In this document: positions 1-64,000 of the stretch, in pieces
Layout of the letters: each line of letters opens with the position of its first letter
Numbering within the stretch: the first letter of the stretch is position 1
Virus record (IMG/VR): IMGVR_UViG_3300004463_000226
Coordinates: 170,336-234,335 of that record
Length of the DNA stretch: 64,000 nucleotides
Reading direction: 5' to 3' (one strand)
Made by a program: the position numbers and the translations under genes
The notes under the pieces: model-generated
The model's database searches: none
What the model was told of the DNA's origin: nothing
Seen by the model: only the letters and a program-made list of their open reading frames with translations

Positions 1-1401
1 ATAGAATAATGAAGGTAAGATGATAGATGTTCCGTTACCATTTTCATCAGGATTTACTTTAAACTCAGTAATGTGGTCAACAGGGATAAATTGGAACTTC
101 AACTGCTTGTTATACACATCATTATAGATTAATGAGTTCAGAATAAGATCCTTAAACTTAGCATTAGTTTCTAAGAACTTTCTATTGAAACTCTTAACAA
201 TTTTGTCTGTGATCTTAGATAAGAATGCATTTTCAGCATCTCTAATATCTGTAGACCCAGGGGTTAATTTGATATTCATACTGAAAGGAGATTTTCTAAC
301 CTTTAAATCAGTTTCATGAATATAGTAGTACCCGATAGTTTCATCCAGAACCTTAATAGGAATAATCTTTCTAGGGTCAATCAACTTAATATAACACTCT
401 TTAATAGAACTAAAATCATTATCCTTAGAGTTTAAGTCGACAGTTCCGTCAGCAGCCATTAATTTGGTTTTGGAATTAGATTGTTTGTCCGCAGCAGATA
501 CCTTTTTCTGGAACTTAGGAGTATCTAATAGTTCATTTAATTCAGCACCTTCTAATACTGGAATACCCATATCTTCATTATATATCTCAATATTTTCAAG
601 TACACCATTAAAAGAACTTGCTACTTCCTTATCAGATATCTTGATATCTACTGGAGTAGATGCTTTGAAATTTTTAGCAAAATCTACATCAACACTCTCC
701 ATAGTAGCTTTGTACTTCATTGCGTCTTTTGCTCTCTTTTCATTATGACGCTGGAATAACTTTGAGTATGGTACGGTATATACATAGTATCGACCATATT
801 CTAATGTTTTTGGAATGATATGGCTCTGGAGCTTAGTCAATAGATTAAACTGCTTCTCCATGCTTTCAACCATACCAATGTAACTTTGTTTATCAGCATC
901 TTCCTCTGAGGAATTTTTAAATCTAAGTGTACGAGATACGGCACTTGATAAATCATCTGAAGAAATGATAGCATCCCTTGTTGCCATGATAGCTTCATTC
1001 AATTCAAATAACTGTGCAGATACTACACTTAAATCCTCAAATAAGATATTCTGATTACGATACCGCTCTTGAAAGAATGAGAACATATTTCCATTATCGC
1101 TTTCAAATATATCCTCAATCGTTTTAATAGGACTTCCTGCATGTTGTTCATTTTCTTGCTGATTAAAAAGCTTTACGAGGAACGTAGAAACATCATCACC
1201 AGTGAACTTAGTTAAACCCTGTATTTCCTGAAAAATTACATCATCTATGTCTTTAGCCATCTGTTGCAATTCTCTATCTCGTTTATTCGAGTTAGAACCC
1301 GATGCACCGTCCAAGAACTTAGTAACTAAATCATTTAATTTTACAAGGGGCTTTTCTACTTTCTTCACCGATGCTTTTAAATCATTATCCTTTTTAGCCA
1401 C
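1..1401 (-). CDS. Probable portal protein (N-terminal part; runs off left edge; absent from ORF track)
   Basis: Seen: GTG at 1401 after AGGTGAAGGAAA, frame translated open to base 1 (VAKKDNDLKASVKK...IPKTLEYGRYYVYTVPYS...KLIDPRKIIPIK...FIPVDHITEF...NGTSIILPSLF); AACA-N6-TA promoter at 1433-1444. Inferred: motif order resembles T4 gp20-type portals. Confidence 0.55.
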   Translation of the reverse strand, partial: MAKKDNDLKASVKKVEKPLVKLNDLVTKFLDGASGSNSNKRDRELQQMAKDIDDVIFQEIQGLTKFTGDDVSTFLVKLFNQQENEQHAGSPIKTIEDIFESDNGNMFSFFQERYRNQNILFEDLSVVSAQLFELNEAIMATRDAIISSDDLSSAVSRTLRFKNSSEEDADKQSYIGMVESMEKQFNLLTKLQSHIIPKTLEYGRYYVYTVPYSKLFQRHNEKRAKDAMKYKATMESVDVDFAKNFKASTPVDIKISDKEVASSFNGVLENIEIYNEDMGIPVLEGAELNELLDTPKFQKKVSAADKQSNSKTKLMAADGTVDLNSKDNDFSSIKECYIKLIDPRKIIPIKVLDETIGYYYIHETDLKVRKSPFSMNIKLTPGSTDIRDAENAFLSKITDKIVKSFNRKFLETNAKFKDLILNSLIYNDVYNKQLKFQFIPVDHITEFKVNPDENGNGTSIILPSLFY

Positions 1402-1432
1402 TTTCCTTCACCTGCCCTAGTATATATGTTTT

Positions 1433-1444
1433 TATACAATTGTT
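1433..1444 (-). promoter_or_regulatory. AACA-N6-TA promoter (AR9 non-virion RNAP type)
   Basis: Seen: plus TA-TACAAT-TGTT = minus AACA-ATTGTA-TA, 32 nt upstream of the portal-like start. Confidence 0.7.
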
Positions 1445-1461
1445 CAGGTAGCGGAAAACTA

Positions 1462-1492
1462 CAAAAAAAATAGAGAGCTATCAGCTCTCTAT
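1462..1492 (-). terminator. Intrinsic terminator
   Basis: Seen: ATAGAGAGCT-ATC-AGCTCTCTAT hairpin with A-tract on plus (U-tract on minus), downstream of 1501..1833. Confidence 0.75.
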
Positions 1493-1500
1493 TCACTTTG

Positions 1501-1833
1501 TCAAATGTATATAGTTTCTTCAACAACTAGATCATCGTCATCATCACGCAAGTATTGTGATGGATTTTCAAAGAACTTCTTCTTGAACTCTTTAACTTCA
1601 GCATAGTTCTTAAAGAATAATTCCTTAACAGGTTTAAAGAAATGATGATGATAGTTAAACCTATGACGACATATCTTAAATGTAACTGCTCCGTATACAT
1701 GAAATCCATGGTCTGGGTGATTATAAGCATTGAATCCACCATTTTTACCTGGAACCAATGGGTAGAATTCTCCTATTTTAAACTTACCCTCTATAGGTAA
1801 ATCAATACATTGACCAATCTCAACTTTAATCAT
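1501..1833 (-). CDS. Hypothetical protein
   Basis: Seen: 110-aa ORF with GGAGGG RBS, followed by a terminator. Confidence 0.75.
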   Translation of the reverse strand: MIKVEIGQCIDLPIEGKFKIGEFYPLVPGKNGGFNAYNHPDHGFHVYGAVTFKICRHRFNYHHHFFKPVKELFFKNYAEVKEFKKKFFENPSQYLRDDDDDLVVEETIYI

Positions 1834-1851
1834 TTATATCCCTCCTTTTAA

Positions 1852-2271
1852 TTACATGAATCTTCTATCGAATTCAAATCTTAGCTTTTGTCCTGTGTTA
1901 TTCTCAGGATGAACTTCTACATTCTCAAAGAATCTACTAGCGAACCGAGAATATTTCTTTCCATCTTTTAAACTTTCATATGATATGCGTGTCATCTGGG
2001 TCTCTTCATCAGTTTGTTTATCATAAACCAGATATTCATCACCTTCTTTATAGTGACGGTATATACCATATCTAACCTCAGGTTCTGGAAGTTCATATGT
2101 TTCACCAATGAACTCACTAAGTTTACGATGTAAGTTCAATACATCGTGTCTTTCATTTAGCATTAAAGCATAAACCATGTTACCACTAATAGGATCTCTA
2201 TCAAGAATATTGGCTCCACATTCAGAATCCTTACTATTTCTCATAATTTTAATCTCTTTCATTGTCATCAT
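1852..2271 (-). CDS. Hypothetical protein
   Basis: Seen: 139-aa ORF, AAGGAG RBS, overlaps upstream stop (ATGA). Confidence 0.75.
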   Translation of the reverse strand: MMTMKEIKIMRNSKDSECGANILDRDPISGNMVYALMLNERHDVLNLHRKLSEFIGETYELPEPEVRYGIYRHYKEGDEYLVYDKQTDEETQMTRISYESLKDGKKYSRFASRFFENVEVHPENNTGQKLRFEFDRRFM

Positions 2272-2561
2272 TCTCCTTTAAAATAATTATCAATTAATGT
2301 TTTAACCTCTGGGAATAACTCACAAAACTCATCAACAGTAAGTCTATCTTTTAATAATGAAATACTTGCATTCAACTCTACTTCTACTGAAACACCTTCT
2401 ACACCAGATATCTTTAACTCATCTTTCTTAAATTTCTCACTCTGAAAATGTTTAGCCTCTTCCATAGAAGTGACAACATGTCTTTCAGTACTTTCCCAAT
2501 CATCACCATACGTTGTCACGTATATAACATGAACTTCTTTCATTTTAGTCATAATTATCAA
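2268..2561 (-). CDS. Hypothetical protein
   Basis: Seen: 97-aa ORF in a coupled operon. Confidence 0.7.
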   Translation of the reverse strand: MIIMTKMKEVHVIYVTTYGDDWESTERHVVTSMEEAKHFQSEKFKKDELKISGVEGVSVEVELNASISLLKDRLTVDEFCELFPEVKTLIDNYFKGE

Positions 2562-2944
2562 TCCCTTAATGTTATTGGATAAAACTTATCTGGAACTACT
2601 TGTGGTTTAGGTAAAGGAGACAGATAAACTCTATAAGCTGTCTCTTCACCAACTGAAAAAACATCCCTTCCCATAGAACCTAAACATTGAAAGTGTTTAT
2701 CAAAAGCAGTATCCCCAGATATATAAAATACTGGTTTATTGTATATAACTCTTCTTTCATGAAGAATATACTCAGCTGTACAGTTTTCTCTAGGAATTTC
2801 AACATTAAATTTCTCTCTAATATTAGAAATAGCCCTCAAGACAACTTCAGCTTCTCTAATCTTTATATGAGGATCTTGTCTGTTAAGATATTCTTGATAA
2901 CCGTACATATTATCCTCCTTAGAATTTAATACATGTATATACAT
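2558..2944 (-). CDS. Hypothetical protein
   Basis: Seen: 128-aa ORF; start may be MYGYQE (AAGGAGG upstream). Confidence 0.7.
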   Translation of the reverse strand: MYIHVLNSKEDNMYGYQEYLNRQDPHIKIREAEVVLRAISNIREKFNVEIPRENCTAEYILHERRVIYNKPVFYISGDTAFDKHFQCLGSMGRDVFSVGEETAYRVYLSPLPKPQVVPDKFYPITLRD

Positions 2945-3569
2945 GAAAATTTGTTACGTCATCCTTAGTAATAGATATCATGGTTTCAAATAGATTAGGG
3001 TCATCTATATCCAAGATTGTTACACTCATAGGTAAACCAACTTTAATATGTGGAAATAATGCCTTTGTTAATCTAACACGTTTATCGCCTTCACCAAATG
3101 TAAGTATTTCGTTGTTGATCAACTTCTGGATATCTTCGTCAGTCAATAATTTTTCCGACTTCTTAGTGATACGGTCTACGATAACTCTATATGTATCTTT
3201 AAACGCATCAGTCATTTTAACATATCTACCAATAGGAAAATCTATCATATCTCCTGAGATAAATATACCATTATCATTAAATTTTAGATACTTGATAATC
3301 TTCTTGTTATCTCTAATGGTAACAAATACATCTTGAGAATTTAGCATCAGAGCATAACCTTCTGGTATACTAAATAATTTGAGAAGGTCATCTATCTGAT
3401 TAGTATATGAGAAATGTAATCCCATCTCCATAGCTAAACCATTATCATCTGTGAATATAACACCATTACGAACAACAAAGTAGCGAAGAAAAGACTTCTT
3501 CACTACTTGATTGATTGTATTTAGAACTTTAAGTTGTTTACTAACAACAGGTATTAATTGTTGCTCCAT
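2919..3569 (-). CDS. Hypothetical protein translationally coupled to DNA polymerase gene
   Basis: Seen: 216 aa, GGAGG RBS, TAATG stop/start overlap with the polymerase ORF. Confidence 0.8.
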   Translation of the reverse strand: MEQQLIPVVSKQLKVLNTINQVVKKSFLRYFVVRNGVIFTDDNGLAMEMGLHFSYTNQIDDLLKLFSIPEGYALMLNSQDVFVTIRDNKKIIKYLKFNDNGIFISGDMIDFPIGRYVKMTDAFKDTYRVIVDRITKKSEKLLTDEDIQKLINNEILTFGEGDKRVRLTKALFPHIKVGLPMSVTILDIDDPNLFETMISITKDDVTNFHVYTCIKF

Positions 3570-5395
3570 TACATTACCTCCCCAAGGTCAATAATAAGTG
3601 GTTCGGCAAACCATTTATTAACATCTTCTTTACTTAATACTACACGCTTACGTTTGTTCATCTTGAACTTATTACGAAGCATATCGTTAAGTTCAACAAC
3701 ATTTGGCATTCCAAACCACTTAGTTGCCATGTTAGCTACATTGCCTGTAAGTAGGTTATCAACGAAGTCTTTACCAGCGTCTTCAACTTTACCTTTCTTA
3801 TCAGCCACAGCATTTTTCATAGCTTCTTGGATATTTCCACCAATGATTAGTTTCCCTACCATACAGTTTGGAGCAATGTTGAATGCAATAATGATATGAG
3901 GATACATTGCTGAGAAGTCCATGTCAACGACATTATCAAAGATATACATACTTGGATTACCGAATACAGGTATACCCATGAAGTCGTTTAACTTTGGATC
4001 TGCTACTAATGCACCATCAAACTTTTCATCTTCATCATCTTCCTCATTATCCGCTTGATAATCTAGTCCATAGTCTAGATTGATGTTGTTACCAATGATT
4101 AAACCTTGCTTATAATACTCAATATAAGCTCGGTTCTTTAAGAAGACAGTCTGCTTAAATATTTTGTGATACACTGTTGCATTTGAATAAGCACGTTGAT
4201 ATACGTTATCAATATCAGATGTCTTTCTTTCAATTCCTAACTGTAGAAGAACGTCTTTTATATTGTACATGACGAACTTCTTATAGTCTTTATAAGGCAA
4301 TGTCTGGATATTAGCATCTTCACTATAGTCCAGCTTTTCATCACCAATCTCTTTCTTTGCTACTGCATTTAAGGCATAGGAACGTAGTTCTCCGCCACCT
4401 TTACGTAAACCCGCATAGAGTAACATTTGGTCTAGATATGCTGTATAAGAAGAAATCATAAAGTAATCTGATTTATTCTCAACTTTAAAGTTCCTAGAGT
4501 CTTTTTTATAAAATAAGGACTTAACTTTAAAATCCTTATGGCACATGATGTTAACAGGATCTAATCCTAAAGCTTTAATCCGTGCAATAATGTACGGAAT
4601 ATCGAACGCCATGTTCCAGATCATTATAAAGTCACGTTTCAGAGTATTGATCAATTTGAACATGTCTCTTATTAAATCGGGTTCATCATCATACATATAG
4701 AATCTATATTCGAGTGTACCATATGTTTCATCAAAGGCTTCATGTAATTCTTCAATGAACTCATCTATAGTATCTTCAAATTCTTGAATCTGTGGATTAT
4801 TAGGATTACGTAATAAGAACGTATAAGATACCATATCCTCTTCATCCACAATTGTAACTGCATTAATAGGACATTCACCATCTTTAGGGAAACCTTCAAT
4901 ACCTATAGAATCGACCTCTATATCTAGGTACTGCTTAGTTATAGGTTTCTCCTTATCATTATGATTGTGTAAGAACCATTGTATTCGATACCAGTTATCG
5001 ATATCATAATCTGAGCCGAAGACATTCTTATACTTATGAATGTTACTTATAGCTCTAAAGTTTTTACTCTGTTTCATCTTATTGATGAATTGCACATAGT
5101 TAGGTCCTGCTTGATCTGCTATATAGTACGGTAAATTTCTAAATGTGTACTTATGCATCTCAGCATTTTCAATTTCGATAAATGTGCGGTTATACTTATT
5201 ATTGATTGCATTTTCTTTTGCAAAATAGAATTCCATCTCAGGTGATTCGATTGTTTCTAAGTGCTTTTCCCCTGTCCTGAGATCTTTATATATAATATCT
5301 AGGAAATCTTTATAACCTGTGCCCTTGTTAGGTCTATGATAAATTGTATTCACAAGCATCAGATTTTCCTTATCTAAGTGTGGTAAGATTCTCAC
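3569..5395 (-). CDS. Family B DNA polymerase, N-terminal subunit (3'-5' exonuclease + motif A) of a split enzyme
   Basis: Seen: ExoI YLDIEVD, ExoII WNMAFDIPYI, ExoIII YNIKDV, motif A DMDFSAMYPHII; no motif B/C before the stop. Known: phiKZ-like phages encode a split PolB. Confidence 0.88.
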   Translation of the reverse strand: MRILPHLDKENLMLVNTIYHRPNKGTGYKDFLDIIYKDLRTGEKHLETIESPEMEFYFAKENAINNKYNRTFIEIENAEMHKYTFRNLPYYIADQAGPNYVQFINKMKQSKNFRAISNIHKYKNVFGSDYDIDNWYRIQWFLHNHNDKEKPITKQYLDIEVDSIGIEGFPKDGECPINAVTIVDEEDMVSYTFLLRNPNNPQIQEFEDTIDEFIEELHEAFDETYGTLEYRFYMYDDEPDLIRDMFKLINTLKRDFIMIWNMAFDIPYIIARIKALGLDPVNIMCHKDFKVKSLFYKKDSRNFKVENKSDYFMISSYTAYLDQMLLYAGLRKGGGELRSYALNAVAKKEIGDEKLDYSEDANIQTLPYKDYKKFVMYNIKDVLLQLGIERKTSDIDNVYQRAYSNATVYHKIFKQTVFLKNRAYIEYYKQGLIIGNNINLDYGLDYQADNEEDDEDEKFDGALVADPKLNDFMGIPVFGNPSMYIFDNVVDMDFSAMYPHIIIAFNIAPNCMVGKLIIGGNIQEAMKNAVADKKGKVEDAGKDFVDNLLTGNVANMATKWFGMPNVVELNDMLRNKFKMNKRKRVVLSKEDVNKWFAEPLIIDLGEVM

Positions 5396-5415
5396 ATTTT
5401 CACTCCCTTTCTTCT

Positions 5416-5427
5416 TATATTTGTGTT
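5416..5427 (-). promoter_or_regulatory. AACA-N6-TA promoter
   Basis: Seen: plus TA-TATTTG-TGTT upstream of the DNA polymerase start. Confidence 0.6.
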
Positions 5428-5467
5428 GATTGATTTATAAAAAACCAATTTGATCGATTCCATACTA

Positions 5468-5475
5468 ATAATATA
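5468..5475 (-). promoter_or_regulatory. TATATTAT promoter (early, virion RNAP type)
   Basis: Seen: plus ATAATATA upstream of DNA polymerase. Known: similar to AR9/phiKZ early promoter motifs. Confidence 0.6.
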
Positions 5476-5509
5476 TATTTTTAATTAAGGTATAATTTAG
5501 TATATAAAA

Positions 5510-5521
5510 AACACATACTTA
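5510..5521 (+). promoter_or_regulatory. AACA-N6-TA promoter
   Basis: Seen: AACA-CATACT-TA 20 nt before 5542. Confidence 0.7.
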
Positions 5522-5541
5522 AGATAAGTTAAAGAGAGGAG

Positions 5542-6687
5542 TTGGGTAGAATGACTATGTATGTAAACATTGATCTTCCTATCGAACGAGGGAGTTTGAT
5601 TAGTGAGATCAAATCTCTTCCTAAGATTACTGCTCCACCTAAAAAGAAGAAAGAAATATTCGATGAAGGTGAACCGTTGTTATTAACAGCGGTTGGTAAG
5701 AAAGGGAAGAAAGATAAAGGTAAGAAGAAGAAAAAAAATCAAATGGGTGAAGGTCTCAGCTTCATGGGTCTTAATGATGCTGATGTTACTACTGAGGATA
5801 CGTATGAAGAATATGATGAATCAGATGACAAACTCATTGATATTGAAGCTCTTCTGAATCGTGATGACGAAGAGGATGAGGTCGGAGGAATCATTGATGA
5901 ACAGAAGCGTAGTTACGAGAAACGTAAAAAGGATGAGAATCCTTTTAAGAAAGAATTCGCTGAAGAACTAACTCTCTTATATGATTTACTTGATGATTTA
6001 AATAAGTTTAATAAGGAACTTGACAAGAAGTATAAGACTATGGAAAGTAGTAAAGTTCGTGGAGTTAGTAAGTATACTAATGACATGATTATCAATATAC
6101 TTAATGCTAAGACTAGCAAACTTCAAGTTATCAAGGAGATTAACAGCCTTAAGAAAGTTATTGCTGACCTTAAGATTAAGATGGATGGTAAGAAAGGTGG
6201 GGCTGAAGGTGGTGTTGAAAGCACTGATGCATTGGCTACTAAGTATTTCCAAAACATCCTTAAGTTCGGTCGTAACAATTTCGTTAAGGAGTTTGGTAAT
6301 GATGACAATGATGGTGATGCTATCACTGATTTAGTTGCTCGAATTGAGCAGAATAAAATGGGATATAGTCCAGATGAAGATGAAAGTTTTCATGATCTAA
6401 TCCAAGAAAGATTAGAGAGCGAAGATAACCCGTTCCGTTCAGAAGCAGGATCTAAATATATCCAGTATGAAAACCTCGGTGTAAAGATTCAAATAAAAAA
6501 ATGTATTGATAATGGTGAATGGGAGTTTGTTGCTGTTGACCGTGACAATATGGAAGTACATGGATATCCTTTACCTCGCAAACGTGATGTTGGTAAAGTA
6601 AAATTCAATGATGGCTATGCTACTGATGAAAGGGGACGTAGTTATAAAGTAATTGAGTTTTATCTACCAGATGATTACGAAGATTAA
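5542..6687 (+). CDS. Hypothetical highly charged protein (Lys-rich then acidic N-terminus, coiled coil)
   Basis: Seen: 381 aa, GAGAGGAG RBS, AACA-type promoter, downstream terminator. Confidence 0.8.
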   Translation: MGRMTMYVNIDLPIERGSLISEIKSLPKITAPPKKKKEIFDEGEPLLLTAVGKKGKKDKGKKKKKNQMGEGLSFMGLNDADVTTEDTYEEYDESDDKLIDIEALLNRDDEEDEVGGIIDEQKRSYEKRKKDENPFKKEFAEELTLLYDLLDDLNKFNKELDKKYKTMESSKVRGVSKYTNDMIINILNAKTSKLQVIKEINSLKKVIADLKIKMDGKKGGAEGGVESTDALATKYFQNILKFGRNNFVKEFGNDDNDGDAITDLVARIEQNKMGYSPDEDESFHDLIQERLESEDNPFRSEAGSKYIQYENLGVKIQIKKCIDNGEWEFVAVDRDNMEVHGYPLPRKRDVGKVKFNDGYATDERGRSYKVIEFYLPDDYED

Positions 6688-6694
6688 TATAAAA

Positions 6695-6728
6695 AAATAG
6701 ATACCTGCGATTTAGCAGGTATCTATTT
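6695..6728. terminator. Bidirectional intrinsic terminator
   Basis: Seen: AAATAGATACCTGC-GATTTA-GCAGGTATCTATTT between convergent genes. Confidence 0.8.
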
Positions 6729-6729
6729 C

Positions 6730-7143
6730 TTATTTCGTTGCAAACTCATTAGATATCTTTTGAAAAGGTTCTGTAAATTCTTCACGCATCTTTTTTCTAG
6801 ATGCTTCTTTTATAGTAAGGATATTTTCCTTACTATATTTTTCAATCTTCTCATAATACATTATATTTAACTCTACAATTTCATTACTTAATTCATTAAG
6901 TAATTGAAGTATCTGCGCTGATGTTTCTGCTTCTTCTAATAGCTGTATAATACTGAGTATCGAACTTGTAAAAGTTGAGTCACCGATCGGGTCGTCACTA
7001 CCAATAAATTCCCTTAGACGTGCACTCATTTCTAAGAATCTAGGGAATCTTTCTTTAATTTCATTGGGTGAATATTTCAGAATAATAATACCCTTTTCAG
7101 CTAAATGTGGTTCTAATACCTCTATCAATTCATCCATATTCAT
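6730..7143 (-). CDS. Hypothetical helical protein, possible paralog of 7167..7613
   Basis: Seen: 137 aa; IKERFPRF resembles IRQMFPMF in the neighbour. Confidence 0.75.
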   Translation of the reverse strand: MNMDELIEVLEPHLAEKGIIILKYSPNEIKERFPRFLEMSARLREFIGSDDPIGDSTFTSSILSIIQLLEEAETSAQILQLLNELSNEIVELNIMYYEKIEKYSKENILTIKEASRKKMREEFTEPFQKISNEFATK

Positions 7144-7166
7144 ATTAACAGCTCCCTTAAATATAT

Positions 7167-7613
7167 TTATCTTTTAAAACTTTTAAATACGCTTTCAGCA
7201 ATGATATCAATAGCAGCATGACATTTTAAAAACTCACCATGTATTTCAACCTTTGTTTTATCCGTAGCCTCAGACGATAATCCTTCTGCTTTAGACATGT
7301 ATTCACCAATAGCATCAATATATGTTGATTGTAGGCATTTATATATTTTGCTAAGCTCACGATGATTTCTTACGTTCTGACAAGCTCGCATTGTATTTAC
7401 TACCACCAAAGGAATATTAAAGTTATAATCATCAGGAACAAGTTCTTCCCTAGGATCAAGTATATTCTGTATAGCCATAAATCTATCATTCAATGCAGCA
7501 AACATTGGAAACATCTGTCTGATATGAATATTTGTTAAAGGTATAATAGCCTTTCCATATTTCACTCTCATTTGCTCAAACAGTAATTCCATCGCATAAG
7601 TCTCTTTATTCAT
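7167..7613 (-). CDS. Hypothetical helical protein
   Basis: Seen: 148 aa, GAGAGG RBS, TATATTAT promoter at 7660-7667. Confidence 0.8.
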   Translation of the reverse strand: MNKETYAMELLFEQMRVKYGKAIIPLTNIHIRQMFPMFAALNDRFMAIQNILDPREELVPDDYNFNIPLVVVNTMRACQNVRNHRELSKIYKCLQSTYIDAIGEYMSKAEGLSSEATDKTKVEIHGEFLKCHAAIDIIAESVFKSFKR

Positions 7614-7659
7614 TTTTTTACCTCTCCCTTATTATTGATTATTTATATTACTCGATATT

Positions 7660-7667
7660 ATAATATA
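7660..7667 (-). promoter_or_regulatory. TATATTAT promoter
   Basis: Seen: plus ATAATATA upstream of 7613. Confidence 0.65.
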
Positions 7668-7690
7668 TAATTTTTGATATTAAAAATACG

Positions 7691-7724
7691 AAAAAAATAA
7701 CTAGGACCGAAGTCCTAGTTTATT
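7691..7724 (-). terminator. Intrinsic terminator
   Basis: Seen: ACTAGGAC-CGAA-GTCCTAGT hairpin with A-tract on plus. Confidence 0.75.
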
Positions 7725-8271
7725 AATAATCTAACGTACGTAATGAAGAACTCTTTGGTCTCTTAGGAGGTTTATTATTGATAATTTTATGCGCCCTAAG
7801 AGAGTCTGCATTAGAAACACTACCCCATTCAATTCTTATATGTCTTCCGAAGAATTGTCTTAAATGCATTCCAATATGGAAGTCATTTTCATATCTGTGC
7901 GGGTAGAAATTATCATATACAACTTCTTTAACTCCAGCCTGATTCAACTCTTTCATACAATCAGGACAAGGATAGTGAGTAACATATGCCATAGCCCCTT
8001 CTACTGATATACCGAGTTTTGCACACATAAGCAGTGCATTCTTTTCAGCATGGATAGTTCTTTTACATCCAATACGTCCATTTTCTTCAACTTCTAAATG
8101 TCCTATCTCATCACAGTGTGCAGCTCCCGATATACTTCCATTATAACCTTCAGCGATAATTCTGTTATTCTTTACAAATACACATCCGACATGTAGCCTG
8201 TCACAGGTCGATCTTTCTGATAGCAGATGAGCATTAGCCATATAATACTCATCAAATGTAGGTCTAGTCAT
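7723..8271 (-). CDS. dCMP deaminase (ComEB-like, cytidine deaminase superfamily)
   Basis: Seen: RSTC, GYNG, HAEKNA and PCPDC zinc motifs. Confidence 0.92.
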   Translation of the reverse strand: MTRPTFDEYYMANAHLLSERSTCDRLHVGCVFVKNNRIIAEGYNGSISGAAHCDEIGHLEVEENGRIGCKRTIHAEKNALLMCAKLGISVEGAMAYVTHYPCPDCMKELNQAGVKEVVYDNFYPHRYENDFHIGMHLRQFFGRHIRIEWGSVSNADSLRAHKIINNKPPKRPKSSSLRTLDY

Positions 8272-8282
8272 TTATTCTCCTC

Positions 8283-10943
8283 CTATGCAGCAAATATAAT
8301 ATTTGTATTTCTGTAGTTATCGATATTCTTATCAGATGTCATAATGATATCTACAGGATAGTTATCAAACATGTTATTGTGTGTAATCAAGAATACTTGC
8401 TCAGCTCCAATAGCTTCAAGCTGTTCTTCTAAAATATTCAAGAATTGCTCACGTTTCTTAGTATCTAATGTAGCATCAATTTCATCTAGTAGCATGATAT
8501 TATAATCCTTAATGGATTGCTCTATTAATGCAAATGACAGTGCCATAGATAAGAAGCTTTCTTCTCCTTGGGAACAGAATGAAACGTCTTCAATAATAAT
8601 ACCGTTTTTAGTATATGGTATTCTAAACTCCTTCTCATTGATGATAAACTCACCGACTTCTAACTCTCCACTATATACAGTGTCTAATAGTTGATTTACC
8701 ATCATTCTTGAATTACGTAAATATAGCTGCATGAATAGTAATGGAATACCTTTATTAGAAGAAAGTGCTTCTTTAATGATATTAATATCTTCGAACTTAT
8801 CTTCTAAGTCAATACGTTCTTCATTTAGAGAATTAAATTCTCTCAACCTAAACTTAATATTATTAATATCAGTTTCCATACGTTCAATATCTCTGTCAAC
8901 TTCAGTTAGTCTATTTTGTTTTTCACGACGTATAGTTACTAACTCGGATACATGGTCTTCAGTCCGTTTCATCTTGTCTAATTCAGTATATATGACTTGG
9001 GACTCATCTAGTTGATTTTGGATTTCTTCACTATAATCCTTAAATGATTTTAATCGTTCTAATAGATCTTCCAATCCCTCGTTACGATTAGTTAGTAACT
9101 TATTGTCTTCTCTAAGCTTATCTAGGTCAGTTGATACTTTATAGATTTCAACATCTAAGGATTCCAATTCTTTCTGAATACCTGCAAAAGAGTTACTATT
9201 TTTCTCAATGAATATCTTCTCATGTAGAACTTCTTTAATCTTAGAATCTAACTCTTTATATTCTTCATAATCTTCTAGAAGAGAAATATAGTTAGTTATA
9301 TACTCTTCATCAAAGAATGGTGTAAACGATTTAATGCTAGTTAGAATATGCTTAACATCAAAGAAGTTCTCAGGCATTTTCTCAGCAAGACTCTTATAAG
9401 ACTTAATGAGTAATAAGATATACTCTACCTTCTTAGCAATATTAGGGAATGATAAGAAGAAGTCTCTTTTTGTCTCTAAACTCTTTAATTCTGACTGAAT
9501 GTCAACCTTATCATCAATAGTTCTTCCAGTAGCATCTTCATAATACTCCTGAAAAGGACAATTGCAGTTACATGTATCTGGTTTAAATAAGATATATAGT
9601 TTATTGGGGTCAATATTAGAAGTTTGTGCCTGGATAGATAGTGAACGGTTTAATCTAGATATCTTATCCTCAATCTTAGATAATTCCTTTCTAGCAACCC
9701 ATTCTACACTTTGACCATTTATGAAATGTCCCAACACATTATCTACAGCATTGGTATCAAACTCATAGATATCACTAACAAACTTTTCTATTTCCTGTAA
9801 TACTCCTAAAGCTGTTAACATTTCATCTCTTGTACACTTAGGAGTAAATGATTTGAAGCGTTTCTCAAATTTCTCTCTATCCCTATGTAATTGTAGATAG
9901 AGGTCATTCAATCTACTATATTCTAAATCCGATGCAATATACTTTAAACTATCTTCTTTCTCTTTCTTTTGCTCATGTAAACTATTTAACTGATTAAAAT
10001 AAAACTCCATCATGTTTTTATTCACAATAATTTGGTTTGAGTTAGAAGATATTTGTTGCTCTGTTTCTTTAATAGACTTATCAACATTTCCCATGATGAT
10101 AACATCGAACTTCTTAAGTTTAGACTTCTTACCCTCTATCTCGCTAGTAATTCTCTTATACTCAGAGTGCTTTAATCTGATTTCAGCAATAAAACAATCT
10201 AAACCATCATGAACTAATATATTGATAGATCCATCAATTCTTCCGATTTCACTATTAATAGTGTCACGTATCTCTTTGTTTAACTTAAGCTGTGCTTCTA
10301 GTTCAGATAGATGTTTAAGCTCTTCTTTTTCATCGTATATTCGTAACTTGTCAATCTTGTCAGTTACGGACTTCATTAATGATTTAAGTAAACGACTATC
10401 TTCATTTATCTTCTTATAAAACTTAGAATAAATATCAATATCACTTAATAATTTAGAAGCAAAAGTTTTACGTTCAGTTGCTTTAGATCTGATGAAGGTA
10501 CTTACATTAGAACCTAAGCGTAGAAGCTTAAGATATTCAGGAGCAACACCTAATTCCATATTAACAACTTCTAGGAATGAGTTGACATTTCCATTAGGAT
10601 TCATCTCAGCACCATTCTTAGATATATAACTCTTCATACCTTTATTTGCTTTAAATAGATAGAAGTGCTTTATTATATATACATCTTCACCGTTCTGTAT
10701 ATGAAGTTCTTTATATCCATCTTGTTCTTCTATTATTAAGCCAGATGTATTTCGTACATCCATATTACCTGGAGCAGCAAAAGGATGTAATAAACTTAAT
10801 ATGGCTGTTTTACCTGTACCATTATCACCTACAAATAGAACAACTCTATTCTTACATTTACGGAAATCAATTTCTATTTCTCTACGTTTCATTCCAGTGA
10901 ATATCGTAGCAAAATTCTTTGCTTTTAAGTATAGAAACTTCAT
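8283..10943 (-). CDS. sbcC: SbcC/Rad50-like SMC ATPase
   Basis: Seen: Walker A GDNGTGKT, long coiled coil with central CNCNCP, signature CSQGEESF, Walker B LLDEID, H-loop ITHN. Confidence 0.9.
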   Translation of the reverse strand: MKFLYLKAKNFATIFTGMKRREIEIDFRKCKNRVVLFVGDNGTGKTAILSLLHPFAAPGNMDVRNTSGLIIEEQDGYKELHIQNGEDVYIIKHFYLFKANKGMKSYISKNGAEMNPNGNVNSFLEVVNMELGVAPEYLKLLRLGSNVSTFIRSKATERKTFASKLLSDIDIYSKFYKKINEDSRLLKSLMKSVTDKIDKLRIYDEKEELKHLSELEAQLKLNKEIRDTINSEIGRIDGSINILVHDGLDCFIAEIRLKHSEYKRITSEIEGKKSKLKKFDVIIMGNVDKSIKETEQQISSNSNQIIVNKNMMEFYFNQLNSLHEQKKEKEDSLKYIASDLEYSRLNDLYLQLHRDREKFEKRFKSFTPKCTRDEMLTALGVLQEIEKFVSDIYEFDTNAVDNVLGHFINGQSVEWVARKELSKIEDKISRLNRSLSIQAQTSNIDPNKLYILFKPDTCNCNCPFQEYYEDATGRTIDDKVDIQSELKSLETKRDFFLSFPNIAKKVEYILLLIKSYKSLAEKMPENFFDVKHILTSIKSFTPFFDEEYITNYISLLEDYEEYKELDSKIKEVLHEKIFIEKNSNSFAGIQKELESLDVEIYKVSTDLDKLREDNKLLTNRNEGLEDLLERLKSFKDYSEEIQNQLDESQVIYTELDKMKRTEDHVSELVTIRREKQNRLTEVDRDIERMETDINNIKFRLREFNSLNEERIDLEDKFEDINIIKEALSSNKGIPLLFMQLYLRNSRMMVNQLLDTVYSGELEVGEFIINEKEFRIPYTKNGIIIEDVSFCSQGEESFLSMALSFALIEQSIKDYNIMLLDEIDATLDTKKREQFLNILEEQLEAIGAEQVFLITHNNMFDNYPVDIIMTSDKNIDNYRNTNIIFAA

Positions 10944-10978
10944 CTCTTATCTCCCTTATAAAAAAATTTAAATACCCT

Positions 10979-10990
10979 TACAAGAATGTT
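10979..10990 (-). promoter_or_regulatory. AACA-N6-TA promoter embedded in a hairpin
   Basis: Seen: plus TA-CAAGAA-TGTT inside inverted repeat ATACCCTTACA...TGTAAGGGTAT (10972-11000). Confidence 0.6.
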
Positions 10991-11011
10991 GTAAGGGTAT
11001 TCACAAAGTAA

Positions 11012-11680
11012 TCAGCCACGAGAACCGTACTTGTCGTTCATGTCTTTCATGATTTGCTCACGCATATTATTTTGTCCAGCTTCATAAGATCTTTCCATAA
11101 GCTTAAGAGCGAGATCAAATGTCATGGTAAATTCTTTTATCTTCAGCTTTTGTAAATCGCTATATGTGTAACCGAGTTTAGATATGAGGAAGTACATCAT
11201 TTCATTTATAGTTTGCTCTTTAGATTTTTGATTTTGTTTTTCAAGCTCGGCAATATTTTCAACCGCTTCTCCAACAACTTTATTCATATCTAACTCAGCA
11301 ACTTTCTTCAACTCTTCCCATTTGATATTATCAGGGAAATCATGTTTTATTTTTTCGTCTACAATATCCTTGACAGTCTTGTATGTAGGTTTAAATACAA
11401 TTTCACTTGGAATCTTAATACCTAACTTATGTGGATAAAATGCCTTGTTAAGTGTTACTGCAACAAGGTGCTGTAAACCTTCTTTAGAACTATATGGATT
11501 AAACTGAATGCTGGATAAAGTCCCAATAAAATCAATATATAACATTTGCTTATCTGTTTCAGATACACACTCAATCTTGTCCCACAATTCTTTAATTTCA
11601 ATATATACCATATTTGGAATCTCTTGATCTTTCACTAAGTTAATATCGCTATCTCTAAACTCTCTGAATGTTTTATACAT
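11012..11680 (-). CDS. Hypothetical protein
   Basis: Seen: 222 aa with GGGAGAG RBS. Confidence 0.8.
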   Translation of the reverse strand: MYKTFREFRDSDINLVKDQEIPNMVYIEIKELWDKIECVSETDKQMLYIDFIGTLSSIQFNPYSSKEGLQHLVAVTLNKAFYPHKLGIKIPSEIVFKPTYKTVKDIVDEKIKHDFPDNIKWEELKKVAELDMNKVVGEAVENIAELEKQNQKSKEQTINEMMYFLISKLGYTYSDLQKLKIKEFTMTFDLALKLMERSYEAGQNNMREQIMKDMNDKYGSRG

Positions 11681-11730
11681 ATTATTCTCTCCCTTTTATT
11701 AAAGGAGGAGTTTAACTCCTCCATATTTTT

Positions 11731-12393
11731 TTAAAAATCGTCGCTTGTAATGTCAATACGTTCTGGTAATGGACTTATCTTATCAGTACCAGCATCTTCA
11801 ATGACCATCTTCCACTTTAGTCCTAGAATCTCGCACCAGCTATCAAAGTTAGTTACAGTCATCTTAGTTTCTTTATTCAATCCACTCTTCATATTATTGA
11901 GAGCGTATTGATTAGGAAACTTACTTTTATAATTCTTAAGATTAACCTGTTTGTCTAAGATAGCTTTCTTTACAGCATACTTAAGGAAATCATCTTCTTC
12001 CTTAAAGGTAGGCTTGAATATCTCTTGGTTATTATTAATAACCTCGATATCTTCAGGATCTAAGAAATCCTCCTTCTGTTCAAGGATATCATTGATTATC
12101 TTCTGAGTATCTAACTCAATGATGTTATGAATGCTATAATCAACTTTATCTGTAACAGTATTTGGTGGGACGAATTCATGCTCCCCGTGTATATTTAGAT
12201 ATATGCCTGGAAGCATTTCACTCGGTCTAAATTTCTCTTTCTTTCCTCGATAGATATATACATAATCATTTAATATATACCCAAATCCCTTTCTTAATTT
12301 TTTACTTGCATGGTATCTCTCAACCTCATGAAAGCCTTCTTCTGTTGTTATGAATAGTCTACCAATAAATACTCTAAAGGTATTTAATTCCAT
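11731..12393 (-). CDS. Hypothetical protein with possible C-terminal XRE-like HTH
   Basis: Seen: 220 aa. Inferred: ...ALNNMKSGLNKETKMTVTNFDSWCEILGLKWKMVI resembles XRE-type helices. Confidence 0.7.
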   Translation of the reverse strand: MELNTFRVFIGRLFITTEEGFHEVERYHASKKLRKGFGYILNDYVYIYRGKKEKFRPSEMLPGIYLNIHGEHEFVPPNTVTDKVDYSIHNIIELDTQKIINDILEQKEDFLDPEDIEVINNNQEIFKPTFKEEDDFLKYAVKKAILDKQVNLKNYKSKFPNQYALNNMKSGLNKETKMTVTNFDSWCEILGLKWKMVIEDAGTDKISPLPERIDITSDDF

Positions 12394-12407
12394 TTTAAAT
12401 TCACCTC

Positions 12408-13166
12408 TCAGGTAGTTGCCTTATCTTCTTTATTAGGCATATTGAAGAATTCTTCCTTCGTTACCGTTTTAGATAACGTTGACTTTGTTGTTCCTTTGTT
12501 TTCAAAATCAATATTCTTGAAGTTTTTACTAGGTTTATTGCCGACTACCGTTTGATTTATCTCTACCTTCTTATTCACTAAGTTCAAGTATATATTTAGT
12601 AACTGACTAGAGTATACAAATAAGTTAACTTGACTAAGTGTATAATATATAGATTCAAATGCGTCTATTGGTAACTCAACATAATTATCTGTCTTATTTA
12701 GGTATAAAACCACCCCCTCATATTCATTATCTTCAGCATCATCATAAATAACAGCAGGTTGCATTATCATTCTCTGATGTGTACCTATATTATATATCTT
12801 CTGAGTATATTTATCTCTTTCCTCAGAATACATAATAATCTTCTTATCTTTATTAATAGCAAATATACCACCATCATATATTCCTTCTAGAATCTTCTTA
12901 CATGATGCTATAACTTGGTATATATTCTTCTGATCAAGTATTACTGTTTTATCTTTTGACCAGTTACCGTCTTTTAATTCTATGGTTATGAATGATTGTA
13001 AGTCTAGTTGAAATATACTCTCTCCATTATCCATAGTAAATATCTTATGAAAGTTCTCCTTTCTACCATCACCTAACTCATTAAATAATTTAACATGAAT
13101 TTTTAGATGTAAATTCTTTGTTGGTTGTAATAACATTGCTGTTATCTTCTTCATGTTCTCAACCAT
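12408..13166 (-). CDS. Hypothetical protein
   Basis: Seen: 252 aa, GAGGTG RBS. Confidence 0.8.
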   Translation of the reverse strand: MVENMKKITAMLLQPTKNLHLKIHVKLFNELGDGRKENFHKIFTMDNGESIFQLDLQSFITIELKDGNWSKDKTVILDQKNIYQVIASCKKILEGIYDGGIFAINKDKKIIMYSEERDKYTQKIYNIGTHQRMIMQPAVIYDDAEDNEYEGVVLYLNKTDNYVELPIDAFESIYYTLSQVNLFVYSSQLLNIYLNLVNKKVEINQTVVGNKPSKNFKNIDFENKGTTKSTLSKTVTKEEFFNMPNKEDKATT

Positions 13167-13257
13167 TGATTCACCTCGATCCCATCATAAAAATAAGAGC
13201 ACTGGTTCATAAACCCCAATGTTCTTATTTTATAGTTGACGCCTAAATTATAATTTA

Positions 13258-13959
13258 CTAGATAGCTTTTTTCTTACGAGAAACCTTATTAATAATTTTA
13301 ATTAATTCTTTCTTTGACCTGACATCAATCAACATACCCGAATCTTTTTTAATGGTAATGCGTAAGAACTGTCCTATTAATACAGCCAATTCATCACCAA
13401 GTTTATCAAAATATCTCATCGCTAATTCTAGACAATCGGATTCAGTTTCATAATCACCCATTATCAATTTACCATTAACATACCTAGCATATGTATGGAA
13501 GTTTCCTTCATTGTAAAGATCAATATGATATAACTTCTGAACACATAACACTTCAATGGTTTTTGAAAGTATCGGTCTAGTTACATCTATAAAACCATTG
13601 TTTTCATACATTTTTATTATTTGTGAAATGTATATGTGAAGGCTTTCTGCCTCTAAATATTCTATTACAGTCGATCCTCTCTTAGCGGCTGCCTGATAAG
13701 TTATAAAGGTACAATTAGTTGGTCTTGGCGATGATGCTGTTTTTAATACCTCTATAGGAATCCGTGTATCAATAAGTTCTGTACTTAATGTTCTACAATG
13801 GTCATTTATCTTCATAGCTACAACCTCTATGAAAGTTCTATAATCTTCTTTAATTTGCTTGTATTGTGATACCATGAAATGGTTTCTCCCCTCACATACA
13901 TGATTATTATTGATTAAAAAGATATAATAGGGAAAGTCCCTATTATATCCAGTCGTCAT
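13258..13959 (-). CDS. Hypothetical protein
   Basis: Seen: 233 aa, overlaps the end of the RNAP beta-N gene. Confidence 0.75.
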   Translation of the reverse strand: MTTGYNRDFPYYIFLINNNHVCEGRNHFMVSQYKQIKEDYRTFIEVVAMKINDHCRTLSTELIDTRIPIEVLKTASSPRPTNCTFITYQAAAKRGSTVIEYLEAESLHIYISQIIKMYENNGFIDVTRPILSKTIEVLCVQKLYHIDLYNEGNFHTYARYVNGKLIMGDYETESDCLELAMRYFDKLGDELAVLIGQFLRITIKKDSGMLIDVRSKKELIKIINKVSRKKKAI

Positions 13960-15622
13960 CTCCGTTCATATTTAGCCTCACATACATCTTACTTGTGTCT
14001 TCAATCTCCCTTTGATGTAATGTCATGCCTGTCATGACATTTCTCATCTTAGCTTCCATGTTAAACATATCCGAGATATTATTACATCCCGCATATACAT
14101 CAACAATCATTTTATCTTTATTATCATTCTTATAATACTCCATAGCCTCACGTTGCATTTCAAAGACACTATCCTCTGGTTCAAATGAATTATCGAAGTA
14201 TAGACCGTCTGTTTTAGCAAATGGAGTTATTACCCCAGATGAACCTGGGTCTGATGTACCACAAACGTTTATATCAATTAGTCCGATATAAGATGGGTGT
14301 ATTCCCCGATACTTTACCGAAATATTGTTATCATTCTTCCCGCCTAGCGCGTTTGGTCCTTTAAGAGTAAATCTATACTTACTGTAGAAGTCCATATCAT
14401 TGATTTTGTCATCAAATCTTAATAATCCAGATTTGTATAGCTGTTCCATGAGAACCATTCCTGGAAACTTAAAGATTTCTTTGACTTTATCAATTGTGAC
14501 TTTATTACCTAAAGCAATAATACGATTTACCCTCTGACTAAACTCTTTTGTCAGAAGAGAAGCAATGTATTCGTTACATCTTAGACGCTTATTAGTAAGG
14601 TCTAGATTATCTTTCTTTCTCAACTCATTGTAGTTCTGAATCATCCAACGGACAACTGAGTACATGTTCTTTTTATTAGGTTCATGTAACTTCAGAATCT
14701 TCTTAGTTGTTTCATCCAGCATTCTATCAAAGAATGTTAATGTGTTGAGACCTTTCTCATAATAGTTATATGCATTGGTAGCATTCAAACTCCCGATTCG
14801 TTCTATCCAATACGTTCTATCTTCCAATAAGTCAAAAGATAAACGATTGGTAACGATGCTCAGGATCATAAAAGCTAACGACTGCACATACGAGTATTTA
14901 CTAAAGAAATACTTGTTAACCTCTAACATGATTTTACTGCTAATAGGGAAGTAGATATTGTTATCTTTATCCCTTTCCTCAGAAACAAATCTCATTGTTG
15001 TGTTAACTTCGAAATATTCAAGAGTCTTCTTAACTCCAATCTTAGCAAAGTAGAATAGGAGAATATCTACAGGCTTCTTGAATATCATAATCATATATGC
15101 TGGAGCTGTATGTAACACTCCAGTTGTATCTTTAAATTCCTTAACATTTCTCTTGATAGAAACTGGCATTAAGGATTTAAGAGTTAAGTTCTGTCTTGTT
15201 GTATAAGTGGAAGCATCAACTAGCTGATATAACAAGAAATACTTCTTACCTTTGATTGTATAATAACCGTTTTCATCTGGTACAGGTATAAGTAATTTCT
15301 TTTCAATATTGGCTTTCTCACCTTTACAGTTTAGTCGGAACTTTAATCTCAGTTCTGCATACCGACTATCTTGCAGATACATGTACTTAATATCACTTTT
15401 CTTTTTAGTTTTACGTCGAGTTGTTATATAGTGATTGAGATCTATTTCTTTCTCATCATCAATATAATCATATCCAGTGAACTCAACGTACTTTAGAACC
15501 TCTAAAGATTTACAACTTGCGACGATATGTTCAATCAAATCATCGTCATAGTCTCGATTCATGAGACCAAAGTTCAAACGGTTTTCGTTGGGATTTAAAT
15601 AGTCACCCAGAAACTCTCGCAT
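13943..15622 (-). CDS. rpoB: Multisubunit RNA polymerase beta subunit, N-terminal piece (probably non-virion RNAP)
   Basis: Seen: YTIKGKKYFLLYQL and RGIHPSYIGLIDINVCGTSDPGSSGVITP, which align by eye with beta RDVHPTHYGRVCPIETPEG. Known: AR9/phiKZ RNAP beta is split. Confidence 0.85.
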   Translation of the reverse strand: MREFLGDYLNPNENRLNFGLMNRDYDDDLIEHIVASCKSLEVLKYVEFTGYDYIDDEKEIDLNHYITTRRKTKKKSDIKYMYLQDSRYAELRLKFRLNCKGEKANIEKKLLIPVPDENGYYTIKGKKYFLLYQLVDASTYTTRQNLTLKSLMPVSIKRNVKEFKDTTGVLHTAPAYMIMIFKKPVDILLFYFAKIGVKKTLEYFEVNTTMRFVSEERDKDNNIYFPISSKIMLEVNKYFFSKYSYVQSLAFMILSIVTNRLSFDLLEDRTYWIERIGSLNATNAYNYYEKGLNTLTFFDRMLDETTKKILKLHEPNKKNMYSVVRWMIQNYNELRKKDNLDLTNKRLRCNEYIASLLTKEFSQRVNRIIALGNKVTIDKVKEIFKFPGMVLMEQLYKSGLLRFDDKINDMDFYSKYRFTLKGPNALGGKNDNNISVKYRGIHPSYIGLIDINVCGTSDPGSSGVITPFAKTDGLYFDNSFEPEDSVFEMQREAMEYYKNDNKDKMIVDVYAGCNNISDMFNMEAKMRNVMTGMTLHQREIEDTSKMYVRLNMNGDDDWI

Positions 15623-15684
15623 CGGTCATCCCCCTAAATAGAAATTATATCTATCATTGGAAAACATATCGCTTCGTTTTCCTC

Positions 15685-15696
15685 TAAAAAGATGTT
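15685..15696 (-). promoter_or_regulatory. AACA-N6-TA promoter
   Basis: Seen: plus TA-AAAAGA-TGTT upstream of RNAP beta-N. Confidence 0.6.
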
Positions 15697-15729
15697 GGTA
15701 GACGAATAATAATCTATTCGTCTACCTAT

Positions 15730-15737
15730 ATAATATA
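15730..15737 (-). promoter_or_regulatory. TATATTAT promoter
   Basis: Seen: plus ATAATATA upstream of RNAP beta-N. Confidence 0.65.
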
Positions 15738-15746
15738 TCATCCAAT

Positions 15747-15935
15747 TTATTTTCTTTTTTCTATTTCATCGTAGAGGATATTAGCACATGAGGTTAAGTA
15801 GCTGTCTACATCCCCTCCATGACCACCGAGCAAACCTTCCATTTGAACTAATTGTCTAGCATGATCTAATGCTCCTTGTAATTTGATTAGATTTACTAAT
15901 TCATCATCAAATATATTCTTCATAGATTTTTCCAT
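15747..15935 (-). CDS. Hypothetical protein (start revised to MEKSMK)
   Basis: Seen: GGAGGG upstream of ATG 15935; the track start at 16031 overlaps the neighbour heavily. Confidence 0.6.
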   Translation of the reverse strand: MEKSMKNIFDDELVNLIKLQGALDHARQLVQMEGLLGGHGGDVDSYLTSCANILYDEIEKRK

Positions 15936-16264
15936 TGTTTTTTCTTCCCTCCAAAGTGTTTTACTAACGCAACAGCCATTTCTTTCTTTCGGGTCATAGA
16001 AGATCTGCCCTCTATCTTTACATGAGTACATACAGCTGTAAGAACTTTATGAGAATAATATGCAATATCTCCTGCGCTCTCACCACGTTGTACACGGTTC
16101 ATAATAACATTAGACATACGTTCAGGATCAACAAACTCTTCCTCATCTAATAAACCTTTAATTGATTTAGGTTCATCATCTCCATGTATTAGTAAACTTA
16201 TTAAAGATTTTGTTTCACTATCTACCTTACGAATAAGTCCTGATTTCTTTTTCTTCTTTCCCAT
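15920..16264 (-). CDS. Hypothetical basic protein
   Basis: Seen: 114 aa, AAGGGAG RBS. Confidence 0.75.
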   Translation of the reverse strand: MGKKKKKSGLIRKVDSETKSLISLLIHGDDEPKSIKGLLDEEEFVDPERMSNVIMNRVQRGESAGDIAYYSHKVLTAVCTHVKIEGRSSMTRKKEMAVALVKHFGGKKKQWKNL

Positions 16265-16313
16265 AACAATCTCCCTTAAACAAAAAAATTTAGTATTTGT
16301 AATTACAATATTT

Positions 16314-16349
16314 AAAACCCGATGATACCCACAAAGGATATCATCGGAT
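16314..16349 (-). terminator. Intrinsic terminator (near-copy of the one at 17904)
   Basis: Seen: CCGATGAT...ATCATCGG hairpin preceded by TTAAAA on plus. Confidence 0.7.
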
Positions 16350-16354
16350 ATGTA

Positions 16355-16798
16355 TTATTCCTGCTCTTTTGATTCAGCAATTGCTTCAGTGATTTCACCG
16401 ACAGCACCTAAGTTATTTACTGGCTCTTCTACTTCACGTACATTAGATTCATTCATTTCTGGTTCCTCCATATCTACTTTAGTTTTAAGATTAAATACGA
16501 TTGGTTCAATTGCTTTTAACTCTTGGCTTCTAATTTGCTGCCACATTTTTTCTGTAATACGAACAGCTGTTATAACATCTTCACCTTTACCTTTAGTGCG
16601 TTTAAACTCAATTGAATCACCAGTGTTTTTGATAGCTGTCTGAATAAATGCTAGTGCTATAGTCGCAATTGCTTCTGGGTGACTGATTAGAATATTATGC
16701 TTTTCTTCTAGAAACTTAGTAGCCTCTACACTGATATCGTAGATTAATTTTTCTCCCTGTAGAACCTCATTAAGTTTAGCTGCATATTGATTTGACAT
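16355..16798 (-). CDS. HU-like family paralog 3 (divergent)
   Basis: Seen: ATKFLEEKHNILISHPEAIATIALAFI matches 17955..18302 AAAYLEAEHNIIFSHANAIPTFAYAFL; C-terminus shared with 16850..17266. Confidence 0.7.
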   Translation of the reverse strand: MSNQYAAKLNEVLQGEKLIYDISVEATKFLEEKHNILISHPEAIATIALAFIQTAIKNTGDSIEFKRTKGKGEDVITAVRITEKMWQQIRSQELKAIEPIVFNLKTKVDMEEPEMNESNVREVEEPVNNLGAVGEITEAIAESKEQE

Positions 16799-16906
16799 TT
16801 TAATTTCCTCCGAATATAAGTAGAATTTTATTTTTTTGATTTGTATTAATTACTCTTGCTCTTTTGCGTTAGAGATTGCTTCAGTGATTTCACCGACAGC
16901 ACCTAA
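16380..16906. repeat. Identical 32-bp direct repeat at 16380-16411 and 16875-16906
   Basis: Seen: ATTGCTTCAGTGATTTCACCGACAGCACCTAA in both adjacent genes (encodes LGAVGEITEAI). Confidence 0.95.
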
Positions 16907-17266
16907 ATTAGATACTTCTTCTTCAGCCTTAGGTTGATTACCTAATAGATCGAATACGATTGGATCAAGCATTGTTGGTTCTTTCTTAATGAGCTGCTCA
17001 CGAATTTCTTTGGACATGAATACTGCTGAAATTGTATCTTCAGGATTACTTCCATCAAGATCAGAATCCTGTTCGCGGCGGAACTCAATTGAATCATCAT
17101 CATTCTTAAGAACAGCTTCCATAAAACCTATAATCAATGTAGGTAATGCCTGATGTTGACTAACGGTTATACCGTATTTTTCTTCTAATATCTTAACAGC
17201 ATCTTTGCTGTATTTTTCAAGCTCCTCAATTCCTTGAGTAACGTTTACTAATTTAACTTCTGTCAT
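16850..17266 (-). CDS. HU-like family paralog 2 (start revised to MTEVKL)
   Basis: Seen: GGAGG RBS before ATG 17266; AVKILEEKYGITVSQHQALPTLIIGFM similar to the neighbours. Confidence 0.7.
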   Translation of the reverse strand: MTEVKLVNVTQGIEELEKYSKDAVKILEEKYGITVSQHQALPTLIIGFMEAVLKNDDDSIEFRREQDSDLDGSNPEDTISAVFMSKEIREQLIKKEPTMLDPIVFDLLGNQPKAEEEVSNLGAVGEITEAISNAKEQE

Positions 17267-17295
17267 TTTAATTTCCTCCAATAGATATAATTTTT

Positions 17296-17880
17296 TTATT
17301 TTGATAGTGAATCCAAGATATCCCAATTTTTATAGTACTCAAAGAATTTATTAGTCGTAGCAGCTTTAAGTGAAAGAGTTTGTAACTCACTCTCATCAAT
17401 GATGTTTGACGGGATAATCCATTGTCCCCATCTATCATTGTCAATACCTACGAAGATTATAACGTCACAAATATTATTGTATATAGGTCTATATCTTCCA
17501 TTTTCTAATCTAATTCTATTTTCTGATACTTTATTAAAACTTCTAGCTGGATTTGTAAGGATAAATTTAAATGTACCATCTCTACCTTTTGTTGCGGTCA
17601 TAACTTTTACTTTAACTGTATCATTTAACAATATATCTATAGGCGAAAGCTTGTTTTCATTTTTAAGATTCTTTACTCCATATCCCCTGTAGTCTAATAA
17701 CTTTACAACCAAAGGTAATATTTTTTCATGTAAAGTTTCTTTTCCTCGTATACCGAATTTTCTTCTTCTATGTGTAATGGTGCTTCTAGAAACACTATAC
17801 ATATCAGCTATCTCTTGATCAGACATATTTTTAATAGTATATAGCTCGATCAATTTCCCCTCTGATAGCAATACAATCAC
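17296..17880 (-). CDS. HTH + PD-(D/E)xK-like nuclease-fold protein, possibly degenerate
   Basis: Seen: N-terminal HTH SDQEIADMYSVSRSTITHRRRKFGI. Inferred: DILLNDTVKVKVMT and CDVIIFVG...WIIPS resemble PD-(D/E)xK endonucleases. Confidence 0.5.
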   Translation of the reverse strand: MIVLLSEGKLIELYTIKNMSDQEIADMYSVSRSTITHRRRKFGIRGKETLHEKILPLVVKLLDYRGYGVKNLKNENKLSPIDILLNDTVKVKVMTATKGRDGTFKFILTNPARSFNKVSENRIRLENGRYRPIYNNICDVIIFVGIDNDRWGQWIIPSNIIDESELQTLSLKAATTNKFFEYYKNWDILDSLSK

Positions 17881-17903
17881 TACTTTCTTATTTTTGAATT
17901 ATT

Positions 17904-17935
17904 AAAACCGATGATGCCATTTCGACATCATCGGA
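17904..17935 (-). terminator. Intrinsic terminator
   Basis: Seen: CCGATGATG-CCATTTCGA-CATCATCGG. Confidence 0.75.
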
Positions 17936-17954
17936 TCATAGACGTTGTTAGATA

Positions 17955-18302
17955 TTACTCTTCAGTGTCGTCGTCGTTCTTAACCAGCAGCTTGAACTCT
18001 TGACCTGGAATAGCATATGGAGTATAGTTGCCTTCTTTTTCAGCCTCATCATTCTCGCGGTAAGATACACCAAGATCAAGTAGCTGCATGATGTTTAATG
18101 AATAATCAGTACCAGCCGCTTTGTTTTGGTTGATATGTTCAATAGCCTGGCGCAGGAACGCATAAGCAAATGTAGGAATTGCATTTGCATGACTGAAGAT
18201 AATATTATGTTCTGCTTCAAGGTAAGCCGCAGCTGCCTCAGCGATTTTTAAGATTTCTTTTTCATTCTCACGGATCTCGATTAATTTAACTTGTTTTGAC
18301 AT
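17955..18302 (-). CDS. HU/IHF-like DNA-binding protein (family paralog 1)
   Basis: Seen: helical N-half, then LNIMQLLDLGVSYRE and PYAIPGQEFKLLVK. Inferred: resembles HU ...VQLIGFGNFEVRER...VPAFKPGKALKDAVK. Confidence 0.55.
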   Translation of the reverse strand: MSKQVKLIEIRENEKEILKIAEAAAAYLEAEHNIIFSHANAIPTFAYAFLRQAIEHINQNKAAGTDYSLNIMQLLDLGVSYRENDEAEKEGNYTPYAIPGQEFKLLVKNDDDTEE

Positions 18303-18349
18303 TTTAGTTTCCTCCTAGAATTGGGTTTTTATTTTTGATTAATCTTCCT

Positions 18350-18361
18350 CAAATAAATGTT
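18350..18361 (-). promoter_or_regulatory. AACA-N6-TG promoter
   Basis: Seen: plus CA-AATAAA-TGTT. Confidence 0.5.
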
Positions 18362-18428
18362 ACCTTGGTAATATTTTTTTATTATAAATCTCCTCTCCCC
18401 AAGTATATTATTTATCTGATTCACTTAA

Positions 18429-18436
18429 ATAATATA
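18429..18436 (-). promoter_or_regulatory. TATATTAT promoter
   Basis: Seen: plus ATAATATA upstream of the HU-like gene. Confidence 0.65.
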
Positions 18437-18509
18437 TAACTAAAATTGGGGTTGATTTTTTTATGTAATACTACCTATACTAAATAGTTGTAATGCTAAT
18501 TAAATTTAA

Positions 18510-18803
18510 TTACATTCCCATGTCACCTTTACTTACTTGTCTTATTGATTCATGTCCACATGATTCACAAGCTTCTGTCGGTTCTTCATGTAACTCATCA
18601 CACTTATCGCATAACCATATATAGTCATACTCAGTATCTTCATCGGGATCAGACATTATTGTGTCTGAGAATATTGTTGGGAGTTGTTCACTGATATATG
18701 TACTGACTGAATTAACCACCTCCTTTCGTTGTTCATTATTAAGGTGTTGACCTTTAGTTTCTAGATAAGAATTGAGTTCGCTCATTAAGAATTTTTTTAA
18801 CAT
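18510..18803 (-). CDS. Hypothetical protein with C-terminal zinc ribbon
   Basis: Seen: CDKC...CESC. Confidence 0.75.
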   Translation of the reverse strand: MLKKFLMSELNSYLETKGQHLNNEQRKEVVNSVSTYISEQLPTIFSDTIMSDPDEDTEYDYIWLCDKCDELHEEPTEACESCGHESIRQVSKGDMGM

Positions 18804-18805
18804 GT

Positions 18806-19144
18806 TTATTCATCCTCTTTAACCAATTCATTATTTGAAAAAGCTGTTCTTCTTACAGATAATCTTTCCATCGTTGGTTCTTTGGTACGATACACTCCTG
18901 TATTGGTAACAATGTATATGAATGCTTCACCCTCACGGTGGCGTGTTTCAAGCTGATCTAGTCTAAGCCCATGATTTATTGCATTCAATAACTCCCTAAC
19001 CTCACCATTTAATCTAAACATGTCAATACTACCATCAACAATTGAATCATTCCATTTGTCTCTTAAACGCTTCAATCCGAAGCGGATCATACTATCCTCT
19101 AATCTAAAATTATTCATACGCTGTTCTCTTGATTTTTGGTCCAT
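18806..19144 (-). CDS. Hypothetical protein
   Basis: Seen: 112 aa, GGGGAA RBS. Confidence 0.75.
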   Translation of the reverse strand: MDQKSREQRMNNFRLEDSMIRFGLKRLRDKWNDSIVDGSIDMFRLNGEVRELLNAINHGLRLDQLETRHREGEAFIYIVTNTGVYRTKEPTMERLSVRRTAFSNNELVKEDE

Positions 19145-19170
19145 TATCCAATTCCCCCGTGTATATAGTC

Positions 19171-19515
19171 TTATTTATTTGATGAGATATTAATCTCGAT
19201 CTCCAGTATTTTAGCAAACACTACAAATGTTTTAAACGGTAAATCGGAACGAGTAACTTTACCTAGAATACCTCGTCGTACAGTTTGAATATTTCTATCA
19301 TACTTATACTTTATTGATTTCTTATATACAGCAACAGCATTATTCCAGGCATAATCAGTAGCCTTAGGAAAATGCTGAAAGTATCTTTCTCTAAGCATTT
19401 CTCTAGAATGTTCTTCATTAATATCAATCTGCAATTCAGCCATTCTCTCCTCAATTATATTACTAAGAGGAGCATCACTTTCTAATACATTTTTAAGATC
19501 AAGTACACTATTCAT
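19171..19515 (-). CDS. Hypothetical protein, possible HTH-like C-terminus
   Basis: Seen: 114 aa, AGGAGG RBS. Confidence 0.7.
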   Translation of the reverse strand: MNSVLDLKNVLESDAPLSNIIEERMAELQIDINEEHSREMLRERYFQHFPKATDYAWNNAVAVYKKSIKYKYDRNIQTVRRGILGKVTRSDLPFKTFVVFAKILEIEINISSNK

Positions 19516-19538
19516 TATTTTTCCTCCTGTAATATTAT

Positions 19539-20171
19539 TTATTCAAACTGTCCAATAGCATTTCTATTTCTTTCCTTAAAATATTTTGACATTTTTTCAC
19601 TCACAACTTTATTTTTTCTTTCGTGTATTTTTATTGTCCAATCTCCTGTAGGATACAAAAATTCTAACATGTTTCCTATTTTACAATCAAATCTAGTATT
19701 AACAACTCTTGCAAATTTTGTATTAGCTATCTTATCATAGGTTAAAAATACGAGATCCTCATATCTGTAATTAAGATGTTCATGTAAGAACCAGTGTAAC
19801 GCTTCTCTAATATTTTCATCATCATCCCAATATCCAACAGGTACATGAAATTCCCAAGGTTTAAAACCATGTTCTGGAAAGCAAGTATTTACTATATCAT
19901 ACGTACTTTTACCTCGTAATAACCTAGCATATGCACCTTGTAATTTATAGTCAAATAGGAATGTTAATCCATACACATCAATTATTTTTTCCCTGTCATA
20001 TTTAAGTTCTTGATTGATAAGCCATCTGAAACATCGTTTAAAATTATCAAAACCTCCATTAGCAGGCATCCACGTTCCACGTGGAAAAGATTCTCTTCGT
20101 CCTTTCAAAATATCTGAATAAATTTCTTCTATACTTTGAACCTCATTGACAGACTTACCCATTATTTTCAT
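19539..20171 (-). CDS. Hypothetical protein resembling the DUF4046 family
   Basis: Seen: IYSDILKGRRESFPRGTW and FKPWEF...GYW repeats. Inferred: family assignment from memory of the motif. Confidence 0.5.
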   Translation of the reverse strand: MKIMGKSVNEVQSIEEIYSDILKGRRESFPRGTWMPANGGFDNFKRCFRWLINQELKYDREKIIDVYGLTFLFDYKLQGAYARLLRGKSTYDIVNTCFPEHGFKPWEFHVPVGYWDDDENIREALHWFLHEHLNYRYEDLVFLTYDKIANTKFARVVNTRFDCKIGNMLEFLYPTGDWTIKIHERKNKVVSEKMSKYFKERNRNAIGQFE

Positions 20172-20619
20172 CCTTTACTGGTATCCATGAATCATCATAT
20201 TCAACACCGTCAGTATCATCAATAAATGTAAATGAGCATTCGAGATCATACTTACGTAAATTTCCAATTAGATATGGTAAATCATTAGTTCCAACAATTA
20301 TTTCATCTGTATTAGGATCATAAGAAAATGCATAATTATCTCCTATCAATCCCGATGCTAATCGTCTTATATCTTCAAATAGTGGACATTTGACTTTAAT
20401 ATTATGAAATGGAAACATATAATCTTCAGGTATATTATCCTTTATCCATCTATAAACAAATCCTTTTACTTTAAAATCATTCCATCCCCATTGAAGAGAA
20501 CTGACTTGTATATGGGTAGGTATAGATTTCTCCATTGCAACTATCTGTTTTGCATGGGGTTCATATCCATGAGCTCTGTAAAAACATTCTGTTAAAGTTT
20601 CATGTATTGGTATTATCAT
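20155..20619 (-). CDS. Hypothetical protein (start revised to MIIPIH)
   Basis: Seen: AAGGAG RBS upstream of ATG 20619. Confidence 0.65.
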   Translation of the reverse strand: MIIPIHETLTECFYRAHGYEPHAKQIVAMEKSIPTHIQVSSLQWGWNDFKVKGFVYRWIKDNIPEDYMFPFHNIKVKCPLFEDIRRLASGLIGDNYAFSYDPNTDEIIVGTNDLPYLIGNLRKYDLECSFTFIDDTDGVEYDDSWIPVKDENNG

Positions 20620-21208
20620 TGTTTCTATCTCCTTTTGGAATTGGTATAGTGATTCCATCAATGTCTGGTTTTCCTGTTGGACCTCCCCATTCAACTACTC
20701 TAATATCTGGATTATTGAGAAGGATTCTTATTTCCCTTTCAGTAAAACCATATACTGATAAGGCTGATGGATCGAAATCAATAATAGGCTTTTGTGTCTT
20801 TAATGCTGTCGTGAGAGTATCACTTTCAATAATTGCAAACTTCGGAAGCTTTTCTCCAAGTTGCCTTATTAGAGCAGTTCTTTCCATATCTTCAAAAGAT
20901 TCACCAAATAAAAGAACTCCTTTTGCAGATACTCCTGGTCTAGCATACATGGTTTCGATACCATCATTCTTAATACCTACATCAAATACATCAAGGAAGT
21001 CTAATTCAACAGCTTCATGATTTACATCCTCCTTATATTTATTATGCCACTCATGTACTTTCTTTAGTCCTTCTTCAGCAAAAGTTCTAAAAATGTCTAT
21101 GATATCATCATGTGTTACTTTTATTCCTTTACCTTCTAAAACTTTACGGGTTTCCTCAGCAATTTCAATCATTTGTTCTGGGTTAACTCCTAGTCTACGC
21201 ACTGTCAT
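20600..21208 (-). CDS. Protein with N-terminal HU-like domain (family paralog 4) and extra C-terminal domain
   Basis: Seen: LDFLDVFDVGIKND and MYARPGVSAKGVL parallel LNIMQLLDLGVSYR and PYAIPGQEFKLLV of 17955..18302. Confidence 0.55.
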   Translation of the reverse strand: MTVRRLGVNPEQMIEIAEETRKVLEGKGIKVTHDDIIDIFRTFAEEGLKKVHEWHNKYKEDVNHEAVELDFLDVFDVGIKNDGIETMYARPGVSAKGVLLFGESFEDMERTALIRQLGEKLPKFAIIESDTLTTALKTQKPIIDFDPSALSVYGFTEREIRILLNNPDIRVVEWGGPTGKPDIDGITIPIPKGDRNNDNTNT

Positions 21209-21440
21209 TATTATTCTCCTTTGATTGTATATTTTTTAGTTCATTCAGATCTATATTCATCTCACGGGCAAGATGTAATATATCATATGCTGTTAAACGG
21301 TCATTCTTCATTCTATCGATAAATGTTTTATAATTGATGGCGCACTGTCTAGCAGCCCATACTTTACTACGTCCTTGACGATAAAGTATCCTCTCTATTA
21401 TCTTACTAAGAGGAATATTTTTATCAGACTTAATTTCCAC
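21195..21440 (-). CDS. XRE/Cro-like HTH protein
   Basis: Seen: IERILYRQGRSKVWAARQCAINYKTFIDRMKNDRLTAYDILHLAREMNIDL. Confidence 0.65.
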   Translation of the reverse strand: MEIKSDKNIPLSKIIERILYRQGRSKVWAARQCAINYKTFIDRMKNDRLTAYDILHLAREMNIDLNELKNIQSKENNNDSA

Positions 21441-21723
21441 TATTAATTTCCTCCACCTTAATTAATACCCCCAACTTACCAATTGATGTATTTAGATTTA
21501 TTGAAACATGGTTCTCTGAAAAAGCAGAGAACCATGATGGTATTTTAATTTCAGGATATTTTTCACTTATTAATTCTTCACATAAGTCATATGTTGCATG
21601 GAGGAATTGTCTGCTTGTAGGTTTATCCTTTCTCTTACAAGCATCCATAATAACATAAATAACATTACATAATTCTTTCTTGATAATTCTAATGATATCT
21701 TGTTTAGTTGATTCGATGTTCAT
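21430..21723 (-). CDS. Hypothetical protein
   Basis: Seen: 97 aa, AAGGGG RBS. Confidence 0.7.
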   Translation of the reverse strand: MNIESTKQDIIRIIKKELCNVIYVIMDACKRKDKPTSRQFLHATYDLCEELISEKYPEIKIPSWFSAFSENHVSINLNTSIGKLGVLIKVEEINSGN

Positions 21724-21741
21724 GGTTTATCCCCTTAGTAA

Positions 21742-23859
21742 TTATTTTTGATATTCAAACATTCTGTAAGCATCGTTGATAGAAACTATTTCCTTCCCGT
21801 CTTTCCTTGCTTTGTCAACTTTACTGCTGGATTCATTGAGACTTGGTATAATAAGCATATCAACTTCTTTAGTGTACTTATCCATAACCATAACGTCACG
21901 GCTGTCGAGATATTTCTCAAACTCTTTATCCCTCACTTTACTGAAAGCAACTTTAATCGTGTACTTGCGAGTATCACGTTTTACTGTAAGCACGGAACGT
22001 AGAAACTTAATTAACTCGACATTTGCATTCACACCCTCGATAATCTTTACGGCAGTTTTCTCTTTTATTCCTCCTATCTTAGTAAGCCTCTTATAATCAT
22101 TCTTAGATGATATATCTAACAACTCATCTATATTATATATATCTAAAATCTTCTTAAACATTTTGCGCCCAATTGTAGGTATACCAATTGAACCTATAAG
22201 CTCATAATCATATACTTCTTTCCTAGAATCAATACCATCAAGTATCTTCTGGAATGACTTAGAACCGAATCCATTAAGAGCAACAATTTCTCTTTCGTGA
22301 TCTCTTAATTTATATAAACTCTCTATAGATCCTAAGATGTTTTCTTTAAATAAGGTTGTAATGATTCCAATAGAGATATTAGGTATAGACATTTTCTCTA
22401 CATAGTTTTCTATCTTACCAATTATTCTGGAATCACAGTAATCATTGTTGCATCGTAACACTGGCTGCTTTACTAACGGTTTATTACAATATGGGCAGTC
22501 TGTGGGAGATTTGAATCTCTCTCCAACATTTGTGTTTTCTGGATCTAATTCAAGATAAGGGATCACATCATACTTGATAATTACAGAATCCCCTTTAGAT
22601 AACTTTAAGCTTTCGAATCTATCCATAGAACCTAATGATATACTAGAGATTTTGTTACCTTTCAACTTAACAGGTTCTATTTTAGCAGTAGGAGCAACAT
22701 TACCGAGTGAACCTACTGAGAACTCAACATCATTGATAGATGTTTTCTTTTGCTGTGGTGGAAGTTTATATGCTACTTCAAATTTATTGATATTGCCTTC
22801 ACGACCTAAAGCATTTCTTATATCTGGATTAGTGATACGGATGACCATTCCATCAATATCAATTCCATGGGCTTCATCAACCATATTAGTCAGAATTTTT
22901 ATCCAGTTTTTAATTTCATCAAAATCATATAACTTTATACCTATCATAGATGGATAGTCAGCATATACCTGCATTGGCGTAGATATTTCTTTTGTTTTAT
23001 AATTTTGAACCTGAAGAGGAATTACTGTTAGAAATTCAAGGTATTTTCTATCTAACTCTTTAGAATTAATAATAGAACTGACTGCGCTTCTAGGACTTTT
23101 AAAGTCACCATATTTAGCACACAGTCTTTCATAATTTTCACGAGTCATTACAATTTCAGTTTTAACACCAAAAGGAAGACCTACATTAAAACGATCAACC
23201 TCACTCATATTAGTTCCTTTAAACATCGATGTCATTTCCTCAGCTTCATTTCTATCAGTATCTCCTCTCTTTAAAGCCTTCTCAACATCACCGCTACCAT
23301 TACATTCAAGTATACCTGATATACCATCCCACTTAGGAATAATCTCTATTACAATATCCTTTGGAAGATTTTTACCTAACTTATTAGAAGACGACTTAAT
23401 CCAATCTTCTAATGATTTACGTTTCTCTCCTGGTTTCTTCTCATCATTTGTGATGAAATGGATTTTATCGAGTGTACCTCTTAAGTCAGGGTATTTATGG
23501 GCAGAAATAACTTTATTCTTAGCATTACTTATACCAGCACCAACTATTTCATTTCCATTAACATCACGATGCAGTTCGTATAGCTTATCATAATTCTCAT
23601 CGCTTATTGGAGATACTATGTCGCTATTGTTATATACTTCCTGAAGTATACGAACCACTAATTCAATAATAGCATTATCTTCTTCATCAAGATCAGTAAC
23701 TACGTTGATATAATAGTTTACAAGATTATTGATTTTTAGAGGTCCCGTTAGTATCTCCAACCCCTTCTCAAAATCTCCGTCATAACGTAACTCATTGTAT
23801 AGATCTTGTAACTGTGCTAAAATACTTTTCTTGTCCATTTTATAATCATCCTTTCTCAC
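21742..23859 (-). CDS. ligA: NAD-dependent DNA ligase
   Basis: Seen: KWDG adenylation motif, DIDGMVI, AYKLP, Zn finger CPYC...CNNDYC, HhH repeats, BRCT-like C-terminus. Confidence 0.93.
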   Translation of the reverse strand: MRKDDYKMDKKSILAQLQDLYNELRYDGDFEKGLEILTGPLKINNLVNYYINVVTDLDEEDNAIIELVVRILQEVYNNSDIVSPISDENYDKLYELHRDVNGNEIVGAGISNAKNKVISAHKYPDLRGTLDKIHFITNDEKKPGEKRKSLEDWIKSSSNKLGKNLPKDIVIEIIPKWDGISGILECNGSGDVEKALKRGDTDRNEAEEMTSMFKGTNMSEVDRFNVGLPFGVKTEIVMTRENYERLCAKYGDFKSPRSAVSSIINSKELDRKYLEFLTVIPLQVQNYKTKEISTPMQVYADYPSMIGIKLYDFDEIKNWIKILTNMVDEAHGIDIDGMVIRITNPDIRNALGREGNINKFEVAYKLPPQQKKTSINDVEFSVGSLGNVAPTAKIEPVKLKGNKISSISLGSMDRFESLKLSKGDSVIIKYDVIPYLELDPENTNVGERFKSPTDCPYCNKPLVKQPVLRCNNDYCDSRIIGKIENYVEKMSIPNISIGIITTLFKENILGSIESLYKLRDHEREIVALNGFGSKSFQKILDGIDSRKEVYDYELIGSIGIPTIGRKMFKKILDIYNIDELLDISSKNDYKRLTKIGGIKEKTAVKIIEGVNANVELIKFLRSVLTVKRDTRKYTIKVAFSKVRDKEFEKYLDSRDVMVMDKYTKEVDMLIIPSLNESSSKVDKARKDGKEIVSINDAYRMFEYQK

Positions 23860-23880
23860 CTAATTGTTAATTACGTATTA

Positions 23881-23888
23881 ATAATATA
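23881..23888 (-). promoter_or_regulatory. TATATTAT promoter
   Basis: Seen: plus ATAATATA upstream of ligA. Confidence 0.65.
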
Positions 23889-23924
23889 TAATCAAAAAAA
23901 ATAAACCGTGTGTAGATACACGGT

Positions 23925-24944
23925 TTATAGCCAAGGCATTATTTTACGTAAATTAGTCATAGTTGATTCATCAAGTTTAAGTAGAGGTTGTGACGGACCT
24001 TCTAATGGTGATCTAGGTGTTTCAAAGTTAACAAGAACAGTTCGTGGTTTAGGTAACTCTTTCTTAGGTTTTTCTGCATTGACAGCAACGACTGTTTCTT
24101 TAGGTTTTTCTACTTTAGGTTTAGGCGACTCTACTGCTGGCTTTGGTTTCTCTGTTTCAGTTGGGGCTGAAGAACCTACAGTAAATCTTCTTTTATTAAA
24201 CGTGATCATACGAGGCTTGACCTTAGGTTTGTTATCTGCTTCAGTGATTAGGAAAGGTTCTTCCTCTTGGACAGACAATGGATTCTCATCGGGTGATTCA
24301 GGTTCATCAGGCGTGTCATCTTTAGGAGGATTTGCTTTAGCCTTTTCTTCATCCTCCTGTTTTTTCTTTTCCCTTTCTATTTGCTCATCAATAAATATAT
24401 ATAGAGATTCAATAAGACGCTCTATCTTTTCAGCAACACCAGGGAGTTTAAATAGATCTCCAAGGATTGCTTTAAATGCATTAGCACCTCCCATCATTTT
24501 AACTACCTTAGCAGTATCCTCATTTCTCTTTGCAACAACAACAATTTTATCCACAAGCTTTCTTGTGATATTTTTCTTTTGAGGAATAGTGCCTCCTTTT
24601 AAAACCTGTATAGTTATATCATTAACTACTTCTGGAAATGCAGGATCAATGAGTTCAAGACCAAATCCTTGTTCATCTGTTAACTTAACATCTGTTTCTT
24701 GAATGCTGTCAATATTTTTTAGCTGTAATTCATTAAGATCATTTATTACAAATTGATCAGCTCCATCATCTTTCTTAACAGGGAATAAATCAGCAATACC
24801 TTCCATTCTAATTTCAAATTCTTCTAATTCCCCGTTCATTTCAATCAATTGATGTGGTGTACCTTTAGCCATGTCTTCTGATTCTCCTTTTACCTTTGAT
24901 GTATCAGCTACGCTGTCAAAACTTAATGTGCCTTTTCTAGACAT
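23925..24944 (-). CDS. Hypothetical ParA-associated protein (start revised to MSRKG)
   Basis: Seen: GAGGAGG RBS inside the parA 3' end, 8-nt overlap; acidic N-half and P/E/K-rich linker; no ParB Box II motif. Confidence 0.75.
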   Translation of the reverse strand: MSRKGTLSFDSVADTSKVKGESEDMAKGTPHQLIEMNGELEEFEIRMEGIADLFPVKKDDGADQFVINDLNELQLKNIDSIQETDVKLTDEQGFGLELIDPAFPEVVNDITIQVLKGGTIPQKKNITRKLVDKIVVVAKRNEDTAKVVKMMGGANAFKAILGDLFKLPGVAEKIERLIESLYIFIDEQIEREKKKQEDEEKAKANPPKDDTPDEPESPDENPLSVQEEEPFLITEADNKPKVKPRMITFNKRRFTVGSSAPTETEKPKPAVESPKPKVEKPKETVVAVNAEKPKKELPKPRTVLVNFETPRSPLEGPSQPLLKLDESTMTNLRKIMPWL

Positions 24945-25731
24945 TTTGCAGAACCTCCTCAACTAGTTCGAAATAGCATTCAGAAACTTTGTGACTCGGT
25001 AACGCAAGTGTTGCAGGTGATTCATGATATGCAATACTGGATGCATAACGAATTGACTTAGGAATAATTGTATCCATCATAGGGATATTATTATCCTGAC
25101 AAAATCTTCTTGCTGTTGCCATAATCTCACTATGCAGACTTGTTCTCATGTCCACAAGAGTTGCTACAACTCCCATTAACTCAAGATCAGGATTAAATTT
25201 GTTCTTAAAGTCCTCAATTGTATCCAGTATCTTAATTAATGCACGCATTGAGTAGCTTTCTGGCTGGAATGGAACAATTACTTTGTCAGCAAATCTTAAA
25301 GCATTTCCTTGAATAAGTCCAAAGTTCGGTGGTGTATCAATAATGATATAATCATACCCATAAACAACGAAGTCTAACGCATCTTTAAGTAGATCGAATT
25401 GATCAGGATACTTATCTTTATTAGGAATAACCTCAAACTCAAAGTTACCCATTTCCTCATTGGCTGGAATAACGTCGATATAGTCATGAACTTTTACGAT
25501 AGTCTTATATGGATTTGGAAGCTCTCCAGTTAAAAGATCACGTACCGTACATTCAACCTGATCAGGATTCTTACCGAAGGATATCAATACATTCCCTTGA
25601 GAATCCATATCAACTAGTAACACCTTTTTATTCTGAGCAGCTAATACGCCAGCAATATTAACAGCTAAGGTTGTTTTTAAAACTCCACCTTTCCTTGTAG
25701 AAATTGTCCAGATCTCAGCTCTCCCTGACAT
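24937..25731 (-). CDS. parA: ParA/Soj-family ATPase
   Basis: Seen: deviant Walker A RKGGVLKTT, VLLVDMDSQGN, YIIIDTPP, IVPFQPE, IPKSIRY. Confidence 0.93.
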   Translation of the reverse strand: MSGRAEIWTISTRKGGVLKTTLAVNIAGVLAAQNKKVLLVDMDSQGNVLISFGKNPDQVECTVRDLLTGELPNPYKTIVKVHDYIDVIPANEEMGNFEFEVIPNKDKYPDQFDLLKDALDFVVYGYDYIIIDTPPNFGLIQGNALRFADKVIVPFQPESYSMRALIKILDTIEDFKNKFNPDLELMGVVATLVDMRTSLHSEIMATARRFCQDNNIPMMDTIIPKSIRYASSIAYHESPATLALPSHKVSECYFELVEEVLQNV

Positions 25732-25753
25732 AATATTTCCCCCTTTAATATAT

Positions 25754-25780
25754 TGATGTATTTATATATCTAATACATCA
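25754..25780. repeat. 9-bp perfect inverted repeat upstream of parA
   Basis: Seen: TGATGTATT-TATATATCT-AATACATCA. Confidence 0.85.
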
Positions 25781-25837
25781 TACCTTTATAATGTATAAAC
25801 AAAAAAAGAGGAGATACGGTTTCCCGTATCTCCCATA

Positions 25838-26134
25838 TTATTCCCCTTCAGGATATATGCTTTTTTGTTGCATAAATCTCTTTGCTTCATTTAAAGCCCA
25901 CAGTACAACATCAATACTTTCGATTTTATCAAAAGTCATTCTCACTGGGGTATCTTCCAACAGTGTCTCTATACCAATCTTATAATCCCCATGCTCACCA
26001 ATTGGATTGGGAGTAATTCGTTGGAAGAAACTTACTGAGCCTATCTCAGTATCTTTTAGTAAGCCAGGACATACTTCAATATCCCCACTTCCAAATTCTA
26101 ATTGCACTGATTCATCTACTTTGACTATAGGCAT
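25838..26134 (-). CDS. Hypothetical protein
   Basis: Seen: 98 aa, AGGAGG RBS, terminator at 25801-25833. Confidence 0.75.
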   Translation of the reverse strand: MPIVKVDESVQLEFGSGDIEVCPGLLKDTEIGSVSFFQRITPNPIGEHGDYKIGIETLLEDTPVRMTFDKIESIDVVLWALNEAKRFMQQKSIYPEGE

Positions 26135-26146
26135 TTAGATTCCTCC

Positions 26147-28417
26147 TCATAGATCTAAATCAATAACCATCTTACCTTCAATTCGTTTACTCCATTCAAT
26201 GTCCTTCTTAACTTGGTCTTCGAACTCTTCTGGAGTACCAATAAATAGCTTTTCGTTCTTGTATTCTTCTCGGATGTTATGTTCACGAAGATATTCTTCA
26301 TATTTCTCTTTGGTACAAACATACATTGTACCATCAATCATGTAGTCCCGTATCTCATCTGTATACAAGTCTACATTCATTCTTTCATCAGAGAATACTA
26401 GTCGAATACCCATAGCCTTAAAATAAGCCTGTAAGATTTCAACATTTCGATTAGTGAACTCATCAGAATACTTGAAGTCTTTAATTGGCTTGATGTTGGT
26501 TGCTAGTTGTTCACCAAGGTCTCTTCGTCCGATGACTGAAGAACGATAGAATAGATGTAACTGCGCAATTATATTTGTAGGTACGCCAATAGCACTGTTT
26601 ATGTTCTCTTGGTCACCTATACGTATTGGAGTCTTACTATATAACTCTTGATGTGTTTTAGCTTTATTAGATTTCTCAGGAATACCTTTCTTACTTAAGC
26701 TTCCTGTTGAACGTACACTGAAACCTTTCTTAGATGTCTGCTTTAACTTGATAACATACATATCGCCGACAACAAGTTTTTTCAGTACTTTAATTTTACG
26801 ACCAAATCTATTAACATATACATCATATGGTTTGATCCAGTCAAACTCTTTATACAAGTCTCTGATTCTATCGAATAGAGGCTCTTTTTCCCATAGTGGT
26901 GGGATATGGATGAATATACCTTCATCCTCAATACTCTTAAAGAATATTCCCTGTTCCATTAAGCTCAGCTTATCAATGAACTTTCTTAATTTTTCCTCCT
27001 GCTCTTTATTAAAGTACCAGACAGTTCTTAATAGAAGTTCTGTTTTCTCTTTAATAGTATCAAGAGTAGCCAATCTTTCTTTGACACGGTTACAAATGAA
27101 TGTAATGGACTGCTCAAATAGCTGCTGGGAGTTTAATCGGTTGATTACTCCTAATGTATTAAAGATAATATCTACACGTTCTCCTGTTTCTAGGAAAGGC
27201 ATTTCATCATCTGGTAGGATCTTAGAAATAACACCTTTATTACCATAACGTCCAGTAATCTTTTGACCTACTCCTAGTGGGATATCACGTTGAATAACAA
27301 ACTCAATAATCATGTTGCTGAATACTGAGTTATCTTCTTCTCTCCACTTGTAATTAGGATCTAGGATATCTCTAGCTTTCTTGTAATAATAGTTAATATC
27401 TTTGGAGTATTTAGATCCAGAATTAATAATTCTTTCACAACGATCTTTAACCTGCTCATAGAAAGAACGCTGCATTTTAAGAATATCTAATATCTGAGCA
27501 TTGAATGTATTATCATCTAATTCTTCGATAGTTTTGTTAGAGTAGATAGTAATATCCACAATTTGTCCATCGCAGAAAGATAATACATCTGATGAGAAAT
27601 TGATTTTGCGCAGATTAGATTTCTTTACATCATATAATAACTGATTGTTATGTATACGGCGCTTTGCACATACAATCTTGTCCTTAACATACTCATTAAT
27701 GTTAGGGAAACATTTGTAGTTTTCGGAATCACCATATAAATTACATAAGATATCATTGTCATTTAATGACACTTTAACTGTTTCGATTTCCTTAGAAATC
27801 ATGGATTTAGAGAAACTTTCAGATACCATGATAGCATCCTCGATGGTATTGTTTTCAAGCATGTATACAAACTTTGCATTCTTCCCATAGCAGTAATTCA
27901 TGTTATCGTCGTAAGAAGTTGTTTTGTAAAGTACTTCATCCTTCTTAACAACATCTCCAACAGATTTACTGTCCATGTTCTTATTGTTGTAGACAAACCC
28001 GAATTTCTCTGTTAAATCCTCTACATTTCTTTTCATGATAACATCATACATGTCATTCTCTTCATCATACACAAACAACAGGTACGAATGGTCATCATTG
28101 ACCCCGTTTTGGAATCTTGAAATCTTGTCAATGATTTTCAACTGACTCTTAGCCTGATAATACCCAGTAGAGTATTTACCAACTAGATTTTCATAGTTGG
28201 TAAATACCTTAGGGAAATCAGGATGGAGTACATTGACAAATTGTCTTAGATGGCTGGTAAACATAATATTCCTTGAAGATGAGATGTATCCAGGATTCGT
28301 TAATAATGTCATTCCAAATATATCATCTTTGAAATGAAGCTCTCTTTCTTTTTCCTGTAACTTCTCTCTTAACTGCACTGAGGATGGTATGTTTCTTTTA
28401 TCCTTATCAATTGCCAC
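26147..28417 (-). CDS. rpoB: Multisubunit RNA polymerase beta subunit, C-terminal piece (probably non-virion RNAP)
   Basis: Seen: SSSRNIMFTSHLRQ, GQKITGRYGNKGVISKILPDDEMP, VDIIFNTLGVINRLN, RSTG, PIRIGDQE, matching conserved beta regions. Confidence 0.92.
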   Translation of the reverse strand: MAIDKDKRNIPSSVQLREKLQEKERELHFKDDIFGMTLLTNPGYISSSRNIMFTSHLRQFVNVLHPDFPKVFTNYENLVGKYSTGYYQAKSQLKIIDKISRFQNGVNDDHSYLLFVYDEENDMYDVIMKRNVEDLTEKFGFVYNNKNMDSKSVGDVVKKDEVLYKTTSYDDNMNYCYGKNAKFVYMLENNTIEDAIMVSESFSKSMISKEIETVKVSLNDNDILCNLYGDSENYKCFPNINEYVKDKIVCAKRRIHNNQLLYDVKKSNLRKINFSSDVLSFCDGQIVDITIYSNKTIEELDDNTFNAQILDILKMQRSFYEQVKDRCERIINSGSKYSKDINYYYKKARDILDPNYKWREEDNSVFSNMIIEFVIQRDIPLGVGQKITGRYGNKGVISKILPDDEMPFLETGERVDIIFNTLGVINRLNSQQLFEQSITFICNRVKERLATLDTIKEKTELLLRTVWYFNKEQEEKLRKFIDKLSLMEQGIFFKSIEDEGIFIHIPPLWEKEPLFDRIRDLYKEFDWIKPYDVYVNRFGRKIKVLKKLVVGDMYVIKLKQTSKKGFSVRSTGSLSKKGIPEKSNKAKTHQELYSKTPIRIGDQENINSAIGVPTNIIAQLHLFYRSSVIGRRDLGEQLATNIKPIKDFKYSDEFTNRNVEILQAYFKAMGIRLVFSDERMNVDLYTDEIRDYMIDGTMYVCTKEKYEEYLREHNIREEYKNEKLFIGTPEEFEDQVKKDIEWSKRIEGKMVIDLDL

Positions 28418-28456
28418 CTGTAAACCCTCCTAGAATTTTAATCTTTTTACTTTATT

Positions 28457-28464
28457 ATAATATA
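28457..28464 (-). promoter_or_regulatory. TATATTAT promoter
   Basis: Seen: plus ATAATATA upstream of RNAP beta-C. Confidence 0.65.
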
Positions 28465-28473
28465 TATTTCATA

Positions 28474-29712
28474 TTACAATTCTTCGTCATGCTCCCCGAT
28501 AATACGTACTCCCAATCGCTCGATGATTTCCATTTCTGTTAGAGCTTTAACAGTTTCGTTTGGATCTACGCGGGAAAGTGTTCTTTCAAGGAATGGTACT
28601 GTAGTATCAAATAATGCAAAACGTATCTTTTCATCTTCCAAGAACTGTTTGCGGAATTTACGATTATCAAATCTTGCTTCCTCATGACCAGTAAAGTAAC
28701 GTTTAGGGTTTCGTCCTTCAACGAGACCGTTATCTTCAGCAAACTGATACTGTGTCAAGATAGGATCAAATCCAAGTTCTTGGTTATAGATTAGACGGCA
28801 GAATTGACCTGCTTTGTTAGTACGTGATTTTAAGAACTCACAACGAACTGCAAATCCATCAAATCCGTTTTCAGATTCTTCTAGCTTACCATTATAAACA
28901 AACTTAACTAATGTATGCGCATAGTAAATAGGAGCGTTACCACCAGGCATAGACTCATCTTGTTTCATGTAGTTAAGCTGAGCTTGAGTCTTAGCAAATG
29001 GGTTAATCTCCATTTTGTAGTTAATATGGTTAATAGCAATAACAATGATGTTATAAGCTTTGATGATTGGTGTTAAGCGTTTGTAGAACTGTGCTAATGC
29101 TTTAGCTACACGGTTAGCATAAGTTCCACCTTCCATTCCAGGGTTAGTGTCTTTAGAAGACATTGTTGGAATAGAGTCTAAAATAACTACAGTTGGTACG
29201 TATGATAATATCTTCTGATTAAACTCATTCAACAGACCAGTATCATACATGTAGTCTTCACGGTTTTCTTCTTTCTCTTTAGCTATAGCTTCAATGGAAT
29301 CATAAATATCCTCAATAGTGGATTTCTCCTGCTTTAAGTTATACTTTTCCATTAAATCATACTGACTAAAGCCGTTAACATTTTTAATACGTGTATAGGT
29401 TAATGCTTGTTCAAGGTCATAATGCTGAACCATTCCTGATTCGAACCTTTTAACAATATTAGAAGCCATCTGAATAGCAAATGTAGTCTTTGCTACACCT
29501 GACTTACCTACGATGGTAATAAATGATCCACCTACAGCTCCTGTTGATGGATACTCTGTAACGAGATTATCTTCCATATCTCGTACTTGAACCATATAAC
29601 CATTACGATAATCGAATGGTGCGAACCCTGTTGAATAACCTACTGCTGTCTGGGTTCTTGTAAATAATCCTTTTTTGTCTTTTGCACGTAATCGTGACAT
29701 TAAGGTAGCCAT
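28474..29712 (-). CDS. recA: RecA/UvsX recombinase
   Basis: Seen: Walker A GKSGVAKTT, YDLEQA, Walker B VVILDSIP, IIVIAINH, GGNA, KSRTN. Confidence 0.85.
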   Translation of the reverse strand: MATLMSRLRAKDKKGLFTRTQTAVGYSTGFAPFDYRNGYMVQVRDMEDNLVTEYPSTGAVGGSFITIVGKSGVAKTTFAIQMASNIVKRFESGMVQHYDLEQALTYTRIKNVNGFSQYDLMEKYNLKQEKSTIEDIYDSIEAIAKEKEENREDYMYDTGLLNEFNQKILSYVPTVVILDSIPTMSSKDTNPGMEGGTYANRVAKALAQFYKRLTPIIKAYNIIVIAINHINYKMEINPFAKTQAQLNYMKQDESMPGGNAPIYYAHTLVKFVYNGKLEESENGFDGFAVRCEFLKSRTNKAGQFCRLIYNQELGFDPILTQYQFAEDNGLVEGRNPKRYFTGHEEARFDNRKFRKQFLEDEKIRFALFDTTVPFLERTLSRVDPNETVKALTEMEIIERLGVRIIGEHDEEL

Positions 29713-29739
29713 TAATTTTATTCCTCCCTTATTTATCTC

Positions 29740-29751
29740 TATATGAATGTT
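29740..29751 (-). promoter_or_regulatory. AACA-N6-TA promoter
   Basis: Seen: plus TA-TATGAA-TGTT upstream of recA. Confidence 0.7.
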
Positions 29752-29771
29752 GGTAAGTGATTAAAAACTTA

Positions 29772-30008
29772 CTACACCTCATATATTGGAGATCTTCTAG
29801 CTAGATGTGTTTGCTCTGGTTGTGATTTAGAATCTTCCTCTTGCAATGCCTTTAATACAATATCCAAATATTCCATTGAGTAAATAGTACACACTCTCTC
29901 TGGTGACATAGATCCGTCAGGATTAATAATACCATCTTTTTTCATGATATCATAACCCTCACCATGTTTCCCTGGTGCAACATAATAACCTTTATCAGCT
30001 CCTATCAT
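29772..30008 (-). CDS. Hypothetical protein
   Basis: Seen: 78 aa, AAGGAGG RBS. Confidence 0.7.
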   Translation of the reverse strand: MIGADKGYYVAPGKHGEGYDIMKKDGIINPDGSMSPERVCTIYSMEYLDIVLKALQEEDSKSQPEQTHLARRSPIYEV

Positions 30009-30093
30009 ATATTCACCTCCTTAAATTATTAATATACAGTTTCAAATTTGAAAAAGAAGATGACTATTCCAAATAAGGAATAGCCATAATCTA

Positions 30094-30972
30094 TTAATAC
30101 TGAAGTTTATCAACTTTGCCATCAATATGTAATTTGAATACTGTTTGGAAACGTTTATTTAAATGACGAGTTACATAATCATATCGCCGTTTTTCTTCTG
30201 GTGTTTCTGCGCGCATTTTAGATTTAGAGAATAAAGTGATAGCTTTATAGTTATCCTTAACCAGCGCTGCTACACTCTCTTCTAAATTAGTATAACATAC
30301 TATCGTATGCTTAGATGTATCAACCACTTCATCCAGAGCTTCTATATCCTTATAATGAACTAATATTAACTTAGTTGGCTTAGATGGGCGGAATGATCTA
30401 ACACGGTATTTTGTAGTTCTTTCAGCCTCAATAGCTGGTCGTGTTGTTATATTTAATTCAATATTACCAGTATTAGATTGAAAGAATTCATACTGGGTAA
30501 TAACATTAGTCTTCTGGTCTAATAAATCAATTCTTAAGCTCGCAGAAGGGCTATTAAAAGAAGTGATGAATGAAAATTCAGCACCTAACAAGAAAAACTC
30601 AAGCATAAATGTATTATTGTTAATTACATTTATTACTTTCTTTCCCTCTAGGAATAATGAGCCTAGTAGAATATTTTTAAGATTATAATTGCGCTCTGTA
30701 ACAAACGGCTTAAATTCCTTATCATTGAATATAACTGCTGTAGTAGAGTTAGCAATTGTTACAGGATAAGAAGTTTGTCGTGTCTTAGCGATGAATGAAT
30801 TAAATTCATCTATTTGTTTAATTAACTGCCGATACATGATAATATTAATTGATTTCTTCTTAATGGTTACTTTATTATCTCGTACTTCTTTAGACTTACT
30901 TAGTCGGATCACAGAAGTATTGATAGCATCAATATTCCAACATAATTTCGTTTCATTGTATACTGAAATCAT
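30094..30972 (-). CDS. Hypothetical protein
   Basis: Seen: 292 aa, GGAGG RBS, AACA promoter at 31016. Confidence 0.8.
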   Translation of the reverse strand: MISVYNETKLCWNIDAINTSVIRLSKSKEVRDNKVTIKKKSINIIMYRQLIKQIDEFNSFIAKTRQTSYPVTIANSTTAVIFNDKEFKPFVTERNYNLKNILLGSLFLEGKKVINVINNNTFMLEFFLLGAEFSFITSFNSPSASLRIDLLDQKTNVITQYEFFQSNTGNIELNITTRPAIEAERTTKYRVRSFRPSKPTKLILVHYKDIEALDEVVDTSKHTIVCYTNLEESVAALVKDNYKAITLFSKSKMRAETPEEKRRYDYVTRHLNKRFQTVFKLHIDGKVDKLQY

Positions 30973-31015
30973 TTTTATCCTCCCCCAAAATCTGGAAATT
31001 TTATATTTTTTTATC

Positions 31016-31027
31016 TAAAAAGATGTT
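31016..31027 (-). promoter_or_regulatory. AACA-N6-TA promoter
   Basis: Seen: plus TA-AAAAGA-TGTT. Confidence 0.7.
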
Positions 31028-31044
31028 GAGGGAGTAGTAAAAAG

Positions 31045-31410
31045 TTACTCCCTTTTACTATCGTAAATAACGAGAGCTCCGTCAACTCTCTTAGATTCTA
31101 ACTGAACATCGAATACAGGGATTTTCAACTTTGTATATTTACCTTTACTCCAATGATCTTGTTCCATAACACCATTTATCAAAGCATTAAATGTCTTTGA
31201 TGGTACTCTTAATTGTATAGCATCTACTTTGTCACTATATTGCCTGAAATATCCTCCACCAGCATCACCTGCTTCAAAAGGAACAATCCCAGATAAGTTA
31301 TTTTTATCCCGTATACGGTCTAATATATCCTTAAATAATTGACCAGAAACATAGAATAATGTTGCTTCGTTACTAACATCAATAGACTTTACCAAGCATA
31401 GAATTGACAT
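31045..31410 (-). CDS. Hypothetical protein
   Basis: Seen: 121 aa, AGAGG RBS. Confidence 0.75.
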   Translation of the reverse strand: MSILCLVKSIDVSNEATLFYVSGQLFKDILDRIRDKNNLSGIVPFEAGDAGGGYFRQYSDKVDAIQLRVPSKTFNALINGVMEQDHWSKGKYTKLKIPVFDVQLESKRVDGALVIYDSKRE

Positions 31411-31479
31411 TGAGGTTCCTCCTATTTTAGAAAAAAAATATTAAGAGGGAGATAACAATTGTTATCTCCCATTGTTTTA

Positions 31480-32349
31480 TTACAAGAATGCTTTTACATC
31501 TTCGTCTTTTGCAAGTTTAGCCACTACCTTCATGATAGTTGGGAAATCTTCCTCAGAGATTTGCGCAAACTGAATGCGGCGTGCAACATCACGTTTCTTT
31601 TCAGCATCCTTAGCACGAGCTGTTACATAATACTTGATGATTTGTTTTACATCCTCTTTCTCATTCTTCTCGATAGTTGCTAATGCAAAGTTAGTCATAA
31701 CATTCCACATAGCTAACTGATTATCATTGAAGTTGCGGATGTTTTCCTTACGTTCAAGTAAGATATTAACTGCAACATGCTCCAGCAGCTTCTTGCCGAA
31801 TAATGCTTTGAAAATCTTTTTAACCTGTTTAGGCTTTTCAATACCAAGATCATTGTCTTTAGCAAGCGCATAGAACTTGGACAAGATGCGGAATACATAC
31901 ATAGCGATTAACTTTTCGTTCTGAATCATTTCAGGTTCAGGTAACACAACGAGAAGTTCTGTAGCCAGCTGGTCGCTGATTTTAACTTCTTCTTTGAGTT
32001 CTTTAATACGCTTCTTAAGCAGCTTGTGTACAGCCTTTTTATACGACTCAATGATATCTTCATCGAGATTCTCACGACGACGGCGTAAGAAGTCACTGAT
32101 TACTGTAGCCATACCAATATCAACTGGAGTAGCATCAGAAGTTTTCATGATACGCAATAACGTTTTAACGAACTTTTCGTCTTCCATTTTATCGAATAGC
32201 TCGTCAACCATCTCCTGTGCTTTGAAGCCTTTCTTGATATAAAACTCAACAATATTTGATGTGTGGTCGAAAAGGATATTCGTACGATAATCCTTGTCCT
32301 TAAGGTTTTTACCTTTCCACTCTTTAAAAAATTCTTTAATTCCTGACAT
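31480..32349 (-). CDS. Hypothetical all-helical protein
   Basis: Seen: 289 aa, AGGAGG RBS, AACA promoter at 32395. Confidence 0.85.
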   Translation of the reverse strand: MSGIKEFFKEWKGKNLKDKDYRTNILFDHTSNIVEFYIKKGFKAQEMVDELFDKMEDEKFVKTLLRIMKTSDATPVDIGMATVISDFLRRRRENLDEDIIESYKKAVHKLLKKRIKELKEEVKISDQLATELLVVLPEPEMIQNEKLIAMYVFRILSKFYALAKDNDLGIEKPKQVKKIFKALFGKKLLEHVAVNILLERKENIRNFNDNQLAMWNVMTNFALATIEKNEKEDVKQIIKYYVTARAKDAEKKRDVARRIQFAQISEEDFPTIMKVVAKLAKDEDVKAFL

Positions 32350-32394
32350 TATGATGTCCTCCTAGAAAATATATTTTTTATAATAAATTTTACT

Positions 32395-32406
32395 TACTAA
32401 CATGTT
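32395..32406 (-). promoter_or_regulatory. AACA-N6-TA promoter
   Basis: Seen: plus TA-CTAACA-TGTT. Confidence 0.7.
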
Positions 32407-32415
32407 TATGGTCTA

Positions 32416-33546
32416 TTACTTTTTTACGTAAAGGTTAAATACGTCATCTAAGTCAATCTCATTAACATCGACAGCTTTCTTAGAATCACTTGCACGTAAG
32501 TCATCAATAAGATCTGTTGCAGCAACATCCAAGATTGAAGATTCCTTAGTACGTGTTAACAACGCTGTAGCTTCATCAATACGCTGAACAATCTTTTCAA
32601 TTCTGTCATCAGGAACAGACAAACCTGACATAATTACAGCCACTCGATTTGTTTCATCTTCTGACTGATTAATATAAATATGCTCAAATCCTTCTACTGG
32701 CTCACCGACTAGATCCTTTACTTTAGGAATGTTAGTATCCAAGGATTTATAAACCTTTTCATTAAGGTTAACAATCAAACCTAAACGTTTGATAATTTGG
32801 TCACGATCTAACTCAGCATGAGCACTAGATTTAATGCTGTCGATTAAACGAGTTTCAAGATCTCTTTCGTCGATGTCTTTTTCTTTAACACCGAATGTAC
32901 GATTGATTACAAGACGACCAGTTGTTTCAATCAGCTTCAACATGTCTTTCTCGTCGATGCTATTGAATGGTGTTGTCTTTTGATAATCGCCGCGAACTAC
33001 CACCATGTCTTCAACGATTTCGCGATTAACTGTTTGCAGCATTTCATTAATAAGCTTGTTGGAATAGTTGTTATTATCATAAAGCTTATATACTGGATCA
33101 GATTGACGCATCTCCTTTAGATAGTCAATTGTATTTTGTTGGGCTGCAATTGATTCTTTCAATGGAGGTAAGATACCAATAAGAATGAATCGCTTGCTTG
33201 GGAATATACGCCCTAGAATATCATACATTACTGGAGCCATACCAGAACCAGTTCCACCACCAGTAGAACTTACAATGAAGACTACTTCATTATTTTTAAC
33301 AACATCAGCAAATATTGGTTCGCTGATTAGTTGTTTAATATGTGCTTGGATAAATGATTTAGCTATATTGCGATCTTTACCTGCTCCTTTTTCATCACCG
33401 ATAACAAGTGATGAAACAGCTGAAATTGTCTTAACATCTTTGTCAGAGCTATTTAGAGCAATACCATCAATGTCATAAACTTTCTTTGCTAACTCTGCAA
33501 CTTGATTCCCTGCGTTACCAATTCCGATTACTCCAATTTTCAACAT
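32416..33546 (-). CDS. FtsZ/tubulin-family GTPase (PhuZ/TubZ-like)
   Basis: Seen: GIGNAGNQVA, GAGKD, tubulin signature GGGTGSG, T7-like SIDEKD, acidic C-terminal tail. Confidence 0.92.
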   Translation of the reverse strand: MLKIGVIGIGNAGNQVAELAKKVYDIDGIALNSSDKDVKTISAVSSLVIGDEKGAGKDRNIAKSFIQAHIKQLISEPIFADVVKNNEVVFIVSSTGGGTGSGMAPVMYDILGRIFPSKRFILIGILPPLKESIAAQQNTIDYLKEMRQSDPVYKLYDNNNYSNKLINEMLQTVNREIVEDMVVVRGDYQKTTPFNSIDEKDMLKLIETTGRLVINRTFGVKEKDIDERDLETRLIDSIKSSAHAELDRDQIIKRLGLIVNLNEKVYKSLDTNIPKVKDLVGEPVEGFEHIYINQSEDETNRVAVIMSGLSVPDDRIEKIVQRIDEATALLTRTKESSILDVAATDLIDDLRASDSKKAVDVNEIDLDDVFNLYVKK

Positions 33547-33547
33547 A

Positions 33548-33883
33548 TTATTTCTCTCCCTTATTTGAACTAATGTATTTTTCAGTAATTCTAACTAACT
33601 CGCCTTCAATACGCTCACATGACTTCTGAGCCTCTTCTATAGTATGTTTCATACCAGCAAGTCTATCATTTAATAAAAACCATCTTCCTAAGTCAGTGGA
33701 ATTTACTTTAGGTAGTTTTTCAAGGCACTCGGAGCATAGAAAATATCCTACCTCTGAACCTAGTACAGTAAACTCAATTTGATGCTTAGCTTGAGATTTA
33801 CACCAACCACCATTATTGCTACATTGACATGTACCCTCACTGTTTATATCTTTAACAGTTACTTGTTTTTCGAATTCTGTCAT
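33548..33883 (-). CDS. Hypothetical Cys-containing protein
   Basis: Seen: CQC...C...LCSEC; TATATTAT promoter at 33930-33937. Confidence 0.75.
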   Translation of the reverse strand: MTEFEKQVTVKDINSEGTCQCSNNGGWCKSQAKHQIEFTVLGSEVGYFLCSECLEKLPKVNSTDLGRWFLLNDRLAGMKHTIEEAQKSCERIEGELVRITEKYISSNKGEK

Positions 33884-33929
33884 TAGAAATCTCCTCTCCT
33901 TAAAACAATTATTATTTGATTACCCTTTG

Positions 33930-33937
33930 ATAATATA
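33930..33937 (-). promoter_or_regulatory. TATATTAT promoter
   Basis: Seen: plus ATAATATA; would drive 33883 and the tubulin gene. Confidence 0.65.
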
Positions 33938-33957
33938 TATTTGTATATCCTATTGGA

Positions 33958-34167
33958 TTATACCGCAGCTTGTGCTTGTTCCATTAACTGTTTAATCTCA
34001 TCTATCTTTTTCTTCGTTTTATTAATTTGATTATAGATATGATGACGTTGTCTAACACAATGTGATGGGAGCTCTCTATTTTTCATTTCTAACTCCATTA
34101 AGATAGCTTCCTGAACATTTAATTTTTCCATATACATTCTTATTCTCGCTCTACCTTTTTTAGCCAC
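33958..34167 (-). CDS. Small basic coiled-coil protein, probable paralog of 34508..34762
   Basis: Seen: RHHIYNQINKTKKKIDEIK vs RNHIDNRIARKRKEIETYK. Confidence 0.7.
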   Translation of the reverse strand: MAKKGRARIRMYMEKLNVQEAILMELEMKNRELPSHCVRQRHHIYNQINKTKKKIDEIKQLMEQAQAAV

Positions 34168-34199
34168 GTTAATCCATCTCCCTTAGAAAGTATATTTGT

Positions 34200-34511
34200 T
34201 TACCAATTTGCATATTCTTCTCTAGGAACTATTCTCAATGGTGTTACACCACGGAACACACAAACTTTACCATTTTCAACTCTTCTTAAATCCTCTTCTA
34301 ATGCCTCACATTCAATGAGCTCAAAGTCTCTTTTTGTATGCTTGTGTACATTATTCACGAATTCCTTAAAGTAACAGAATATCCCAGAATAATCAGATGT
34401 TATTATCGCAGGTACATATTCATTCATTTTATATATGAATGAAGGATTACCCACACTAGTTAATGTTCCATCGGCTTGGGTCTCCACATATTTATAAACT
34501 AACAACATCAT
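34200..34511 (-). CDS. Hypothetical protein
   Basis: Seen: 103 aa. Confidence 0.7.
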   Translation of the reverse strand: MMLLVYKYVETQADGTLTSVGNPSFIYKMNEYVPAIITSDYSGIFCYFKEFVNNVHKHTKRDFELIECEALEEDLRRVENGKVCVFRGVTPLRIVPREEYANW

Positions 34512-34762
34512 CCCTCCGCATCTAATTTCCTTATTCTAGCCTTGTACGTTTCAATTTCTTTACGTTTTCTTGCAATTCTGTTATCAATGTGGTTCCTATG
34601 TCTACTATACTGTACTGTCCTTGATGAAAAGTAATCTGCTAGACTTCCATCTCCTGTTCTCCCATGCATTACTTTCTCAGTCATTAATTTTGCTAATTCT
34701 CCCTGCAACTTACCTACTTTAATTGAAAATCTCATAACCTTTTGTCTTTTTGATTCAGCCAT
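34508..34762 (-). CDS. Small basic coiled-coil protein
   Basis: Seen: 84 aa, AGGAGG RBS, TATATTAT at 34795-34802. Confidence 0.75.
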   Translation of the reverse strand: MAESKRQKVMRFSIKVGKLQGELAKLMTEKVMHGRTGDGSLADYFSSRTVQYSRHRNHIDNRIARKRKEIETYKARIRKLDAEG

Positions 34763-34810
34763 TGTTTCTCCTCCTTCTATATGTATACCATTAAATAATA
34801 TATAAATAAA

Positions 34811-35197
34811 TTACTTTCTACATATTACTACTTTGAGATTTAAAGCATCTAATAGATTAACTAAGCTCTCAAATGATCCAGTCTGTCTGTTTTGTTTTAT
34901 ATGATATATCTGCTGTCTTGAAATTTCCTCTGTAACTTTAGAAACCATTCCATATGTTAGATTCGTATTATCAATTTCTGTTCTTATTAAATTACATATA
35001 TCATCTCGGGTTCTAACAACAGTCTCAATTTCTGGAGAAACTTTAGCATTTATAACTGATCTTATGTAGTTATGTGTATTTCTGGTTCTCTCCAATATAA
35101 AATTTGTCTCATAAATCTTTCTTTGTTTAGTAGTAATTTCATGATGATTAATTCCTGATATTTCTAACCACTTATTAAATACATCTCTATCTATCAT
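34811..35197 (-). CDS. Protein with C-terminal XRE-like HTH
   Basis: Seen: ISRQQIYHIKQNRQTGSFESLVNLLDALNLKVVI; TATATTAT at 35229-35236. Confidence 0.7.
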   Translation of the reverse strand: MIDRDVFNKWLEISGINHHEITTKQRKIYETNFILERTRNTHNYIRSVINAKVSPEIETVVRTRDDICNLIRTEIDNTNLTYGMVSKVTEEISRQQIYHIKQNRQTGSFESLVNLLDALNLKVVICRK

Positions 35198-35274
35198 GAC
35201 AACATCTCCTCTACCTAATGTCGTATGAATAATATATAAATCAAATAAAATAAAGATACTCGTAATGAGTATCC

Positions 35275-35433
35275 TTACTTACCGTTTAAGTTCTTTTCAT
35301 GAGCTTCCTTGATCATTGCATCAAGAGATTCTGATGTAACAGTCTTTTTAGATGGATCTGCAATAGATAAATCTCCAAATACACCTTGTTCTGTCACAAT
35401 TGCTAATTCTTCATTATGTGTAACATTGGACAT
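35275..35433 (-). CDS. Small 52-aa protein (below track cutoff)
   Basis: Seen: translated MSNVTHNEELAIVTEQ...KNLNGK*, AAGGGGG RBS, hairpin after the stop. Confidence 0.6.
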   Translation of the reverse strand: MSNVTHNEELAIVTEQGVFGDLSIADPSKKTVTSESLDAMIKEAHEKNLNGK

Positions 35434-35515
35434 GGTTGTTCCCCCTTTCCCTTCGATTACATCTATGTTCCCCTTGTATTATTTTTTAAAATAGTATTTT
35501 TAACTTTATTATCTA

Positions 35516-35581
35516 TATATTATAACAGTGAATATAAATAGTATATTCACTAATCAATAATAATTGGGGGAATTAGTTATG
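35516..35581 (+). repeat. Promoter/leader block (TATATTAT + hairpin + RBS), repeated at 37292-37360
   Basis: Seen: ...AGTGAATATAAATA...TATATTCA...TAATCAATAATAATTGGGGGAATTA(G/A)TTATG in both copies. Confidence 0.85.
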
Positions 35582-35986
35582 ACAAATCTTAACACGGCTC
35601 AAAAGGTAACAATTCATGGTGTGGGTATGGTAGCTTTAACTGAGGATAAAAAGATGTATGTAGTTAAAAATGTTGAGGTATCTCAACGTACTACATATCA
35701 TCCTGTAACATTGGATCAACGTACTGACGATGTATATGAATTACAAATTGTGCGTGAAGTAACTTTAGAAGATCTTCGTCAATTGGTTGCAAATAAAGCT
35801 GTAGGTATTTTCAATGGTCATACTGCATATGTTAAAACTTGGGCATATGCTAATGAATTATTAACTGATATTGAGATCTTCCGTATTGAAGGTAATCATG
35901 AATTAGCTGATAGATTAGAAGAATCTCGTAAACCTAAAGTTGAAGCTGACTATGAAGCTTCTGATGTGATTGGTTTCTATTTCTAA
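35579..35986 (+). CDS. Hypothetical protein (start revised to MTNLNT)
   Basis: Seen: GGGGG RBS before ATG 35579. Confidence 0.75.
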   Translation: MTNLNTAQKVTIHGVGMVALTEDKKMYVVKNVEVSQRTTYHPVTLDQRTDDVYELQIVREVTLEDLRQLVANKAVGIFNGHTAYVKTWAYANELLTDIEIFRIEGNHELADRLEESRKPKVEADYEASDVIGFYF

Positions 35987-36019
35987 GATCTTGTAGTAAA
36001 AAATAATAAATCGGGGGAA

Positions 36020-36391
36020 ATGAATATGTTAAATATTAAAAAAGAATCTGATTTTGCTGAGTTGCTTAGAACGTTAACGAATATTAATAGTGGCTTTAAA
36101 AGTGTCGAAATAAAGGAAATCAAAAACGATCCAGATGATGATGACCTTTATGATCAAGAAGATACTCATACAATGACAGATCTACGTGGCGATAAATATA
36201 TCGTAGATGATGAAGAATCTTCTCTTGCAGATCTATGTTCTGTATTGATTACCGATGGCGGGAGACCTGATTATGATTATATCAGTAAACTAAAAGCTGC
36301 TGGATTTGATGTATTCCCAACTGAGAAAGATAGCTTCGGTTGGTTGGGTGCGGCTGTTCGTACTAATAAAGGATTAATCTTCTTCGGATAA
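36020..36391 (+). CDS. Hypothetical acidic protein
   Basis: Seen: 123 aa, GGGGG RBS. Confidence 0.75.
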   Translation: MNMLNIKKESDFAELLRTLTNINSGFKSVEIKEIKNDPDDDDLYDQEDTHTMTDLRGDKYIVDDEESSLADLCSVLITDGGRPDYDYISKLKAAGFDVFPTEKDSFGWLGAAVRTNKGLIFFG

Positions 36392-36406
36392 AAAGAAAGG
36401 TGGTAA

Positions 36407-36727
36407 TTGATTATGGAATTTAAAGATATTAAAGAAGGTATGACATTATATGAAAAATGGCATAAGGTTTCAGTAATTGATATATTCACTGATGTTCCAA
36501 AGCCAAATGATGTTGCAGTTCTATATGTTAATTCAGGAACAGGTTATGATATTCGAATCAGAGGTGCCTCTCAGTTATCTGAAACACCTATTAACTGTTG
36601 GAATTGTAAACGTGATATAATTGATAACGTGAAGATAAAAAGATGCTTCAAATGCAGAAGAGCGATATGCCCAAGTTGCTCAAAATGTCATTGTGGTACT
36701 ACCTGGGATCCAATTAAAAGATCCTAA
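36407..36727 (+). CDS. Hypothetical protein with Cys-rich zinc-binding C-terminus
   Basis: Seen: CWNC...CFKC...CPSCSKCHC. Confidence 0.75.
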   Translation: MIMEFKDIKEGMTLYEKWHKVSVIDIFTDVPKPNDVAVLYVNSGTGYDIRIRGASQLSETPINCWNCKRDIIDNVKIKRCFKCRRAICPSCSKCHCGTTWDPIKRS

Positions 36728-36805
36728 TATTAAAATGTAATAATATACAATACATATAGGTAATTATATACCTATACACATAACAATAATCGGAGGAATA
36801 AAACA

Positions 36806-37207
36806 ATGAACAAAATTACTATCTCTACACCAGTATTCTATAAGGAATCTTTCGGAAAACCATTATATCAATTATTAGCTTATGATGCTCATAATGATGT
36901 TTGGTATGTGCAGGATGTTGTCCGTGGTTGTGAAGCTCCAGTATTAAGTAATATTGATATAACACAGGTCAGCACTGATGTAGAAATATTTACTAAGGTT
37001 CAGCCTGAATCCAAAATCATTAAGAATACTTGGACTACAGCTGATACAATTACCTATCTGAATAGCTTAGGGATTCCTGCTTCTGATAAATTATCAAAGA
37101 CTATTGAAGAAAGGCTTACGACGGGTTATAATCCTGTCGTAGACTTCTCTAATTTTAGTTTAGATACTTCTCAAATCGGAAAATTAGATTTATCTGTTGC
37201 TAAATAA
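36806..37207 (+). CDS. Hypothetical protein
   Basis: Seen: 133 aa, GGAGG RBS, terminator at 37214-37248. Confidence 0.75.
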   Translation: MNKITISTPVFYKESFGKPLYQLLAYDAHNDVWYVQDVVRGCEAPVLSNIDITQVSTDVEIFTKVQPESKIIKNTWTTADTITYLNSLGIPASDKLSKTIEERLTTGYNPVVDFSNFSLDTSQIGKLDLSVAK

Positions 37208-37357
37208 TACAAGTGAGACTACTCAAGTGAGTAGTCTTATTTTTTTTATGTGTCCCTGATATGTAATACGTAAAGTATATTATATTAATTACATATTATA
37301 ATAGTGAATATAAATAATTATATTCAAAATAATCAATAATAATTGGGGGAATTAATT

Positions 37358-38233
37358 ATGAAAATCTTATTAAACAGCAGCGAAACAAAATTGGTGAAAG
37401 AAATCAAAGAACGTTTTCCAAAAGCATTTGAATCAGCTACTAAATCTTTCAACAAGGTAGTTGAAGTTCGCGAAGGTGATAAAGGATATACTATCTTTGT
37501 TAAACCTGCATTTATTAAGGATACTGTTTATATGATCCTTAATAAAGTTGTACCTGCATATCACATGATTAAGTCAGCTTTCAAGTTTATGAATCTTGGT
37601 GCATTTGGCTTTGAAGAGTTTAGTGACAAATGGTTTCCAAAAGAAGTTCCAGCTCCTGAAGATATCAAGGATGTAACTAAACAATCTGATGATATTATGA
37701 GTGACATTGAAGCACAGGAAATTATCCAAATTCGCAAGGAATTAAAAATTATGCATTCGAGTGCAGAGTTCCTTGGAAGACCTAAATTAGCTGGACGTAT
37801 TCGACGTGTAATTGATGATTGTAAAGTTATGGTTAATACAGGTAGATTTACAGACTGTTACACTGTTGCAGGTTTGAATGCATTTAGGGATGCCACATCT
37901 AAGAGAATTTCCAATGTAAGAAAAGGACAATCAATGTTCAAAAAAGACGTTTACCATGTAACTAATAATGTTGTTGTCGAGGAACCAGTTGATAAGGAAG
38001 CTAAAGAACTCAATAAACTTATTGAGAACTTTAGAGATGTTCGTAATCAAGCTCTCATCCTGAATAAATATTCTATAGCTCTTGGATGTGACAAGTTCAT
38101 TAATGTATGTGAAAATAGATTACATACTGGTGTATATGAGGATGATCATGATATATCATCTCTTCAAATGGAATGTGGTGCTAAGGAAGCTGAAATCGAT
38201 TATGTAAAAGAAGAACTCGCTACAAGAAGTTGA
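37358..38233 (+). CDS. Hypothetical protein (start revised to MKILLN)
   Basis: Seen: duplicated leader and RBS upstream; hairpin at about 38266-38292. Confidence 0.8.
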   Translation: MKILLNSSETKLVKEIKERFPKAFESATKSFNKVVEVREGDKGYTIFVKPAFIKDTVYMILNKVVPAYHMIKSAFKFMNLGAFGFEEFSDKWFPKEVPAPEDIKDVTKQSDDIMSDIEAQEIIQIRKELKIMHSSAEFLGRPKLAGRIRRVIDDCKVMVNTGRFTDCYTVAGLNAFRDATSKRISNVRKGQSMFKKDVYHVTNNVVVEEPVDKEAKELNKLIENFRDVRNQALILNKYSIALGCDKFINVCENRLHTGVYEDDHDISSLQMECGAKEAEIDYVKEELATRS

Positions 38234-38292
38234 TAATTAAAATATGGTAATGGATACTTTCGTATCCATTACCTGTTTCATATTTATTTTTT

Positions 38293-39015
38293 TTACGTAT
38301 CTAATGTCTTCTTAACAACCAGACCATTAGTTATAAGGTCAGATTTTATTCCCATTCCTATTAGATGTACATCCACAGCATTAAGAGTAACCTTATTGTC
38401 CACATCATTTGTCAGTGTACTTAAAGATACAAATCCTTTTTGCGCAATAGATGAATACATCTCATTCTTCATTACCATATCATCGGCACGAGGACCCATT
38501 AACTCTCTAAGTGTCTCTGTAGCATCAATTGTAACTAATGCGAAGTTCTCCGTATCTGAGTCACGGGCATTCTTATCTCGACCAACTACTTGTCCTGTTA
38601 ATGCAGAACGACTAGATACTTCAGTAGATGTTGTATTCTTTTTACTAAGAATCTGCTGCATGCGTTTAACATGTATGAACCCAACTGGTACTTCGAATTT
38701 AGTAATAACAGGATTCTCTTTATTGTTATTTGCAAAAGGCATTACTACACGTTCAAATAAAGGAACTCCTAAACGTTTAGCTGCTTTTTCAACATCTTCA
38801 ATTTTAAGATCCCGTTCATAATCAACAACATCTAATACCAAATATTCATCTTCAGTAGCAAAGAACTTCTTAAAGAAAGAATCAAACTGAGCATCATTCA
38901 TTGTTTTAAACATGTCTCGATATTTACTAGAGTTTGTTTTAGTACTATCTAAATCATCGAAGACATTATATATAAGATCCTCCATTTTTTTTCTTGTAGC
39001 CTTACTTATAGCCAT
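38293..39015 (-). CDS. Second RNA polymerase beta C-terminal piece (probably virion RNAP)
   Basis: Seen: VPVGFIHVKRMQQIL, RSALTGQVVG, RDSDTENFAL, LRELMGPRADD parallel beta VTVGYMYMLKL...QRFGEMEVWAL...LQEMLTVKSDD. Inferred: virion enzyme because it has an AACA (late-type) promoter. Confidence 0.7.
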   Translation of the reverse strand: MAISKATRKKMEDLIYNVFDDLDSTKTNSSKYRDMFKTMNDAQFDSFFKKFFATEDEYLVLDVVDYERDLKIEDVEKAAKRLGVPLFERVVMPFANNNKENPVITKFEVPVGFIHVKRMQQILSKKNTTSTEVSSRSALTGQVVGRDKNARDSDTENFALVTIDATETLRELMGPRADDMVMKNEMYSSIAQKGFVSLSTLTNDVDNKVTLNAVDVHLIGMGIKSDLITNGLVVKKTLDT

Positions 39016-39042
39016 TTCCTATCACCTCTAGTCAGGATTAAT

Positions 39043-39069
39043 TAATAATATGTTGAAAACATAGATTTA
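39043..39069. promoter_or_regulatory. Back-to-back divergent AACA-N6-TA promoters (39043-39054 minus; 39058-39069 plus)
   Basis: Seen: TA-ATAATA-TGTT then AACA-TAGATT-TA. Confidence 0.7.
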
Positions 39070-39083
39070 AATAAAAGGAGGTA

Positions 39084-39536
39084 ATGAATATGGTATTAGT
39101 TAAGTATCACAGGAAAGGTCATGTCTCAATAGCAGATGCTACTCACACCTATCCATATGGAGAAATAAAGACTATAGACATAACTCATTATAGATTAGAT
39201 GATAGGCAAGAAGTAAATATAGTAATAGACAATGAACCTGACTTTAAAATAAACTTTCTAGATCATTTAGATAAAAAAATTGTGATATCTCCTTATGCTA
39301 TTAAATCTGTTAATGACGAGAATGGCACTTTAATTTCATTAAATGTATATGAAGACTGTCTAACTCATGGATCACTATCACTTCGCAACATAGGAATGTT
39401 TGAAATCACCCATGATACCAGTGAAGGTAAGGATGAAGTTTCAATTGCTGTGGATGGTGAAAATATATTCCGTTTTGATAACAACTATACTGGAAAATGT
39501 ATTATCACAAATAACATTCAACATAAACCTCACTAA
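39084..39536 (+). CDS. Hypothetical beta-rich protein
   Basis: Seen: 150 aa, AAGGAGG RBS. Confidence 0.75.
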   Translation: MNMVLVKYHRKGHVSIADATHTYPYGEIKTIDITHYRLDDRQEVNIVIDNEPDFKINFLDHLDKKIVISPYAIKSVNDENGTLISLNVYEDCLTHGSLSLRNIGMFEITHDTSEGKDEVSIAVDGENIFRFDNNYTGKCIITNNIQHKPH

Positions 39537-39615
39537 TCGTATTTCCAATCTTTCTATTTATATATTATAAATACGAGGTGAAATGATTATAGACAGAAAC
39601 GGGGAATAATGAAGC

Positions 39616-39852
39616 ATGGATTTAGTACTAATCAAGAATAAGGGTAAAATCAAAGTTTATCATGGGACACTGGATTACCATGAAGCAAACCATCATTTCT
39701 TCGCCACCGTGGTTGATGGACAAATTCAAGACCTAGTAGTTCACACATTGGATGAAGATCAGATGAAAATGACTCCAGTAGATGAGTATACTAAGGGCGC
39801 ATTATTTGAGATCCTAACAGAGGAGTATGTACAACAAAGCGTCCCAGTGTAA
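39616..39852 (+). CDS. Hypothetical protein
   Basis: Seen: 78 aa; TATATTAT at 39561-39568. Confidence 0.7.
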   Translation: MDLVLIKNKGKIKVYHGTLDYHEANHHFFATVVDGQIQDLVVHTLDEDQMKMTPVDEYTKGALFEILTEEYVQQSVPV

Positions 39853-39937
39853 GGGGAGGAGAAAGAGAGACATCGCGAATCTCTCTTTCCCTTATTTTCT
39901 TTTGTAAAAAAATATATAACGAAATGGGGAGTACATA

Positions 39938-40264
39938 ATGTCATATATTGATGATCAATTGGGTTTTGAAACAGTGTATAATTTTTCTGAGGAGATTGAT
40001 ACATTTCTCCATAAAGAAAATTTTTCATACGATAATATATTCGCCATATTCGAAAGAACTTTCCATCGGGTAGATAAAAATATAGAAATATCCGTAGTAG
40101 TATATAGAAGCTCCATACATTGTAAGGTGTTTAAAAAATCTGTAGATAAAAAGAAGGTTGAAACAAAAGTAAATTATGATGTATGTGACTTTGAAAGTTT
40201 TAAAGACGCCTATGATAAGATTATAGAATTTATCAAAAATGATGTATTGACAAGGAGCTACTAA
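39938..40264 (+). CDS. Hypothetical protein, tandem paralog of 40266..40589
   Basis: Seen: both start MSYI and share F(L)..E.F....F....F......ISvvvY.S.IH. Confidence 0.75.
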   Translation: MSYIDDQLGFETVYNFSEEIDTFLHKENFSYDNIFAIFERTFHRVDKNIEISVVVYRSSIHCKVFKKSVDKKKVETKVNYDVCDFESFKDAYDKIIEFIKNDVLTRSY

Positions 40265-40265
40265 G

Positions 40266-40589
40266 ATGTCGTATATAGAATCAATGTTAAACTTAAAACA
40301 AGAACTTACATTTGAACCTAGTAAGATTAATGCTTTCTTAGTTAATGAGGGTTTTGAATTTGGAGAAGCATCAAATGCTTTTGAAAAAGTAATGTTCACT
40401 GAAGGATTTACTGTATATAGAATATCAATATATGTATATGAATCTCATATACACTATAACGTTAAATATGCTGACAATCTGTTTGAAAAGAATAAAAATA
40501 CTATCCGTTATACAAAGGATCATCTGACAGATTTTATTAATAAGTACAATAAGGCTATTGAACTTATTAATCACTATATATCATACTAA
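40266..40589 (+). CDS. Hypothetical protein, tandem paralog of 39938..40264
   Basis: Seen: as above; terminator at 40596-40630. Confidence 0.75.
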   Translation: MSYIESMLNLKQELTFEPSKINAFLVNEGFEFGEASNAFEKVMFTEGFTVYRISIYVYESHIHYNVKYADNLFEKNKNTIRYTKDHLTDFINKYNKAIELINHYISY

Positions 40590-40628
40590 AGAAGATAACA
40601 GGAACCGTAATTGGTTCCTGTTATTTTT

Positions 40629-41861
40629 TTATCTTACTCCTTTAGCTGAAGTCTGGATACTCATAACAAAGAACATGAATAATGCACGTCTAAAGTTATT
40701 AATAGTAGCCAAACGCTGTGTTTTTTTGTATGTTCCGAGGTCTTCTAGCCAGCGGTCCAGAATCTTCTTGATTTTAATAATATTCTCATCTGTAGTATTA
40801 GATTTCTTATACGTATCGAGACAGTATACTAAGAATCTATTGCTGTCACTGATACCATCTACAGTATTTTGATCATTAAATAAATATAAGAATAAAATAC
40901 TTTCGACCACTTTTCTAATCTCTTCGCGATTATCACTTACAACCATTGTCGTTAAGTAATTACGTAATTCACTGATACTGACCTGAGACCATTTAGCTGC
41001 TATGCTAACAAGTTTCATACTAGGACCATTTACTACAAGCTCTAATGTTACCTTGTTAGTTAACCGTTCAATAGCATAAGTATTACTGTCAGCTTCATGG
41101 TAATTATCTTCTTCAAAACTATCGCTATCACTATTAAGATAGAGATTCTGATCTTTATTAGCATAGAACTCATTAGCGATATTTTTCATGAAACTATTAA
41201 GACGTGTTTTTACATCCATTGTAAAGTCAACAAAGTCTTTATCAGTTCCTTTTTCAATACGGTCTTTATGAAGCTTATAACTACCGTGAACTGTGTCCAT
41301 AATAGCAGCAAATAAAGTACCTGACTGTTTTATCTTAAACTTATTAGATAAGTTATTGATAGTGTAGTTCATAACCTGTTCATTAGGCTCATGTTTAAAG
41401 TACTTAAAGTGAAGTGAAGGATACATTGATAATGCTAAATACATAAGAACCACATTTGCCATATCTTCATTCTTTTTCACAGTAAAATAACGGATAGCTA
41501 ATACACTTGCTGTATTAAATGGCTCCGCCATAATCTTCCAGTGTGACTGAATGTTACTAGATTTTTTAATTGTAACTTTGACGAGATTAGGGTCTAACTG
41601 TGTAGCCTCGTACAATTTATTAGAATCCGAATCTGAGAAAATTGTACGATAAAGAGGTCCACTGGTCGTAAGCTTGTCGTTGTTTCTGTCGATATATTCA
41701 CCAACAGACTTCTTTATTAATTCTACATTTTCTTTTTTCGACAGACCTTTTTCTACCATTGGATAGAGTTCTGTCAATAATAAGCTGTCTTCTTTAGCCA
41801 CGGTTCTCAACTCCTTAAGAATAATATTATTAAATTGTTTTTTCTTTTTATTCTGAAGCAA
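40629..41861 (-). CDS. Hypothetical helical protein (possibly virion-associated)
   Basis: Seen: 410-aa ORF; exact start uncertain. Inferred: function unknown. Confidence 0.75.
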   Translation of the reverse strand: MLQNKKKKQFNNIILKELRTVAKEDSLLLTELYPMVEKGLSKKENVELIKKSVGEYIDRNNDKLTTSGPLYRTIFSDSDSNKLYEATQLDPNLVKVTIKKSSNIQSHWKIMAEPFNTASVLAIRYFTVKKNEDMANVVLMYLALSMYPSLHFKYFKHEPNEQVMNYTINNLSNKFKIKQSGTLFAAIMDTVHGSYKLHKDRIEKGTDKDFVDFTMDVKTRLNSFMKNIANEFYANKDQNLYLNSDSDSFEEDNYHEADSNTYAIERLTNKVTLELVVNGPSMKLVSIAAKWSQVSISELRNYLTTMVVSDNREEIRKVVESILFLYLFNDQNTVDGISDSNRFLVYCLDTYKKSNTTDENIIKIKKILDRWLEDLGTYKKTQRLATINNFRRALFMFFVMSIQTSAKGVR

Positions 41862-41864
41862 CTC

Positions 41865-41876
41865 AACATTATTCTA
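41865..41876 (+). promoter_or_regulatory. AACA-N6-TA promoter
   Basis: Seen: AACA-TTATTC-TA 22 nt before 41899. Confidence 0.7.
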
Positions 41877-41898
41877 ATAACCTAGGAGGAGAATAGAT

Positions 41899-43188
41899 AT
41901 GACTATTTTTGGAAGTAGAAATATGTCTCCAGTAGTGGAGAAATATGTAGGTACTATTAGTAACAGGAAAGAGTTTGATGTAATTGAAAAGGAAATGGCT
42001 GAAATAGTCAAGTACATCAATGAATCACATAGAGCATTAACTGATAGGATAATGACTGGTGATGTTATTGGTGGTGTTACTATAAGCGCAAATAAATTAA
42101 ATACAGGAGATAGTAATATAAAGATTGAGCAAATGTTTAAAAAGATATTTGGGGTTAAGGAGTTTTGTCTCACATGGATGACTGATTCCAATCCTGGTGC
42201 ATTTACTCTACCTAAAACATATCAGATATTAGATAGAAACTATAAACGTGCTGCTAATGGTCAGCATTCTAATAGTAAACTATTTGTTGGTGTAGTAATG
42301 CATACTGGATTGGTTACTCAATGTAATCTTAACGAGAAGGAACTTATCGCTATAATACTTCATGAAATAGGTCATAATTTCTATCCATCTATATTCAATA
42401 TTCTTTCTGGCATTTCGTTACAAATACCTGTCGATCTTATGGGTCCGACTATGATGCAACAAATAACAATGAACTTAGCTCAAGCTGGAGCAAGAGATAT
42501 CTTATCAATGAATGTTATATTATATAAACTTTTGTTTAGAGTTCCTATGTATATTACTAAAGAGTTCCCTGCATTAGAACGAGCTGGTGCAATTGCAAAA
42601 GAAATATATAACGAAGGATCTAGTTTAGTCAATACATTTATACGTGTTAAGAATTTAATAGATGTGTTTAAGGGACTACGTAGATTTATTGTTAAGCCGT
42701 TCTCTATTTTATTCTTATACAATGAAGAGAAACATTCTGATAGCTTTGCTACAGATTATGGATATGGTCAATATATAGCTTCTGGTTTAGCTAAAATGAG
42801 ATTACAGGAAAGAAGTGTTAAAGCTAAAATCATATATAACACCCCTGGACTCAACTGGATAACTGATTTTATGGATGTGCAATTTGAACTCATCGGGCGT
42901 TGCTTTAGCGGTTATCCATCTGAACAAAACCGTGCTAGAACACAGTTAGATAGATTGAAACGAAGTGCAAAAGATGAATCTCTAGATCCTCGTGTAAGAA
43001 AGGAACTAGAGAAACAAATAGAAGATTTTGAAAATTATTATAACAATGAATACTTATCTATATCCACTGACCAGAATAAAAAAAGAATCTTTACATGGGC
43101 ATATATGAATATAGTGGAGAAAGTATTCCGTGGTAAAGCAGATATACGTGAAATAGTATATGCTTTTGATCCAGAAAAGTATAACTGA
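41899..43188 (+). CDS. Zincin-like metallopeptidase-domain protein (HExxH)
   Basis: Seen: IILHEIGHNF and downstream EEKHSDSFATDYGYG...ASGLAKM (M48-like third-ligand pattern). Confidence 0.65.
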   Translation: MTIFGSRNMSPVVEKYVGTISNRKEFDVIEKEMAEIVKYINESHRALTDRIMTGDVIGGVTISANKLNTGDSNIKIEQMFKKIFGVKEFCLTWMTDSNPGAFTLPKTYQILDRNYKRAANGQHSNSKLFVGVVMHTGLVTQCNLNEKELIAIILHEIGHNFYPSIFNILSGISLQIPVDLMGPTMMQQITMNLAQAGARDILSMNVILYKLLFRVPMYITKEFPALERAGAIAKEIYNEGSSLVNTFIRVKNLIDVFKGLRRFIVKPFSILFLYNEEKHSDSFATDYGYGQYIASGLAKMRLQERSVKAKIIYNTPGLNWITDFMDVQFELIGRCFSGYPSEQNRARTQLDRLKRSAKDESLDPRVRKELEKQIEDFENYYNNEYLSISTDQNKKRIFTWAYMNIVEKVFRGKADIREIVYAFDPEKYN

Positions 43189-43787
43189 CAAAATAATAGA
43201 GATATACGCTGATAAACGTATATCTCTATTATATAAGCTTGAATATCTACAGTATAAGACTAGTTATCATATACAGTAGCCTTTTTTAACTCTTAGAATC
43301 GTCCAAATTATTAACGACATCATGTCTTCTACATAATAGATATATAAAAGGACAATCAGCAACTATAGTTCTATTTTTACATTCTTTCCAAAGGATAATC
43401 CCGTAACTTTTAAAAACCTTGAAGGAAACCGACTCGGCGTTACAAGACGCTTTGTACAGATGTGATATTACGATGTTGTTGTGTTCCCCGTTTATGGCTC
43501 TATTACAGTTCTTTTAATGGACTGGACAAGAAGTATTGTGTAACTGTTTGATATTCTAGCTTACCATAAGCGGTACAATTTATAATGCCCTGACAGTGTA
43601 ACATATTAAATTCTACCTCCATATGGATGTGTACTCGAATATGATGGATAATACTCCCAAATTTAGGACTACTATCTATTACTTTTTTTGTTCTGAGGCA
43701 AATAACTTTTTATTCAAAATGACCGTTTTTTCTTCTTAGAGTAAAGGTTTCTGTGATCCTAAGAAAAAAAGAAAAGGATAGCAAATG

Positions 43788-44579
43788 CTATCCCTTATAC
43801 TGTATTTTTTCAACTAGTTTATTAACCGTTTCTTTTTCTTCTTCTCTATACTTTTCAGTAGTAGCTATATTCTTTGTAAGTATTTCTATTTGTTCCTCGA
43901 CTAATTGCTTTGTAGCAACAATTGTTGGGTTAACATAGTTGAGGTGCATCAGTTTAGATCGTATGTCTTTAAGTATACGAATATCATTTAAATCATGGCT
44001 AGTACCTTTACACAACTCTTCTCTAACCCATCCATTCTCTTTTAGCTTATTCCATACAGGAATAAAGTTCTCTATTGCATATTTATCAGCAATGGCTTCA
44101 GAAAATACAAATGTACTATAAGGAGATAATTCTATTTCTTCATAAAAATATTTTGACAGGTCTTTATCAAATGATAATCTTAATTGAGCTTGGGCTATTG
44201 TGTCAAGATCAATGTATTCGCCTAGACAGTCATTGTGACAAAATAAAGATACATAATACACATGAGCCATTTCATGTATCATTGTCATAACAAATAAGGC
44301 ATCCTCATTCAATTCTATCCCAAGGTTATTTAGAAAGTTACCGAATCTACGATCAGTACTTTCTTTAAATTCCGAATCCCTATCCATTTTATATAAATCT
44401 GTATGAAGATTTATTGTTGCATTAACCTTAAAACCCTCAACAGACCATCTACAGTAAGCTCCTTGGAAGCGTTCAATATCATCATCCAACACATCTGTGA
44501 TATTTACTTCTATGTCTGCTATAATCTGTAACTGATCATTTATAATTTCGAATATTTTTAAACCTCTATCTTTTTCCAC
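43788..44579 (-). CDS. HExxH-motif protein (start revised to GTG 44579)
   Basis: Seen: MIHEMAHVYY, EAIADKYA; GAGGAGG RBS upstream of GTG. Confidence 0.65.
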   Translation of the reverse strand: MEKDRGLKIFEIINDQLQIIADIEVNITDVLDDDIERFQGAYCRWSVEGFKVNATINLHTDLYKMDRDSEFKESTDRRFGNFLNNLGIELNEDALFVMTMIHEMAHVYYVSLFCHNDCLGEYIDLDTIAQAQLRLSFDKDLSKYFYEEIELSPYSTFVFSEAIADKYAIENFIPVWNKLKENGWVREELCKGTSHDLNDIRILKDIRSKLMHLNYVNPTIVATKQLVEEQIEILTKNIATTEKYREEEKETVNKLVEKIQYKG

Positions 44580-44979
44580 TGTTGTCCTCCTCAGGTAAAT
44601 ATGGTGCAAGCTTAGTCCAATCATCAACGATATCTTCAACAAATCTTTCACATACCATTGCAAAGGTTCTATTGTCATATACAAGACCCAGATTCTTTGC
44701 AGTTTCATGAAAAGCCCAAGGTTTAATAGCATGATCTATCCAACCATATTCATGAGGATCGCTTGGTATTTCAACTCCTACCCTAGGTTCAACTGTACCA
44801 TCAGGATGAATTATAAACATCTTATACCACTTACAATAATCTTCTACAGTTAACATTGCAACAGGGTTACCATCATTATCAGTTAGAAGATGTTGCGTTA
44901 CCAATGGAATACCTCTATCACTAAAATATTTAGGTTCGTTGATAAATACTTGATCCATATTATTTTCCTCCTTAGTCAT
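44566..44979 (-). CDS. Hypothetical protein
   Basis: Seen: 137 aa; start probably MDQVF at 44958 (AAGGAGG). Confidence 0.75.
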   Translation of the reverse strand: MTKEENNMDQVFINEPKYFSDRGIPLVTQHLLTDNDGNPVAMLTVEDYCKWYKMFIIHPDGTVEPRVGVEIPSDPHEYGWIDHAIKPWAFHETAKNLGLVYDNRTFAMVCERFVEDIVDDWTKLAPYLPEEDNSGKR

Positions 44980-45214
44980 AACTTACGTTTCTATCATGTA
45001 ATGGTTTAACATGCGTGAATCCAAACATCTCACACATCTTATCGGCAACATCTTTTGATGACATTTGACTTACAAAAAGATCATTATTCACTTTGACATA
45101 AGCAGCGCAATACATTGCATGGAATTGATCTTTGTCAAATTCATCAGTATGTTCTATGTAACGTGTATCAAAATCAGGACGATGTATTCCCTGGGATATT
45201 GTGTATATTGGCAT
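44972..45214 (-). CDS. Small protein, tandem paralog of 45224..45466
   Basis: Seen: MP(I/V)Y.I..G......L/I.H...F....F..MY..A...VA..MC...GF. Confidence 0.75.
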   Translation of the reverse strand: MPIYTISQGIHRPDFDTRYIEHTDEFDKDQFHAMYCAAYVKVNNDLFVSQMSSKDVADKMCEMFGFTHVKPLHDRNVSYD

Positions 45215-45223
45215 ATATTCACC

Positions 45224-45466
45224 TCATTCCATATCTATATTTTTAACATATAGAATTTCTTGTTCAGCAAAGCCATGTTCTTTACACATAACAAGAGCTA
45301 CATCTCGGGCATTAAGGTATCCTCTACCTGGTAGTAATCTAGATGTTATCTTTGCATCCTCATACATCTTATTAAACTCTTCTTCAGTAAATGTCTTTTC
45401 ATGTACTAAATCAACAAAGTCAAAGCTCTCATCATCGGTTCCTTCACAAATTCTATAAACTGGCAT
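45224..45466 (-). CDS. Small protein, tandem paralog of 44972..45214
   Basis: Seen: as above; TATATTAT at 45524-45531. Confidence 0.75.
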   Translation of the reverse strand: MPVYRICEGTDDESFDFVDLVHEKTFTEEEFNKMYEDAKITSRLLPGRGYLNARDVALVMCKEHGFAEQEILYVKNIDME

Positions 45467-45493
45467 TTTCTTTCCCTCCTAAAAATATGTATT

Positions 45494-45519
45494 GGGAATA
45501 GTACAATTGTACTATTCCC
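45494..45519. repeat. 26-bp perfect palindrome
   Basis: Seen: GGGAATAGTACAATTGTACTATTCCC. Confidence 0.9.
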
Positions 45520-45538
45520 TTATATAATATATAGATGT

Positions 45539-45904
45539 TTATTGTATGGATACTACTAACAGACCCTCATGCTCTTTTATGAATTTTACCATATCCTCAG
45601 CCTCTACATCCCAACTAATATTCTTGGATGCGACCTCTACAGCTTCAAACTGACTCATGAGAGTTTCAAGATAACCCTTTCCAAACTCAGCTAAACGCTC
45701 TTGATAATCTGGTTTATCTTCGTCATTCCAACCAAATTCTGATTCAAATGCATCGCATCCAGAACAGCTTCCAAAAGATCCATTCACCCAGCCACTTTGA
45801 CCTTCATAAGACACTAAAGCCCACCATTCACCTTGATAAGATCCAAAATTCTCAAATGCTATAATCTTTGCTCCTGCCGCTTCCATTGCTTTTTCATAAC
45901 TCAT
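45539..45904 (-). CDS. Hypothetical protein, tandem paralog of 45965..46351
   Basis: Seen: AAGAKI..F..FGS..G.WWALV.YEG..GW....FGSCS.CDA.E.EFGW shared. Confidence 0.8.
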   Translation of the reverse strand: MSYEKAMEAAGAKIIAFENFGSYQGEWWALVSYEGQSGWVNGSFGSCSGCDAFESEFGWNDEDKPDYQERLAEFGKGYLETLMSQFEAVEVASKNISWDVEAEDMVKFIKEHEGLLVVSIQ

Positions 45905-45964
45905 TTAATTCGCCTCCCAAAATTATGTAGGGGATAGAGACTCTCACTCTATCCCCGTGTTGCT

Positions 45965-46351
45965 TTATAGGTTCAATGATACTAGCATAACATCCCTGTA
46001 CTGTTCAACAAACTCTAACATGTCCTCTGCATCGAGATCCCAATCAAGATCTCTTCCTGCTCTTTTCTCAGCTTGTTCTTGTGTCATAAGATCATCTAAA
46101 TACGTTTTACCAAATTCGACTAATCGTTTGAATCTCTCTTCCTCGGTTTCAGCATCTTCTCTATCCCAACCAAACTCAGCTTCATATGCATCACACACAG
46201 AACAACTTCCGAAATAATCATGTATCCAGCCTGTTCTACCTTCGTACATAACCAATGCCCACCAGTTACCCTCCCATGAACCAAAATAACCAAAATCAAC
46301 AATTTTTGCTCCAGCAGCTTGTAAAGACTCCTTGTAACCCATTAATATCAC
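45965..46351 (-). CDS. Hypothetical protein, tandem paralog of 45539..45904
   Basis: Seen: as above. Confidence 0.8.
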   Translation of the reverse strand: MILMGYKESLQAAGAKIVDFGYFGSWEGNWWALVMYEGRTGWIHDYFGSCSVCDAYEAEFGWDREDAETEEERFKRLVEFGKTYLDDLMTQEQAEKRAGRDLDWDLDAEDMLEFVEQYRDVMLVSLNL

Positions 46352-46393
46352 CTCGAAGTTTATTAAGGGACAAGGAGTCTCACCCTGCCCCTC

Positions 46394-48805
46394 TTACTTA
46401 ACTTCTTTGATATCTATAATAACTTCACCTTTACGAACGCCTAAGAGCTTCCGACCTTTAGATAACTTAGGTAATTCCATTACTTCTTCGATATTGATTT
46501 CTTCAACACTTGTTTTCAAATATGCTTTAAACTTTTCATTTCCTTTTACTGTTTTCATTAACATTACTTCTTCATCGTCACCTAGTGATGTAATTCTTAT
46601 TGATTTACTTGCACGGTTATCCGCTTGAAATGTATCCAATGTACATTTCTTACCATTGCCTTTATTTGTTAGGCAGAATACATATTGATCTTTTTCATTT
46701 ACAACGTCCATGCCGATTAGAAGTTCATTATCTTCTAAATCCATTGCTTTAACACCAATCGACATACGTCCTGTTTCTCTAATATCAGTGGATGGGAATC
46801 TTACCCCGAATCCTGTATTTGTATAGACTAATAAGTCTTTATCTCCAGCCAATAGTTTGACTGTCATTAAGGAATCTCCGTCCTTTACTATCATACCAAG
46901 AAGCTCATTCTTGATATTAACATAGTTACTAGCTTCAGTTTTCTTAACTAGTCCCTTTCTTGTTGCCATTACAAAGTATACTGGAGTTTTAATCTTATCC
47001 AATACTTCCATTGTAGGCTTTGGAATAATAGAAGTGATTCGTCCATTGATTGATGCATACTTAGATAACTTCTCACCTTCACTGTCCAGTACACTATTCT
47101 GTAATAGATGTACAGGGATCTTAGAAATTTTACCACTCTCATCAAAGACAAGTAGGTCTGTAAGGTTATTAACTTGAACAATCTCAACTGGATAATCTCC
47201 CTGGTTAATGTGACCAATACTGGTCGCATCAACAGGCAACTTCTTCACAAAACCGTTTAATGTAAATACAATAACATGGTTTGTATTCTGTATTTTAACT
47301 TCACCTTCAATAGAGATTACTTTACTGCGGCGATCCTCGCCAAATAACTCGATACCTTCTTCGAGTTCTTCACGGATAACTTTATCAATCTTCTTGTTAG
47401 AACGTATGATTTTATCATACTTCTTAACTTTCTCGTCGATATCTTTCTTATCCTTAACCATCTTAGCAATACCTTCTTTAGAGAAGAGTGACATCTTCAT
47501 GTCAGCAATAGATTTTGCTTGTAATGAAGTTATCTTAAATGTCTTCATAAGGTATTGAACTATCTCTTCACGGTTCTCTGCTTTTTTGATAACCTTCAGA
47601 GTCTTTTCACCATTATCCCCTGATAGGATAAGTAGTAGTGTTTCTAGAACGTGTTGACGTTCCCTAGCATCAATCAGTCTGTAATTGAATTCTATACGTT
47701 TAGTTTCCCTACGGAACTCTAGCCAGTCTAGAATCAATGAACGGACATCATAATCAAAGTCTTGATAATCATCAATAAGTTTAAAGTTAACAGGGAAGGT
47801 TTTCTCCATCTGTGTCTTAGTATAAATAACATGCATAACAGACACAGGATCTAACTCTTTCTTAAGCTTAATATGTAGCTTAATACCATCAGAACTGGAG
47901 TCATCTGAGATGTCAACAATTCCCTGAATTTTATTCTCAGTGTGGAGTTTCAGGATATCTTCTTTAACATTATTAGATGCTACCTGGAGTGGCACTGAAC
48001 GAATAATCAATTCATTTTCTTCTTCATCAATGTCAATCTGTCCACGCATTCTGAACTTACCTTTACCAGTTTCAGAAATGGTCTTAAATTGTCCATCGTC
48101 AACAATCAATGCTCCTGTTGGGCTATCAGGAATCAATGTTACATCTGGATAATCAGGATCATCCATAAGTTTAAGAGTTAACATCAATACTTCACGTAGA
48201 TTATACGTTGGCATACCTGTACTTGCACCATAACCAATACCGAATGTATTATTGATTAATACGTTAGGGTATCTTGCTGGTAAGTATTCGGGTTCAATCG
48301 TATCATCTAGGAAGTTTGGTTTAGTATTAACAAAGTTGATATTAAACCCTTCAAAGAAACATTTATAAGCATACTTGCTTATCTTTGCTTCAATATAACG
48401 TGCAGCGGCTGCTGGTTTACCTGTCTGAGCACCAAAGTTACCTTTACCAGTAATTAGTGTCTGTAGGTTATTCCATGGCTGTGCTAACTTAACCAGTGTC
48501 TCGTAAACTGGTGCATCACCATGTGGGTGATATTTACCGATAACCTCACCCGTAACCCTAGCAACCTTAATAGTTTTCTTATTAGGTGTGCTTCCTAAAT
48601 CATGGAATAACGCGTATAAAATACGACGTTCACCTGGCTTTAATCCATCAGGTAATCCAGCAATATGACGCATAAGATTTGTATTTGCGCCGAATATTTT
48701 CATATCAGTTGTACACAGGTCGCCTATGTTTGCGACTACTATGTTTCTATCTTGGGTGTATGCTTCTTGTTTATCTTTCTTTTTCTTCTTTTTATCTTTA
48801 GACAT
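46394..48805 (-). CDS. gyrA: Type IIA topoisomerase subunit A (GyrA/ParC-like)
   Basis: Seen: DGLKPGERRILY, GKYHPHGD, AAARYIE (catalytic Tyr), beta-pinwheel CTD repeats; TATATTAT at 48829-48836. Confidence 0.93.
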   Translation of the reverse strand: MSKDKKKKKKDKQEAYTQDRNIVVANIGDLCTTDMKIFGANTNLMRHIAGLPDGLKPGERRILYALFHDLGSTPNKKTIKVARVTGEVIGKYHPHGDAPVYETLVKLAQPWNNLQTLITGKGNFGAQTGKPAAAARYIEAKISKYAYKCFFEGFNINFVNTKPNFLDDTIEPEYLPARYPNVLINNTFGIGYGASTGMPTYNLREVLMLTLKLMDDPDYPDVTLIPDSPTGALIVDDGQFKTISETGKGKFRMRGQIDIDEEENELIIRSVPLQVASNNVKEDILKLHTENKIQGIVDISDDSSSDGIKLHIKLKKELDPVSVMHVIYTKTQMEKTFPVNFKLIDDYQDFDYDVRSLILDWLEFRRETKRIEFNYRLIDARERQHVLETLLLILSGDNGEKTLKVIKKAENREEIVQYLMKTFKITSLQAKSIADMKMSLFSKEGIAKMVKDKKDIDEKVKKYDKIIRSNKKIDKVIREELEEGIELFGEDRRSKVISIEGEVKIQNTNHVIVFTLNGFVKKLPVDATSIGHINQGDYPVEIVQVNNLTDLLVFDESGKISKIPVHLLQNSVLDSEGEKLSKYASINGRITSIIPKPTMEVLDKIKTPVYFVMATRKGLVKKTEASNYVNIKNELLGMIVKDGDSLMTVKLLAGDKDLLVYTNTGFGVRFPSTDIRETGRMSIGVKAMDLEDNELLIGMDVVNEKDQYVFCLTNKGNGKKCTLDTFQADNRASKSIRITSLGDDEEVMLMKTVKGNEKFKAYLKTSVEEINIEEVMELPKLSKGRKLLGVRKGEVIIDIKEVK

Positions 48806-48874
48806 ACTACCTCTCCTTTCTTATCTCTATAATATATAAATCTAATAGGGCTAGGAATCCCAGCCCTACATCTA

Positions 48875-51277
48875 TTAGTTATCTAAATCATCACGATCAA
48901 TCTTGAAGTGCTTCATTAGTTCCTTACGTTCTTCACTAGCATCCCCATGTAGTATACGGAACTTTTCAATCTCTTCCTCAAGATCTTTCAGCGTTAACTG
49001 AATAAGAATACGGTTATTAGGATCAAGAGTAGTTCTTCTCAAATCAATGGAGTCAAGTTCTCCCAATCCCTTAAATCGTACTTCAATCTCTGGTTGGTAC
49101 TTCTGACAAAGTACCATAAAGTCACCAATTGTCATTATTCCTCTATCATCATAAGACTTACCATTCTTCTCAGCTACTCTGTAATATACTTGTGCTTTAT
49201 TTGCATCAAAGATATACTCTCTTAATTTAGTAGCACGCTTATTAAATGATTTGTCTATTGATAAACTTTGGAATCTACCTTCATAGATTCCTGATAAGAT
49301 ACCGTCTTCATCGACAGTAATCTCAGGGAATCTTTTCGCAATATTCTTCTTGAAGTCTTTGCTAGTACCATGAATAGCAACAAACTCAGCAATATGACGA
49401 TGTACACCGAAGCGATTAGCTAGGCGTTGTAGTTCTTCCAGATATTCTCTGTTGATAAACAAGAACTGTTTAAGGTCTTTGGCTTTAACAACAACATTAG
49501 TTTGTGGATCTATTAATCTAATATTGTCACCAATTCTCTCTTGGAATACTTCAATGTATTCTTGCTTATCACGAACGAATGGTTTCTTTTTATCTTTGAT
49601 TTGATATAGCGGAGCTACTGCTTTATATAGCTTACCTGCTTTTACAATCTCAGGCATGTGCATTAATAAGAATACACATAATAGAGAGGATATGCGGCGC
49701 CCGTCTACATCTGAATCTGTCATGATAATAATCTTTTCATACCATAATTTATTAATATCGAATCTCTCACCGATATTAGTTTTAAGGATTCTAACAAGGT
49801 TCTTGAACTCATTATTTCCTTTAGTAGCATCAAGGATCTTATCTAACTTCAGACCAAATGTATTTAACGGAACTCCACGTAATCCAAATGATGCTTGGAA
49901 TTGGTTAAACTTATCTTGGTCTACTGATCCTGCGGCAGATTCTCCCTCGATTAGCAATAGTTCACGATAGTCGTTTTTACCTTTTGCTAATGCTGGAGTA
50001 AATCCTTTAATCATATGCTCATCTAAGCTATTAGTTGTTCCTTTAACCACAGAGTTACGAACTTTAGTTGCTTCAATACGAGCCTTTGCATTTGTCTTAA
50101 TATAGTCAGTAAGCTTCTTTAACTCTTTAGGATTCTTCTTAAAGTGTTCTGTCAAAGCTTTCATAGTCATATTGCGCAAAGGAGAAAACAACATGTTATT
50201 TGTAACTTTCTCTTTAGTTTGTCCAGAGAAGTGTGGGTTAACTTCAGTACTTAGATACATTGTTAATACTAATCCGCTTGTAACGTCAACAGGTAAGATG
50301 TCAAGTTTCTTAGCTTCCCGTTCAGATAATGCCTCACGGGTTTGTTTTGTTAAGAACTGGGTAATACCTGTACGTACACCATCAAGATGCACACCTCCAT
50401 CCACGGTGTTAACGAAGTTACAGAAAGAATCTGTAATCATTTCACCTGGGGAAGAATTGAACGTAAATGCAACTTCTAATCCAACGAATCGTTTAAGCTC
50501 TTTGCCTTTATCGAATTCTACAATGTTTAATGTATCCATAAAATGGATTGGATCTAGAATATGCTTGTTAGTCAACTTCTTCACATAAGTGTATAAGCCA
50601 TCTTTATTGCGGTATTTCTTATTAATATTAGATTCCTTACCTTTTCTATTGGCTTGGAATGTAATACGGATATCGGGTGGAACAAGATATATAATCTTTT
50701 CCAACCACTCCATTAACTCTTCTGCTGGAATAGAACAGTCTTCATCAGCTTTATCCATATAGAATGGATTCGGTTTGAAAATTGTAGTAGTTCCATGTTT
50801 ACCAGAAGGATCTTTCTTAATAGTTACTGGATGAATCAGTTTACCTTCCTCAAACTTAATTGAAGCTTTTTCATTATAACGGCGAACTGATATTTCAAAG
50901 TAACTTGATAATGCGTTTACAGCTGTTAAACCTACACCGTTTTCACCAGCGGAACCTCCACCAGAACCTTCACGGGTAAATTTACTACCAGCCTGAATCT
51001 TAGTACAAACAACTTCCATCTTATCGAATGGAATACCGCGTCCATTATCGGATACGGTTAAAGTATTATCTACTTCATCCAGATAGATATCAATGTCGTT
51101 ACCTGGAGAATTGGTATTAATACATTCATCAATCATATTGTTAATTACTTCTTTTGCTAGGTGAAGTGAACCTCTTCTTCCCAAGTAACTAATATACATA
51201 TTAGGCTTGGTCTGTATCTTTTCTATATCATCTTCCTTATGGTCAATGATATCATCAACAAACTGCTGTTGAGTCAT
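48875..51277 (-). CDS. gyrB: Type IIA topoisomerase subunit B (GyrB/ParE-like)
   Basis: Seen: EVINNMIDE, DNGRGIP, GENGVGLTAVNALS, TOPRIM IEGESA and IMTDSDVDG, RFKGLGEL. Confidence 0.93.
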   Translation of the reverse strand: MTQQQFVDDIIDHKEDDIEKIQTKPNMYISYLGRRGSLHLAKEVINNMIDECINTNSPGNDIDIYLDEVDNTLTVSDNGRGIPFDKMEVVCTKIQAGSKFTREGSGGGSAGENGVGLTAVNALSSYFEISVRRYNEKASIKFEEGKLIHPVTIKKDPSGKHGTTTIFKPNPFYMDKADEDCSIPAEELMEWLEKIIYLVPPDIRITFQANRKGKESNINKKYRNKDGLYTYVKKLTNKHILDPIHFMDTLNIVEFDKGKELKRFVGLEVAFTFNSSPGEMITDSFCNFVNTVDGGVHLDGVRTGITQFLTKQTREALSEREAKKLDILPVDVTSGLVLTMYLSTEVNPHFSGQTKEKVTNNMLFSPLRNMTMKALTEHFKKNPKELKKLTDYIKTNAKARIEATKVRNSVVKGTTNSLDEHMIKGFTPALAKGKNDYRELLLIEGESAAGSVDQDKFNQFQASFGLRGVPLNTFGLKLDKILDATKGNNEFKNLVRILKTNIGERFDINKLWYEKIIIMTDSDVDGRRISSLLCVFLLMHMPEIVKAGKLYKAVAPLYQIKDKKKPFVRDKQEYIEVFQERIGDNIRLIDPQTNVVVKAKDLKQFLFINREYLEELQRLANRFGVHRHIAEFVAIHGTSKDFKKNIAKRFPEITVDEDGILSGIYEGRFQSLSIDKSFNKRATKLREYIFDANKAQVYYRVAEKNGKSYDDRGIMTIGDFMVLCQKYQPEIEVRFKGLGELDSIDLRRTTLDPNNRILIQLTLKDLEEEIEKFRILHGDASEERKELMKHFKIDRDDLDN

Positions 51278-51314
51278 TTTAAGGTTTCCCCCTTTTAAAT
51301 ATATTTTATTCTCC

Positions 51315-51326
51315 TACTGTAATGTT
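51315..51326 (-). promoter_or_regulatory. AACA-N6-TA promoter
   Basis: Seen: plus TA-CTGTAA-TGTT upstream of gyrB. Confidence 0.7.
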
Positions 51327-51384
51327 GTTATGTCTATAATTTTTTATACGACTAGGGGTAGGGATCATACTTAATTAGTCTATA

Positions 51385-51762
51385 TTATTTACATTTATCT
51401 TCAGGTATCAATGTAATAATGATATCTATGTCTTTTGTAAATTTTAAATTATCTAATGCAAACTTAGCCATATTATGAATCTTGGCTAGGTTATTTTCCA
51501 CATTTCTCAATATCACCTTAGAATTACTTGCAAACTTTATAGTATCTAAATAAATATTAATATCGTCAGGATGTATTTGATTATCAAAAATATCACATAC
51601 CGTATTGATATCGGGTTTATTATTTCGGGTCAATACTAAAGTGGAGCAACCTAAAACAATAGTTATTTCATATATTTTGTCTTCACCAAATCTTCTAATA
51701 AGTGTGCTTGTAGATGTAAGATGGGCTAGTCTAATATAGTCTAACATTCGTTTCTCCTCCAT
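51385..51762 (-). CDS. Hypothetical protein
   Basis: Seen: 125 aa. Confidence 0.65.
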   Translation of the reverse strand: MEEKRMLDYIRLAHLTSTSTLIRRFGEDKIYEITIVLGCSTLVLTRNNKPDINTVCDIFDNQIHPDDINIYLDTIKFASNSKVILRNVENNLAKIHNMAKFALDNLKFTKDIDIIITLIPEDKCK

Positions 51763-51844
51763 TAATACAAAAAATTAGTTGTATGTCTAAAACAGTAAAA
51801 AGATATGTAAGACGGGAAGACCCATCTTACATATCTGTAATTTA

Positions 51845-52357
51845 TTAACGACGTTTACCGCCACCGCTGCTGATGAAAGATAATGGACCAGAACCGTAAG
51901 AACCATAACCATCGTTATTTTCGTTATTACGATTTTTATTACGCTTGTCCTTGTTACCTTTACCTTTGCCGTACACTGTTACAACACGAGTGTATAGCTC
52001 TTTTGTTTCCTGAATGTTGAAGTCAAGCTCACCTAATAAGCGGATCAATTTTGCATCCTCTTCTGCATCAGAGTGGCAACGAATTTGCTGGATTGCATCA
52101 TGTACAACTTTAATAGAACCATCGAGGATATGCTCCTTAATGATATCCATGTTGAAACGCTGCTTGCAATATTTGCACTCATACTCGCCATGCTCATTAA
52201 CAGGGTAGATTTTCAATTTACCCTTTTCATTTTGGTGGGCGCACTCAACAAGAACTTTCTTTGTTTCTTTCTCCATTTGCTTCTGTGCTTCCTGGATGCG
52301 ATTTAACTTCTCGCGGAATAAAGATTTGTGTTTGTTGTTTTGTTTGTCCTTAGCCAT
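51845..52357 (-). CDS. Hypothetical zinc-ribbon protein with disordered basic/Gly-rich tail
   Basis: Seen: CAH...CKYC; AGGAGG RBS; TATATTAT at 52407-52414. Confidence 0.8.
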   Translation of the reverse strand: MAKDKQNNKHKSLFREKLNRIQEAQKQMEKETKKVLVECAHQNEKGKLKIYPVNEHGEYECKYCKQRFNMDIIKEHILDGSIKVVHDAIQQIRCHSDAEEDAKLIRLLGELDFNIQETKELYTRVVTVYGKGKGNKDKRNKNRNNENNDGYGSYGSGPLSFISSGGGKRR

Positions 52358-52533
52358 TTTTAGTTTCCTCCTAAAATGTAAAGTATTATTAATTGATTAC
52401 ACTTTGATAATATATAACTATATTTTTGTTTGGTAATTTATTAAGTTTAATTACCAATCCCTACGGATCATAGAACTTATACGTCCACAACCATTACTAT
52501 TAAGTTTACCACTTAATAAAATAATATTAATTA

Positions 52534-52833
52534 TTAGATAACGTCAGTTACATTATCTCTTAAGAAAGCATTTATACCGTTAAGCAATTGACCCGCAGCA
52601 TCAATATCTAATGTCATTATTCCAGTGCGGAACATAGTGTTATTGTCAGGATTGCTAATGGTATGTAGAACGTGTAATAGGTTTGGTTCATCAGGATGAG
52701 ATACTAAGCTTATAGTTCCTGCCTTATGCGGATGTGGAATCTCAGCATACCATTTAACTCCAATGATCGTTGGTAATTCAGATAACGGTTCCTTCTCATT
52801 AGACTTTACAACTTCTTTGTTTAATTCTTGCAT
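52534..52833 (-). CDS. Hypothetical protein
   Basis: Seen: 99 aa, GGGGAGG RBS; TATATTAT at 52892-52899. Confidence 0.75.
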   Translation of the reverse strand: MQELNKEVVKSNEKEPLSELPTIIGVKWYAEIPHPHKAGTISLVSHPDEPNLLHVLHTISNPDNNTMFRTGIMTLDIDAAGQLLNGINAFLRDNVTDVI

Positions 52834-52958
52834 GGTGTTTTCCTCCCCGAAAATTATATAATGTTAACCAATTATTATTGATTACTCTTTAATAATATAT
52901 AACTAAATTTAGGGTTGACTTTTTCACAGTAAAAAATCTAGGAGATTGCTCTCCTAGA

Positions 52959-53249
52959 TTATCCTCTAATATAACGCCTGTCAAGTTTCTCAATATCTTC
53001 ATCAGTTGTTGCAAATGCAATACCCTCTAAATACTCAACAGGCTTTACAACTAAGTACGGTAAACCCGTTACATCTTTCTCAATCATTGTAAACATCTCG
53101 TTAGGTTCATCAAGATGGTCTGCCATTACAAATGGCTCTTCGACAGAGAAAGTACGTGTCCAGGCATTGTTAAACATTAAGCTTAGTACACGATCATCTC
53201 CACCATTTGCGGCAACAATAGCTTTAAATTGGGTAACGTTAAATGTCAT
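52959..53249 (-). CDS. Hypothetical protein
   Basis: Seen: 96 aa, AAGGAG RBS, terminator at about 52932-52960. Confidence 0.75.
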   Translation of the reverse strand: MTFNVTQFKAIVAANGGDDRVLSLMFNNAWTRTFSVEEPFVMADHLDEPNEMFTMIEKDVTGLPYLVVKPVEYLEGIAFATTDEDIEKLDRRYIRG

Positions 53250-53262
53250 TCTTTATCACTCC

Positions 53263-53427
53263 TTATTTCTTTTTATTCTTACGTTTTCTTTTACCTTTAC
53301 CATGAAATAGCCCGTACTTATCTTTAAGCAAAGCAATCTTTTCCTCTGTAGTGAGTTTAGGCTTTGGCTTAATCTTTGATAATTGACTAGCCACTTTAGA
53401 TAAGGCACTAGGTAATTTTGGCAACAT
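53263..53427 (-). CDS. Small very basic 54-aa protein (below track cutoff)
   Basis: Seen: MLPKLPSALSKVASQLSKIKPKPKLTTEEKIALLKDKYGLFHGKGKRKRKNKKK*, GGAGGGG RBS, AACA promoter at 53451-53462. Confidence 0.75.
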   Translation of the reverse strand: MLPKLPSALSKVASQLSKIKPKPKLTTEEKIALLKDKYGLFHGKGKRKRKNKKK

Positions 53428-53450
53428 TTAGATCCCCTCCGTATTACTAT

Positions 53451-53462
53451 TAATATCTTGTT
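53451..53462 (-). promoter_or_regulatory. AACA-N6-TA promoter
   Basis: Seen: plus TA-ATATCT-TGTT. Confidence 0.7.
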
Positions 53463-53468
53463 CCCCTA

Positions 53469-54641
53469 TTAAACTGCAATTGATATTCCATGAACTGCAC
53501 GAGTTATTGCAGTATAATCCAATCTCTGCTGATAATCTCTAGAACCCATACGTTCTCTATAATAAAGAACGTTCGGATATTGTGAACCTTGAGATAAATG
53601 TACAGATATAGCATAAGCAAACTGAAACTTATTGGAGAAGTTAAATCTGTTCATACTATTGTCTGTTACAGGTTGGAATAGATACTCAAAGTCCATAGAT
53701 ATTTTTCTGAAAGCTTTATCTTGTAAGAACTCTGGTCTAAAGTCAATGGATACAGATTTACCGTTATAAGTATCTAAGTAGATATCATCAATATAACCGA
53801 TTAGTCCATTAATCAAATAGAGATTATCATCAATAGCCATTTTCCAGTTATTCTGACGACAAACTATCTTATCCCCATAAATAGGAGTTTTTGATTTGAC
53901 TCCTAAGATATTCTGACGGTAATAAGTATTGATATTCTGACGAGTTTCATTCTTACCACAGATAATAATATCAGAACTTTTCATTAGATCGTCATTGATA
54001 TCTTCCTTGTCAATTATAAAGCAAGAATCTCCATACTTACCAATTTCAAGTTTCTTACCTTTGAGAGCTTGTTGGCTTAACCAGATAATAGGATTATTTT
54101 CACTTTGACGCATAATCTGAGTTAGAATAACATCGGGCTTCTGTAGGAAATAAGGGTTACCAAATACTGGTGGTAGCTGATTCAAATCTCCTAATACTAG
54201 TACAGGTAAACCAAAGCTTAGTACATCTTTAGCAATATTAAAATCAACCATAGAACCTTCATCTATTACTAATAACTTAATATTACTAGGTAAATTAGGT
54301 TTCTTCATAAAGCTAAATCTAGTTATAGCACGACCATTCTTTGTCAGTATATTACCTTCATCATCTAATTTAGGTACATGAACAAGGTCATATATTGTAC
54401 TATGAATAGTTTTAGCAAAGTTCCCCTTTAATGCTAATTGCATTGCTGCTTTACCTACATAAGCCATAAATAATACTTCAGAAGGTTTTAATCCAATGTC
54501 CTTTATAAGCTCATATACAATACTGGTTTTACCTGAACCTGCTGGACCTGAAATCTCAAATACTTGTTTCATCTGTGACTTCCACCATTTACCAGCTAAC
54601 TTCCTAGCAGTATCTTGTTGCGGGTTTAATATAAAGTCCAT
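53469..54641 (-). CDS. SF1B helicase (Dda/RecD-like)
   Basis: Seen: GPAGSGKT, TIHS, VIDEGSMV, LGDLNQLPPV, LTQIMRQ, SQGSQY, YTAITRA. Confidence 0.92.
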   Translation of the reverse strand: MDFILNPQQDTARKLAGKWWKSQMKQVFEISGPAGSGKTSIVYELIKDIGLKPSEVLFMAYVGKAAMQLALKGNFAKTIHSTIYDLVHVPKLDDEGNILTKNGRAITRFSFMKKPNLPSNIKLLVIDEGSMVDFNIAKDVLSFGLPVLVLGDLNQLPPVFGNPYFLQKPDVILTQIMRQSENNPIIWLSQQALKGKKLEIGKYGDSCFIIDKEDINDDLMKSSDIIICGKNETRQNINTYYRQNILGVKSKTPIYGDKIVCRQNNWKMAIDDNLYLINGLIGYIDDIYLDTYNGKSVSIDFRPEFLQDKAFRKISMDFEYLFQPVTDNSMNRFNFSNKFQFAYAISVHLSQGSQYPNVLYYRERMGSRDYQQRLDYTAITRAVHGISIAV

Positions 54642-54688
54642 AAATCACTCTCCTTTCTACGGAGTATTACTAATATGTATAGCACAAT

Positions 54689-55099
54689 TTGTGCTACAAT
54701 ATAATAACTATGATAGGAGTGATAATGATGAGCTTAGTTAAAGGTCTTGAAGACTATGGTATTAAACCATTCGAGTATGCATTTCTAACAGAGGCTACAA
54801 GTAAAGATGCTGAGACATTTAGATTATATCTACCCAAACTTATGCCTATGTTTCCATGTGATACTCCTGTTTTCAATAACTGGCTGTTTAACAACAATGT
54901 ATTTCTTAATGACGATGTTTGTAAACCCAGATCTATATCTACTATAAAGACTCAAAATTTCATAACAGTTCCAAGACATTTGAGTAGGGATTTCTCACCA
55001 AGAGCTGATGGATCAGGAAACCTACCGAAAGATTCAAAATTTATTGTCCAAGTTATGGATGAAAATATTAGAGATATCAGAGTATCTGATATTGTATAG
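54689..55099 (+). CDS. Hypothetical protein (start probably MSLVKG)
   Basis: Seen: ORF with AGGAG RBS before about 54725-54728. Confidence 0.75.
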   Translation: MCYNIITMIGVIMMSLVKGLEDYGIKPFEYAFLTEATSKDAETFRLYLPKLMPMFPCDTPVFNNWLFNNNVFLNDDVCKPRSISTIKTQNFITVPRHLSRDFSPRADGSGNLPKDSKFIVQVMDENIRDIRVSDIV

Positions 55100-55111
55100 G
55101 AGGTAATAATC

Positions 55112-55546
55112 ATGACTATGTTTAACCCGTTTGAAACATCTACTGTAGCTGGTGTAGCTAAGGCAGGTAAAGCATTAGAGCTGTCTCATGCAACCCTACA
55201 TCTAAAATCATCTTTTGTTGATAGTGAAGGTAATAAGGTACTAATTAACTATCATTCTTTACTGGATAAATATAATGATTTTCTTAAGAAAATCATTGTT
55301 CCTATCACTTTCACTGAAGAAGAATATCTGATGTATAGATTCCAGCCAAAGAGATTCTGTTTAGAATATTATAATACAACAGAATTATGGTCTTCTATTC
55401 TAAGAATCAACTTTATGACAAGTTCAGCACAGTTTTCAAACCAAACCATCAACGCATTTACTCAAGATATCTTTGATGTTATTAATGAGATTATGATTCT
55501 TGAAGATGCAAATATTAAAGAGAATAAAATTAAAGCTTTACTATAA
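55112..55546 (+). CDS. Possible baseplate wedge protein (T4 gp53/LysM-like)
   Basis: Seen: YRFQPKRFCLEYYNTTELWSSILRIN. Inferred: resembles the RPDLLAYxLYGxxxLWWVILxxN pattern. Confidence 0.4.
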   Translation: MTMFNPFETSTVAGVAKAGKALELSHATLHLKSSFVDSEGNKVLINYHSLLDKYNDFLKKIIVPITFTEEEYLMYRFQPKRFCLEYYNTTELWSSILRINFMTSSAQFSNQTINAFTQDIFDVINEIMILEDANIKENKIKALL

Positions 55547-55561
55547 AAAAAGAATACCCTA

Positions 55562-55804
55562 TCATTCAGATAGGGATTCTTCTTTTTGACATTCTTTTCT
55601 TCTTTGTTTTCTGAGTTCTCTAGCATCAATTAAACGGAACAATTCATTTTTATTACTATGTATTTCATCAAATATACTTTCATGAGGCATAAATCTTGAG
55701 TTAGATATATGTCGTTCCAGCTCATTTATTTTACAAGTAAGCTCTGTAATTTTTTCATCTATCTCTTTATCAGTTAAATCAATAAATGCTCCATATATCA
55801 ACAT
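55562..55804 (-). CDS. Hypothetical coiled-coil protein
   Basis: Seen: 80 aa, AAGGAGG RBS. Confidence 0.7.
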   Translation of the reverse strand: MLIYGAFIDLTDKEIDEKITELTCKINELERHISNSRFMPHESIFDEIHSNKNELFRLIDARELRKQRRKECQKEESLSE

Positions 55805-55828
55805 AGCGATCCTCCTTAAAAAAGAGGG

Positions 55829-56645
55829 TCAACTGACCCTCTTCGTTCTATTTATTGATGAAGCAAAATCAAATAATGTTTCTGGTTCATCATTTTCATC
55901 CACCATTTGTCGTTCAGTGGCATTCTTCTTACCTCGTTTAGCTCCCAAATCAACTGCATCGAAATCAGAAGCCAAGCTAGTTTCAGATAGAGATGTTTCA
56001 AGATGAACATCATCCAATAGACGAATTCTATTTCCAATTTCAAATGGATGGTTAAAGTAAGTTAAATCATGTGGATCACGATAACGTATCTTGATACGTT
56101 TCATAGTTAAGTAATACTGATTAGAGCCACGTTTCTTCTCAACGTTAATGATACATGCCCAGTCAGCGTTTTCCATAACTTCCCACGCTGAACCTACGTT
56201 AGAACGACCTACAAATCGTCCTACATCTTCTTTATTTGCTTCGAGGGCAGCATCTACTACAGTAGCTGCTCCACGGTTAAGCTGATGAGCTGTTATCACA
56301 GGAACGTCCAGTTCTATAGCTAATGACTTTAATTCATTTGTGACATTTTTCAGCTCTTCTTTTTCATCCTTACCATACTCAGCTGGACGAATACGTTTAA
56401 TGTAATCGAGGATCAGAGTAATTACTTCCCTACCATCATCCTCAATATCCTCAATGATTGTATACAGATCATTTGTATCGATGCTACGGTTAGGATAATA
56501 CTTAATCATAATATCAATTTCATCATCATCGCGAAGTGTCATCTGCCCCTGTTCACGAAGCATCTTAATTACCTGCTTCGGTGTGTAGTTACGAATGTCT
56601 TCAGGGGTAACTGTCATATTAAATAAACGCTCAACAGTTTCTTCT
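55829..56645 (-). CDS. DnaB-like (SF4) replicative helicase, exon 2
   Basis: Seen: EETVERL, LILDYIKRI, ITAHQLNR, WEVMENAD motifs; joins exon 1 in frame after intron removal. Confidence 0.9.
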
Positions 56646-57637
56646 CGCACATTCACATAGTTCGTTAAACTATGCAGTTCTCTTATGAACTTCCCTAAGT
56701 TTCCCTAGGATACTAGACTATATCTTCCCTTAATAAGGGTCTCTCCATTTCGATTTAAGGGATTCTCACCCACTCACTTGAGCCCTACTCCTAATGTGTT
56801 TTACCACCAAATGGGATAGTCGTTGAACCTTCTTGTATGTGTTAGAATTTATACTTATAGCTTATTTCTGTTCTCAATAACCTTGGTTTTATTTTTGTCT
56901 TTATATATGAGTTTAGTGACTTCTTACTATATTCTTTAGAAGAATATTCTTCTATAATCACACTGACAATATCTTTAGTTTTCAGACCTTTCTCTAATAG
57001 CTCACAAATTCTCTCTATAACTTGATCTGAATATTTTGAATTGGGATTATTTGAACCTTTATATTTCTCTTTGAAGAGTTCGGCACAATTGTTTAGCCCT
57101 GTTTCAACAGCATGACTAACATTATATTGATGAGTAGACCATTCGAGATTTTTGTAATAATTATTTGATTTTCTACCATCTTTATGATTTACAAAAATCT
57201 TTTCTTTTGTTCTACCTGCAACAAAATGCCATGCTACTAATCTATGAACTAGAACTTTTTTATACTTACCGTCATCTCCAATTAGGGTAATATGTTTATA
57301 CCCCTGACTATGGTTAGCTGGTTCAATATTCCTATTCTTTAAAAAACTATAGATTTGTCCGTGATCCGAAATCATATAGCACTCAGTCATTATACCAGGG
57401 TAATAGAGCATACTCCATCTTTCATCTATAATCAAATCCACATATAATGTCATTGATACACCTCCTAAAACATAGTGTACCGATTCTAACACATACAGCT
57501 TGGCTGCGGATTTTCCAATCTTAAACCTTGTTACCATACCTGAATAGTTAGTTCAGCCATTATAATGTCACCATTATAACTTGGTAGTTTAAGCAATAAG
57601 GACTTCCCCGCAATTAAGAGAGAAACGGCAAAATTTC
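56646..57637 (-). mobile_element. Group I self-splicing intron (992 nt) with HNH ORF in the P6 region
   Basis: Seen on minus: P AATTGCGGGGAA, Q AATCCGCAGC, R GTTCAACGACTA, S AAGATATAGTCT; P1 ACGGU/GCCGU with U.G; terminal G at 56646; P10 UUUU/AGAA; splicing restores MENTVEETVERL. Confidence 0.93.
56842..57453 (-). CDS. Intron-encoded HNH homing endonuclease (NUMOD4/HNH, I-HmuI-like)
   Basis: Seen: LVHRLVAWHF, VNHKDGRKSNNYYKNLEWSTHQYNVSHA; AGGAGG RBS before ATG 57453 (the track's longer start lies in intron core). Confidence 0.9.
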   Translation of the reverse strand: MTLYVDLIIDERWSMLYYPGIMTECYMISDHGQIYSFLKNRNIEPANHSQGYKHITLIGDDGKYKKVLVHRLVAWHFVAGRTKEKIFVNHKDGRKSNNYYKNLEWSTHQYNVSHAVETGLNNCAELFKEKYKGSNNPNSKYSDQVIERICELLEKGLKTKDIVSVIIEEYSSKEYSKKSLNSYIKTKIKPRLLRTEISYKYKF

Positions 57638-58509
57638 ACCGTGTTTTCCATAGTTATGAATAAAATAGTTTTACGTTTACCTACCTTTTTAGTAGGCATG
57701 CCTTTATTATATCTCTTGATATCCTGCGCTGTCTTTAAGAGTATACCCGATTTGAAGCCAGCTGGAAGTCCCATGTATACATATAGGCGCTTAGACATAT
57801 AACCAGGAGCAAGAATTTGATTAAGCATTTTAATCCCTGTTTTCAATATACGGGCAGGGTCTTTAAGAGCATTTACGATGTCTGTCATAGTATCTTCAAA
57901 TGTTTCTTCATCCAATGTAAATGTATCTACATCTTCCATTACATTTGACTTACGAGACTCATTTAAAAATGCTCGGAATAATTCTACAGCTTCTTTATTA
58001 ATCTCCTGGAAGCTTTCATAGTCACCAGAATCTAACTTCTCCATGGTGCTATAGATCTTATCTTTATATCTGAGAAGATAAGCATAAACTAATCGGTCTA
58101 CAATAGCCTTGTTTATGTAGCGAATCTCATCATAGTTTATTCGTTTATACGCTGGGAGATTCTTAATTATCTCCTCATTTTCTTCACTGTTAGAATCAGA
58201 GCGACAGAAGTTAGTGATTATACTTTCATTCTCCATCCCTAATTCTAATCTAGCTTTTAAAGCACGCTGTATAAAATAAAAGCGTGCTTCTAACTTTTCA
58301 TTTCTTTCATAGACAGAATCATCTATAACATCAAACAATTTCTTCATGTTTGTTAATGATTTACGTGTAATCTGTCTAGAGTCCTTGAATAAATACCCTA
58401 TAAGGTTATTCAACATTGTTACATCAAATATTAACTTGATCTTCTTTGGTTCATGTGCACTTGAGATTTTAAATCTCGAACTGTTTCGTCTACTAGCAGT
58501 TACACTCAT
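57638..58509 (-). CDS. DnaB-like (SF4) replicative helicase, exon 1
   Basis: Seen: LKTGIKMLNQIL, Walker A-like GLPAGFKS, ILFITMENT; spliced CDS 872+817 nt = 562 aa. Confidence 0.9.
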
Positions 58510-59714
58510 TTACTAACTGCCACCTTCCTAGTTAGAATTTCTTCATGTAAATAGTATCTCATCCTATCTAATGGGATGTTCTTCCCATACTTTATTTTAA
58601 TATATTCAGTCATTTTTTCTTCAGGTTCCATGTTTTTGTCGAATATGAACCAATACTTATCAAGTAACTGATTTACTTTCTCTTCAATCTCTTTCTTTAC
58701 CCTAAGCTTACTATTATTATTGATTTTAAGCTTAACCCTAGAATACTTAGCAAATGTTTCATTAAGCATACTTGTTAATAGTGACGGATTAGGATAATCC
58801 TCTGGAATATTAATCTCAAATCTGAGATAATCAGATGTTAATGCTTCAGCTATCTGAAGTAGATATTCAACTTGCTCCCTCTCGCTCTTATTAAATACAG
58901 TAGATTGATATTCAATTTTAACTGTATCAAAAGTTCTAGCATGAGTATTTATGATAAACTCATCATAGTAATCACCAGTAGATGGTGTATAGTATGTCAT
59001 GATATAGCCTTTATTTTCTTCCTCACCAAACGCCCATCTAGAATAAGATCCAACATATTTAAACCTATCAAATTGCATAGGTTTGTGAATATGACCAAAA
59101 TATATCGGACCTTTTGTTATTGCAAGCAATTCTTCTAGTTTGAATATAGGTGCTTGCGATCTTGTAGTTTCACTCTCTTGATTCGCTGCAACAAATGTAG
59201 CTTTATCAACTACTCCATGACCAAATACCATGTCATATTCATGCTCAAAATATTCCTTATAGAACTCATTCTTATCTTTCATATATTCTTCAGGAATATA
59301 AAGCACATACATATCGTCAAATAACCACTCTGCTTCAACTGTATGAATTACTCTAAAATCACACGATGTGACAGAGTTTAAACCATCAAACATTTCTAAC
59401 TGTTTATTGTCATGTGACTCCGTACCTTTAAGGATACGTAATTTAGCACATTTATCAGCACAAATTTTCATAAGTCTAGTTAGAAATTTTAAAGCGTATT
59501 TAGCGTGATCTGAGTTAGCTGAGATCTTTGTATGGAAAAAGTCACCTGGAATTACAACGAAATCCAGTATCTCTAGCTTCTCAGTATTCTTTAAAAATCC
59601 TTCTTTTAACTCTCTATACCATATCTTAGCATCAAATGCTCCATTATGGATATCTGGTAATAACGCACCAACATATGCAGATTTATTAGGCAAGTATATC
59701 ACCCCAACCTTCAT
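58506..59714 (-). CDS. sbcD: SbcD/Mre11-like metallophosphoesterase nuclease
   Basis: Seen: PDIH, PGDFFH, GTESHD, FGHG, FGHIH, YVGSYSRWAFGE. Confidence 0.88.
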   Translation of the reverse strand: MKVGVIYLPNKSAYVGALLPDIHNGAFDAKIWYRELKEGFLKNTEKLEILDFVVIPGDFFHTKISANSDHAKYALKFLTRLMKICADKCAKLRILKGTESHDNKQLEMFDGLNSVTSCDFRVIHTVEAEWLFDDMYVLYIPEEYMKDKNEFYKEYFEHEYDMVFGHGVVDKATFVAANQESETTRSQAPIFKLEELLAITKGPIYFGHIHKPMQFDRFKYVGSYSRWAFGEEENKGYIMTYYTPSTGDYYDEFIINTHARTFDTVKIEYQSTVFNKSEREQVEYLLQIAEALTSDYLRFEINIPEDYPNPSLLTSMLNETFAKYSRVKLKINNNSKLRVKKEIEEKVNQLLDKYWFIFDKNMEPEEKMTEYIKIKYGKNIPLDRMRYYLHEEILTRKVAVSK

Positions 59715-60339
59715 CGATGTTTAAGTTATACCATACATGGAAGAAGTCAACTAACTTCTTAAAAGTTTGAATATATGGTTCTAACTCTTCTCTGGTGATA
59801 AACTTCTCATTATAACCCCCTTCATTTATGATAATTATAGCTGCTTGTTCTACCTTCTTACCATGTTCCTCTAACATGATACAGTATGCTGCTAATTGTA
59901 AAAACATTGTAGCATAAAACTTCTTAGATGTTTTAAAGTCTAAGATAGTGTGTAATCCATCTACTACTCCATAGAAATCAATAGTACCACCAAACTTATC
60001 AGAACTATGTGATTTTTCCATAAACTCAGGTTTAAGTACATGAGTATGTTTCCAGTTAATGAAAGTATTCATGTACGTCATTGCTAGTGTCCGAGTATGG
60101 TGTCTTGCTGGTATAAATACATACATTTTCTCCATAAGATAGGCTTCAATTAGCTTATGAACCATTGTACCTATGATAGAAGATTTCTCTAATATGTCTT
60201 CAATCTTCTGTCTTTTAAATCCCATAATATTAGCCCATTTCTGTAAGAATGGTTTATTAAGAATCTTTAATACAGTTGTTACACTTGGAACCTCCTCTCC
60301 TTCTTTATTGTAATATGTGCTGTGAGCACTATACTTCAT
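59686..60339 (-). CDS. PD-(D/E)xK exonuclease (Cas4/lambda-exo-like; start revised to MKYSAH)
   Basis: Seen: PSVTTVL, GTMVH, GGTIDF, ILDFKTS, LQLAAY; TATATTAT at 60369-60376. Confidence 0.85.
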   Translation of the reverse strand: MKYSAHSTYYNKEGEEVPSVTTVLKILNKPFLQKWANIMGFKRQKIEDILEKSSIIGTMVHKLIEAYLMEKMYVFIPARHHTRTLAMTYMNTFINWKHTHVLKPEFMEKSHSSDKFGGTIDFYGVVDGLHTILDFKTSKKFYATMFLQLAAYCIMLEEHGKKVEQAAIIIINEGGYNEKFITREELEPYIQTFKKLVDFFHVWYNLNIDEGWGDILA

Positions 60340-60460
60340 CTTTTCTCCCCCTTTATTTATTCCCATATATAATATATAGATTAAATATGCTTTATAATAA
60401 AGTTTAAACCAAAATAAATTACTAGACGAGGTGCTGAGAGGTTTAGTATTTCCAAAGCGA

Positions 60461-60472
60461 AACAATATTTTA
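60461..60472 (+). promoter_or_regulatory. AACA-N6-TA promoter
   Basis: Seen: AACA-ATATTT-TA. Confidence 0.7.
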
Positions 60473-60499
60473 AAAATATTATAAAGAAAGGGTGTAATT

Positions 60500-61447
60500 A
60501 TGCCTAAGTCCTTAGAACAAACATTCGTTTATCAGACCTTAAACGGCTCTAATGGTATCAGTACAGGTGTCATGAAGGCTATGAAAGAGGGTACTATCTT
60601 AACAAAGGCAAATCTTGAAGAAGCTTTCCTTATTATTAATAAGAACTTCAAGTTTCCATTGAAATACAAGATATTGGATGAAGTAGATAGAGGAGATATT
60701 GTCTTACTATATTCTCCTGACAATGTCCGTATTCCAACTTGTATGCCTTTCTTCTTAACGAAGAACTCTCAAGGTAAAATTGTTTCAGTTGTTATCGTAG
60801 ATACCTATGGTAAGATGGACAAGGAAACAAAAAATGTTAGTATCGATGCAAAGAAGTTTTATTGCATGATGGAAGGTGCACATTTAGCTAAGACATATTA
60901 TCTCTACAGTAAAGAACTGTCTAAGAGAAATATCGTTATTACTAGCGGTTCATCTATTTACTCCAACATGTTCACACGGGTTCTTAATAAGCAATATGCA
61001 TTGAATGTTGATAAGTCTAAACAACATAAAGTTCTATTCTTGGCTAGTAAGTTCTATCTAATTAACATCCTAGAATTAGAGGATAATGAGATGACTAAAA
61101 ACTATGCTATGAAGAACTGTGTTGGAGGAAATCCTTATATTCTTAATGAGGTAAATGATCTTCTAAATACAGAAGATTATAAGGACTTATCTACGTTTAT
61201 CAAAGCATTGGCTCGTCCAGAATTAGGACTTGGAATGAGTGATATTACAGTACGTGGTTATATCGAACGATTTATCAACATGTATGATGCGACTGCTCTA
61301 TTTGCATTAGAGTACTTCCCATTCTTCATGTACAACGTAGTATCCGTAACAAATGGTGCATATATTAACAACCAATATGTCTTAGAAGATATCGTTGAGA
61401 AATATGGACCAAAATTATATGCCGATATAATCTCTGTAGAGAGATAG
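60500..61447 (+). CDS. Hypothetical protein (late-type, possibly structural)
   Basis: Seen: 315 aa, AAAGGG RBS. Confidence 0.8.
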   Translation: MPKSLEQTFVYQTLNGSNGISTGVMKAMKEGTILTKANLEEAFLIINKNFKFPLKYKILDEVDRGDIVLLYSPDNVRIPTCMPFFLTKNSQGKIVSVVIVDTYGKMDKETKNVSIDAKKFYCMMEGAHLAKTYYLYSKELSKRNIVITSGSSIYSNMFTRVLNKQYALNVDKSKQHKVLFLASKFYLINILELEDNEMTKNYAMKNCVGGNPYILNEVNDLLNTEDYKDLSTFIKALARPELGLGMSDITVRGYIERFINMYDATALFALEYFPFFMYNVVSVTNGAYINNQYVLEDIVEKYGPKLYADIISVER

Positions 61448-61457
61448 GAGGTAGACT

Positions 61458-61952
61458 ATGGATATCAATATAGTTAGAGACAATTTACGTCAGATTGGGT
61501 CGGGTAATATTATCCGACTAATTTCTGATGTACTATTACACAATATTGATAGTATTGACACTTATAGAACAGACGTTATGTATTATCAAGATGAAGTCGT
61601 TTATATGTATGACTCTGTTAATAACAAACACTTATTGTATCGCTGTAAAGTAAATAAAACCACCCCAGGAGCATTTAATGCTAATAACTGGGATCCCTAT
61701 GTGTTTAAGTTTAAGGATAGAGCTGTAACATTAGAGACTACATTTACAGCTACTACTGATGGTACTTCAACTTGTGCTATCAATCAACCTTTATTCAACT
61801 ACACAACAGATACCTTAAATGTATATCATTCATTGCGTGGAAGATTACGTCAAGGAACTGATTGGAATCTATCTACTGATAAATTATCTGTTGTATTATC
61901 TGGATTTACTCTATATAAAAATGAGACTTTATTATTTGAAGTTATTAAATAA
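61458..61952 (+). CDS. Hypothetical protein, possibly tail/receptor-binding associated
   Basis: Seen: 164 aa beta-rich, LYRCK...GAFNANNW motif. Confidence 0.7.
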   Translation: MDINIVRDNLRQIGSGNIIRLISDVLLHNIDSIDTYRTDVMYYQDEVVYMYDSVNNKHLLYRCKVNKTTPGAFNANNWDPYVFKFKDRAVTLETTFTATTDGTSTCAINQPLFNYTTDTLNVYHSLRGRLRQGTDWNLSTDKLSVVLSGFTLYKNETLLFEVIK

Positions 61953-61958
61953 TTATCA

Positions 61959-61970
61959 AACATATTGGTA
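61959..61970 (+). promoter_or_regulatory. AACA-N6-TA promoter
   Basis: Seen: AACA-TATTGG-TA before the lysin. Confidence 0.7.
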
Positions 61971-61984
61971 ATTATAAGAGAGGA

Positions 61985-62836
61985 GTGAATATTATGCCAA
62001 AAGTAATGATTGACCCTGGTCATGGTGGTAAGGACTCTGGTGCCGTAGCATTCGGCTTGAAAGAAAAAGATATGAACCTTGTCACAGCTTTTGCTGTACG
62101 TGATGAGTTAAATCGTCACGGTGTTCAAACAAATATGACACGTACTACTGACGTGTTCATTGAGCTTTCCCAACGTGCTCGTTTAGCTAACAATTGGGGT
62201 GCTGACTTATTTGTATCTTGTCATTATAACGCTGGTGGCGGCGATGGTGCTGAAGTAATTCATAGCGTTGTTGGTGGTGAAGGTGAGAAATTAGCAGATA
62301 AGATCTTAGCACGTATTAAATCTGAATTAGGTCAGAACTTCCACGGTTCCAATCCATCTTTCTCTAGACGAGGAAGCGATGGTGGCGACTACCATGCTGT
62401 AGTTCGTGAGACACATATGACTGGTGTAATCGTGGAGCCTGGATTCATTGATTCTAGCGATCGTATCCTCTTTGATACAGAAGCAGAACAACGTAAATCT
62501 GGTATCGTAATTGCACACGGGATTCTTGATCTACTCGGTATCCCTGTAAAAGGTGGAGAAGCTCCTGCTCAAACACCTTCTCAACCTACTCCAGCTCCAG
62601 CTCCTAAACCAGCTGGTATTCTTGCTGTAGTTCAGGTTACTGCTGAGAACTTAAATATCCGTAGCGGTCCAGGAACTAAATACCCAAGCATCGGTAAAGC
62701 ACCTAAAGATCGCATGTATAATGTTATCGCCAACCAGAATGATTGGCACCGTGTTATCCTTGGTGATGGAGATAGCCGCGAAGCTTGGATCTTCGGAAAT
62801 AACGGTCAATATTTGAATATGTTAAAACAGTTTTAA
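61985..62836 (+). CDS. N-acetylmuramoyl-L-alanine amidase endolysin (Amidase_3 + SH3b)
   Basis: Seen: IDPGHGG, EKDMNL, SCHYNA, VEPGFID; P/A linker; LNIRSGPGT...W SH3b. Confidence 0.93.
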   Translation: MNIMPKVMIDPGHGGKDSGAVAFGLKEKDMNLVTAFAVRDELNRHGVQTNMTRTTDVFIELSQRARLANNWGADLFVSCHYNAGGGDGAEVIHSVVGGEGEKLADKILARIKSELGQNFHGSNPSFSRRGSDGGDYHAVVRETHMTGVIVEPGFIDSSDRILFDTEAEQRKSGIVIAHGILDLLGIPVKGGEAPAQTPSQPTPAPAPKPAGILAVVQVTAENLNIRSGPGTKYPSIGKAPKDRMYNVIANQNDWHRVILGDGDSREAWIFGNNGQYLNMLKQF

Positions 62837-62843
62837 TTAGATA

Positions 62844-62880
62844 GTGTATAGAGGCTCATGTCTCTATACACATCTTTTAT
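62844..62880 (+). terminator. Intrinsic terminator
   Basis: Seen: GTGTATAGAG-GCTCATGT-CTCTATACAC followed by T-rich tract. Confidence 0.7.
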
Positions 62881-62904
62881 TTGTCATTGATTCTTTTTAG
62901 AAAA

Positions 62905-62916
62905 AACAATACTTTA
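62905..62916 (+). promoter_or_regulatory. AACA-N6-TA promoter
   Basis: Seen: AACA-ATACTT-TA. Confidence 0.7.
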
Positions 62917-62941
62917 AAAATATAGAAGGAAGGTGGGTATT

Positions 62942-64000
62942 ATGTCAATTACAACTACTGTGACAATGCCTCCAGTTCAATATCGCCCAGCTAATATAGT
63001 TGAATGGTTAGGTCTAATTACCTCAGCTATTAAAGAACTTCGTGGCGAAGAATGGTACTTGGATAGTACGTTCACACATAAAGATGTACTGACAGCAATC
63101 AACAACGATAAGAACTTCTATACTACGTTGGTAAACTTGATTGCAACAAAATTAGATGCATCGTCGTATACAGCCGCTGATGTATTAACTAAGATTAAAA
63201 CTGTTGACGGTAGCGGTAGTGGATTAGATGCTGACACTGTAAGAGGATATGTCCCTTTAAATAAAGCAGGGGACTCAATGACAAGCTTTTTAACTCTACA
63301 CGCTGATCCAACAAATGCACTACATGCTGCTACAAAACAGTATGTAGATGAAGCTTTACAAGGATTTAGTATTAAAATGTCTGTGCGTGCTCTCGCTGAT
63401 ACAAGTATTGCATTAACGGGAATACAAACAATTGATGGAGTAACATTGGTTGCAGGTGACCGTGTATTAGTAATGAACCAAGCAACACGTTCACAGAACG
63501 GTATTTATGTTGTTGCTTCTGGAGCTTGGACTCGTGCTACTGATGCAGATAGTTCTACAAATTTCCGTAACGGTGCTGCGGTGTTCGTTTTAGAAGGTAC
63601 TAACTATGCTGATAGTGGTTGGGTAATGATTACAGATGGAACTATTACCATTGGAACAACTGCTATTGAGTTTGCTAAATTTAGTGGAGCTGGTCAAATT
63701 ATCCCTGTAGATGGATTATATAAAAATGGAAATCAGATGGGATTAACAGACACAGGGGTTTCCGCTGGTACTTATACAAAAGTTACAGTAGATATTAAAG
63801 GTCGTATTACATCAGCAACTACACTGTCAGCTTCTGATATTCCTAACTTAGATTGGACTAAAATTACTTCGGGTAAACCAACAACCTTATCTGGTTATGG
63901 TATTACTGACGGGGTAAACGTATCTGAAGTTGTTACAGTTGCTACTGCAAATAAATTACTTAAATTAGATGCTAACAGTAAATTACCTGCGTCTATTACA
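62942..64000 (+). CDS. Tail-fibre-like protein (partial; runs off right edge; absent from track)
   Basis: Seen: frame open from ATG 62942: DGSGSGLDADT, HAATKQYVD, IDGVTLVAGDRVLV...QNGIY...WTRATD, GTYTKVTVDIKGRIT, KPTTLSGYGITD. Known: typical fibre repeat motifs. Confidence 0.8.
   Translation, partial: MSITTTVTMPPVQYRPANIVEWLGLITSAIKELRGEEWYLDSTFTHKDVLTAINNDKNFYTTLVNLIATKLDASSYTAADVLTKIKTVDGSGSGLDADTVRGYVPLNKAGDSMTSFLTLHADPTNALHAATKQYVDEALQGFSIKMSVRALADTSIALTGIQTIDGVTLVAGDRVLVMNQATRSQNGIYVVASGAWTRATDADSSTNFRNGAAVFVLEGTNYADSGWVMITDGTITIGTTAIEFAKFSGAGQIIPVDGLYKNGNQMGLTDTGVSAGTYTKVTVDIKGRITSATTLSASDIPNLDWTKITSGKPTTLSGYGITDGVNVSEVVTVATANKLLKLDANSKLPASIT

What the first reader, a model, noticed from the sequence alone, without database searches (positions are those of the whole stretch)
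16355..21208. Four-member family of HU-like proteins, two remodelled with an identical acidic tail
17955..18302, 16850..17266, 16355..16798 and the N-half of 20600..21208 share a helical motif (A..(Y/F/I)LE.(K/E)(H/Y)(N/G)I......AI.T....F). 17955 and 20600 keep HU-like strand/terminal motifs (LDLGVSYRE...PYAIPGQEFKLLVK). The other two replace the C-half and end in NLGAVGEITEAI...KEQE, encoded by an identical 32-bp repeat, implying recent duplication or conversion. All are acidic, unlike HU. Possible roles: hetero-oligomeric phage nucleoid coat, DNA mimic, or adaptors. 17955 has both promoter types, suggesting sustained high expression.
Basis: partly seen in the sequence, partly recalled or inferred. 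Interest (0 to 1): 0.65.

Follow-up and report, generated by a model that had tools for sequence, protein, structure and literature searches.

The report
Acidic short-armed HU-fold phage protein family
Four neighbouring genes of an uncultured soil jumbo phage are real paralogues of a large, unstudied phage protein family that is predicted to fold and pair like the bacterial DNA-bending protein HU, but is acidic with shortened DNA-gripping arms, so it probably binds proteins rather than DNA.

Summary
All four minus-strand ORFs exist: A 17955-18302, B 16850-17266, C 16355-16798, D 20600-21208. A profile of A's homologues picks out exactly these four among 1710 ORFs of the 234-kb phage genome. 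B and C share an exact 32-bp stretch. All four are acidic.

A is the conserved member. It has at least 291 cluster representatives, all from metagenomes and all acidic. None is in PHROGs, Pfam or GenBank phages. Its gene sits between the NAD-ligase and non-virion RNA polymerase beta genes.

66 of the 150 best relatives (195-285 aa) are tandem fusions. One of them folds confidently (pLDDT 90.6), each repeat as helix-helix-strand-strand-strand-helix, which is the HU/IHF topology.

Sequence homology to HU is not significant. AR9 and LPJP1 carry a basic canonical HU at the same genomic slot.

B and C keep only the dimerising stalk plus a shared acidic tail. D keeps the whole domain.

The function is inferred, not shown: a protein-binding or DNA-mimicking dimer. 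I class it as a new variant of a known fold.

The parts
17955..18302 (-). Gene A, 115 aa, pI 4.7. It is the conserved single-domain member of the family, with a two-helix stalk, three strands and a C-terminal helix plus an acidic end. It carries both family motifs: the hairpin tip EKEGN and the C-terminal PGQEFKLLVK.D..TEE.
   Evidence: 27 homologues of 47-99% identity on 210-270 kb contigs. 291 representatives in the exhaustive search. Homodimer supported at ipSAE 0.58 against a best control of 0.00. Motif counts.
16850..17266 (-). Gene B, 138 aa, pI 4.4. A lineage-specific paralogue that keeps only the N-terminal dimerising helices. It has a new C-half, an acidic linker and the shared tail.
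   Evidence: No relatives outside this phage.
16355..16798 (-). Gene C, 147 aa, pI 4.8. Sister of B (39% identity) with the same architecture and tail.
20600..21208 (-). Gene D, 202 aa, pI 4.9. Residues 2-100 form a complete divergent copy of the domain, with an even shorter hairpin and neither family motif. A C-terminal extension of about 100 aa and unknown fold follows.
   Evidence: hhalign 96.6%, E 5e-10. HMM E 2.4e-4 genome-wide. No relatives elsewhere in the word search.
16380..16411 (-). Copy 1 of the exact 32-bp repeat, in the tail of C. It encodes LGAVGEITEAI.
16875..16906 (-). Copy 2 of the exact 32-bp repeat, in the tail of B.
18422..18441 (-). Early (virion-RNAP type) promoter-like element upstream of A: AGTTATATATTAT, six bases, then G. 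It also carries this phage's extended downstream consensus.
   Evidence: The AR9 early consensus is AAATATATATTAT-N6-G (PMC5312081). The core occurs 18 times in the window against 5.4 expected, 16 of them on the gene strand. There are 61 sites genome-wide with shared flanks.
18350..18361 (-). Match to the AR9 late-promoter consensus AACA-N6-TG, 48 nt before the ATG of A. Its significance is not established.
   Evidence: Consensus from PMC5312081. The motif is not enriched in the window: 112 found, 119 expected.
17908..17934 (-). Intrinsic-terminator-like hairpin (12-bp stem plus a T run) directly after A. This makes A a likely monocistronic unit.
16307..16359 (-). Hairpin with the same CCGATGAT...ATCATCGG stem type plus a T run, after C.
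   Evidence: Inverted repeat I4 and the sequence itself. The terminator scan did not flag it, because the loop is longer than 8.

Best explanation
The four genes are paralogues of a phage-specific protein family whose unit has the HU/IHF architecture: an N-terminal two-helix stalk, a three-stranded sheet and a C-terminal helix. The unit works as a stalk-mediated dimer.

The family differs from HU in three ways:
- The beta-hairpin 'arm' is about 7-9 residues shorter.
- The basic DNA-contacting residues are gone.
- Every member is acidic; A carries a net charge of -10 per chain.

The dimer therefore most likely does not wrap DNA. It more likely uses the former DNA-binding face to bind a basic partner, as a protein-binding adaptor or DNA mimic. 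This is what has been argued for the HU-CCDC81 clade.

A is the conserved, probably early and strongly expressed member. It occupies the ligase-to-nvRNAP-beta slot, where the cultured relatives AR9 and LPJP1 have a basic canonical HU.

In fused relatives the hairpin-tip motif survives only in repeat 1 and the C-terminal motif only in repeat 2. One composite site per dimer is therefore enough.

B, C and D are lineage-specific copies that keep the stalk interface but lack both motifs. They probably form homo- or heterodimers, possibly with A. B and C would then present a shared acidic C-terminal peptide.

What is shown: family membership, acidity, synteny and the fusions. What is predicted: the fold and the dimer. 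What is inferred: non-binding of DNA, a protein partner, heterodimers and expression timing.
For: Family and paralogy.

Size and make-up of the family:
- 291 representatives at E up to 1e-3.
- 66 of the top 150 are 195-285 aa, all but one with two repeats.
- All 147 listed members under 300 aa have pI 4.05-5.42.

Fold:
- AF2 on the tandem relative P0032 with a 65-row alignment gives pLDDT 90.6 and pTM 0.88, with H-H-E-E-E-H twice.
- 8v3l is the deposit that holds CCDC81B, and 8g2z holds the CCDC81 homologue IJ34 (PMC10705406, PMC10105768).
- CCDC81 domains are tandem HU domains with truncated hairpins and lost basic residues (PMC5499826).
- ESM Atlas: residues 129-226 against a viral PF00216 cluster, TM 0.59, 90 aligned, 3.0 A.
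- The only PDB sequence hits of the A profile are IHF-beta, at E 0.5, and the alignment is collinear.

Dimer: ESMFold2 ipSAE has a median of 0.58 (runs 0.58, 0.83, 0.58) against a best control of 0.00. The mark was reached by 20 of 30 solved homo-pairs and 1 of 23 single chains. The runs agree in at least 48% of contacts, and partner pLDDT is at least 54. The interface is helix 1 against helix 2'.

Synteny:
- The ligase, X, nvRNAP-beta order holds for single and fused forms.
- AR9 g103 (pI 9.4) and LPJP1_176 (pI 9.75, HU HMM E 7e-8) lie at that slot.
- The family HMM hits AR9 g103 collinearly at E 0.0022 among 404 ORFs, and the next hit is at E 1.

Motif asymmetry in the fusions: the tip motif occurs in 57/65 first halves and 0/65 second halves; the C-terminal motif in 0/65 first halves and 27/65 second halves.

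Expression signals: early-type promoter, strong RBS and terminator, and the highest GC3 among its neighbours.
Against: - Sequence tests of HU homology fail. PF00216 finds nothing in the genome. Pfam scans of 28 single and 65 tandem members give one weak HU-HIG hit at E 0.024.
- hhalign of broad profiles gives 2% against HU and 0.2% against bacterial HU-CCDC81. The positive control, HU against HU-CCDC81, gives 95.4%.
- Foldseek finds no HU chain at E up to 1e-3.
- The monomer model of A itself is poor in its C-half, with pLDDT under 50. The fold of A is therefore read from a fused relative.
The Atlas models of C and D have low confidence.
- No partner, no expression data (no RNA run holds the locus) and no host are known.
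- Acidity does not strictly exclude nucleic-acid binding through local basic patches; K104 and K108 are invariant.
Confidence: 0.6

Rival explanations
1. The family is a true DNA-binding nucleoid or architectural protein of the phage, a functional HU or TF1 analogue. It could be adapted to modified phage DNA and bind through a mode that tolerates an acidic net charge.
For: - HU-like fold and dimer.
- It sits in the syntenic slot of the canonical HU of AR9 and LPJP1.
- There is a weak collinear profile hit to AR9 g103.
- Lysines in the C-terminal helix are invariant.
- No canonical HU exists elsewhere in this phage.
- The genome has a ThyA-family enzyme that could make a modified pyrimidine.
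Against: - All 147 listed members are acidic, pI 4.05-5.42, and A has net charge -10.
- The hairpin is shortened by 7-9 residues and is rich in Glu and Asp where HU has Arg and Pro.
- The same set of changes is what led Burroughs et al. to predict loss of DNA binding in HU-CCDC81 (PMC5499826).
Confidence: 0.12
2. The resemblance to HU is convergent or superficial. On this reading the family is an unrelated small alpha/beta dimer and should not be called HU-like in the evolutionary sense.
For: - hhalign probabilities are 0.2-2% with broad profiles, while the positive control works.
- No Pfam HU-clan hit passes threshold.
- Foldseek lists no HU chain.
Against: - The order of secondary-structure elements is identical.
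- All sequence alignments to HU/IHF, though weak, are collinear and place PGQEF on HU's PGK/SGK turn.
- The only PDB sequence hits are IHF-beta.
- The structural hit list is dominated by HU-superfamily entries: CCDC81 domains, scIHF, Hbb, pA104R and BVU_2165.
- There is synteny with canonical phage HU genes.
Confidence: 0.2
3. A is a uracil-DNA-glycosylase inhibitor, a functional analogue of Ugi or p56. It would be needed because the phage has uracil DNA like its relatives AR9/PBS1.
For: - A is small, acidic and probably expressed early.
- In AR9 the Ugi gene lies directly upstream of nvRNAP beta, next to the HU gene.
- No Ugi homologue is found in this genome; the best hit has E 0.59.
Against: - The genome encodes a thymidylate-synthase-family protein at E 2.7e-58, so U-DNA is not indicated.
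- A has no sequence similarity to Ugi.
- The conserved motifs and the fold are unlike the Ugi beta-sheet mimic (established knowledge of the 1UDI structure).
Confidence: 0.04
4. The exact 32-bp repeat reflects a nucleotide-level element, such as a recombination hotspot, RNA element or homing-endonuclease target, rather than protein-level selection on the tail.
For: - Ten consecutive codons are identical. The same-codon rate for identical residues elsewhere in the pair is 23/41, which gives a naive binomial of about 0.003.
- A homing-endonuclease-like ORF lies next to B.
- A soil variant has a rearranged B.
Against: - Over the whole 19-residue tail, same-codon use is 12/16, not clearly above the 23/41 background.
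- The residues are conserved (16/19), so protein selection plus codon bias explains much of the identity.
- The repeat occurs nowhere else in the genome.
Confidence: 0.15

Closest known systems
HU-CCDC81 clade of the HU/IHF superfamily (Burroughs et al. 2017, PMC5499826), including CCDC81-domain microtubule inner proteins such as Tetrahymena CCDC81B and IJ34
   Same: - It occurs as a single domain or as a tandem duplication that forms a dimer within one chain.
[quoted passage not shown]
- The basic DNA-contact residues are lost, and protein binding is predicted instead of DNA binding.
   Different: - There is no detectable sequence similarity: hhalign gives 0.2% against bacterial HU-CCDC81, and no Pfam HU-CCDC81 hit appears in 93 members.
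- The phage family has longer stalk helices, its own invariant motifs (EKEGN, PGQEFKLLVK.D..TEE) and an acidic C-terminus.
- It is found only in jumbo-phage contigs.
Canonical HU/IHF (Pfam PF00216), including phage copies AR9 g103, LPJP1_176 and SPO1 TF1
   Same: - Predicted topology, and a dimer formed through the two-helix stalk.
- A collinear weak alignment, with the PG turn before the last helix.
- The same genomic slot upstream of nvRNAP beta as in AR9 and LPJP1.
   Different: - Acidic (pI 4-5.4) instead of basic (9.3-9.8).
- The arm is 7-9 residues shorter and lacks the Arg/Pro DNA-binding residues.
- It does not reach any HU profile threshold.
Single-chain IHF (engineered scIHF2, PDB 2iif)
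   Different: scIHF is an engineered, circularly connected construct that binds DNA with long arms. The phage fusions are natural head-to-tail repeats with short acidic hairpins.
Phage DNA-mimic proteins (T7 Ocr, PBS Ugi, SPO1 Gp46 as an HU inhibitor)
   Same: They are small, strongly acidic, early-expressed phage proteins that act as dimers or compact units. This is a possible mode of action only.
   Different: The folds are unrelated, and no target is known for the present family. The comparison rests on charge and context, not on any test.

Membership tests
HU/IHF superfamily (PF00216 Bac_DNA_binding and clan) | Significant sequence or profile match to HU/IHF models | tested here: not met
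   - PF00216 gives nothing in the genome, and there is no Pfam hit for the four proteins.
- Among 28 + 65 family members there is one HU-HIG hit at E 0.024.
- PDB profile search: IHF-beta at E 0.5 only.
- hhalign gives 32% with a 3-sequence HU profile but 2% with broad profiles.
HU/IHF superfamily (PF00216 Bac_DNA_binding and clan) | Core fold: two-helix stalk, three-stranded sheet with a beta-hairpin, C-terminal helix | tested here: met
   The AF2 model of fused relative P0032 (pLDDT 90.6) shows H-H-E-E-E-H twice. This is a prediction on a relative, not on A itself; A's monomer model is confident only in the two helices.
HU/IHF superfamily (PF00216 Bac_DNA_binding and clan) | Obligate dimer formed through the N-terminal stalk | tested here: met
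   - Homodimer ipSAE 0.58 against a best control of 0.00, with helix 1 to helix 2' contacts.
- 66 of the 150 top relatives are 195-285 aa long, all but one with two repeats, and fused forms sit at the same locus.
- This is a prediction plus a Rosetta-stone argument, not a measurement.
HU/IHF superfamily (PF00216 Bac_DNA_binding and clan) | Structural similarity to solved HU-family members | tested here: inconclusive
- Atlas PF00216 cluster: TM 0.59.
- Foldseek has no HU hit.
HU/IHF superfamily (PF00216 Bac_DNA_binding and clan) | Extended basic beta-hairpin arms with an intercalating proline; basic protein that binds and bends DNA | tested here: not met
   - There is a 7-9 residue gap at the arm in every alignment.
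- The hairpin tip is ENDEAEKEG.
- pI is 4.05-5.42 for all 147 members, against 9.3-9.8 for HU/IHF, AR9 g103 and LPJP1_176.
- DNA binding itself is not testable here.
HU-CCDC81 clade | Tandem or single HU domains with a truncated hairpin tip and loss of basic DNA-contact residues | tested here: met
   Features as described in PMC5499826. The phage family shows all three.
HU-CCDC81 clade | Sequence membership (Pfam HU-CCDC81_bac_1/2 and euk_1/2; profile similarity) | tested here: not met
   No such Pfam hit appears in 93 members. hhalign against 11 bacterial HU-CCDC81 proteins gives 0.2%, while HU against the same set gives 95.4%.
DNA-mimic proteins | Acidic surface that imitates the DNA backbone and occupies the DNA site of a target protein | not testable with these tools
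   Only net charge and conservation of the former DNA-binding face are available. No target is known.
Ugi-type uracil-DNA-glycosylase inhibitors | Sequence similarity to PBS/AR9 Ugi | tested here: not met
   phmmer of AR9 g104 against all ORFs of the genome gives a best E of 0.59.

The most novel reading that the evidence does not exclude
In one lineage of RNA-polymerase-encoding jumbo phages, the phage's own HU gene has been converted by charge reversal and arm loss into an 'anti-DNA' HU. This would be a dimer that presents the old DNA-binding saddle as a DNA mimic or decoy for a basic host or phage DNA-binding protein. Subunit exchange among paralogues (A with B, C or D), or gene fusion, would create asymmetric dimers with one active site and different docking tails. 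That would be a new class of phage takeover or counter-defence protein built on the HU scaffold.
Probability: 0.22. Interest if true: 0.78.

Novelty: new variant of a known kind. Interest (0 to 1): 0.58.

Why it matters
- HU/IHF is the textbook bacterial DNA-bending fold. Outside the CCDC81 clade, few cases are known where it has given up DNA.
- This family has at least 291 clusters at 50% identity. It is conserved at a fixed position next to the phage's own RNA polymerase genes. It is absent from PHROGs, Pfam and every sequenced cultured phage that I searched.
- It shows the same three changes as CCDC81: shortened arms, loss of basic residues and tandem fusion. No sequence similarity to that clade is detectable, so it may have arisen independently in viruses.
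- It gives a concrete, testable candidate for a core early function in an uncultured clade of AR9-like jumbo phages.
- The contrast of basic HU in AR9 and LPJP1 with acidic HU-like proteins in the soil clade is a natural experiment in repurposing a DNA-binding scaffold.

Tried and rejected
- DNA and tblastn searches of 50,697 GenBank phage records with the region, with A and with a fused relative found nothing.
- PHROGs found nothing for A or for nine relatives. The only hit is a 23-residue profile (phrog_4157) on the B and C tails at E about 0.002, with no known function.
- The AF2 monomer of A was confident only in the stalk, and its Foldseek search was uninformative.
- Foldseek of the fused model against the PDB gave no hit at E up to 1e-3. 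BFVD returned only two uncharacterised gut Myoviridae proteins of the same architecture.
- The word search found no relatives of B, C or D outside this phage. An IMG/VR pattern scan with B+C also found none.
- The ESM Atlas look-alike search for C and D rests on low-confidence models and gave no lead.
- hhalign of A2 against the single AR9 g103 sequence was not significant. The later HMM hit, at E 0.0022, is weak.
- A bacterial HU-CCDC81 profile against PDB sequences found only canonical HU/IHF. It could not confirm by sequence that 8snb_1K and 9e2g_2N are CCDC81 proteins. That identity is documented only for the 8v3l and 8g2z deposits, through their papers.
- Sigma-70-type promoters are not enriched in the region: 24 found against 27.5 expected.
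- No RNA run holds the locus, so expression could not be checked.
- The Ugi-analogue idea is rejected as unlikely.

Full report
**Setting.** The window is bases 170,336-234,335 of a 234,335-bp IMG/VR virus record with direct terminal repeats.
- GC content is about 33%, and most genes lie on the minus strand.
- The 559-aa product of 13943-15622 is 33% identical to the N-terminal half of the non-virion RNA polymerase (nvRNAP) beta subunit of Bacillus phage AR9/PBS1. It has weaker matches in Staphylococcus S6-like phages, Yersinia phiR1-37 and Listeria LPJP1. The phage is therefore an uncultured relative of the AR9-type jumbo phages.
- Near-identical DNA is held by rhizosphere metagenomes, and a diverged strain by a soil metagenome. 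No RNA run holds it.

**The observation.** I call the four ORFs A (17955-18302, 115 aa), B (16850-17266, 138 aa), C (16355-16798, 147 aa) and D (20600-21208, 202 aa). All exist as described.
- A, B and C have the same strong ribosome-binding and start context (repeat family D2; sequence).
- B and C align over their full length: 39% identity, E 5e-29.
- I built an HMM from A and 27 metagenomic homologues and ran it without filters against every ORF of 40 aa or more in the whole genome (1710 ORFs). It finds A (1e-59), C (2e-11), B (5e-7) and D (2.4e-4). The next ORF is at E 1.9.
- With a 98-sequence family profile, hhalign gives D 96.6% (E 5e-10) over residues 2-100. That covers both helices, the strands and the Pro-Gly turn.
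- B+C give 97.7%, but the confident part is only the first 58 residues or so.
- The 32-bp repeat is exact at 16380-16411 and 16875-16906 and occurs nowhere else in the genome. Public de Bruijn contigs break exactly there.
- All four proteins are acidic, pI 4.4-4.9.

**The family outside this phage.**
- A has 27 homologues of 47-99% identity, 110-121 aa long, on contigs of 210-270 kb. They share a nearly invariant C-terminal half: EKEGN(Y/F)xP(Y/F), then PGQEFKLLVK.D..TE(E).
- The exhaustive profile search finds 291 cluster representatives at E up to 1e-3.
- Of the 150 best, 73 are single-domain. Another 66 are 195-285 aa, and all but one of these carry two copies of the domain.
- Every one of the 147 listed members shorter than 300 aa is acidic, pI 4.05-5.42.
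- None matches a PHROG or a Pfam family above threshold, and none is found by tblastn in 50,697 GenBank phage records.
- B, C and D have no relatives outside this phage in the searches I could run.
- Other phages have their own extra paralogues. One is a 182-aa protein with two stalk repeats next to A in L016/L017. Another is a 240-aa protein upstream of ParA in L128.

**Fold.**
- A alone, folded with 28 sequences, gives two confident long helices (14-32 and 39-60) and an unconfident C-half. That is what one expects of a protein that folds only as an intertwined dimer.
- I therefore folded a natural fusion, P0032 (226 aa, the best hit of the A profile), with an alignment of 65 fused members. 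The model has mean pLDDT 90.6 and pTM 0.88. Each repeat has helix-helix-strand-strand-strand-helix. This is the order of elements that defines HU/IHF, as described in PMC5499826.
- The first four are microtubule inner proteins. The paper behind the 8v3l deposit models BMIP1 and the CCDC81-domain protein CCDC81B, whose CCDC81 domain spans residues 38-218 (PMC10705406). The 8g2z paper describes IJ34 as a CCDC81 homologue (PMC10105768).
- That 8v3l_A is CCDC81B is my inference from chain length and range. The identities of 8snb_1K and 9e2g_2N I could not confirm.
- Burroughs et al. showed that CCDC81 is a clade of the HU superfamily with two tandem HU domains forming a dimer in one chain, a truncated hairpin tip and lost basic residues (PMC5499826).
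- Solved chains that carry two HU-type units are rare, and the CCDC81-type inner proteins and single-chain IHF, which are of that kind, rank among the six best matches.
- The ESM Atlas adds a viral PF00216 cluster aligned to repeat 2: TM 0.59, 90 residues, 3.0 A.

**Dimer.**
- ESMFold2 with controls supports an A homodimer. The score is 0.58 (runs 0.58, 0.83, 0.58) against a best control of 0.00.
- The mark was reached by 20 of 30 proteins solved as homo-pairs and by 1 of 23 solved as single chains. The runs agree in at least 48% of contacts, and partner pLDDT is at least 54.
- My own alignment was used, so these calibration counts hold only roughly.
- The tightest contacts join helix 1 of one chain (residues 20, 24, 27, 28) to helix 2 of the other (45-56), with helix 2 crossing helix 2' at 45-49. 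This is the HU stalk arrangement.
- The fused genes occupy the same locus as A (ParA, an unknown gene, ligase, the fusion; or ligase, small genes, the fusion, nvRNAP beta). They are therefore the orthologous gene in covalently dimerised form.

**Is it homologous to HU?** By sequence this cannot be shown.
- PF00216 finds nothing in the genome.
- The A profile's only PDB hits are IHF-beta at E 0.5 and 1.4.
- hhalign against three E. coli HU/IHF sequences gives 32%. With 98 family members against 83 HU/IHF sequences it drops to 2%, and the fused alignment gives 0.9%.
- Against 11 bacterial HU-CCDC81 proteins, fetched with PF18175, it gives 0.2%. The positive control, HU against HU-CCDC81, gives 95.4%.
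- Every one of these weak alignments is nonetheless collinear. Each puts a 7-9-residue gap at the HU arm and lays PGQEF on the (P/S)GK turn of HU.

Two further facts point to common descent.
- In AR9, a basic canonical HU (g103, pI 9.4) lies just upstream of the nvRNAP beta gene, separated from it by the Ugi gene (g104), in the stretch between the ligase and nvRNAP beta genes. In LPJP1 the basic canonical HU (LPJP1_176, pI 9.75, HU HMM E 7e-8) lies immediately upstream.
- The family HMM, run against all 404 ORFs of five related loci, hits AR9 g103 collinearly (profile positions 11-100) at E 0.0022, and the next hit is at E 1.

I read this as probable but unproven divergence from a phage HU.

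**How it most likely works.**
- The hairpin stub (ENDEAEKEG) and the C-terminal helix with its acidic end carry most of the invariant residues. These elements correspond to the DNA-facing parts of HU, here with the charge reversed.
- In the fusions the tip motif [ED]K.G[NT] is present in 57 of 65 first halves and 0 of 65 second halves. The C-terminal motif is present in 0 of 65 first halves and 27 of 65 second halves under a strict pattern (consensus). One tip plus one C-terminal element per dimer therefore suffices. This suggests a single composite site built from both subunits.
- A net charge of about -20 per dimer and the missing arms make HU-style DNA wrapping unlikely. A basic partner, meaning a DNA-binding protein or another basic surface, is the simplest reading. 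It parallels the argument made for HU-CCDC81. This step is inference.
- Only A has both motifs; B, C and D have neither. The stalk residues that form the predicted interface are nonetheless conserved in C: I, A, Y/F, L, F/I, A, A, F, A at the matching positions (my reading). Heterodimers are therefore sterically plausible.

**The tail of B and C.**
- The last 19 residues are 16/19 identical, and 49/57 at the DNA level. The rest of the pair is 42/113 and 189/339.
- Within identical residues the same codon is used 12/16 times in the tail and 23/41 elsewhere.
- The run of ten identical codons is unlikely under the background rate (naive binomial about 0.003), but the tail as a whole is not clearly different. 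Selection on the peptide plus a short conversion tract is the likeliest account.
- 'Recent duplication' is not, given 39-44% identity overall.
- The motif occurs in no other ORF of the genome.

**Expression signals.**
- The AR9 early consensus is AAATATATATTAT-N6-G, and the late consensus is AACA-N6-T(A/G). Genes with both in tandem are expressed continuously (PMC5312081).
- The 9-mer core of the early motif occurs 18 times in the window against 5.4 expected (0 of 100 shuffles reach 18), with 16 copies on the gene strand.
- There are 61 copies genome-wide, many with a shared downstream extension.
- One copy, with that extension and a G six bases on, lies at 18422-18441, 120 nt before A's ATG.
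- A late-type match lies at 18350-18361, but this motif is not enriched in the window: 112 found against 119 expected. I cannot tell whether it is real.
- A is followed by a strong terminator at 17908-17934. A has the highest GC3 (0.36) of the genes around it.
- No sigma-70 signal stands out.

- The genome encodes a thymidylate-synthase-family protein (E 2.7e-58). It has no ThyX, no dUTPase and no Ugi homologue.
Thymine or a hydroxymethylated pyrimidine is at least as likely.

**Verdict.**
- It overreaches on the recency of the duplication, the second promoter and U-DNA. The proposed functions are untested.
- The family is best described as a new, virus-borne, acidic and short-armed variant of the HU/IHF fold, with natural single-chain dimers.

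Noticed in passing
window 17296-17880 (-): A 194-aa ORF lies between A and B. It has an N-terminal helix-turn-helix and a strong match to the C-terminal part of phrog_12058 (E 6e-44), plus weaker matches to HNH-endonuclease PHROGs. It is probably a free-standing homing endonuclease. It is absent from the same position in the related phages examined in detail (L004, L006).
   Followed up: partly
G000:C1:62144-63067 (+), outside the window: A thymidylate-synthase-family gene (PF00303, E 2.7e-58) is present. No ThyX, dUTPase or Ugi homologue was found. The phage may therefore have thymine or a hydroxymethylated pyrimidine rather than uracil in its DNA, unlike AR9/PBS1.
   Followed up: partly
window, 18 sites (e.g. 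15730-15738, 18429-18437, 23881-23889); 61 sites genome-wide: The AR9-type early-promoter core ATATATTAT is over-represented and strand-biased. In this phage it often carries a conserved downstream extension, roughly N4-GTAATCAATAATAAT. This suggests that the virion RNA polymerase promoter is conserved across this distant clade.
   Followed up: partly
window 16927-17036 (gene B) and 18656-20183: A diverged strain in a 2024 soil metagenome (run X10) has a contig that skips 108 nt inside gene B, roughly residues 78-113. No contig covers the genes between A and D. Divergence differs by gene: about 7% in D, about 1% in A and about 0.3% in C.
   Followed up: no
L016/L017 5374-5919 (+); L128 214-966 (+): Other phages of the clade have their own extra paralogues. 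One is a 182-aa protein with two copies of the stalk only, directly upstream of their A gene. Another is a 240-aa protein upstream of ParA with one stalk copy (E 2.6e-12).
   Followed up: partly
L028 (AR9) 5835-6131 (-); L132 (LPJP1) 6306-6599 (-): In both cultured relatives a basic canonical HU gene sits on the opposite strand upstream of the nvRNAP beta gene: directly in LPJP1, with the Ugi gene in between in AR9. The LPJP1 gene is annotated only as hypothetical, but it matches an HU HMM at E 7e-8.
   Followed up: yes
L004/L005 1169-4925 and 5559-8013: In a related 240-250 kb phage an IS605 OrfB/TnpB-type gene (413 aa) lies inside the NAD-ligase gene, splitting it into 576-aa and 116-aa parts. 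The 116-aa piece resembles the C-terminus of the window's ligase. The nvRNAP beta gene there is also in pieces (309 aa and 92 aa), followed by a 256-aa HNH-like ORF.
   Followed up: no
window 19539-20171 (-): A 210-aa ORF matches Pfam DUF4046 above threshold (E 2.4e-9). It is one of several small genes found between the ligase and A in this phage but not in the relatives examined.
   Followed up: no
window 16307-16359 and 17908-17934 (-): The hairpins after C and after A share the same stem sequence type, CCGATGAT...ATCATCGG followed by a T run. This suggests a reused terminator module.
   Followed up: no

What the first reader, a model, noticed from the sequence alone, without database searches (positions are those of the whole stretch)
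23925..25731. Jumbo-phage ParA paired with an unrecognised, non-ParB partner
A canonical Soj/ParA ATPase overlaps by 8 nt with a 339-aa gene that lacks the ParB Box II motif and any obvious RHH. It starts with a short basic peptide (MSRKGTLSF), reminiscent of ParA-stimulating N-terminal peptides, then has an acidic folded region, a long P/E/K linker and a short terminal helix (LRKIMPWL). The pair sits between ligA and RNAP beta-C. It could be a new ParA adaptor that positions phage DNA, replication factories or capsids, or it could interfere with host Soj/DnaA control.
Basis: partly seen in the sequence, partly recalled or inferred. Interest (0 to 1): 0.7.

Follow-up and report, generated by a model that had tools for sequence, protein, structure and literature searches.

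The report
Jumbo-phage ParA with orphan adaptor
A 234-kb soil jumbo phage carries a two-gene cassette, a ParA positioning ATPase plus a 339-residue partner that keeps only the ParA-activating N-terminal peptide of plasmid partition proteins and has swapped their DNA-binding domain for an orphan helical domain. It is a new kind of ParA adaptor, and its cargo is still unknown.

Summary
parA (24937-25731, minus strand, 264 aa) overlaps by 8 nt a 339-aa gene (23925-24944, minus strand). The pair sits between the NAD ligase and the non-virion RNAP beta-C gene of a 234,335-bp AR9/PBS1-like phage. The ParA is catalytically intact. The partner has no Pfam, NCBIfam, PHROG-function, PDB or fold match, and no ParB_N domain exists anywhere in the genome.

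New findings:
- The pair, in the same synteny and mostly with the same 8-nt overlap, recurs in at least seven other related metagenomic jumbo-phage contigs. Their ParAs form one clade (support 100).
- The partners (267-408 aa) evolve fast but are one family (hhalign E 3e-9).
- Sister ParAs of Bacillota plasmids and phage-plasmids have a 99-131-aa partner with a likely ribbon-helix-helix (RHH) C-terminus. Its N-terminus (MARKKRTIAGFDDVAN) matches the window's MSRKGTLSFDSVAD (hhalign E 7.7e-5), and the same ATG-KCT-AGA start junction is kept. The RHH is not retained (probability 0.1%).
- The cassette is insulated by terminators and has an AR9-type early promoter.

Best reading: a type-Ib-derived ParA/adaptor system in which the partner activates ParA and tethers a phage cargo, most likely the phage genome or replication body. 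Binding and cargo are untested. This is a new variant of a known kind.

The parts
25809..25834 (-). Palindromic hairpin GGGAGATACGG-GAAA-CCGTATCTCC followed by a T-run. It is terminator-like, and its sequence is conserved upstream of parA in 6 of 8 related phages. It is a candidate cis site.
   Evidence: Terminator scan. RNA fold -19.5 kcal/mol, z -5.0. Alignment of upstream regions. Occurs once per locus, always before parA. It is the only full copy in the genome.
25788..25800 (-). AR9-type early (virion RNAP) promoter-like motif GTTTATACATTAT, upstream of parA.
   Evidence: TATAYATTAT occurs 50 times in the genome against about 11 expected. It is conserved before parA in all 8 phages. The AR9 early consensus is AAATATATATTAT-N6-G (PMC5312081).
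24937..25731 (-). parA: a small Soj-like (type Ib) ParA ATPase of 264 aa. Walker A is KGGVLKT (K14, K19), with D41/D43 and D132.
   Evidence: Invariant catalytic columns in 57 homologues. Clade in the tree.
24954..24960 (-). Ribosome-binding site GAGGAGG for the partner, lying inside the 3' end of parA.
   Evidence: Sequence. The same arrangement is seen in the homologous cassettes.
23925..24944 (-). Partner gene, 339 aa, in the ParB slot: an orphan adaptor family.
24897..24944 (-). Partner aa 1-16: basic N-terminal peptide with the hydrophobic-S/G-F-D/E-D/S-V-A motif. This is the presumed ParA-binding and ParA-activating peptide.
   Evidence: Shared with the 99-131-aa partners of sister ParAs. 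hhalign E 7.7e-5 over residues 1-25 only. An HMM of the small partners' N-termini ranks this ORF first of 1015 genome ORFs. The start junction is conserved at DNA level.
24684..24896 (-). Partner aa 17-87: acidic, low-confidence region. It holds the conserved motifs LIEMNG and I-x-M-E...L-x-N-H-x-F...D-x-F-I-x-D-x-L.
   Evidence: Alignments, pLDDT below 55, charge profile.
24330..24683 (-). Partner aa 88-205: helical bundle core (about 6 helices, pLDDT about 90) with no recognisable fold relatives.
   Evidence: AF2 with a 9-sequence alignment. Fold searches without a convincing match.
23976..24329 (-). Partner aa 206-323: disordered P/E/K-rich linker. It contains the conserved E-x-F/Y-L-I/V-T motif (EPFLIT).
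23928..23975 (-). Partner aa 324-339: basic C-terminal tail with a weakly predicted helix (LRKIMPWL). It corresponds to the K/R-hydrophobic-P-C-COOH tail of relatives.
23901..23928 (-). Intrinsic terminator after the partner gene. Its sequence is not conserved among relatives.

Best explanation
The locus is a self-contained two-gene positioning cassette laid out as terminator, early promoter, parA, partner, terminator. It was derived from a type-Ib plasmid or phage-plasmid partition operon of Bacillota and inserted into the variable slot between the non-virion RNAP beta-C gene and the NAD ligase of an AR9-like jumbo phage lineage.

Proposed mechanism:
- ParA is an intact ATPase that, as an ATP dimer, should bind DNA (the nucleoid) non-specifically.
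- The 339-aa protein occupies the ParB/ParG slot. It keeps the ancestral N-terminal basic peptide that contacts the ParA dimer and triggers ATP hydrolysis.
- Its ribbon-helix-helix DNA-binding domain has been replaced by acidic disordered segments, an orphan helical bundle (a likely oligomerisation or cargo-binding module) and a basic C-terminal tail.
- It therefore acts as the ATPase-activating adaptor that tethers a phage cargo to ParA, so the cargo is positioned or partitioned by the usual diffusion-ratchet.
- The cargo is most likely the incoming or replicating phage genome or its replication body, either during lytic growth or in a PBS1-like carrier state.

Shown here: gene structure, conservation, descent, loss of the RHH, intact ATPase motifs, and promoter and terminator motifs.

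Inferred: ParA-partner binding, ATPase stimulation, nucleoid binding, early expression, and the identity of the cargo.
For: ParA identity and intact motifs:
- Family and structure hits.
- K14, G15, G16, K19, T20, D41, D43 and D132 are invariant in 57 homologues.

Conserved pairing:
- The order RNAP beta, parA, partner (267-408 aa), ligase holds in L005-L008, L009, L014, L015, L016 and L017. L019 shows parA and partner on a short contig.
- An 8-nt overlap occurs in 5 of the 8 phages.

One partner family:
- The exhaustive HMMER search finds P0004, P0005 and P0006 (E 8e-19 to 8e-6).
- hhalign between the two subgroups gives 96% probability, E 3e-9.
- Shared motifs are seen in the alignments.

Descent from type Ib:
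- The jumbo-phage ParAs form one clade (SH-aLRT 100, stem 0.52) among Bacillota plasmid and phage-plasmid ParAs.
- Those relatives carry small downstream partners with the same N-terminal motif and an RHH-like C-terminus.
- Only residues 1-25 are shared (E 7.7e-5).
- The start junction ATG-KCT-AGA overlapping the parA stop is conserved.

Peptide principle: short N-terminal ParB/ParG peptides with a key Arg bind at the ParA dimer interface (PMC11229316).

Insulated cassette with an AR9-type early promoter.

AR9 has the same RNAP beta and ligase backbone but no parA.
Against: - No experimental or computational proof of binding. The complex prediction gave no verdict, which is neither support nor refutation.
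- No DNA-binding fold was recognised in the partner.
- The protein is net acidic.
- No centromere-like repeat array was found near the cassette or in the genome.
- The N-terminal homology rests on about 25 residues (62% hhalign probability; the stand-alone HMM E-value is 0.45 even though the ORF ranks first).
- The phage also has a tubulin homologue that could do the positioning.
- Early expression is inferred only from a motif.
Confidence: 0.6

Rival explanations
1. The system has the same ParA/adaptor mechanics, but the cargo is a protein assembly rather than DNA, in the manner of McdA-McdB. The disorder-rich partner with its helical core would form or decorate a body such as a replication/transcription factory, procapsid cluster or condensate, and ParA would space or centre it.
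For: - The RHH DNA-binding domain is lost.
- No DNA-binding fold or centromere repeats were found.
- The protein is net acidic, with long disordered low-complexity linkers and several short conserved motifs separated by variable spacers, as in protein adaptors of ParA/MinD ATPases (own knowledge of McdB, PomXY and ParP).
- The C-terminal K/R-hydrophobic-P-C tail looks like a docking peptide.
Against: - There is no homology to any known protein-cargo adaptor.
- No candidate cargo gene co-varies in the loci examined. The small ORFs next to the partner differ between phages.
- The ancestry is from a DNA partition system.
- The basic N- and C-termini could still bind DNA.
Confidence: 0.22
2. The cassette is a host-interference device. 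The partner's N-terminal peptide or the phage ParA would act on host Soj/Spo0J/DnaA to perturb chromosome segregation, replication initiation or sporulation for the phage's benefit.
For: - The motif suggests early expression.
- ParA is Soj-like.
- N-terminal ParB peptides act on Soj-type ATPases in general.
Against: - The partner is always encoded with, and translationally coupled to, its own ParA.
- Its peptide matches the partners of the sister ParA subfamily rather than chromosomal ParB.
- ParA keeps all catalytic residues, so it is not a dominant-negative decoy.
- Nothing links the locus to DnaA.
Confidence: 0.08
3. The partner is a fast-decaying remnant of the old parB/parG gene with no function of its own, and only ParA is used.
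For: - Sequence divergence is extreme (12-34% identity among partners against 57-70% among ParAs).
- The protein is mostly disordered.
- It is an orphan in all databases.
Against: - Intact ORFs of 267-408 aa are kept in 9 lineages, with a conserved RBS and coupling, conserved N-terminal peptide, internal motifs and a confidently predicted helical core.
- A ParA without an activator would be an unusual system.
Confidence: 0.05

Closest known systems
Type Ib partition systems with RHH centromere-binding proteins (TP228 ParF-ParG; pSM19035 delta-omega)
   Same: A small Soj-like ParA without an N-terminal HTH. The partner gene lies immediately downstream and is translationally coupled. The partner has a flexible N-terminal tail carrying basic residues that activate the ATPase (PMC11229316; PMC7308502 and PMC9499535 listed).
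   Different: There is no ribbon-helix-helix domain. The partner is 3-4 times longer, net acidic, and has an orphan helical core and long disordered linkers. No iteron centromere was found upstream of parA. The host replicon is a 234-kb AR9-like phage, not a plasmid.
ParA plus small 'RepA-linked protein' pairs of Bacillota phage-plasmids and phages (Bacillus phage 0105phi7-2 gp035/034, Parageobacillus phage JGon-2020a, Bacillus phage FADO gp194/193, IMG/VR contigs L002-L004, L018)
   Same: These are the nearest sequence relatives. ParA is 41-57% identical and has the same KGGVLKT Walker A. The parA-stop/partner-start junction is the same. The partner's N-terminal motif, basic residues followed by I/L-A/S-G/S-F-D-D/S-V-A, is the same.
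   Different: Their partners are 99-131 aa and end in an RHH-like domain (weak PDB hit to the 56-residue protein 56B, 2kel, which I recall as the RHH regulator SvtR). The jumbo-phage partners share none of that domain.
Protein-cargo adaptors of ParA/MinD ATPases (McdB for carboxysomes, PomX/PomY, ParP, TlpT)
   Same: It works like them in outline: an N-terminal basic ATPase-activating peptide, extensive disorder, and a helical central module (own knowledge; PomXY paper PMC13170346 listed).
   Different: No sequence or fold similarity was detected. The cargo here is unknown. The ancestry is from a DNA partition operon.
Chromosomal Soj-Spo0J (ParABS)
   Same: The ParA fold and motifs match (PDB hits at 1e-29 to 1e-36). 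The principle that the extreme N-terminus of the partner engages the ParA dimer also applies.
   Different: There is no ParB_N CTPase domain, HTH or Box II anywhere in the genome. No parS-like palindrome array was found.
Tubulin-based phage systems (PhuZ of Chimalliviridae; TubZ of Clostridium phage c-st)
   Same: These are phage-encoded NTPases that position or partition phage DNA. This phage also has a tubulin homologue 7 kb away.
   Different: They use a different protein superfamily and mechanism. A review states that AR9-like phages lack chimallin (PMC13282480).

Membership tests
ParA/Soj superfamily (deviant Walker A ATPases), small type Ib class | Deviant Walker A xKGGxxK[ST] with the signature N-terminal lysine | tested here: met
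   The motif is RKGGVLKTT. K14, G15, G16, K19 and T20 are invariant in 57 homologues. Leu18 replaces the usual Gly throughout this subfamily.
ParA/Soj superfamily (deviant Walker A ATPases), small type Ib class | Walker A' and Walker B aspartates, plus profile matches above the curated cut-offs | tested here: met
   D41, D43 and D132 are invariant. AAA_31 scores 148 bits (cut-off 27) and CbiA 79.7 bits (cut-off 25.4).
ParA/Soj superfamily (deviant Walker A ATPases), small type Ib class | About 200-270 aa with no N-terminal HTH extension (which would mark type Ia) | tested here: met
   The protein is 264 aa and aligns end to end with Soj/ParA structures of 255-276 aa.
ParA/Soj superfamily (deviant Walker A ATPases), small type Ib class | ATP-dependent dimerisation and non-specific DNA binding | not testable with these tools
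   This needs biochemistry. Only motif conservation is available.
NCBIfam equivalogs ParA_partition, PrgP, RepA, SopA | Score above the curated equivalog cut-off | tested here: not met
   Scores were 91 against 180, 73 against 400, 60 against 348 and 54 against 725 bits. It is a ParA but belongs to none of these named orthologue groups.
ParB/Spo0J (ParB_N CTPase + HTH) | ParB_N domain with Box II (GERRxRA) and an HTH DNA-binding domain | tested here: not met
   The partner has no Pfam or NCBIfam hit, none of its relatives has one, and PF02195 is absent from the whole 234-kb genome.
Type Ib RHH centromere-binding proteins (ParG/omega class) | Encoded directly downstream of, and coupled to, a small ParA | tested here: met
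   The 8-nt overlap and start junction are shared with the small-partner operons.
Type Ib RHH centromere-binding proteins (ParG/omega class) | Flexible N-terminal tail with basic residue(s) that activate ParA | tested here: inconclusive
   The sequence motif is shared with the small partners (hhalign E 7.7e-5, probability 62%; HMM rank 1 of 1015 but E 0.45). Activation itself is untested, and the complex prediction gave no verdict.
Type Ib RHH centromere-binding proteins (ParG/omega class) | C-terminal ribbon-helix-helix dimer domain | tested here: not met
   hhalign of the tails against the RHH domains gives probability 0.1%. There is no RHH Pfam hit and no strand in the AF2 model.
Type Ib RHH centromere-binding proteins (ParG/omega class) | Array of direct or inverted repeats (centromere/operator) next to the operon | tested here: not met
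   No repeat family lies near the cassette, there are no tandem arrays and no clustered k-mers genome-wide. Only one conserved palindromic hairpin lies upstream.
McdB-like and other protein-cargo adaptors | Homology to a described adaptor family, or a demonstrated protein cargo | tested here: not met
   No sequence or fold match was found. The resemblance is architectural only.

The most novel reading that the evidence does not exclude
In a lineage of chimallin-less, AR9-like jumbo phages of soil Bacillota, a plasmid partition module has been re-tooled into a ParA-based organiser. Its disorder-rich orphan adaptor would tether a phage body (replication/transcription factory or genome) to the nucleoid. 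This could be a ParA analogue of the PhuZ spindle, or a device that carries the phage genome through cell division and into the forespore during a PBS1-like carrier state. The conserved palindromic hairpin upstream of parA might serve as its single cis site.
Probability: 0.2. Interest if true: 0.8.

Novelty: new variant of a known kind. Interest (0 to 1): 0.58.

Why it matters
ParA ATPases are generic positioning engines, and what they move is set by the adaptor. Here a phage lineage kept the engine and the activating peptide but replaced the DNA-binding module. This gives a natural case of adaptor re-wiring with a traceable ancestor.

Intracellular organisation of jumbo phages is understood mainly for the tubulin and nuclear-shell system of Chimalliviridae. 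AR9-like phages lack that shell, and how they place their DNA is unknown.

A conserved cassette with an early-promoter motif and a ParA/adaptor pair, sitting next to a tubulin homologue, gives a concrete and testable handle on that question. It also bears on the old observation that PBS1-type phages persist in carrier states and spores.

The partner family has about 10 known members and no domain annotation. It is also a new protein family to define.

Tried and rejected
- Complex prediction of the ParA dimer with partner residues 1-45, using my own alignments, gave no verdict (score 0.00; controls not run). This is neither support nor evidence against binding.
- A single-sequence AF2 model was too poor to use (pLDDT 44). 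The 9-sequence model was used instead.
- Fold searches found nothing convincing: Foldseek against PDB (best E 0.44), BFVD (best E 0.03, TM below 0.2) and AFDB clusters (best E 1.6e-3 but TM 0.16), VIA-align wide (best Z 5.4, below what is meaningful for helical bundles) and the ESM Atlas (TM below 0.45).
- Profile searches of PDB sequences found nothing.
- The word-based homologue search found only the protein itself.
- tblastn of INPHARED phages and IMG/VR scans with the partner or its profile found nothing.
- The centromere search found no arrays (local repeats, TRF, genome-wide k-mers).
- The dispersed TAATCAATAATAAT motif is a general element downstream of early promoters and is not par-specific.
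- An exact-match scan of IMG/VR for the hairpin returned two unrelated high-GC contexts.
- Rfam gave only chance-level hits.
- PADLOC gave no defence-system match.
- No RNA runs were listed.
- Contigs from four rhizosphere runs are 100% identical to the window, so no polymorphism was available to measure selection.
- I considered that the C-terminal VLVNFETP stretch might be a remnant RHH ribbon. I rejected this on the hhalign result.
- I considered the small ORFs between partner and ligase in L014 and L015 as a third component. They are unrelated to each other and absent from the window.
Full report
**What is there**

The window is bases 170336-234335 of a 234,335-bp virus record. On the minus strand, parA runs 25731 to 24937 (264 aa). 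A second gene starts at the ATG at 24944, 8 nt before the end of parA, and runs to 23925 (339 aa).

The partner's ATG is preceded by GAGGAGG at a 9-nt spacing. The longer TTG-initiated frame (345 aa) is not supported by the homologues.

The pair is bracketed by two strong terminator-like hairpins, at 25809-25834 and 23901-23928.

Between the upstream hairpin and parA lies GTTTATACATTAT. The core TATAYATTAT occurs 50 times in the genome against about 11 expected, mostly in the direction of the genes. It matches the early, virion-RNAP promoter consensus of phage AR9, AAATATATATTAT-N6-G (PMC5312081).

The neighbours are an NAD-dependent DNA ligase downstream and, upstream, a 98-aa ORF followed by the C-terminal half of the non-virion RNAP beta subunit. 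That subunit is 38% identical to AR9/PBS1. A UvsX-like recombinase follows.

AR9 has the same backbone of UvsX, RNAP beta and ligase. There, the slot between RNAP beta and the ligase holds five small ORFs and no parA, and AR9/PBS1 did not appear among the phage ParA hits.

The phage turns up in at least ten rhizosphere or soil metagenome runs. Contigs from four of them are identical to the window over 23800-25900.

**ParA**

- It matches AAA_31, CbiA and phrog_164 strongly.
- It aligns over its full length with solved ParA/Soj proteins.
- The signature and catalytic residues (K14, K19, D41, D43, D132) are invariant in an alignment of 57 homologues.
- The Walker A reads KGGVLKT. The Leu in place of the usual Gly is invariant in the whole subfamily, so it is a family trait and not a defect.
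- It does not reach the cut-offs of any named NCBIfam equivalog.

**The partner**

- It has no Pfam or NCBIfam family, and only a chance-level PHROG hit.
- No PDB sequence relative was found.
- A ParB_N domain is absent from the entire genome.
- An exhaustive HMMER search of 1.8 billion representatives found just three relatives.

Searching through ParA worked better. ParAs 57-70% identical to the window's sit in the same place (RNAP beta, parA, partner, ligase) on 36-238-kb contigs, and each is followed by a 267-358-aa ORF. One more case with a 408-aa partner lies on a short contig.

The two partner subgroups are homologous. hhalign gives probability 96% and E 3e-9, from the N-terminus through a conserved E-x-F/Y-L-I/V-T motif. 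Pairwise identity to the window's protein is only 12-34%, while the ParAs stay at 57-70%.

The shared architecture is:
- a basic N-terminus followed by hydrophobic-S/G-F-D/E-D/S-V-A;
- an acidic region with the motifs LIEMNG and I-x-M-E...N-H-x-F;
- a helical core;
- the F-L-I/V-T motif;
- a charged low-complexity linker;
- a basic tail of about 45 residues.

In five of nine members the tail ends in K/R-hydrophobic-P-C. In the window it ends KIMPWL.

With the 9-sequence alignment, AF2 models residues 88-205 as a helical bundle at pLDDT about 90. Everything else is low-confidence, apart from a weak terminal helix. No fold library gave a convincing match.

**Origin**

In a ParA tree the jumbo-phage proteins form one clade of 11 rows, with SH-aLRT 100 and a stem length of 0.52. 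Seven of the 11 have a confirmed long partner in the tree labels; L019's row was still labelled unknown when the tree was built and was confirmed afterwards. This clade sits among ParAs of Bacillota plasmids, phage-plasmids and phages.

Every relative outside the clade that I inspected has a 99-131-aa downstream partner. These are L002-L004, L018, Parageobacillus phage JGon-2020a, Bacillus phages FADO and 0105phi7-2. In 0105phi7-2 the partner is annotated 'RepA-linked protein'.

Most of these small partners begin MARKKRTIAGFDDVAN or a close variant, and FADO and 0105phi7-2 have looser versions. They end in a domain with the beta-strand and two-helix pattern of a ribbon-helix-helix. The evidence for that fold is a weak profile hit to the 56-residue protein 56B (2kel), which I recall as the RHH regulator SvtR.

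The window's MSRKGTLSFDSVAD is the same motif:
- Profile-profile comparison aligns residues 1-25 and nothing else (E 7.7e-5).
- An HMM of the small partners' N-termini ranks the partner ORF first among 1015 ORFs of the genome, though with a non-significant E-value taken alone.
- At DNA level the junction is the same. An RBS is followed by ATG-KCT-AGA/AAG, with the parA stop embedded in codons 2-3, in both long and small partner genes.

The tails of the long partners show no similarity to the RHH domain (probability 0.1%).

The simplest history is therefore this. A type-Ib par operon was captured once by the ancestor of this phage clade. The parB-slot gene kept its 5' end and lost or replaced the rest.

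**How it most likely works**

The ParB/ParG literature shows that a short N-terminal peptide with a key Arg binds at the ParA dimer interface (PMC11229316). By analogy, the conserved peptide here is the ParA-binding and ATPase-activating element. The remainder of the protein links ParA to a cargo.

Arguments for the phage genome or replication body as cargo:
- the system descends from a DNA partition system;
- it lies inside the replication/transcription gene block;
- it carries an early-promoter motif, with no AACA-N6-TA/G late motif visible upstream of parA in the sequence read.

Arguments that leave a protein cargo (McdB-like logic) a serious rival:
- the RHH is lost;
- the protein is acidic and disordered;
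- no centromere repeats were found.

The one par-specific cis candidate is the upstream hairpin. Its 22-nt palindrome GAGATACGG-GAAA-CCGTATCTC keeps its sequence in six phages, whatever gene lies upstream. It occurs exactly once per locus. The terminator after the partner, by contrast, is not conserved. The hairpin may be only a terminator, and I could not test that.

**Limits**

- Binding, ATPase stimulation, DNA binding and timing of expression are all inferred.
- The complex prediction returned no verdict.
- No RNA data were listed.
- The papers I read mention no ParA system of AR9-like jumbo phages, but the library is incomplete.

**Verdict**

The partner is not a stranger to partition proteins. 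It is a type-Ib partner that kept its activating peptide and exchanged its DNA-binding domain for an orphan module. That makes it a new variant of a known kind, with an open and testable question about its cargo.

Noticed in passing
window 32416-33546 (-): A 376-aa tubulin/FtsZ-family gene lies about 7 kb from the par cassette. It hits Pfam Tubulin at 3.6e-16 and phrog_4733 'tubulin PhuZ' at 3e-10. The nearest phage hits are Bacillus phage G and the Clostridium phage c-st TubZ gene, at about 25-27% identity. The phage therefore carries both a ParA and a tubulin-type positioning NTPase.
   Followed up: partly
window 25809-25834 (-); L005 5127-5143; L009 2048-2063; L014 3914-3929; L015 3909-3925; L017 3919-3934: The hairpin/terminator upstream of the parA promoter keeps its sequence (core ATACGG-GAAA-CCGTAT) in six phages whose ParAs are 57-70% identical, whatever gene precedes it. 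L015 shows one symmetric (compensatory) change. It may be a protein-binding palindrome as well as a terminator.
   Followed up: partly
whole genome; e.g. window 25788-25797 and 23881-23890 (-): The AR9-type early promoter core TATAYATTAT occurs 50 times against about 11 expected. A second dispersed motif, TAATCAATAATAAT(TG), occurs 14 times and, where I compared coordinates, lies about 20-40 nt downstream of such promoters. It is probably a shared early 5'-leader element.
   Followed up: partly
window 23860-23900 (-): The ligase gene is preceded by both an early-type motif (TATATATTAT) and an AACA-N6-TG late-type motif. This resembles the 'continuously expressed' class described for AR9 (sequence; consensus).
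   Followed up: no
ParA residues 14-20 (window about 25672-25692): Walker A is KGGVLKT. The Leu in place of the canonical Gly is invariant in all 57 aligned homologues, including the plasmid and phage-plasmid relatives. This defines a distinct ParA subfamily.
   Followed up: yes
C-termini of P0128-P0131 and P0133 (loci L014-L017, L019): Five of nine partner homologues end in K/R-hydrophobic-P/S-C-COOH. One of them ends -CPC. A conserved C-terminal cysteine is unusual and unexplained.
   Followed up: no
L014 3222-3905: In the 238-kb relative, a Bax1-I (BI-1-like membrane protein) gene sits between RNAP beta and the hairpin/parA. The slot upstream of the cassette is variable: a 98-aa ORF in the window and nothing in L005.
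   Followed up: no
window 28474-29712 (-): A UvsX-like recombinase (phrog_97, 1.3e-37) lies upstream of RNAP beta, in the same order as AR9 g086-g089. This shows a conserved replication/transcription backbone.
   Followed up: yes
genome ends (G000): The record is classed as having direct terminal repeats, but the first 50-10,000 bases are not repeated exactly at the far end in my check. Any repeat must therefore be shorter or offset.
   Followed up: no

What the first reader, a model, noticed from the sequence alone, without database searches (positions are those of the whole stretch)
55829..58509. Group I intron with HNH endonuclease splits the DnaB-like replicative helicase next to its catalytic glutamate
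The track shows two helicase fragments and an HNH ORF, but the intervening DNA has a complete group I core on the minus strand: P (AATTGCGGGGAA), Q (AATCCGCAGC), R (GTTCAACGACTA), S (AAGATATAGTCT, P7 GACUA/UAGUC). Exon 1 ends ACGGU, which pairs with GCCGU just inside the intron (U.G splice pair), and the intron ends in G at 56646. Removing 57637..56646 gives ...ITMENTVEETVERL..., a 562-aa ORF. The insertion lies about three codons after the presumed DnaB H1a Glu. The HNH ORF sits in a long P6 stem (TGTATGTGTTAGAA / TTCTAACATACA). DnaB is a classic intein site; I do not recall a group I intron in a jumbo-phage helicase, but that needs checking. Automated annotation would miscall this as a broken gene.
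Basis: partly seen in the sequence, partly recalled or inferred. Interest (0 to 1): 0.8.

Follow-up and report, generated by a model that had tools for sequence, protein, structure and literature searches.

The report
Group I intron splitting phage helicase
The "broken" replicative helicase gene of this uncultured 234-kb soil phage is one gene interrupted by an ordinary mobile self-splicing (group I) intron that carries its own HNH homing-endonuclease gene, a correct call but a familiar kind of element in phages.

Summary
On the minus strand a DnaB-like helicase gene is split into exon 1 (58509-57638) and exon 2 (56645-55829) by a 992-nt insert (57637-56646). The insert has a complete group I core (P1 with a U.G splice pair, P3-P9.2, terminal G). 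A 203-aa I-HmuI-like HNH endonuclease ORF is looped out of a perfect 14-bp P6a stem. Removing the insert gives a 562-aa protein that is colinear, with no residue gained or lost, with intronless helicases of AR9, PBS1 and about ten metagenomic relatives. One relative (L010) has an ORF-less homologous intron at the same codon that passes Rfam's Intron_gpI threshold. Family profiles built without the window hit its two ribozyme halves at E=5e-15 and 6e-47, and the core helices covary. Rfam misses the window's copy, most likely because of the ORF; the accepted phage K lysK intron also scores below threshold. Splicing itself was not observed: no RNA run was listed. This is not new in kind. Related introns sit in Kayvirus lysK and Bacillus phage DNA polymerase genes. 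Other group I introns occupy at least five further sites of this same helicase in relatives, including cultured phages Internexus, Goe21 and phiR1-37, where the pieces are annotated as separate genes. Verdict: new member of a known kind, low-to-moderate interest.

The parts
57638..58509 (-). Helicase exon 1 (residues 1-290 plus the first two bases of codon V291). Contains the Walker A-like GLPAGFKS and the invariant TMEN motif.
   Evidence: ORF list and sequence. Pfam divDNAB 4.5e-12. tblastn to the AR9/PBS1 helicase ends exactly at the junction.
56646..57637 (-). Group I intron, 992 nt, with phage-type P7.1/P7.2 extensions.
   Evidence: Core elements read directly. Family profile hits. Covariation. 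Homologous ORF-less intron at the same site in L010 passes Rfam's threshold.
55829..56645 (-). Helicase exon 2 (last base of codon 291 to the stop at 55831-55829).
   Evidence: Pfam divDNAB and DnaB_C. tblastn resumes one or two codons after the end of the exon 1 match in intronless homologues.
57625..57642 (-). P1 hairpin: exon ACGGU (57642-57638) paired with the internal guide GCCGU (57629-57625), with U.G at the 5' splice site. UUUU (57633-57630) could pair with exon 2 AGAA as a weak P10.
   Evidence: Direct reading. The same exon end ATGGAAAACACGGT occurs in L010, which carries an intron at this site; the intronless alleles differ here.
57617..57623 (-). P3 5' strand UCUCUCU, pairing with GGAGAGA at 56746-56740.
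   Evidence: 86% of family cells paired, 119 cells with changes on both sides; slid controls 44-58%.
57503..57615 (-). P4-P5 domain: P element (57615-57604), P5 with two extension hairpins (57579-57560, closed by a GUGA loop, and 57556-57540), and Q element (57512-57503).
   Evidence: P4 96% paired with 38 double changes; P5 87% with 45. Compensatory changes in both extension hairpins are visible in the 8-sequence alignment. About 79% identical to DNA polymerase introns of Bacillus phages such as SIOphi.
57484..57503 (-). P6 (CC) and P6a 5' strand (TGTATGTGTTAGAA, 57497-57484).
   Evidence: Perfect 14-bp complement of 56847-56834. P6 100% paired in the family with 40 double changes.
56842..57453 (-). 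HNH homing-endonuclease ORF (203 aa from ATG 57453; Shine-Dalgarno AGGAGG at 57466-57461), looped out of P6a. Its stop codon TAA (56844-56842) lies inside the P6a 3' strand.
   Evidence: Pfam HNH_3 34.5 bits against a cut-off of 24.8; NUMOD4 22.0 against 23.4. I-HmuI structure 1U3E E=2.3e-14. Homologous ORFs in helicase introns of L011-L013 and Goe21 and in the phage K lysK intron.
56828..56847 (-). P6a 3' strand (56847-56834) and P6 3' strand GG (56829-56828).
56715..56828 (-). Catalytic core: R element with P7 5' strand GACUA (56821-56817), P7.1 (56816-56789), P7.2 (56785-56759), P3 3' strand (56746-56740), P8 (56739-56727), and S element with P7 3' strand UAGUC (56720-56716).
   Evidence: P7 and P7.1 100% paired, P7.2a 96% with 44 double changes. 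Window 56796-56677, which takes in most of this core and P9-P9.1, is about 83% identical to the lysK intron of 113 Staphylococcus phages. Rfam partial hit on J8/7-P9. The minimum-energy fold recovers P7.
56646..56709 (-). P9 (56709-56694, GAAA loop), P9.1 (56690-56677), P9.2 (56674-56656) and the terminal G (omega G) at 56646.
   Evidence: P9 74% paired with 73 double changes, P9.1 86% with 11, P9.2 71% with 45. The minimum-energy fold recovers all three hairpins. L010's intron also ends in G before the in-frame exon.

Best explanation
A mobile group I intron interrupts the DnaB-like replicative helicase gene of an uncultured AR9/PBS1-like jumbo phage (contig of 234 kb). The intron is of the phage type with P7.1/P7.2 extensions and belongs to the same sequence family as the Kayvirus lysK intron and the DNA polymerase introns of Bacillus Herelleviridae. 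It sits within codon V291, after the second base, three codons past the invariant Glu of the TMEN motif.

Proposed mechanism:
1. The gene is transcribed as one pre-mRNA.
2. The ribozyme folds: P1 forms through the guide GCCGU, and the P3-P8 and P4-P6 domains form the core.
3. An external guanosine attacks after U57638.
4. The freed exon 1 attacks after the terminal G at 56646.
5. The exons are ligated into an mRNA for a 562-aa helicase.

The 203-aa I-HmuI-like HNH endonuclease is encoded in the P6a loop with its own ribosome-binding site. It presumably nicks or cuts intronless helicase alleles of co-infecting relatives, so that recombinational repair copies the intron and flanking exon sequence into them (homing).

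Shown here: the gene structure, the core helices, homology, covariation, and colinearity with intronless alleles. Inferred, not shown: splicing in vivo or in vitro, endonuclease activity and its target.
For: 1. Colinearity. The exon 1 and exon 2 matches are separated by only the one or two junction codons in AR9, PBS1, BpSp, Machias and LPJP1 and in loci L003-L009 and L011-L014. Junction peptides such as TMENSVEE and TMENTIQE align with the window's TMENTV|EE without a gap.

2. Same-site ORF-less homologue. L010 carries a ~357-nt intron at the same codon, with the same exon end ACGGT and a terminal G. It scores 55.6 bits on Rfam Intron_gpI against a threshold of 50.

3. Homology of both ribozyme halves.
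- nhmmer profiles from 51 ORF-less family members give E=4.6e-15 (5' domain) and 6e-47 (3' domain), each the only hit in the window.
- Window 56796-56677 (P7.1 to P9.1) is about 83% identical to the lysK intron of 113 Staphylococcus phages.
- The 5' domain is about 79% identical to sequences between DNA polymerase fragments of Bacillus phages.
- 18 hits at or above Rfam's threshold were found in 20 family loci.

4. Covariation. P3, P4, P5, P6, P7.2a, P9 and P9.2 are 71-100% paired, with 38-119 cells per helix changed on both sides. Versions with the partner slid by 1-2 columns mostly give 8-60%.

5. Group I rules are met by direct reading: U.G at the 5' splice site, terminal G, P7 GACUA/UAGUC, and the J8/7 consensus.

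6. Endonuclease. Pfam HNH_3 is above its cut-off and the ORF is homologous to the nicking endonuclease I-HmuI. The ORF sits in P6, as in the lysK intron.

7. No ribosome-binding site or plausible start codon precedes exon 2.

8. In a Kayvirus, full-length lysin from the gene split by the I-KsaI-encoding intervening sequence (there predicted to be a group I intron), whose phage K counterpart matches this intron's 3' domain, was detected by mass spectrometry (PMC5618024).
Against: Rfam Intron_gpI does not reach its gathering score on the window: no hit in gathering mode, and only partial hits of 17.3 and 15.2 bits on a 1.3-kb slice. The model aligned neither half across the ~650-nt ORF. The phage K lysK intron also fails, at 33.4 bits.

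No RNA evidence exists. No RNA run holding the sequence was listed, so splicing is inferred.

P1 is only 5 bp and the candidate P10 only 4 bp, and this copy has no obvious P2.

No intronless variant of this same phage was seen in the metagenome contigs, so current mobility is not shown.
Confidence: 0.9

Rival explanations
1. The insert is a decayed group I intron that no longer splices. The helicase would then be a pseudogene, or the phage would depend on another helicase.
For: No direct splicing evidence. Rfam score below threshold on this copy. Short P1 and weak P10.
Against: Every core helix is intact and matches the family consensus. Both exons keep open frames and the invariant motifs of the family. 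The HNH ORF is also intact with a strong ribosome-binding site. No second DnaB-like gene was noted in the window; the only other helicase-like ORF seen near the finding (53469-54641) is RecD/PIF1-like.
Confidence: 0.06
2. A free-standing HNH gene has split the helicase into two separately translated subunits that reassemble, as with some split genes of T4-like phages. RNA splicing would play no role.
For: Automated annotation of relatives shows separate CDSs. The exon 1 frame ends at a stop 16 codons into the insert.
Against: The HNH ORF is flanked on both sides by ribozyme halves with highly significant family matches. There is no ribosome-binding site or credible start in front of exon 2, since the GTG at 56656 lies in the intron's 3' tail. 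The break falls inside a beta-strand/catalytic motif, and the junction is exact to the base by group I rules. In relatives the ORF-less version sits at the same site.
Confidence: 0.03
3. The insert is an intein or another protein-level element.
For: DnaB is the protein most often carrying inteins in bacteria, with sites in the P-loop and motif H4 (PMC4760082).
Against: The exon 1 frame hits a stop codon 16 codons into the insert. None of the three ORFs gives a Hint or intein Pfam match. The insert is RNA-structured.
Confidence: 0.005

Closest known systems
Kayvirus (phage K, 812, ISP, A5W and others) lysK endolysin group I intron encoding the HNH endonuclease I-KsaI
   Same: Window 56796-56677 (P7.1 to P9.1) is about 83% identical over ~120 nt. 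The architecture is the same, with the HNH ORF looped out of P6 and its stop just before the R element. The ORF products are homologous (33% identity, E=1e-9). Both copies fall below Rfam's threshold, most likely because of the ORF.
   Different: The host gene differs (endolysin against helicase), and so do the phage family and the guide sequence. The 5' domain is not detectably similar at the megablast level. The window's ORF is longer (203 against 166 aa).
DNA polymerase group I introns of Bacillus Herelleviridae (SPO1/SP82 with I-HmuI, Bastille with I-BasI; the SIOphi-type copies matched here)
   Same: The 5' domain (P3-P6) is about 79% identical to sequence lying between DNA polymerase fragments of SIOphi and relatives. 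The encoded protein is homologous to I-HmuI (PDB 1U3E, E=2.3e-14). By established knowledge I-HmuI and I-BasI are nicking HNH enzymes that drive intron homing.
   Different: The host gene and insertion site differ. The nicking activity and target of the window's enzyme are untested.
Group I introns in the same DnaB-like helicase of relatives (L010-L014; cultured phages Internexus, Goe21, phiR1-37)
   Same: Same helicase family and same intron family. L010 has an intron at the identical codon. Internexus introns score 81.4 and 67.4 bits. In Goe21 a 3' ribozyme domain, and in phiR1-37 a 5' ribozyme domain, abuts the exon break.
   Different: Most sit at other motifs: Walker A (F252/K253), the H3 region (about residues 396-422) and an H4-like motif (W445/E446). 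L010's same-site copy lacks the ORF. Public records annotate none of them as introns.
[quoted passage not shown]
   Same: Same phage clade, and the same habit of introns carrying homing endonucleases invading essential, conserved information-processing genes (PMC12350094).
   Different: The host gene differs. AR9 and PBS1 themselves have an uninterrupted helicase.
DnaB inteins
   Same: Selfish elements aimed at catalytic motifs of the replicative helicase. Intein sites are in the P-loop and H4 (PMC4760082), and relatives of this phage carry introns at the P-loop and at an H4-like motif.
   Different: Inteins splice at the protein level, this element at the RNA level. The H1a-proximal site used here is not among the three DnaB intein sites listed in that survey.

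Membership tests
Group I intron (Rfam RF00028) | Conserved core with paired P3, P4, P5, P6, P7, P8 and P9 and the P/Q/R/S consensus elements | tested here: met
   All helices are complementary in the window (first table) and all elements are located.
Group I intron (Rfam RF00028) | 5' splice site after a U that forms a U.G pair with an internal guide sequence (P1) | tested here: met
   Exon ACGGU (57642-57638) pairs with GCCGU (57629-57625), with U57638.G57625 at the splice site.
Group I intron (Rfam RF00028) | Intron ends in G (omega G), and exon ligation restores the reading frame | tested here: met
   G at 56646. The joined ORF is 562 aa and colinear with intronless homologues.
Group I intron (Rfam RF00028) | Covariance-model score at or above Rfam's gathering threshold (50 bits) | tested here: inconclusive
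   The window gives only partial hits of 17.3 and 15.2 bits. The model aligned neither half across the ~650-nt ORF in P6. The accepted phage K lysK intron also fails (33.4 bits). The ORF-less homologue at the same site passes (55.6 bits). An ORF-deleted version of the window's copy could not be submitted.
Group I intron (Rfam RF00028) | Helices supported by compensatory changes among homologues | tested here: met
   P3 has 119, P4 38, P6 40, P9 73 and P9.2 45 cells changed on both sides, with 71-100% pairing; slid controls are lower. Peripheral hairpins of variable length (P5b, P5c, P6a, P8) are not informative in that alignment.
Group I intron (Rfam RF00028) | Guanosine-dependent self-splicing | not testable with these tools
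   No RNA run was listed. This needs in vitro transcription with GTP and Mg2+, or RT-PCR.
Subgroup IA-type phage introns (P7.1/P7.2 between P7 and P3') | Extra hairpins P7.1 and P7.2 inserted after the P7 5' strand | tested here: met
   The hairpins lie at 56816-56789 and 56785-56759. They are conserved and covary (P7.1 100% paired, P7.2a 96% with 44 double changes). The assignment to subgroup IA rests on the established Michel-Westhof classification, recalled rather than computed.
I-HmuI-like HNH homing endonucleases (Pfam HNH_3 with NUMOD4) | HNH_3 domain above the Pfam cut-off | tested here: met
   34.5 bits against a cut-off of 24.8.
I-HmuI-like HNH homing endonucleases (Pfam HNH_3 with NUMOD4) | N-terminal NUMOD4 module | tested here: inconclusive
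   22.0 bits against a cut-off of 23.4. However, the I-HmuI alignment covers this region (residues 26-125 against 13-110 of 1U3E).
I-HmuI-like HNH homing endonucleases (Pfam HNH_3 with NUMOD4) | Sequence homology to a solved family member, with the HKDG...N motif kept | tested here: met
   1U3E E=2.3e-14. VNHKDGRKSNN in the window aligns with VDHKDGNKDNN in I-HmuI.
I-HmuI-like HNH homing endonucleases (Pfam HNH_3 with NUMOD4) | Site-specific nicking or cleavage of the intronless allele | not testable with these tools
   This needs a cleavage assay on an intronless helicase allele.
DnaB-like (SF4) replicative helicase, Pfam divDNAB PF20307 | Family profile matched above its cut-off across both pieces, in order | tested here: met
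   Exon 1 matches profile positions 11-128 (45.8 bits). Exon 2 matches 173-349 (44.1 bits) and DnaB_C (41.7 bits).
DnaB-like (SF4) replicative helicase, Pfam divDNAB PF20307 | Walker A and motif H3 aligned to solved DnaB structures | tested here: met
   A profile of intronless relatives aligns the ITAHQLNR-type motif (consensus ipvitAaqLnRe) to VPVIALSQLSR of G. stearothermophilus DnaB, and PagfKs to PSVGKT (the Walker A stretch scores weakly on its own).
DnaB-like (SF4) replicative helicase, Pfam divDNAB PF20307 | H1a catalytic Glu identified | tested here: inconclusive
   E288 of TMEN is invariant in six relatives and lies 35 residues after the Walker A Lys. No significant alignment to the DnaB SLEM motif was obtained. 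The assignment is by position.
Intein | Continuous reading frame through the insert, with Hint-domain blocks | tested here: not met
   The frame stops at 57591-57589, 16 codons into the insert. No Hint or intein Pfam hit.

The most novel reading that the evidence does not exclude
The DnaB-like helicase of AR9/PBS1-like jumbo phages may be a multi-site sink for one intron family. Related group I introns, carrying related but diverged HNH genes, occupy at least six positions: Walker A, the H1a-proximal site described here, about residues 396-404 (Internexus), two sites a few codons apart around the H3 QLNR motif, and an H4-like motif. This partly mirrors the P-loop and H4 sites used by DnaB inteins. 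The window's intron is no closer to the same-site intron of L010 (71% identity) than to introns at other sites or in other genes (68-73%). That pattern would fit repeated site-switching rather than simple vertical descent. If so, the clade could serve as a natural series for studying how intron/endonuclease pairs acquire new targets, and perhaps how they act in competition between co-infecting jumbo phages.
Probability: 0.35. Interest if true: 0.45.

Novelty: new member of a known kind. Interest (0 to 1): 0.25.

Why it matters
The practical gain is annotation. Two 'helicase fragments' and an HNH gene are one essential replication gene plus a selfish element. The same correction applies to public records of cultured phages (Internexus, Goe21, phiR1-37), where the helicase is listed in pieces.

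It also shows that the standard Rfam gathering-mode scan misses ORF-bearing group I introns, so intron loads in jumbo phages are probably under-counted.

Biologically it adds one more case of homing elements aimed at catalytic motifs of replication proteins. It also points to a helicase that is unusually intron-rich across a whole phage clade. None of this changes current understanding of group I introns.

Tried and rejected
- **Rfam gathering and E-value scans of the whole window:** no Intron_gpI hit. I do not count this as evidence against, because the known lysK intron also fails and the filters depend on how much sequence is searched.
- **Rfam on Goe21, Internexus and phiR1-37 together:** nothing at E<=0.01. 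This was a filter artefact. A 2.4-kb slice of Internexus alone gave 81.4 and 67.4 bits.
- **RNA evidence:** no RNA run was listed.
- **Intronless allele in the same population:** laying metagenome contigs found no intronless joint. It only confirmed the intron-containing DNA. The related phage in run X16 is not covered at the junction.
- **Hairpin hiding the HNH ribosome-binding site:** the fold is no better than shuffles (z=-0.47), so I dropped the idea.
- **Sigma-70 promoter scan:** fewer sites than in shuffles, so uninformative. The scan's 'terminator-like' site at 57642-57625 is simply P1.
- **Covariation in P5b, P5c, P6a and P8:** uninformative in the 52-sequence MAFFT alignment because the hairpin lengths vary. 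The 8-sequence alignment shows the compensatory changes by eye.
- **AR9 and Staphylococcus jumbo-phage genome papers:** not held in the library.
- **Intein and split-gene readings:** rejected, as set out under rival explanations.
- **Near-identical endonuclease gene elsewhere:** none found among 130 fetched loci; the best match is 40% identity.
Full report
**What is there**

On the minus strand, the ORF at 58509-57589 and the ORF at 56656-55829 both match Pfam's divergent DnaB-like ATPase family. They match consecutive parts of the profile (positions 11-128 and 173-349), and the second ORF also matches DnaB_C. Between them lies an ORF with an HNH_3 domain and a near-threshold NUMOD4 module.

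- exon 1 ends ...AACACGGT at 57638;
- the guide GCCGU (57629-57625) pairs with exon ACGGU, with U.G at the splice site;
- P, Q, R and S are exact;
- P7 is GACUA/UAGUC;
- the insert ends in G at 56646.

Joining 57638 to 56645 gives a 562-aa ORF reading ...ITMENTVEETVERL....

There are three small corrections. The P6a 3' strand is TTCTAACACATACA, a perfect 14-bp partner of 57497-57484. The HNH protein most likely starts at ATG 57453, behind AGGAGG. The GTG 'start' of the downstream helicase ORF lies in the intron's 3' tail.

**Is the junction right?**

tblastn of the two exon translations shows that in AR9, PBS1, BpSp, Machias and LPJP1 the two matches are separated by only the one or two junction codons. 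In AR9, for example, one match ends at 4440 and the next begins at 4447.

Thirteen loci from IMG/VR encode closer relatives (55-72% identity), one of which is the window's own 234-kb contig. Ten of the others are uninterrupted at this point. Their peptides (TMENSVEE, TMENTIQE, TMENSLEE and so on) align with the window's TMENTV|EE without a gap.

A one-base shift of both splice sites would give the same protein. It would, however, put G before the 5' splice site and A at the intron's end, against group I rules.

**Is the insert a group I intron?**

Rfam's Intron_gpI model finds nothing in gathering mode. On a 1.3-kb slice it gives only partial hits of 17.3 and 15.2 bits. This is not decisive, because the accepted lysK intron of phage K, which also carries an ORF, reaches only 33.4 bits against a threshold of 50.

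Four independent lines support the call:

1. **Same-site homologue.** Locus L010 has a ~357-nt ORF-less insert at exactly the same codon, with the same exon end ATGGAAAACACGGT and a terminal G. It aligns along its whole length with the window's intron once the ORF loop is removed, and it scores 55.6 bits.
2. **Similarity to known phage introns.** Window 56796-56677 (P7.1 to P9.1) is about 83% identical to the lysK intron of 113 Staphylococcus phages. The 5' domain is about 79% identical to sequence between DNA polymerase fragments of Bacillus Herelleviridae such as SIOphi.
3. **A large family with matching profiles.** A signature spanning R to P7.2 finds more than 116 stretches in viral contigs. 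Twenty of those loci gave 18 Intron_gpI hits above threshold. Profile HMMs made from 51 ORF-less members, without the window, hit the window once each, at 57623-57498 (E=4.6e-15) and 56833-56648 (E=6e-47), bracketing the ORF.
4. **Covariation.** In an alignment of the window's core with those members, P3, P4, P5, P6, P7, P7.1, P7.2, P9, P9.1 and P9.2 are 71-100% paired. Most carry many cells changed on both sides (P3 119, P9 73, P9.2 45, P5 45, P7.2a 44, P6 40, P4 38). Versions with the 3' partner slid by one or two columns mostly pair at 8-60%. P7 and P7.1 never vary, so they say nothing either way.

The minimum-energy fold of the 3' domain recovers P7, P9, P9.1 and P9.2 (z=-2.05).

**The ORF**

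The 203-aa product is homologous to I-HmuI, the nicking HNH homing endonuclease of the SPO1 DNA polymerase intron (PDB 1U3E, E=2.3e-14). It also resembles more than 1,300 phage records of the same family. Homologues at 32-44% identity are encoded in the helicase introns of L011, L012, L013 and Goe21, and in the phage K lysK intron. Nothing closer than 40% was found among the fetched loci.

The ORF is looped out of P6a and its stop codon lies in the P6a 3' strand. The lysK intron has the same layout. So do the ORF-bearing helicase introns of relatives, where the 5'- and 3'-domain hits bracket the ORF.

**Where in the protein**

The splice site is in codon 291, after its second base. E288 in TMEN is invariant in six relatives spanning 27-69% identity and lies 35 residues after the Walker A lysine. 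A profile of the relatives aligns Walker A and motif H3 to solved DnaB structures, but gives no significant alignment over TMEN. Its identification as the H1a catalytic Glu is therefore an inference from position.

**Context**

The window comes from a rhizosphere metagenome. Contigs of three runs cross both junctions with no differences, so the arrangement is not a mis-assembly. No intronless joint was seen. No RNA run was listed, so splicing is inferred.

Among relatives the helicase is strikingly intron-rich, and family profile hits abut every one of these breaks:

| Site (window numbering) | Motif | Carried by |
|---|---|---|
| F252/K253 | Walker A | Goe21, Internexus, phiR1-37 |
| V291 | H1a-proximal | window, L010 |
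| about 396-404 | before H3 | Internexus |
| about 406-412 | H3 | L012, L014 |
| after Q412 and after about V421 | either side of QLNR | L013 (two introns around a ~29-nt micro-exon) |
| W445/E446 | H4-like | L010, L011 |

Internexus, a cultured Bacillus phage, has two introns at 81.4 and 67.4 bits. GenBank lists these helicases as separate CDSs.

**Comparison with what is known**

Group I introns with HNH or GIY-YIG endonucleases in phage DNA-metabolism genes are textbook. The literature already notes:
- introns in helicase genes of staphylococcal myophages (PMC5526547);
- the lysK intervening sequence encoding I-KsaI (predicted there to be a group I intron), with the full-length product seen by mass spectrometry (PMC5618024);

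DnaB inteins use the P-loop and H4 (PMC4760082). The intron sites in this clade overlap those motifs, while the H1a-proximal site is not among the listed intein sites.

**Verdict**

The element is a new member of a well-known kind. The only mildly unusual aspect is the multi-site colonisation of this helicase across the clade. Confidence that it is a group I intron with a homing-endonuclease gene is about 0.9. That it splices efficiently and is currently mobile remains untested.

Noticed in passing
L013:2648-4000 (IMGVR_UViG_3300025000_000078): Two group I introns of the same family sit side by side in the helicase. They are separated by a micro-exon of about 29 nt encoding roughly LNRTGAIAV, the QLNR/H3 motif. 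The first intron has no ORF; the second carries an HNH ORF.
   Followed up: partly
L016 (Bacillus phage Internexus MW749003.1, 157000-161200); L015 (Goe21 OM728297.1); L017 (Yersinia phage phiR1-37 NC_016163.1): In these cultured jumbo phages the DnaB-like helicase is annotated as two or three separate CDSs with 'hypothetical' or HNH genes between them. The gaps contain group I intron sequence: Internexus at 81.4 and 67.4 bits, and a 3' ribozyme domain (Goe21) or a 5' ribozyme domain (phiR1-37) next to the exon break. All three share a break in the Walker A motif.
   Followed up: partly
L020:969-3800 (IMGVR_UViG_3300001525_000065) and L057:1243-2480 (IMGVR_UViG_3300021256_000002): Five Intron_gpI hits above threshold lie within about 2.9 kb on one strand of L020, and three within 1.3 kb of L057. 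The host genes must be extremely intron-dense; they were not identified.
   Followed up: no
L015-L017 against L016:1000-3400: The same Internexus introns were invisible to the Rfam E-value search when 15.6 kb was submitted, but scored 81 and 67 bits when 2.4 kb was submitted. A negative result from the larger search is therefore not reliable for these introns.
   Followed up: yes
window 55822-55843: A 9-bp GC-rich hairpin (AAGAGGGTCA...TGACCCTCTT) followed by a T run sits directly after the helicase stop codon. It looks like the terminator of the helicase transcription unit.
   Followed up: no
window 58506-59714 (minus strand): The 402-aa ORF upstream overlaps the helicase start by four bases (ATGA) and has no Pfam match. 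In phiR1-37 and Machias the gene in the same position is annotated as an SbcD-like nuclease subunit or a metallophosphatase, so the gene order seems conserved across this jumbo-phage group.
   Followed up: no
window 53469-54641 (minus strand): A RecD/PIF1-like SF1 helicase ORF (AAA_19, AAA_30 and UvrD_C_2 domains) lies about 1.2 kb downstream of the DnaB-like helicase.
   Followed up: no
L011:5850-6402 (IMGVR_UViG_3300029305_003178): A cluster of four tRNA genes lies just downstream of the helicase in this relative.
   Followed up: no
window 55950-58700, run X16 (soil metagenome, 2024): A relative 90-97% identical over the helicase exons occurs in an unrelated, later soil metagenome. Its contigs do not cover the intron site, so whether it has the intron is unknown.
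   Followed up: partly
window 55700-56796: The megablast summary counts one phage record with a place at least 99% identical that was not among the 40 rows listed. It must lie in exon 2 or the 3' ribozyme domain, because 56797-58700 has no megablast match. It is probably a short stretch and was not identified.
   Followed up: partly
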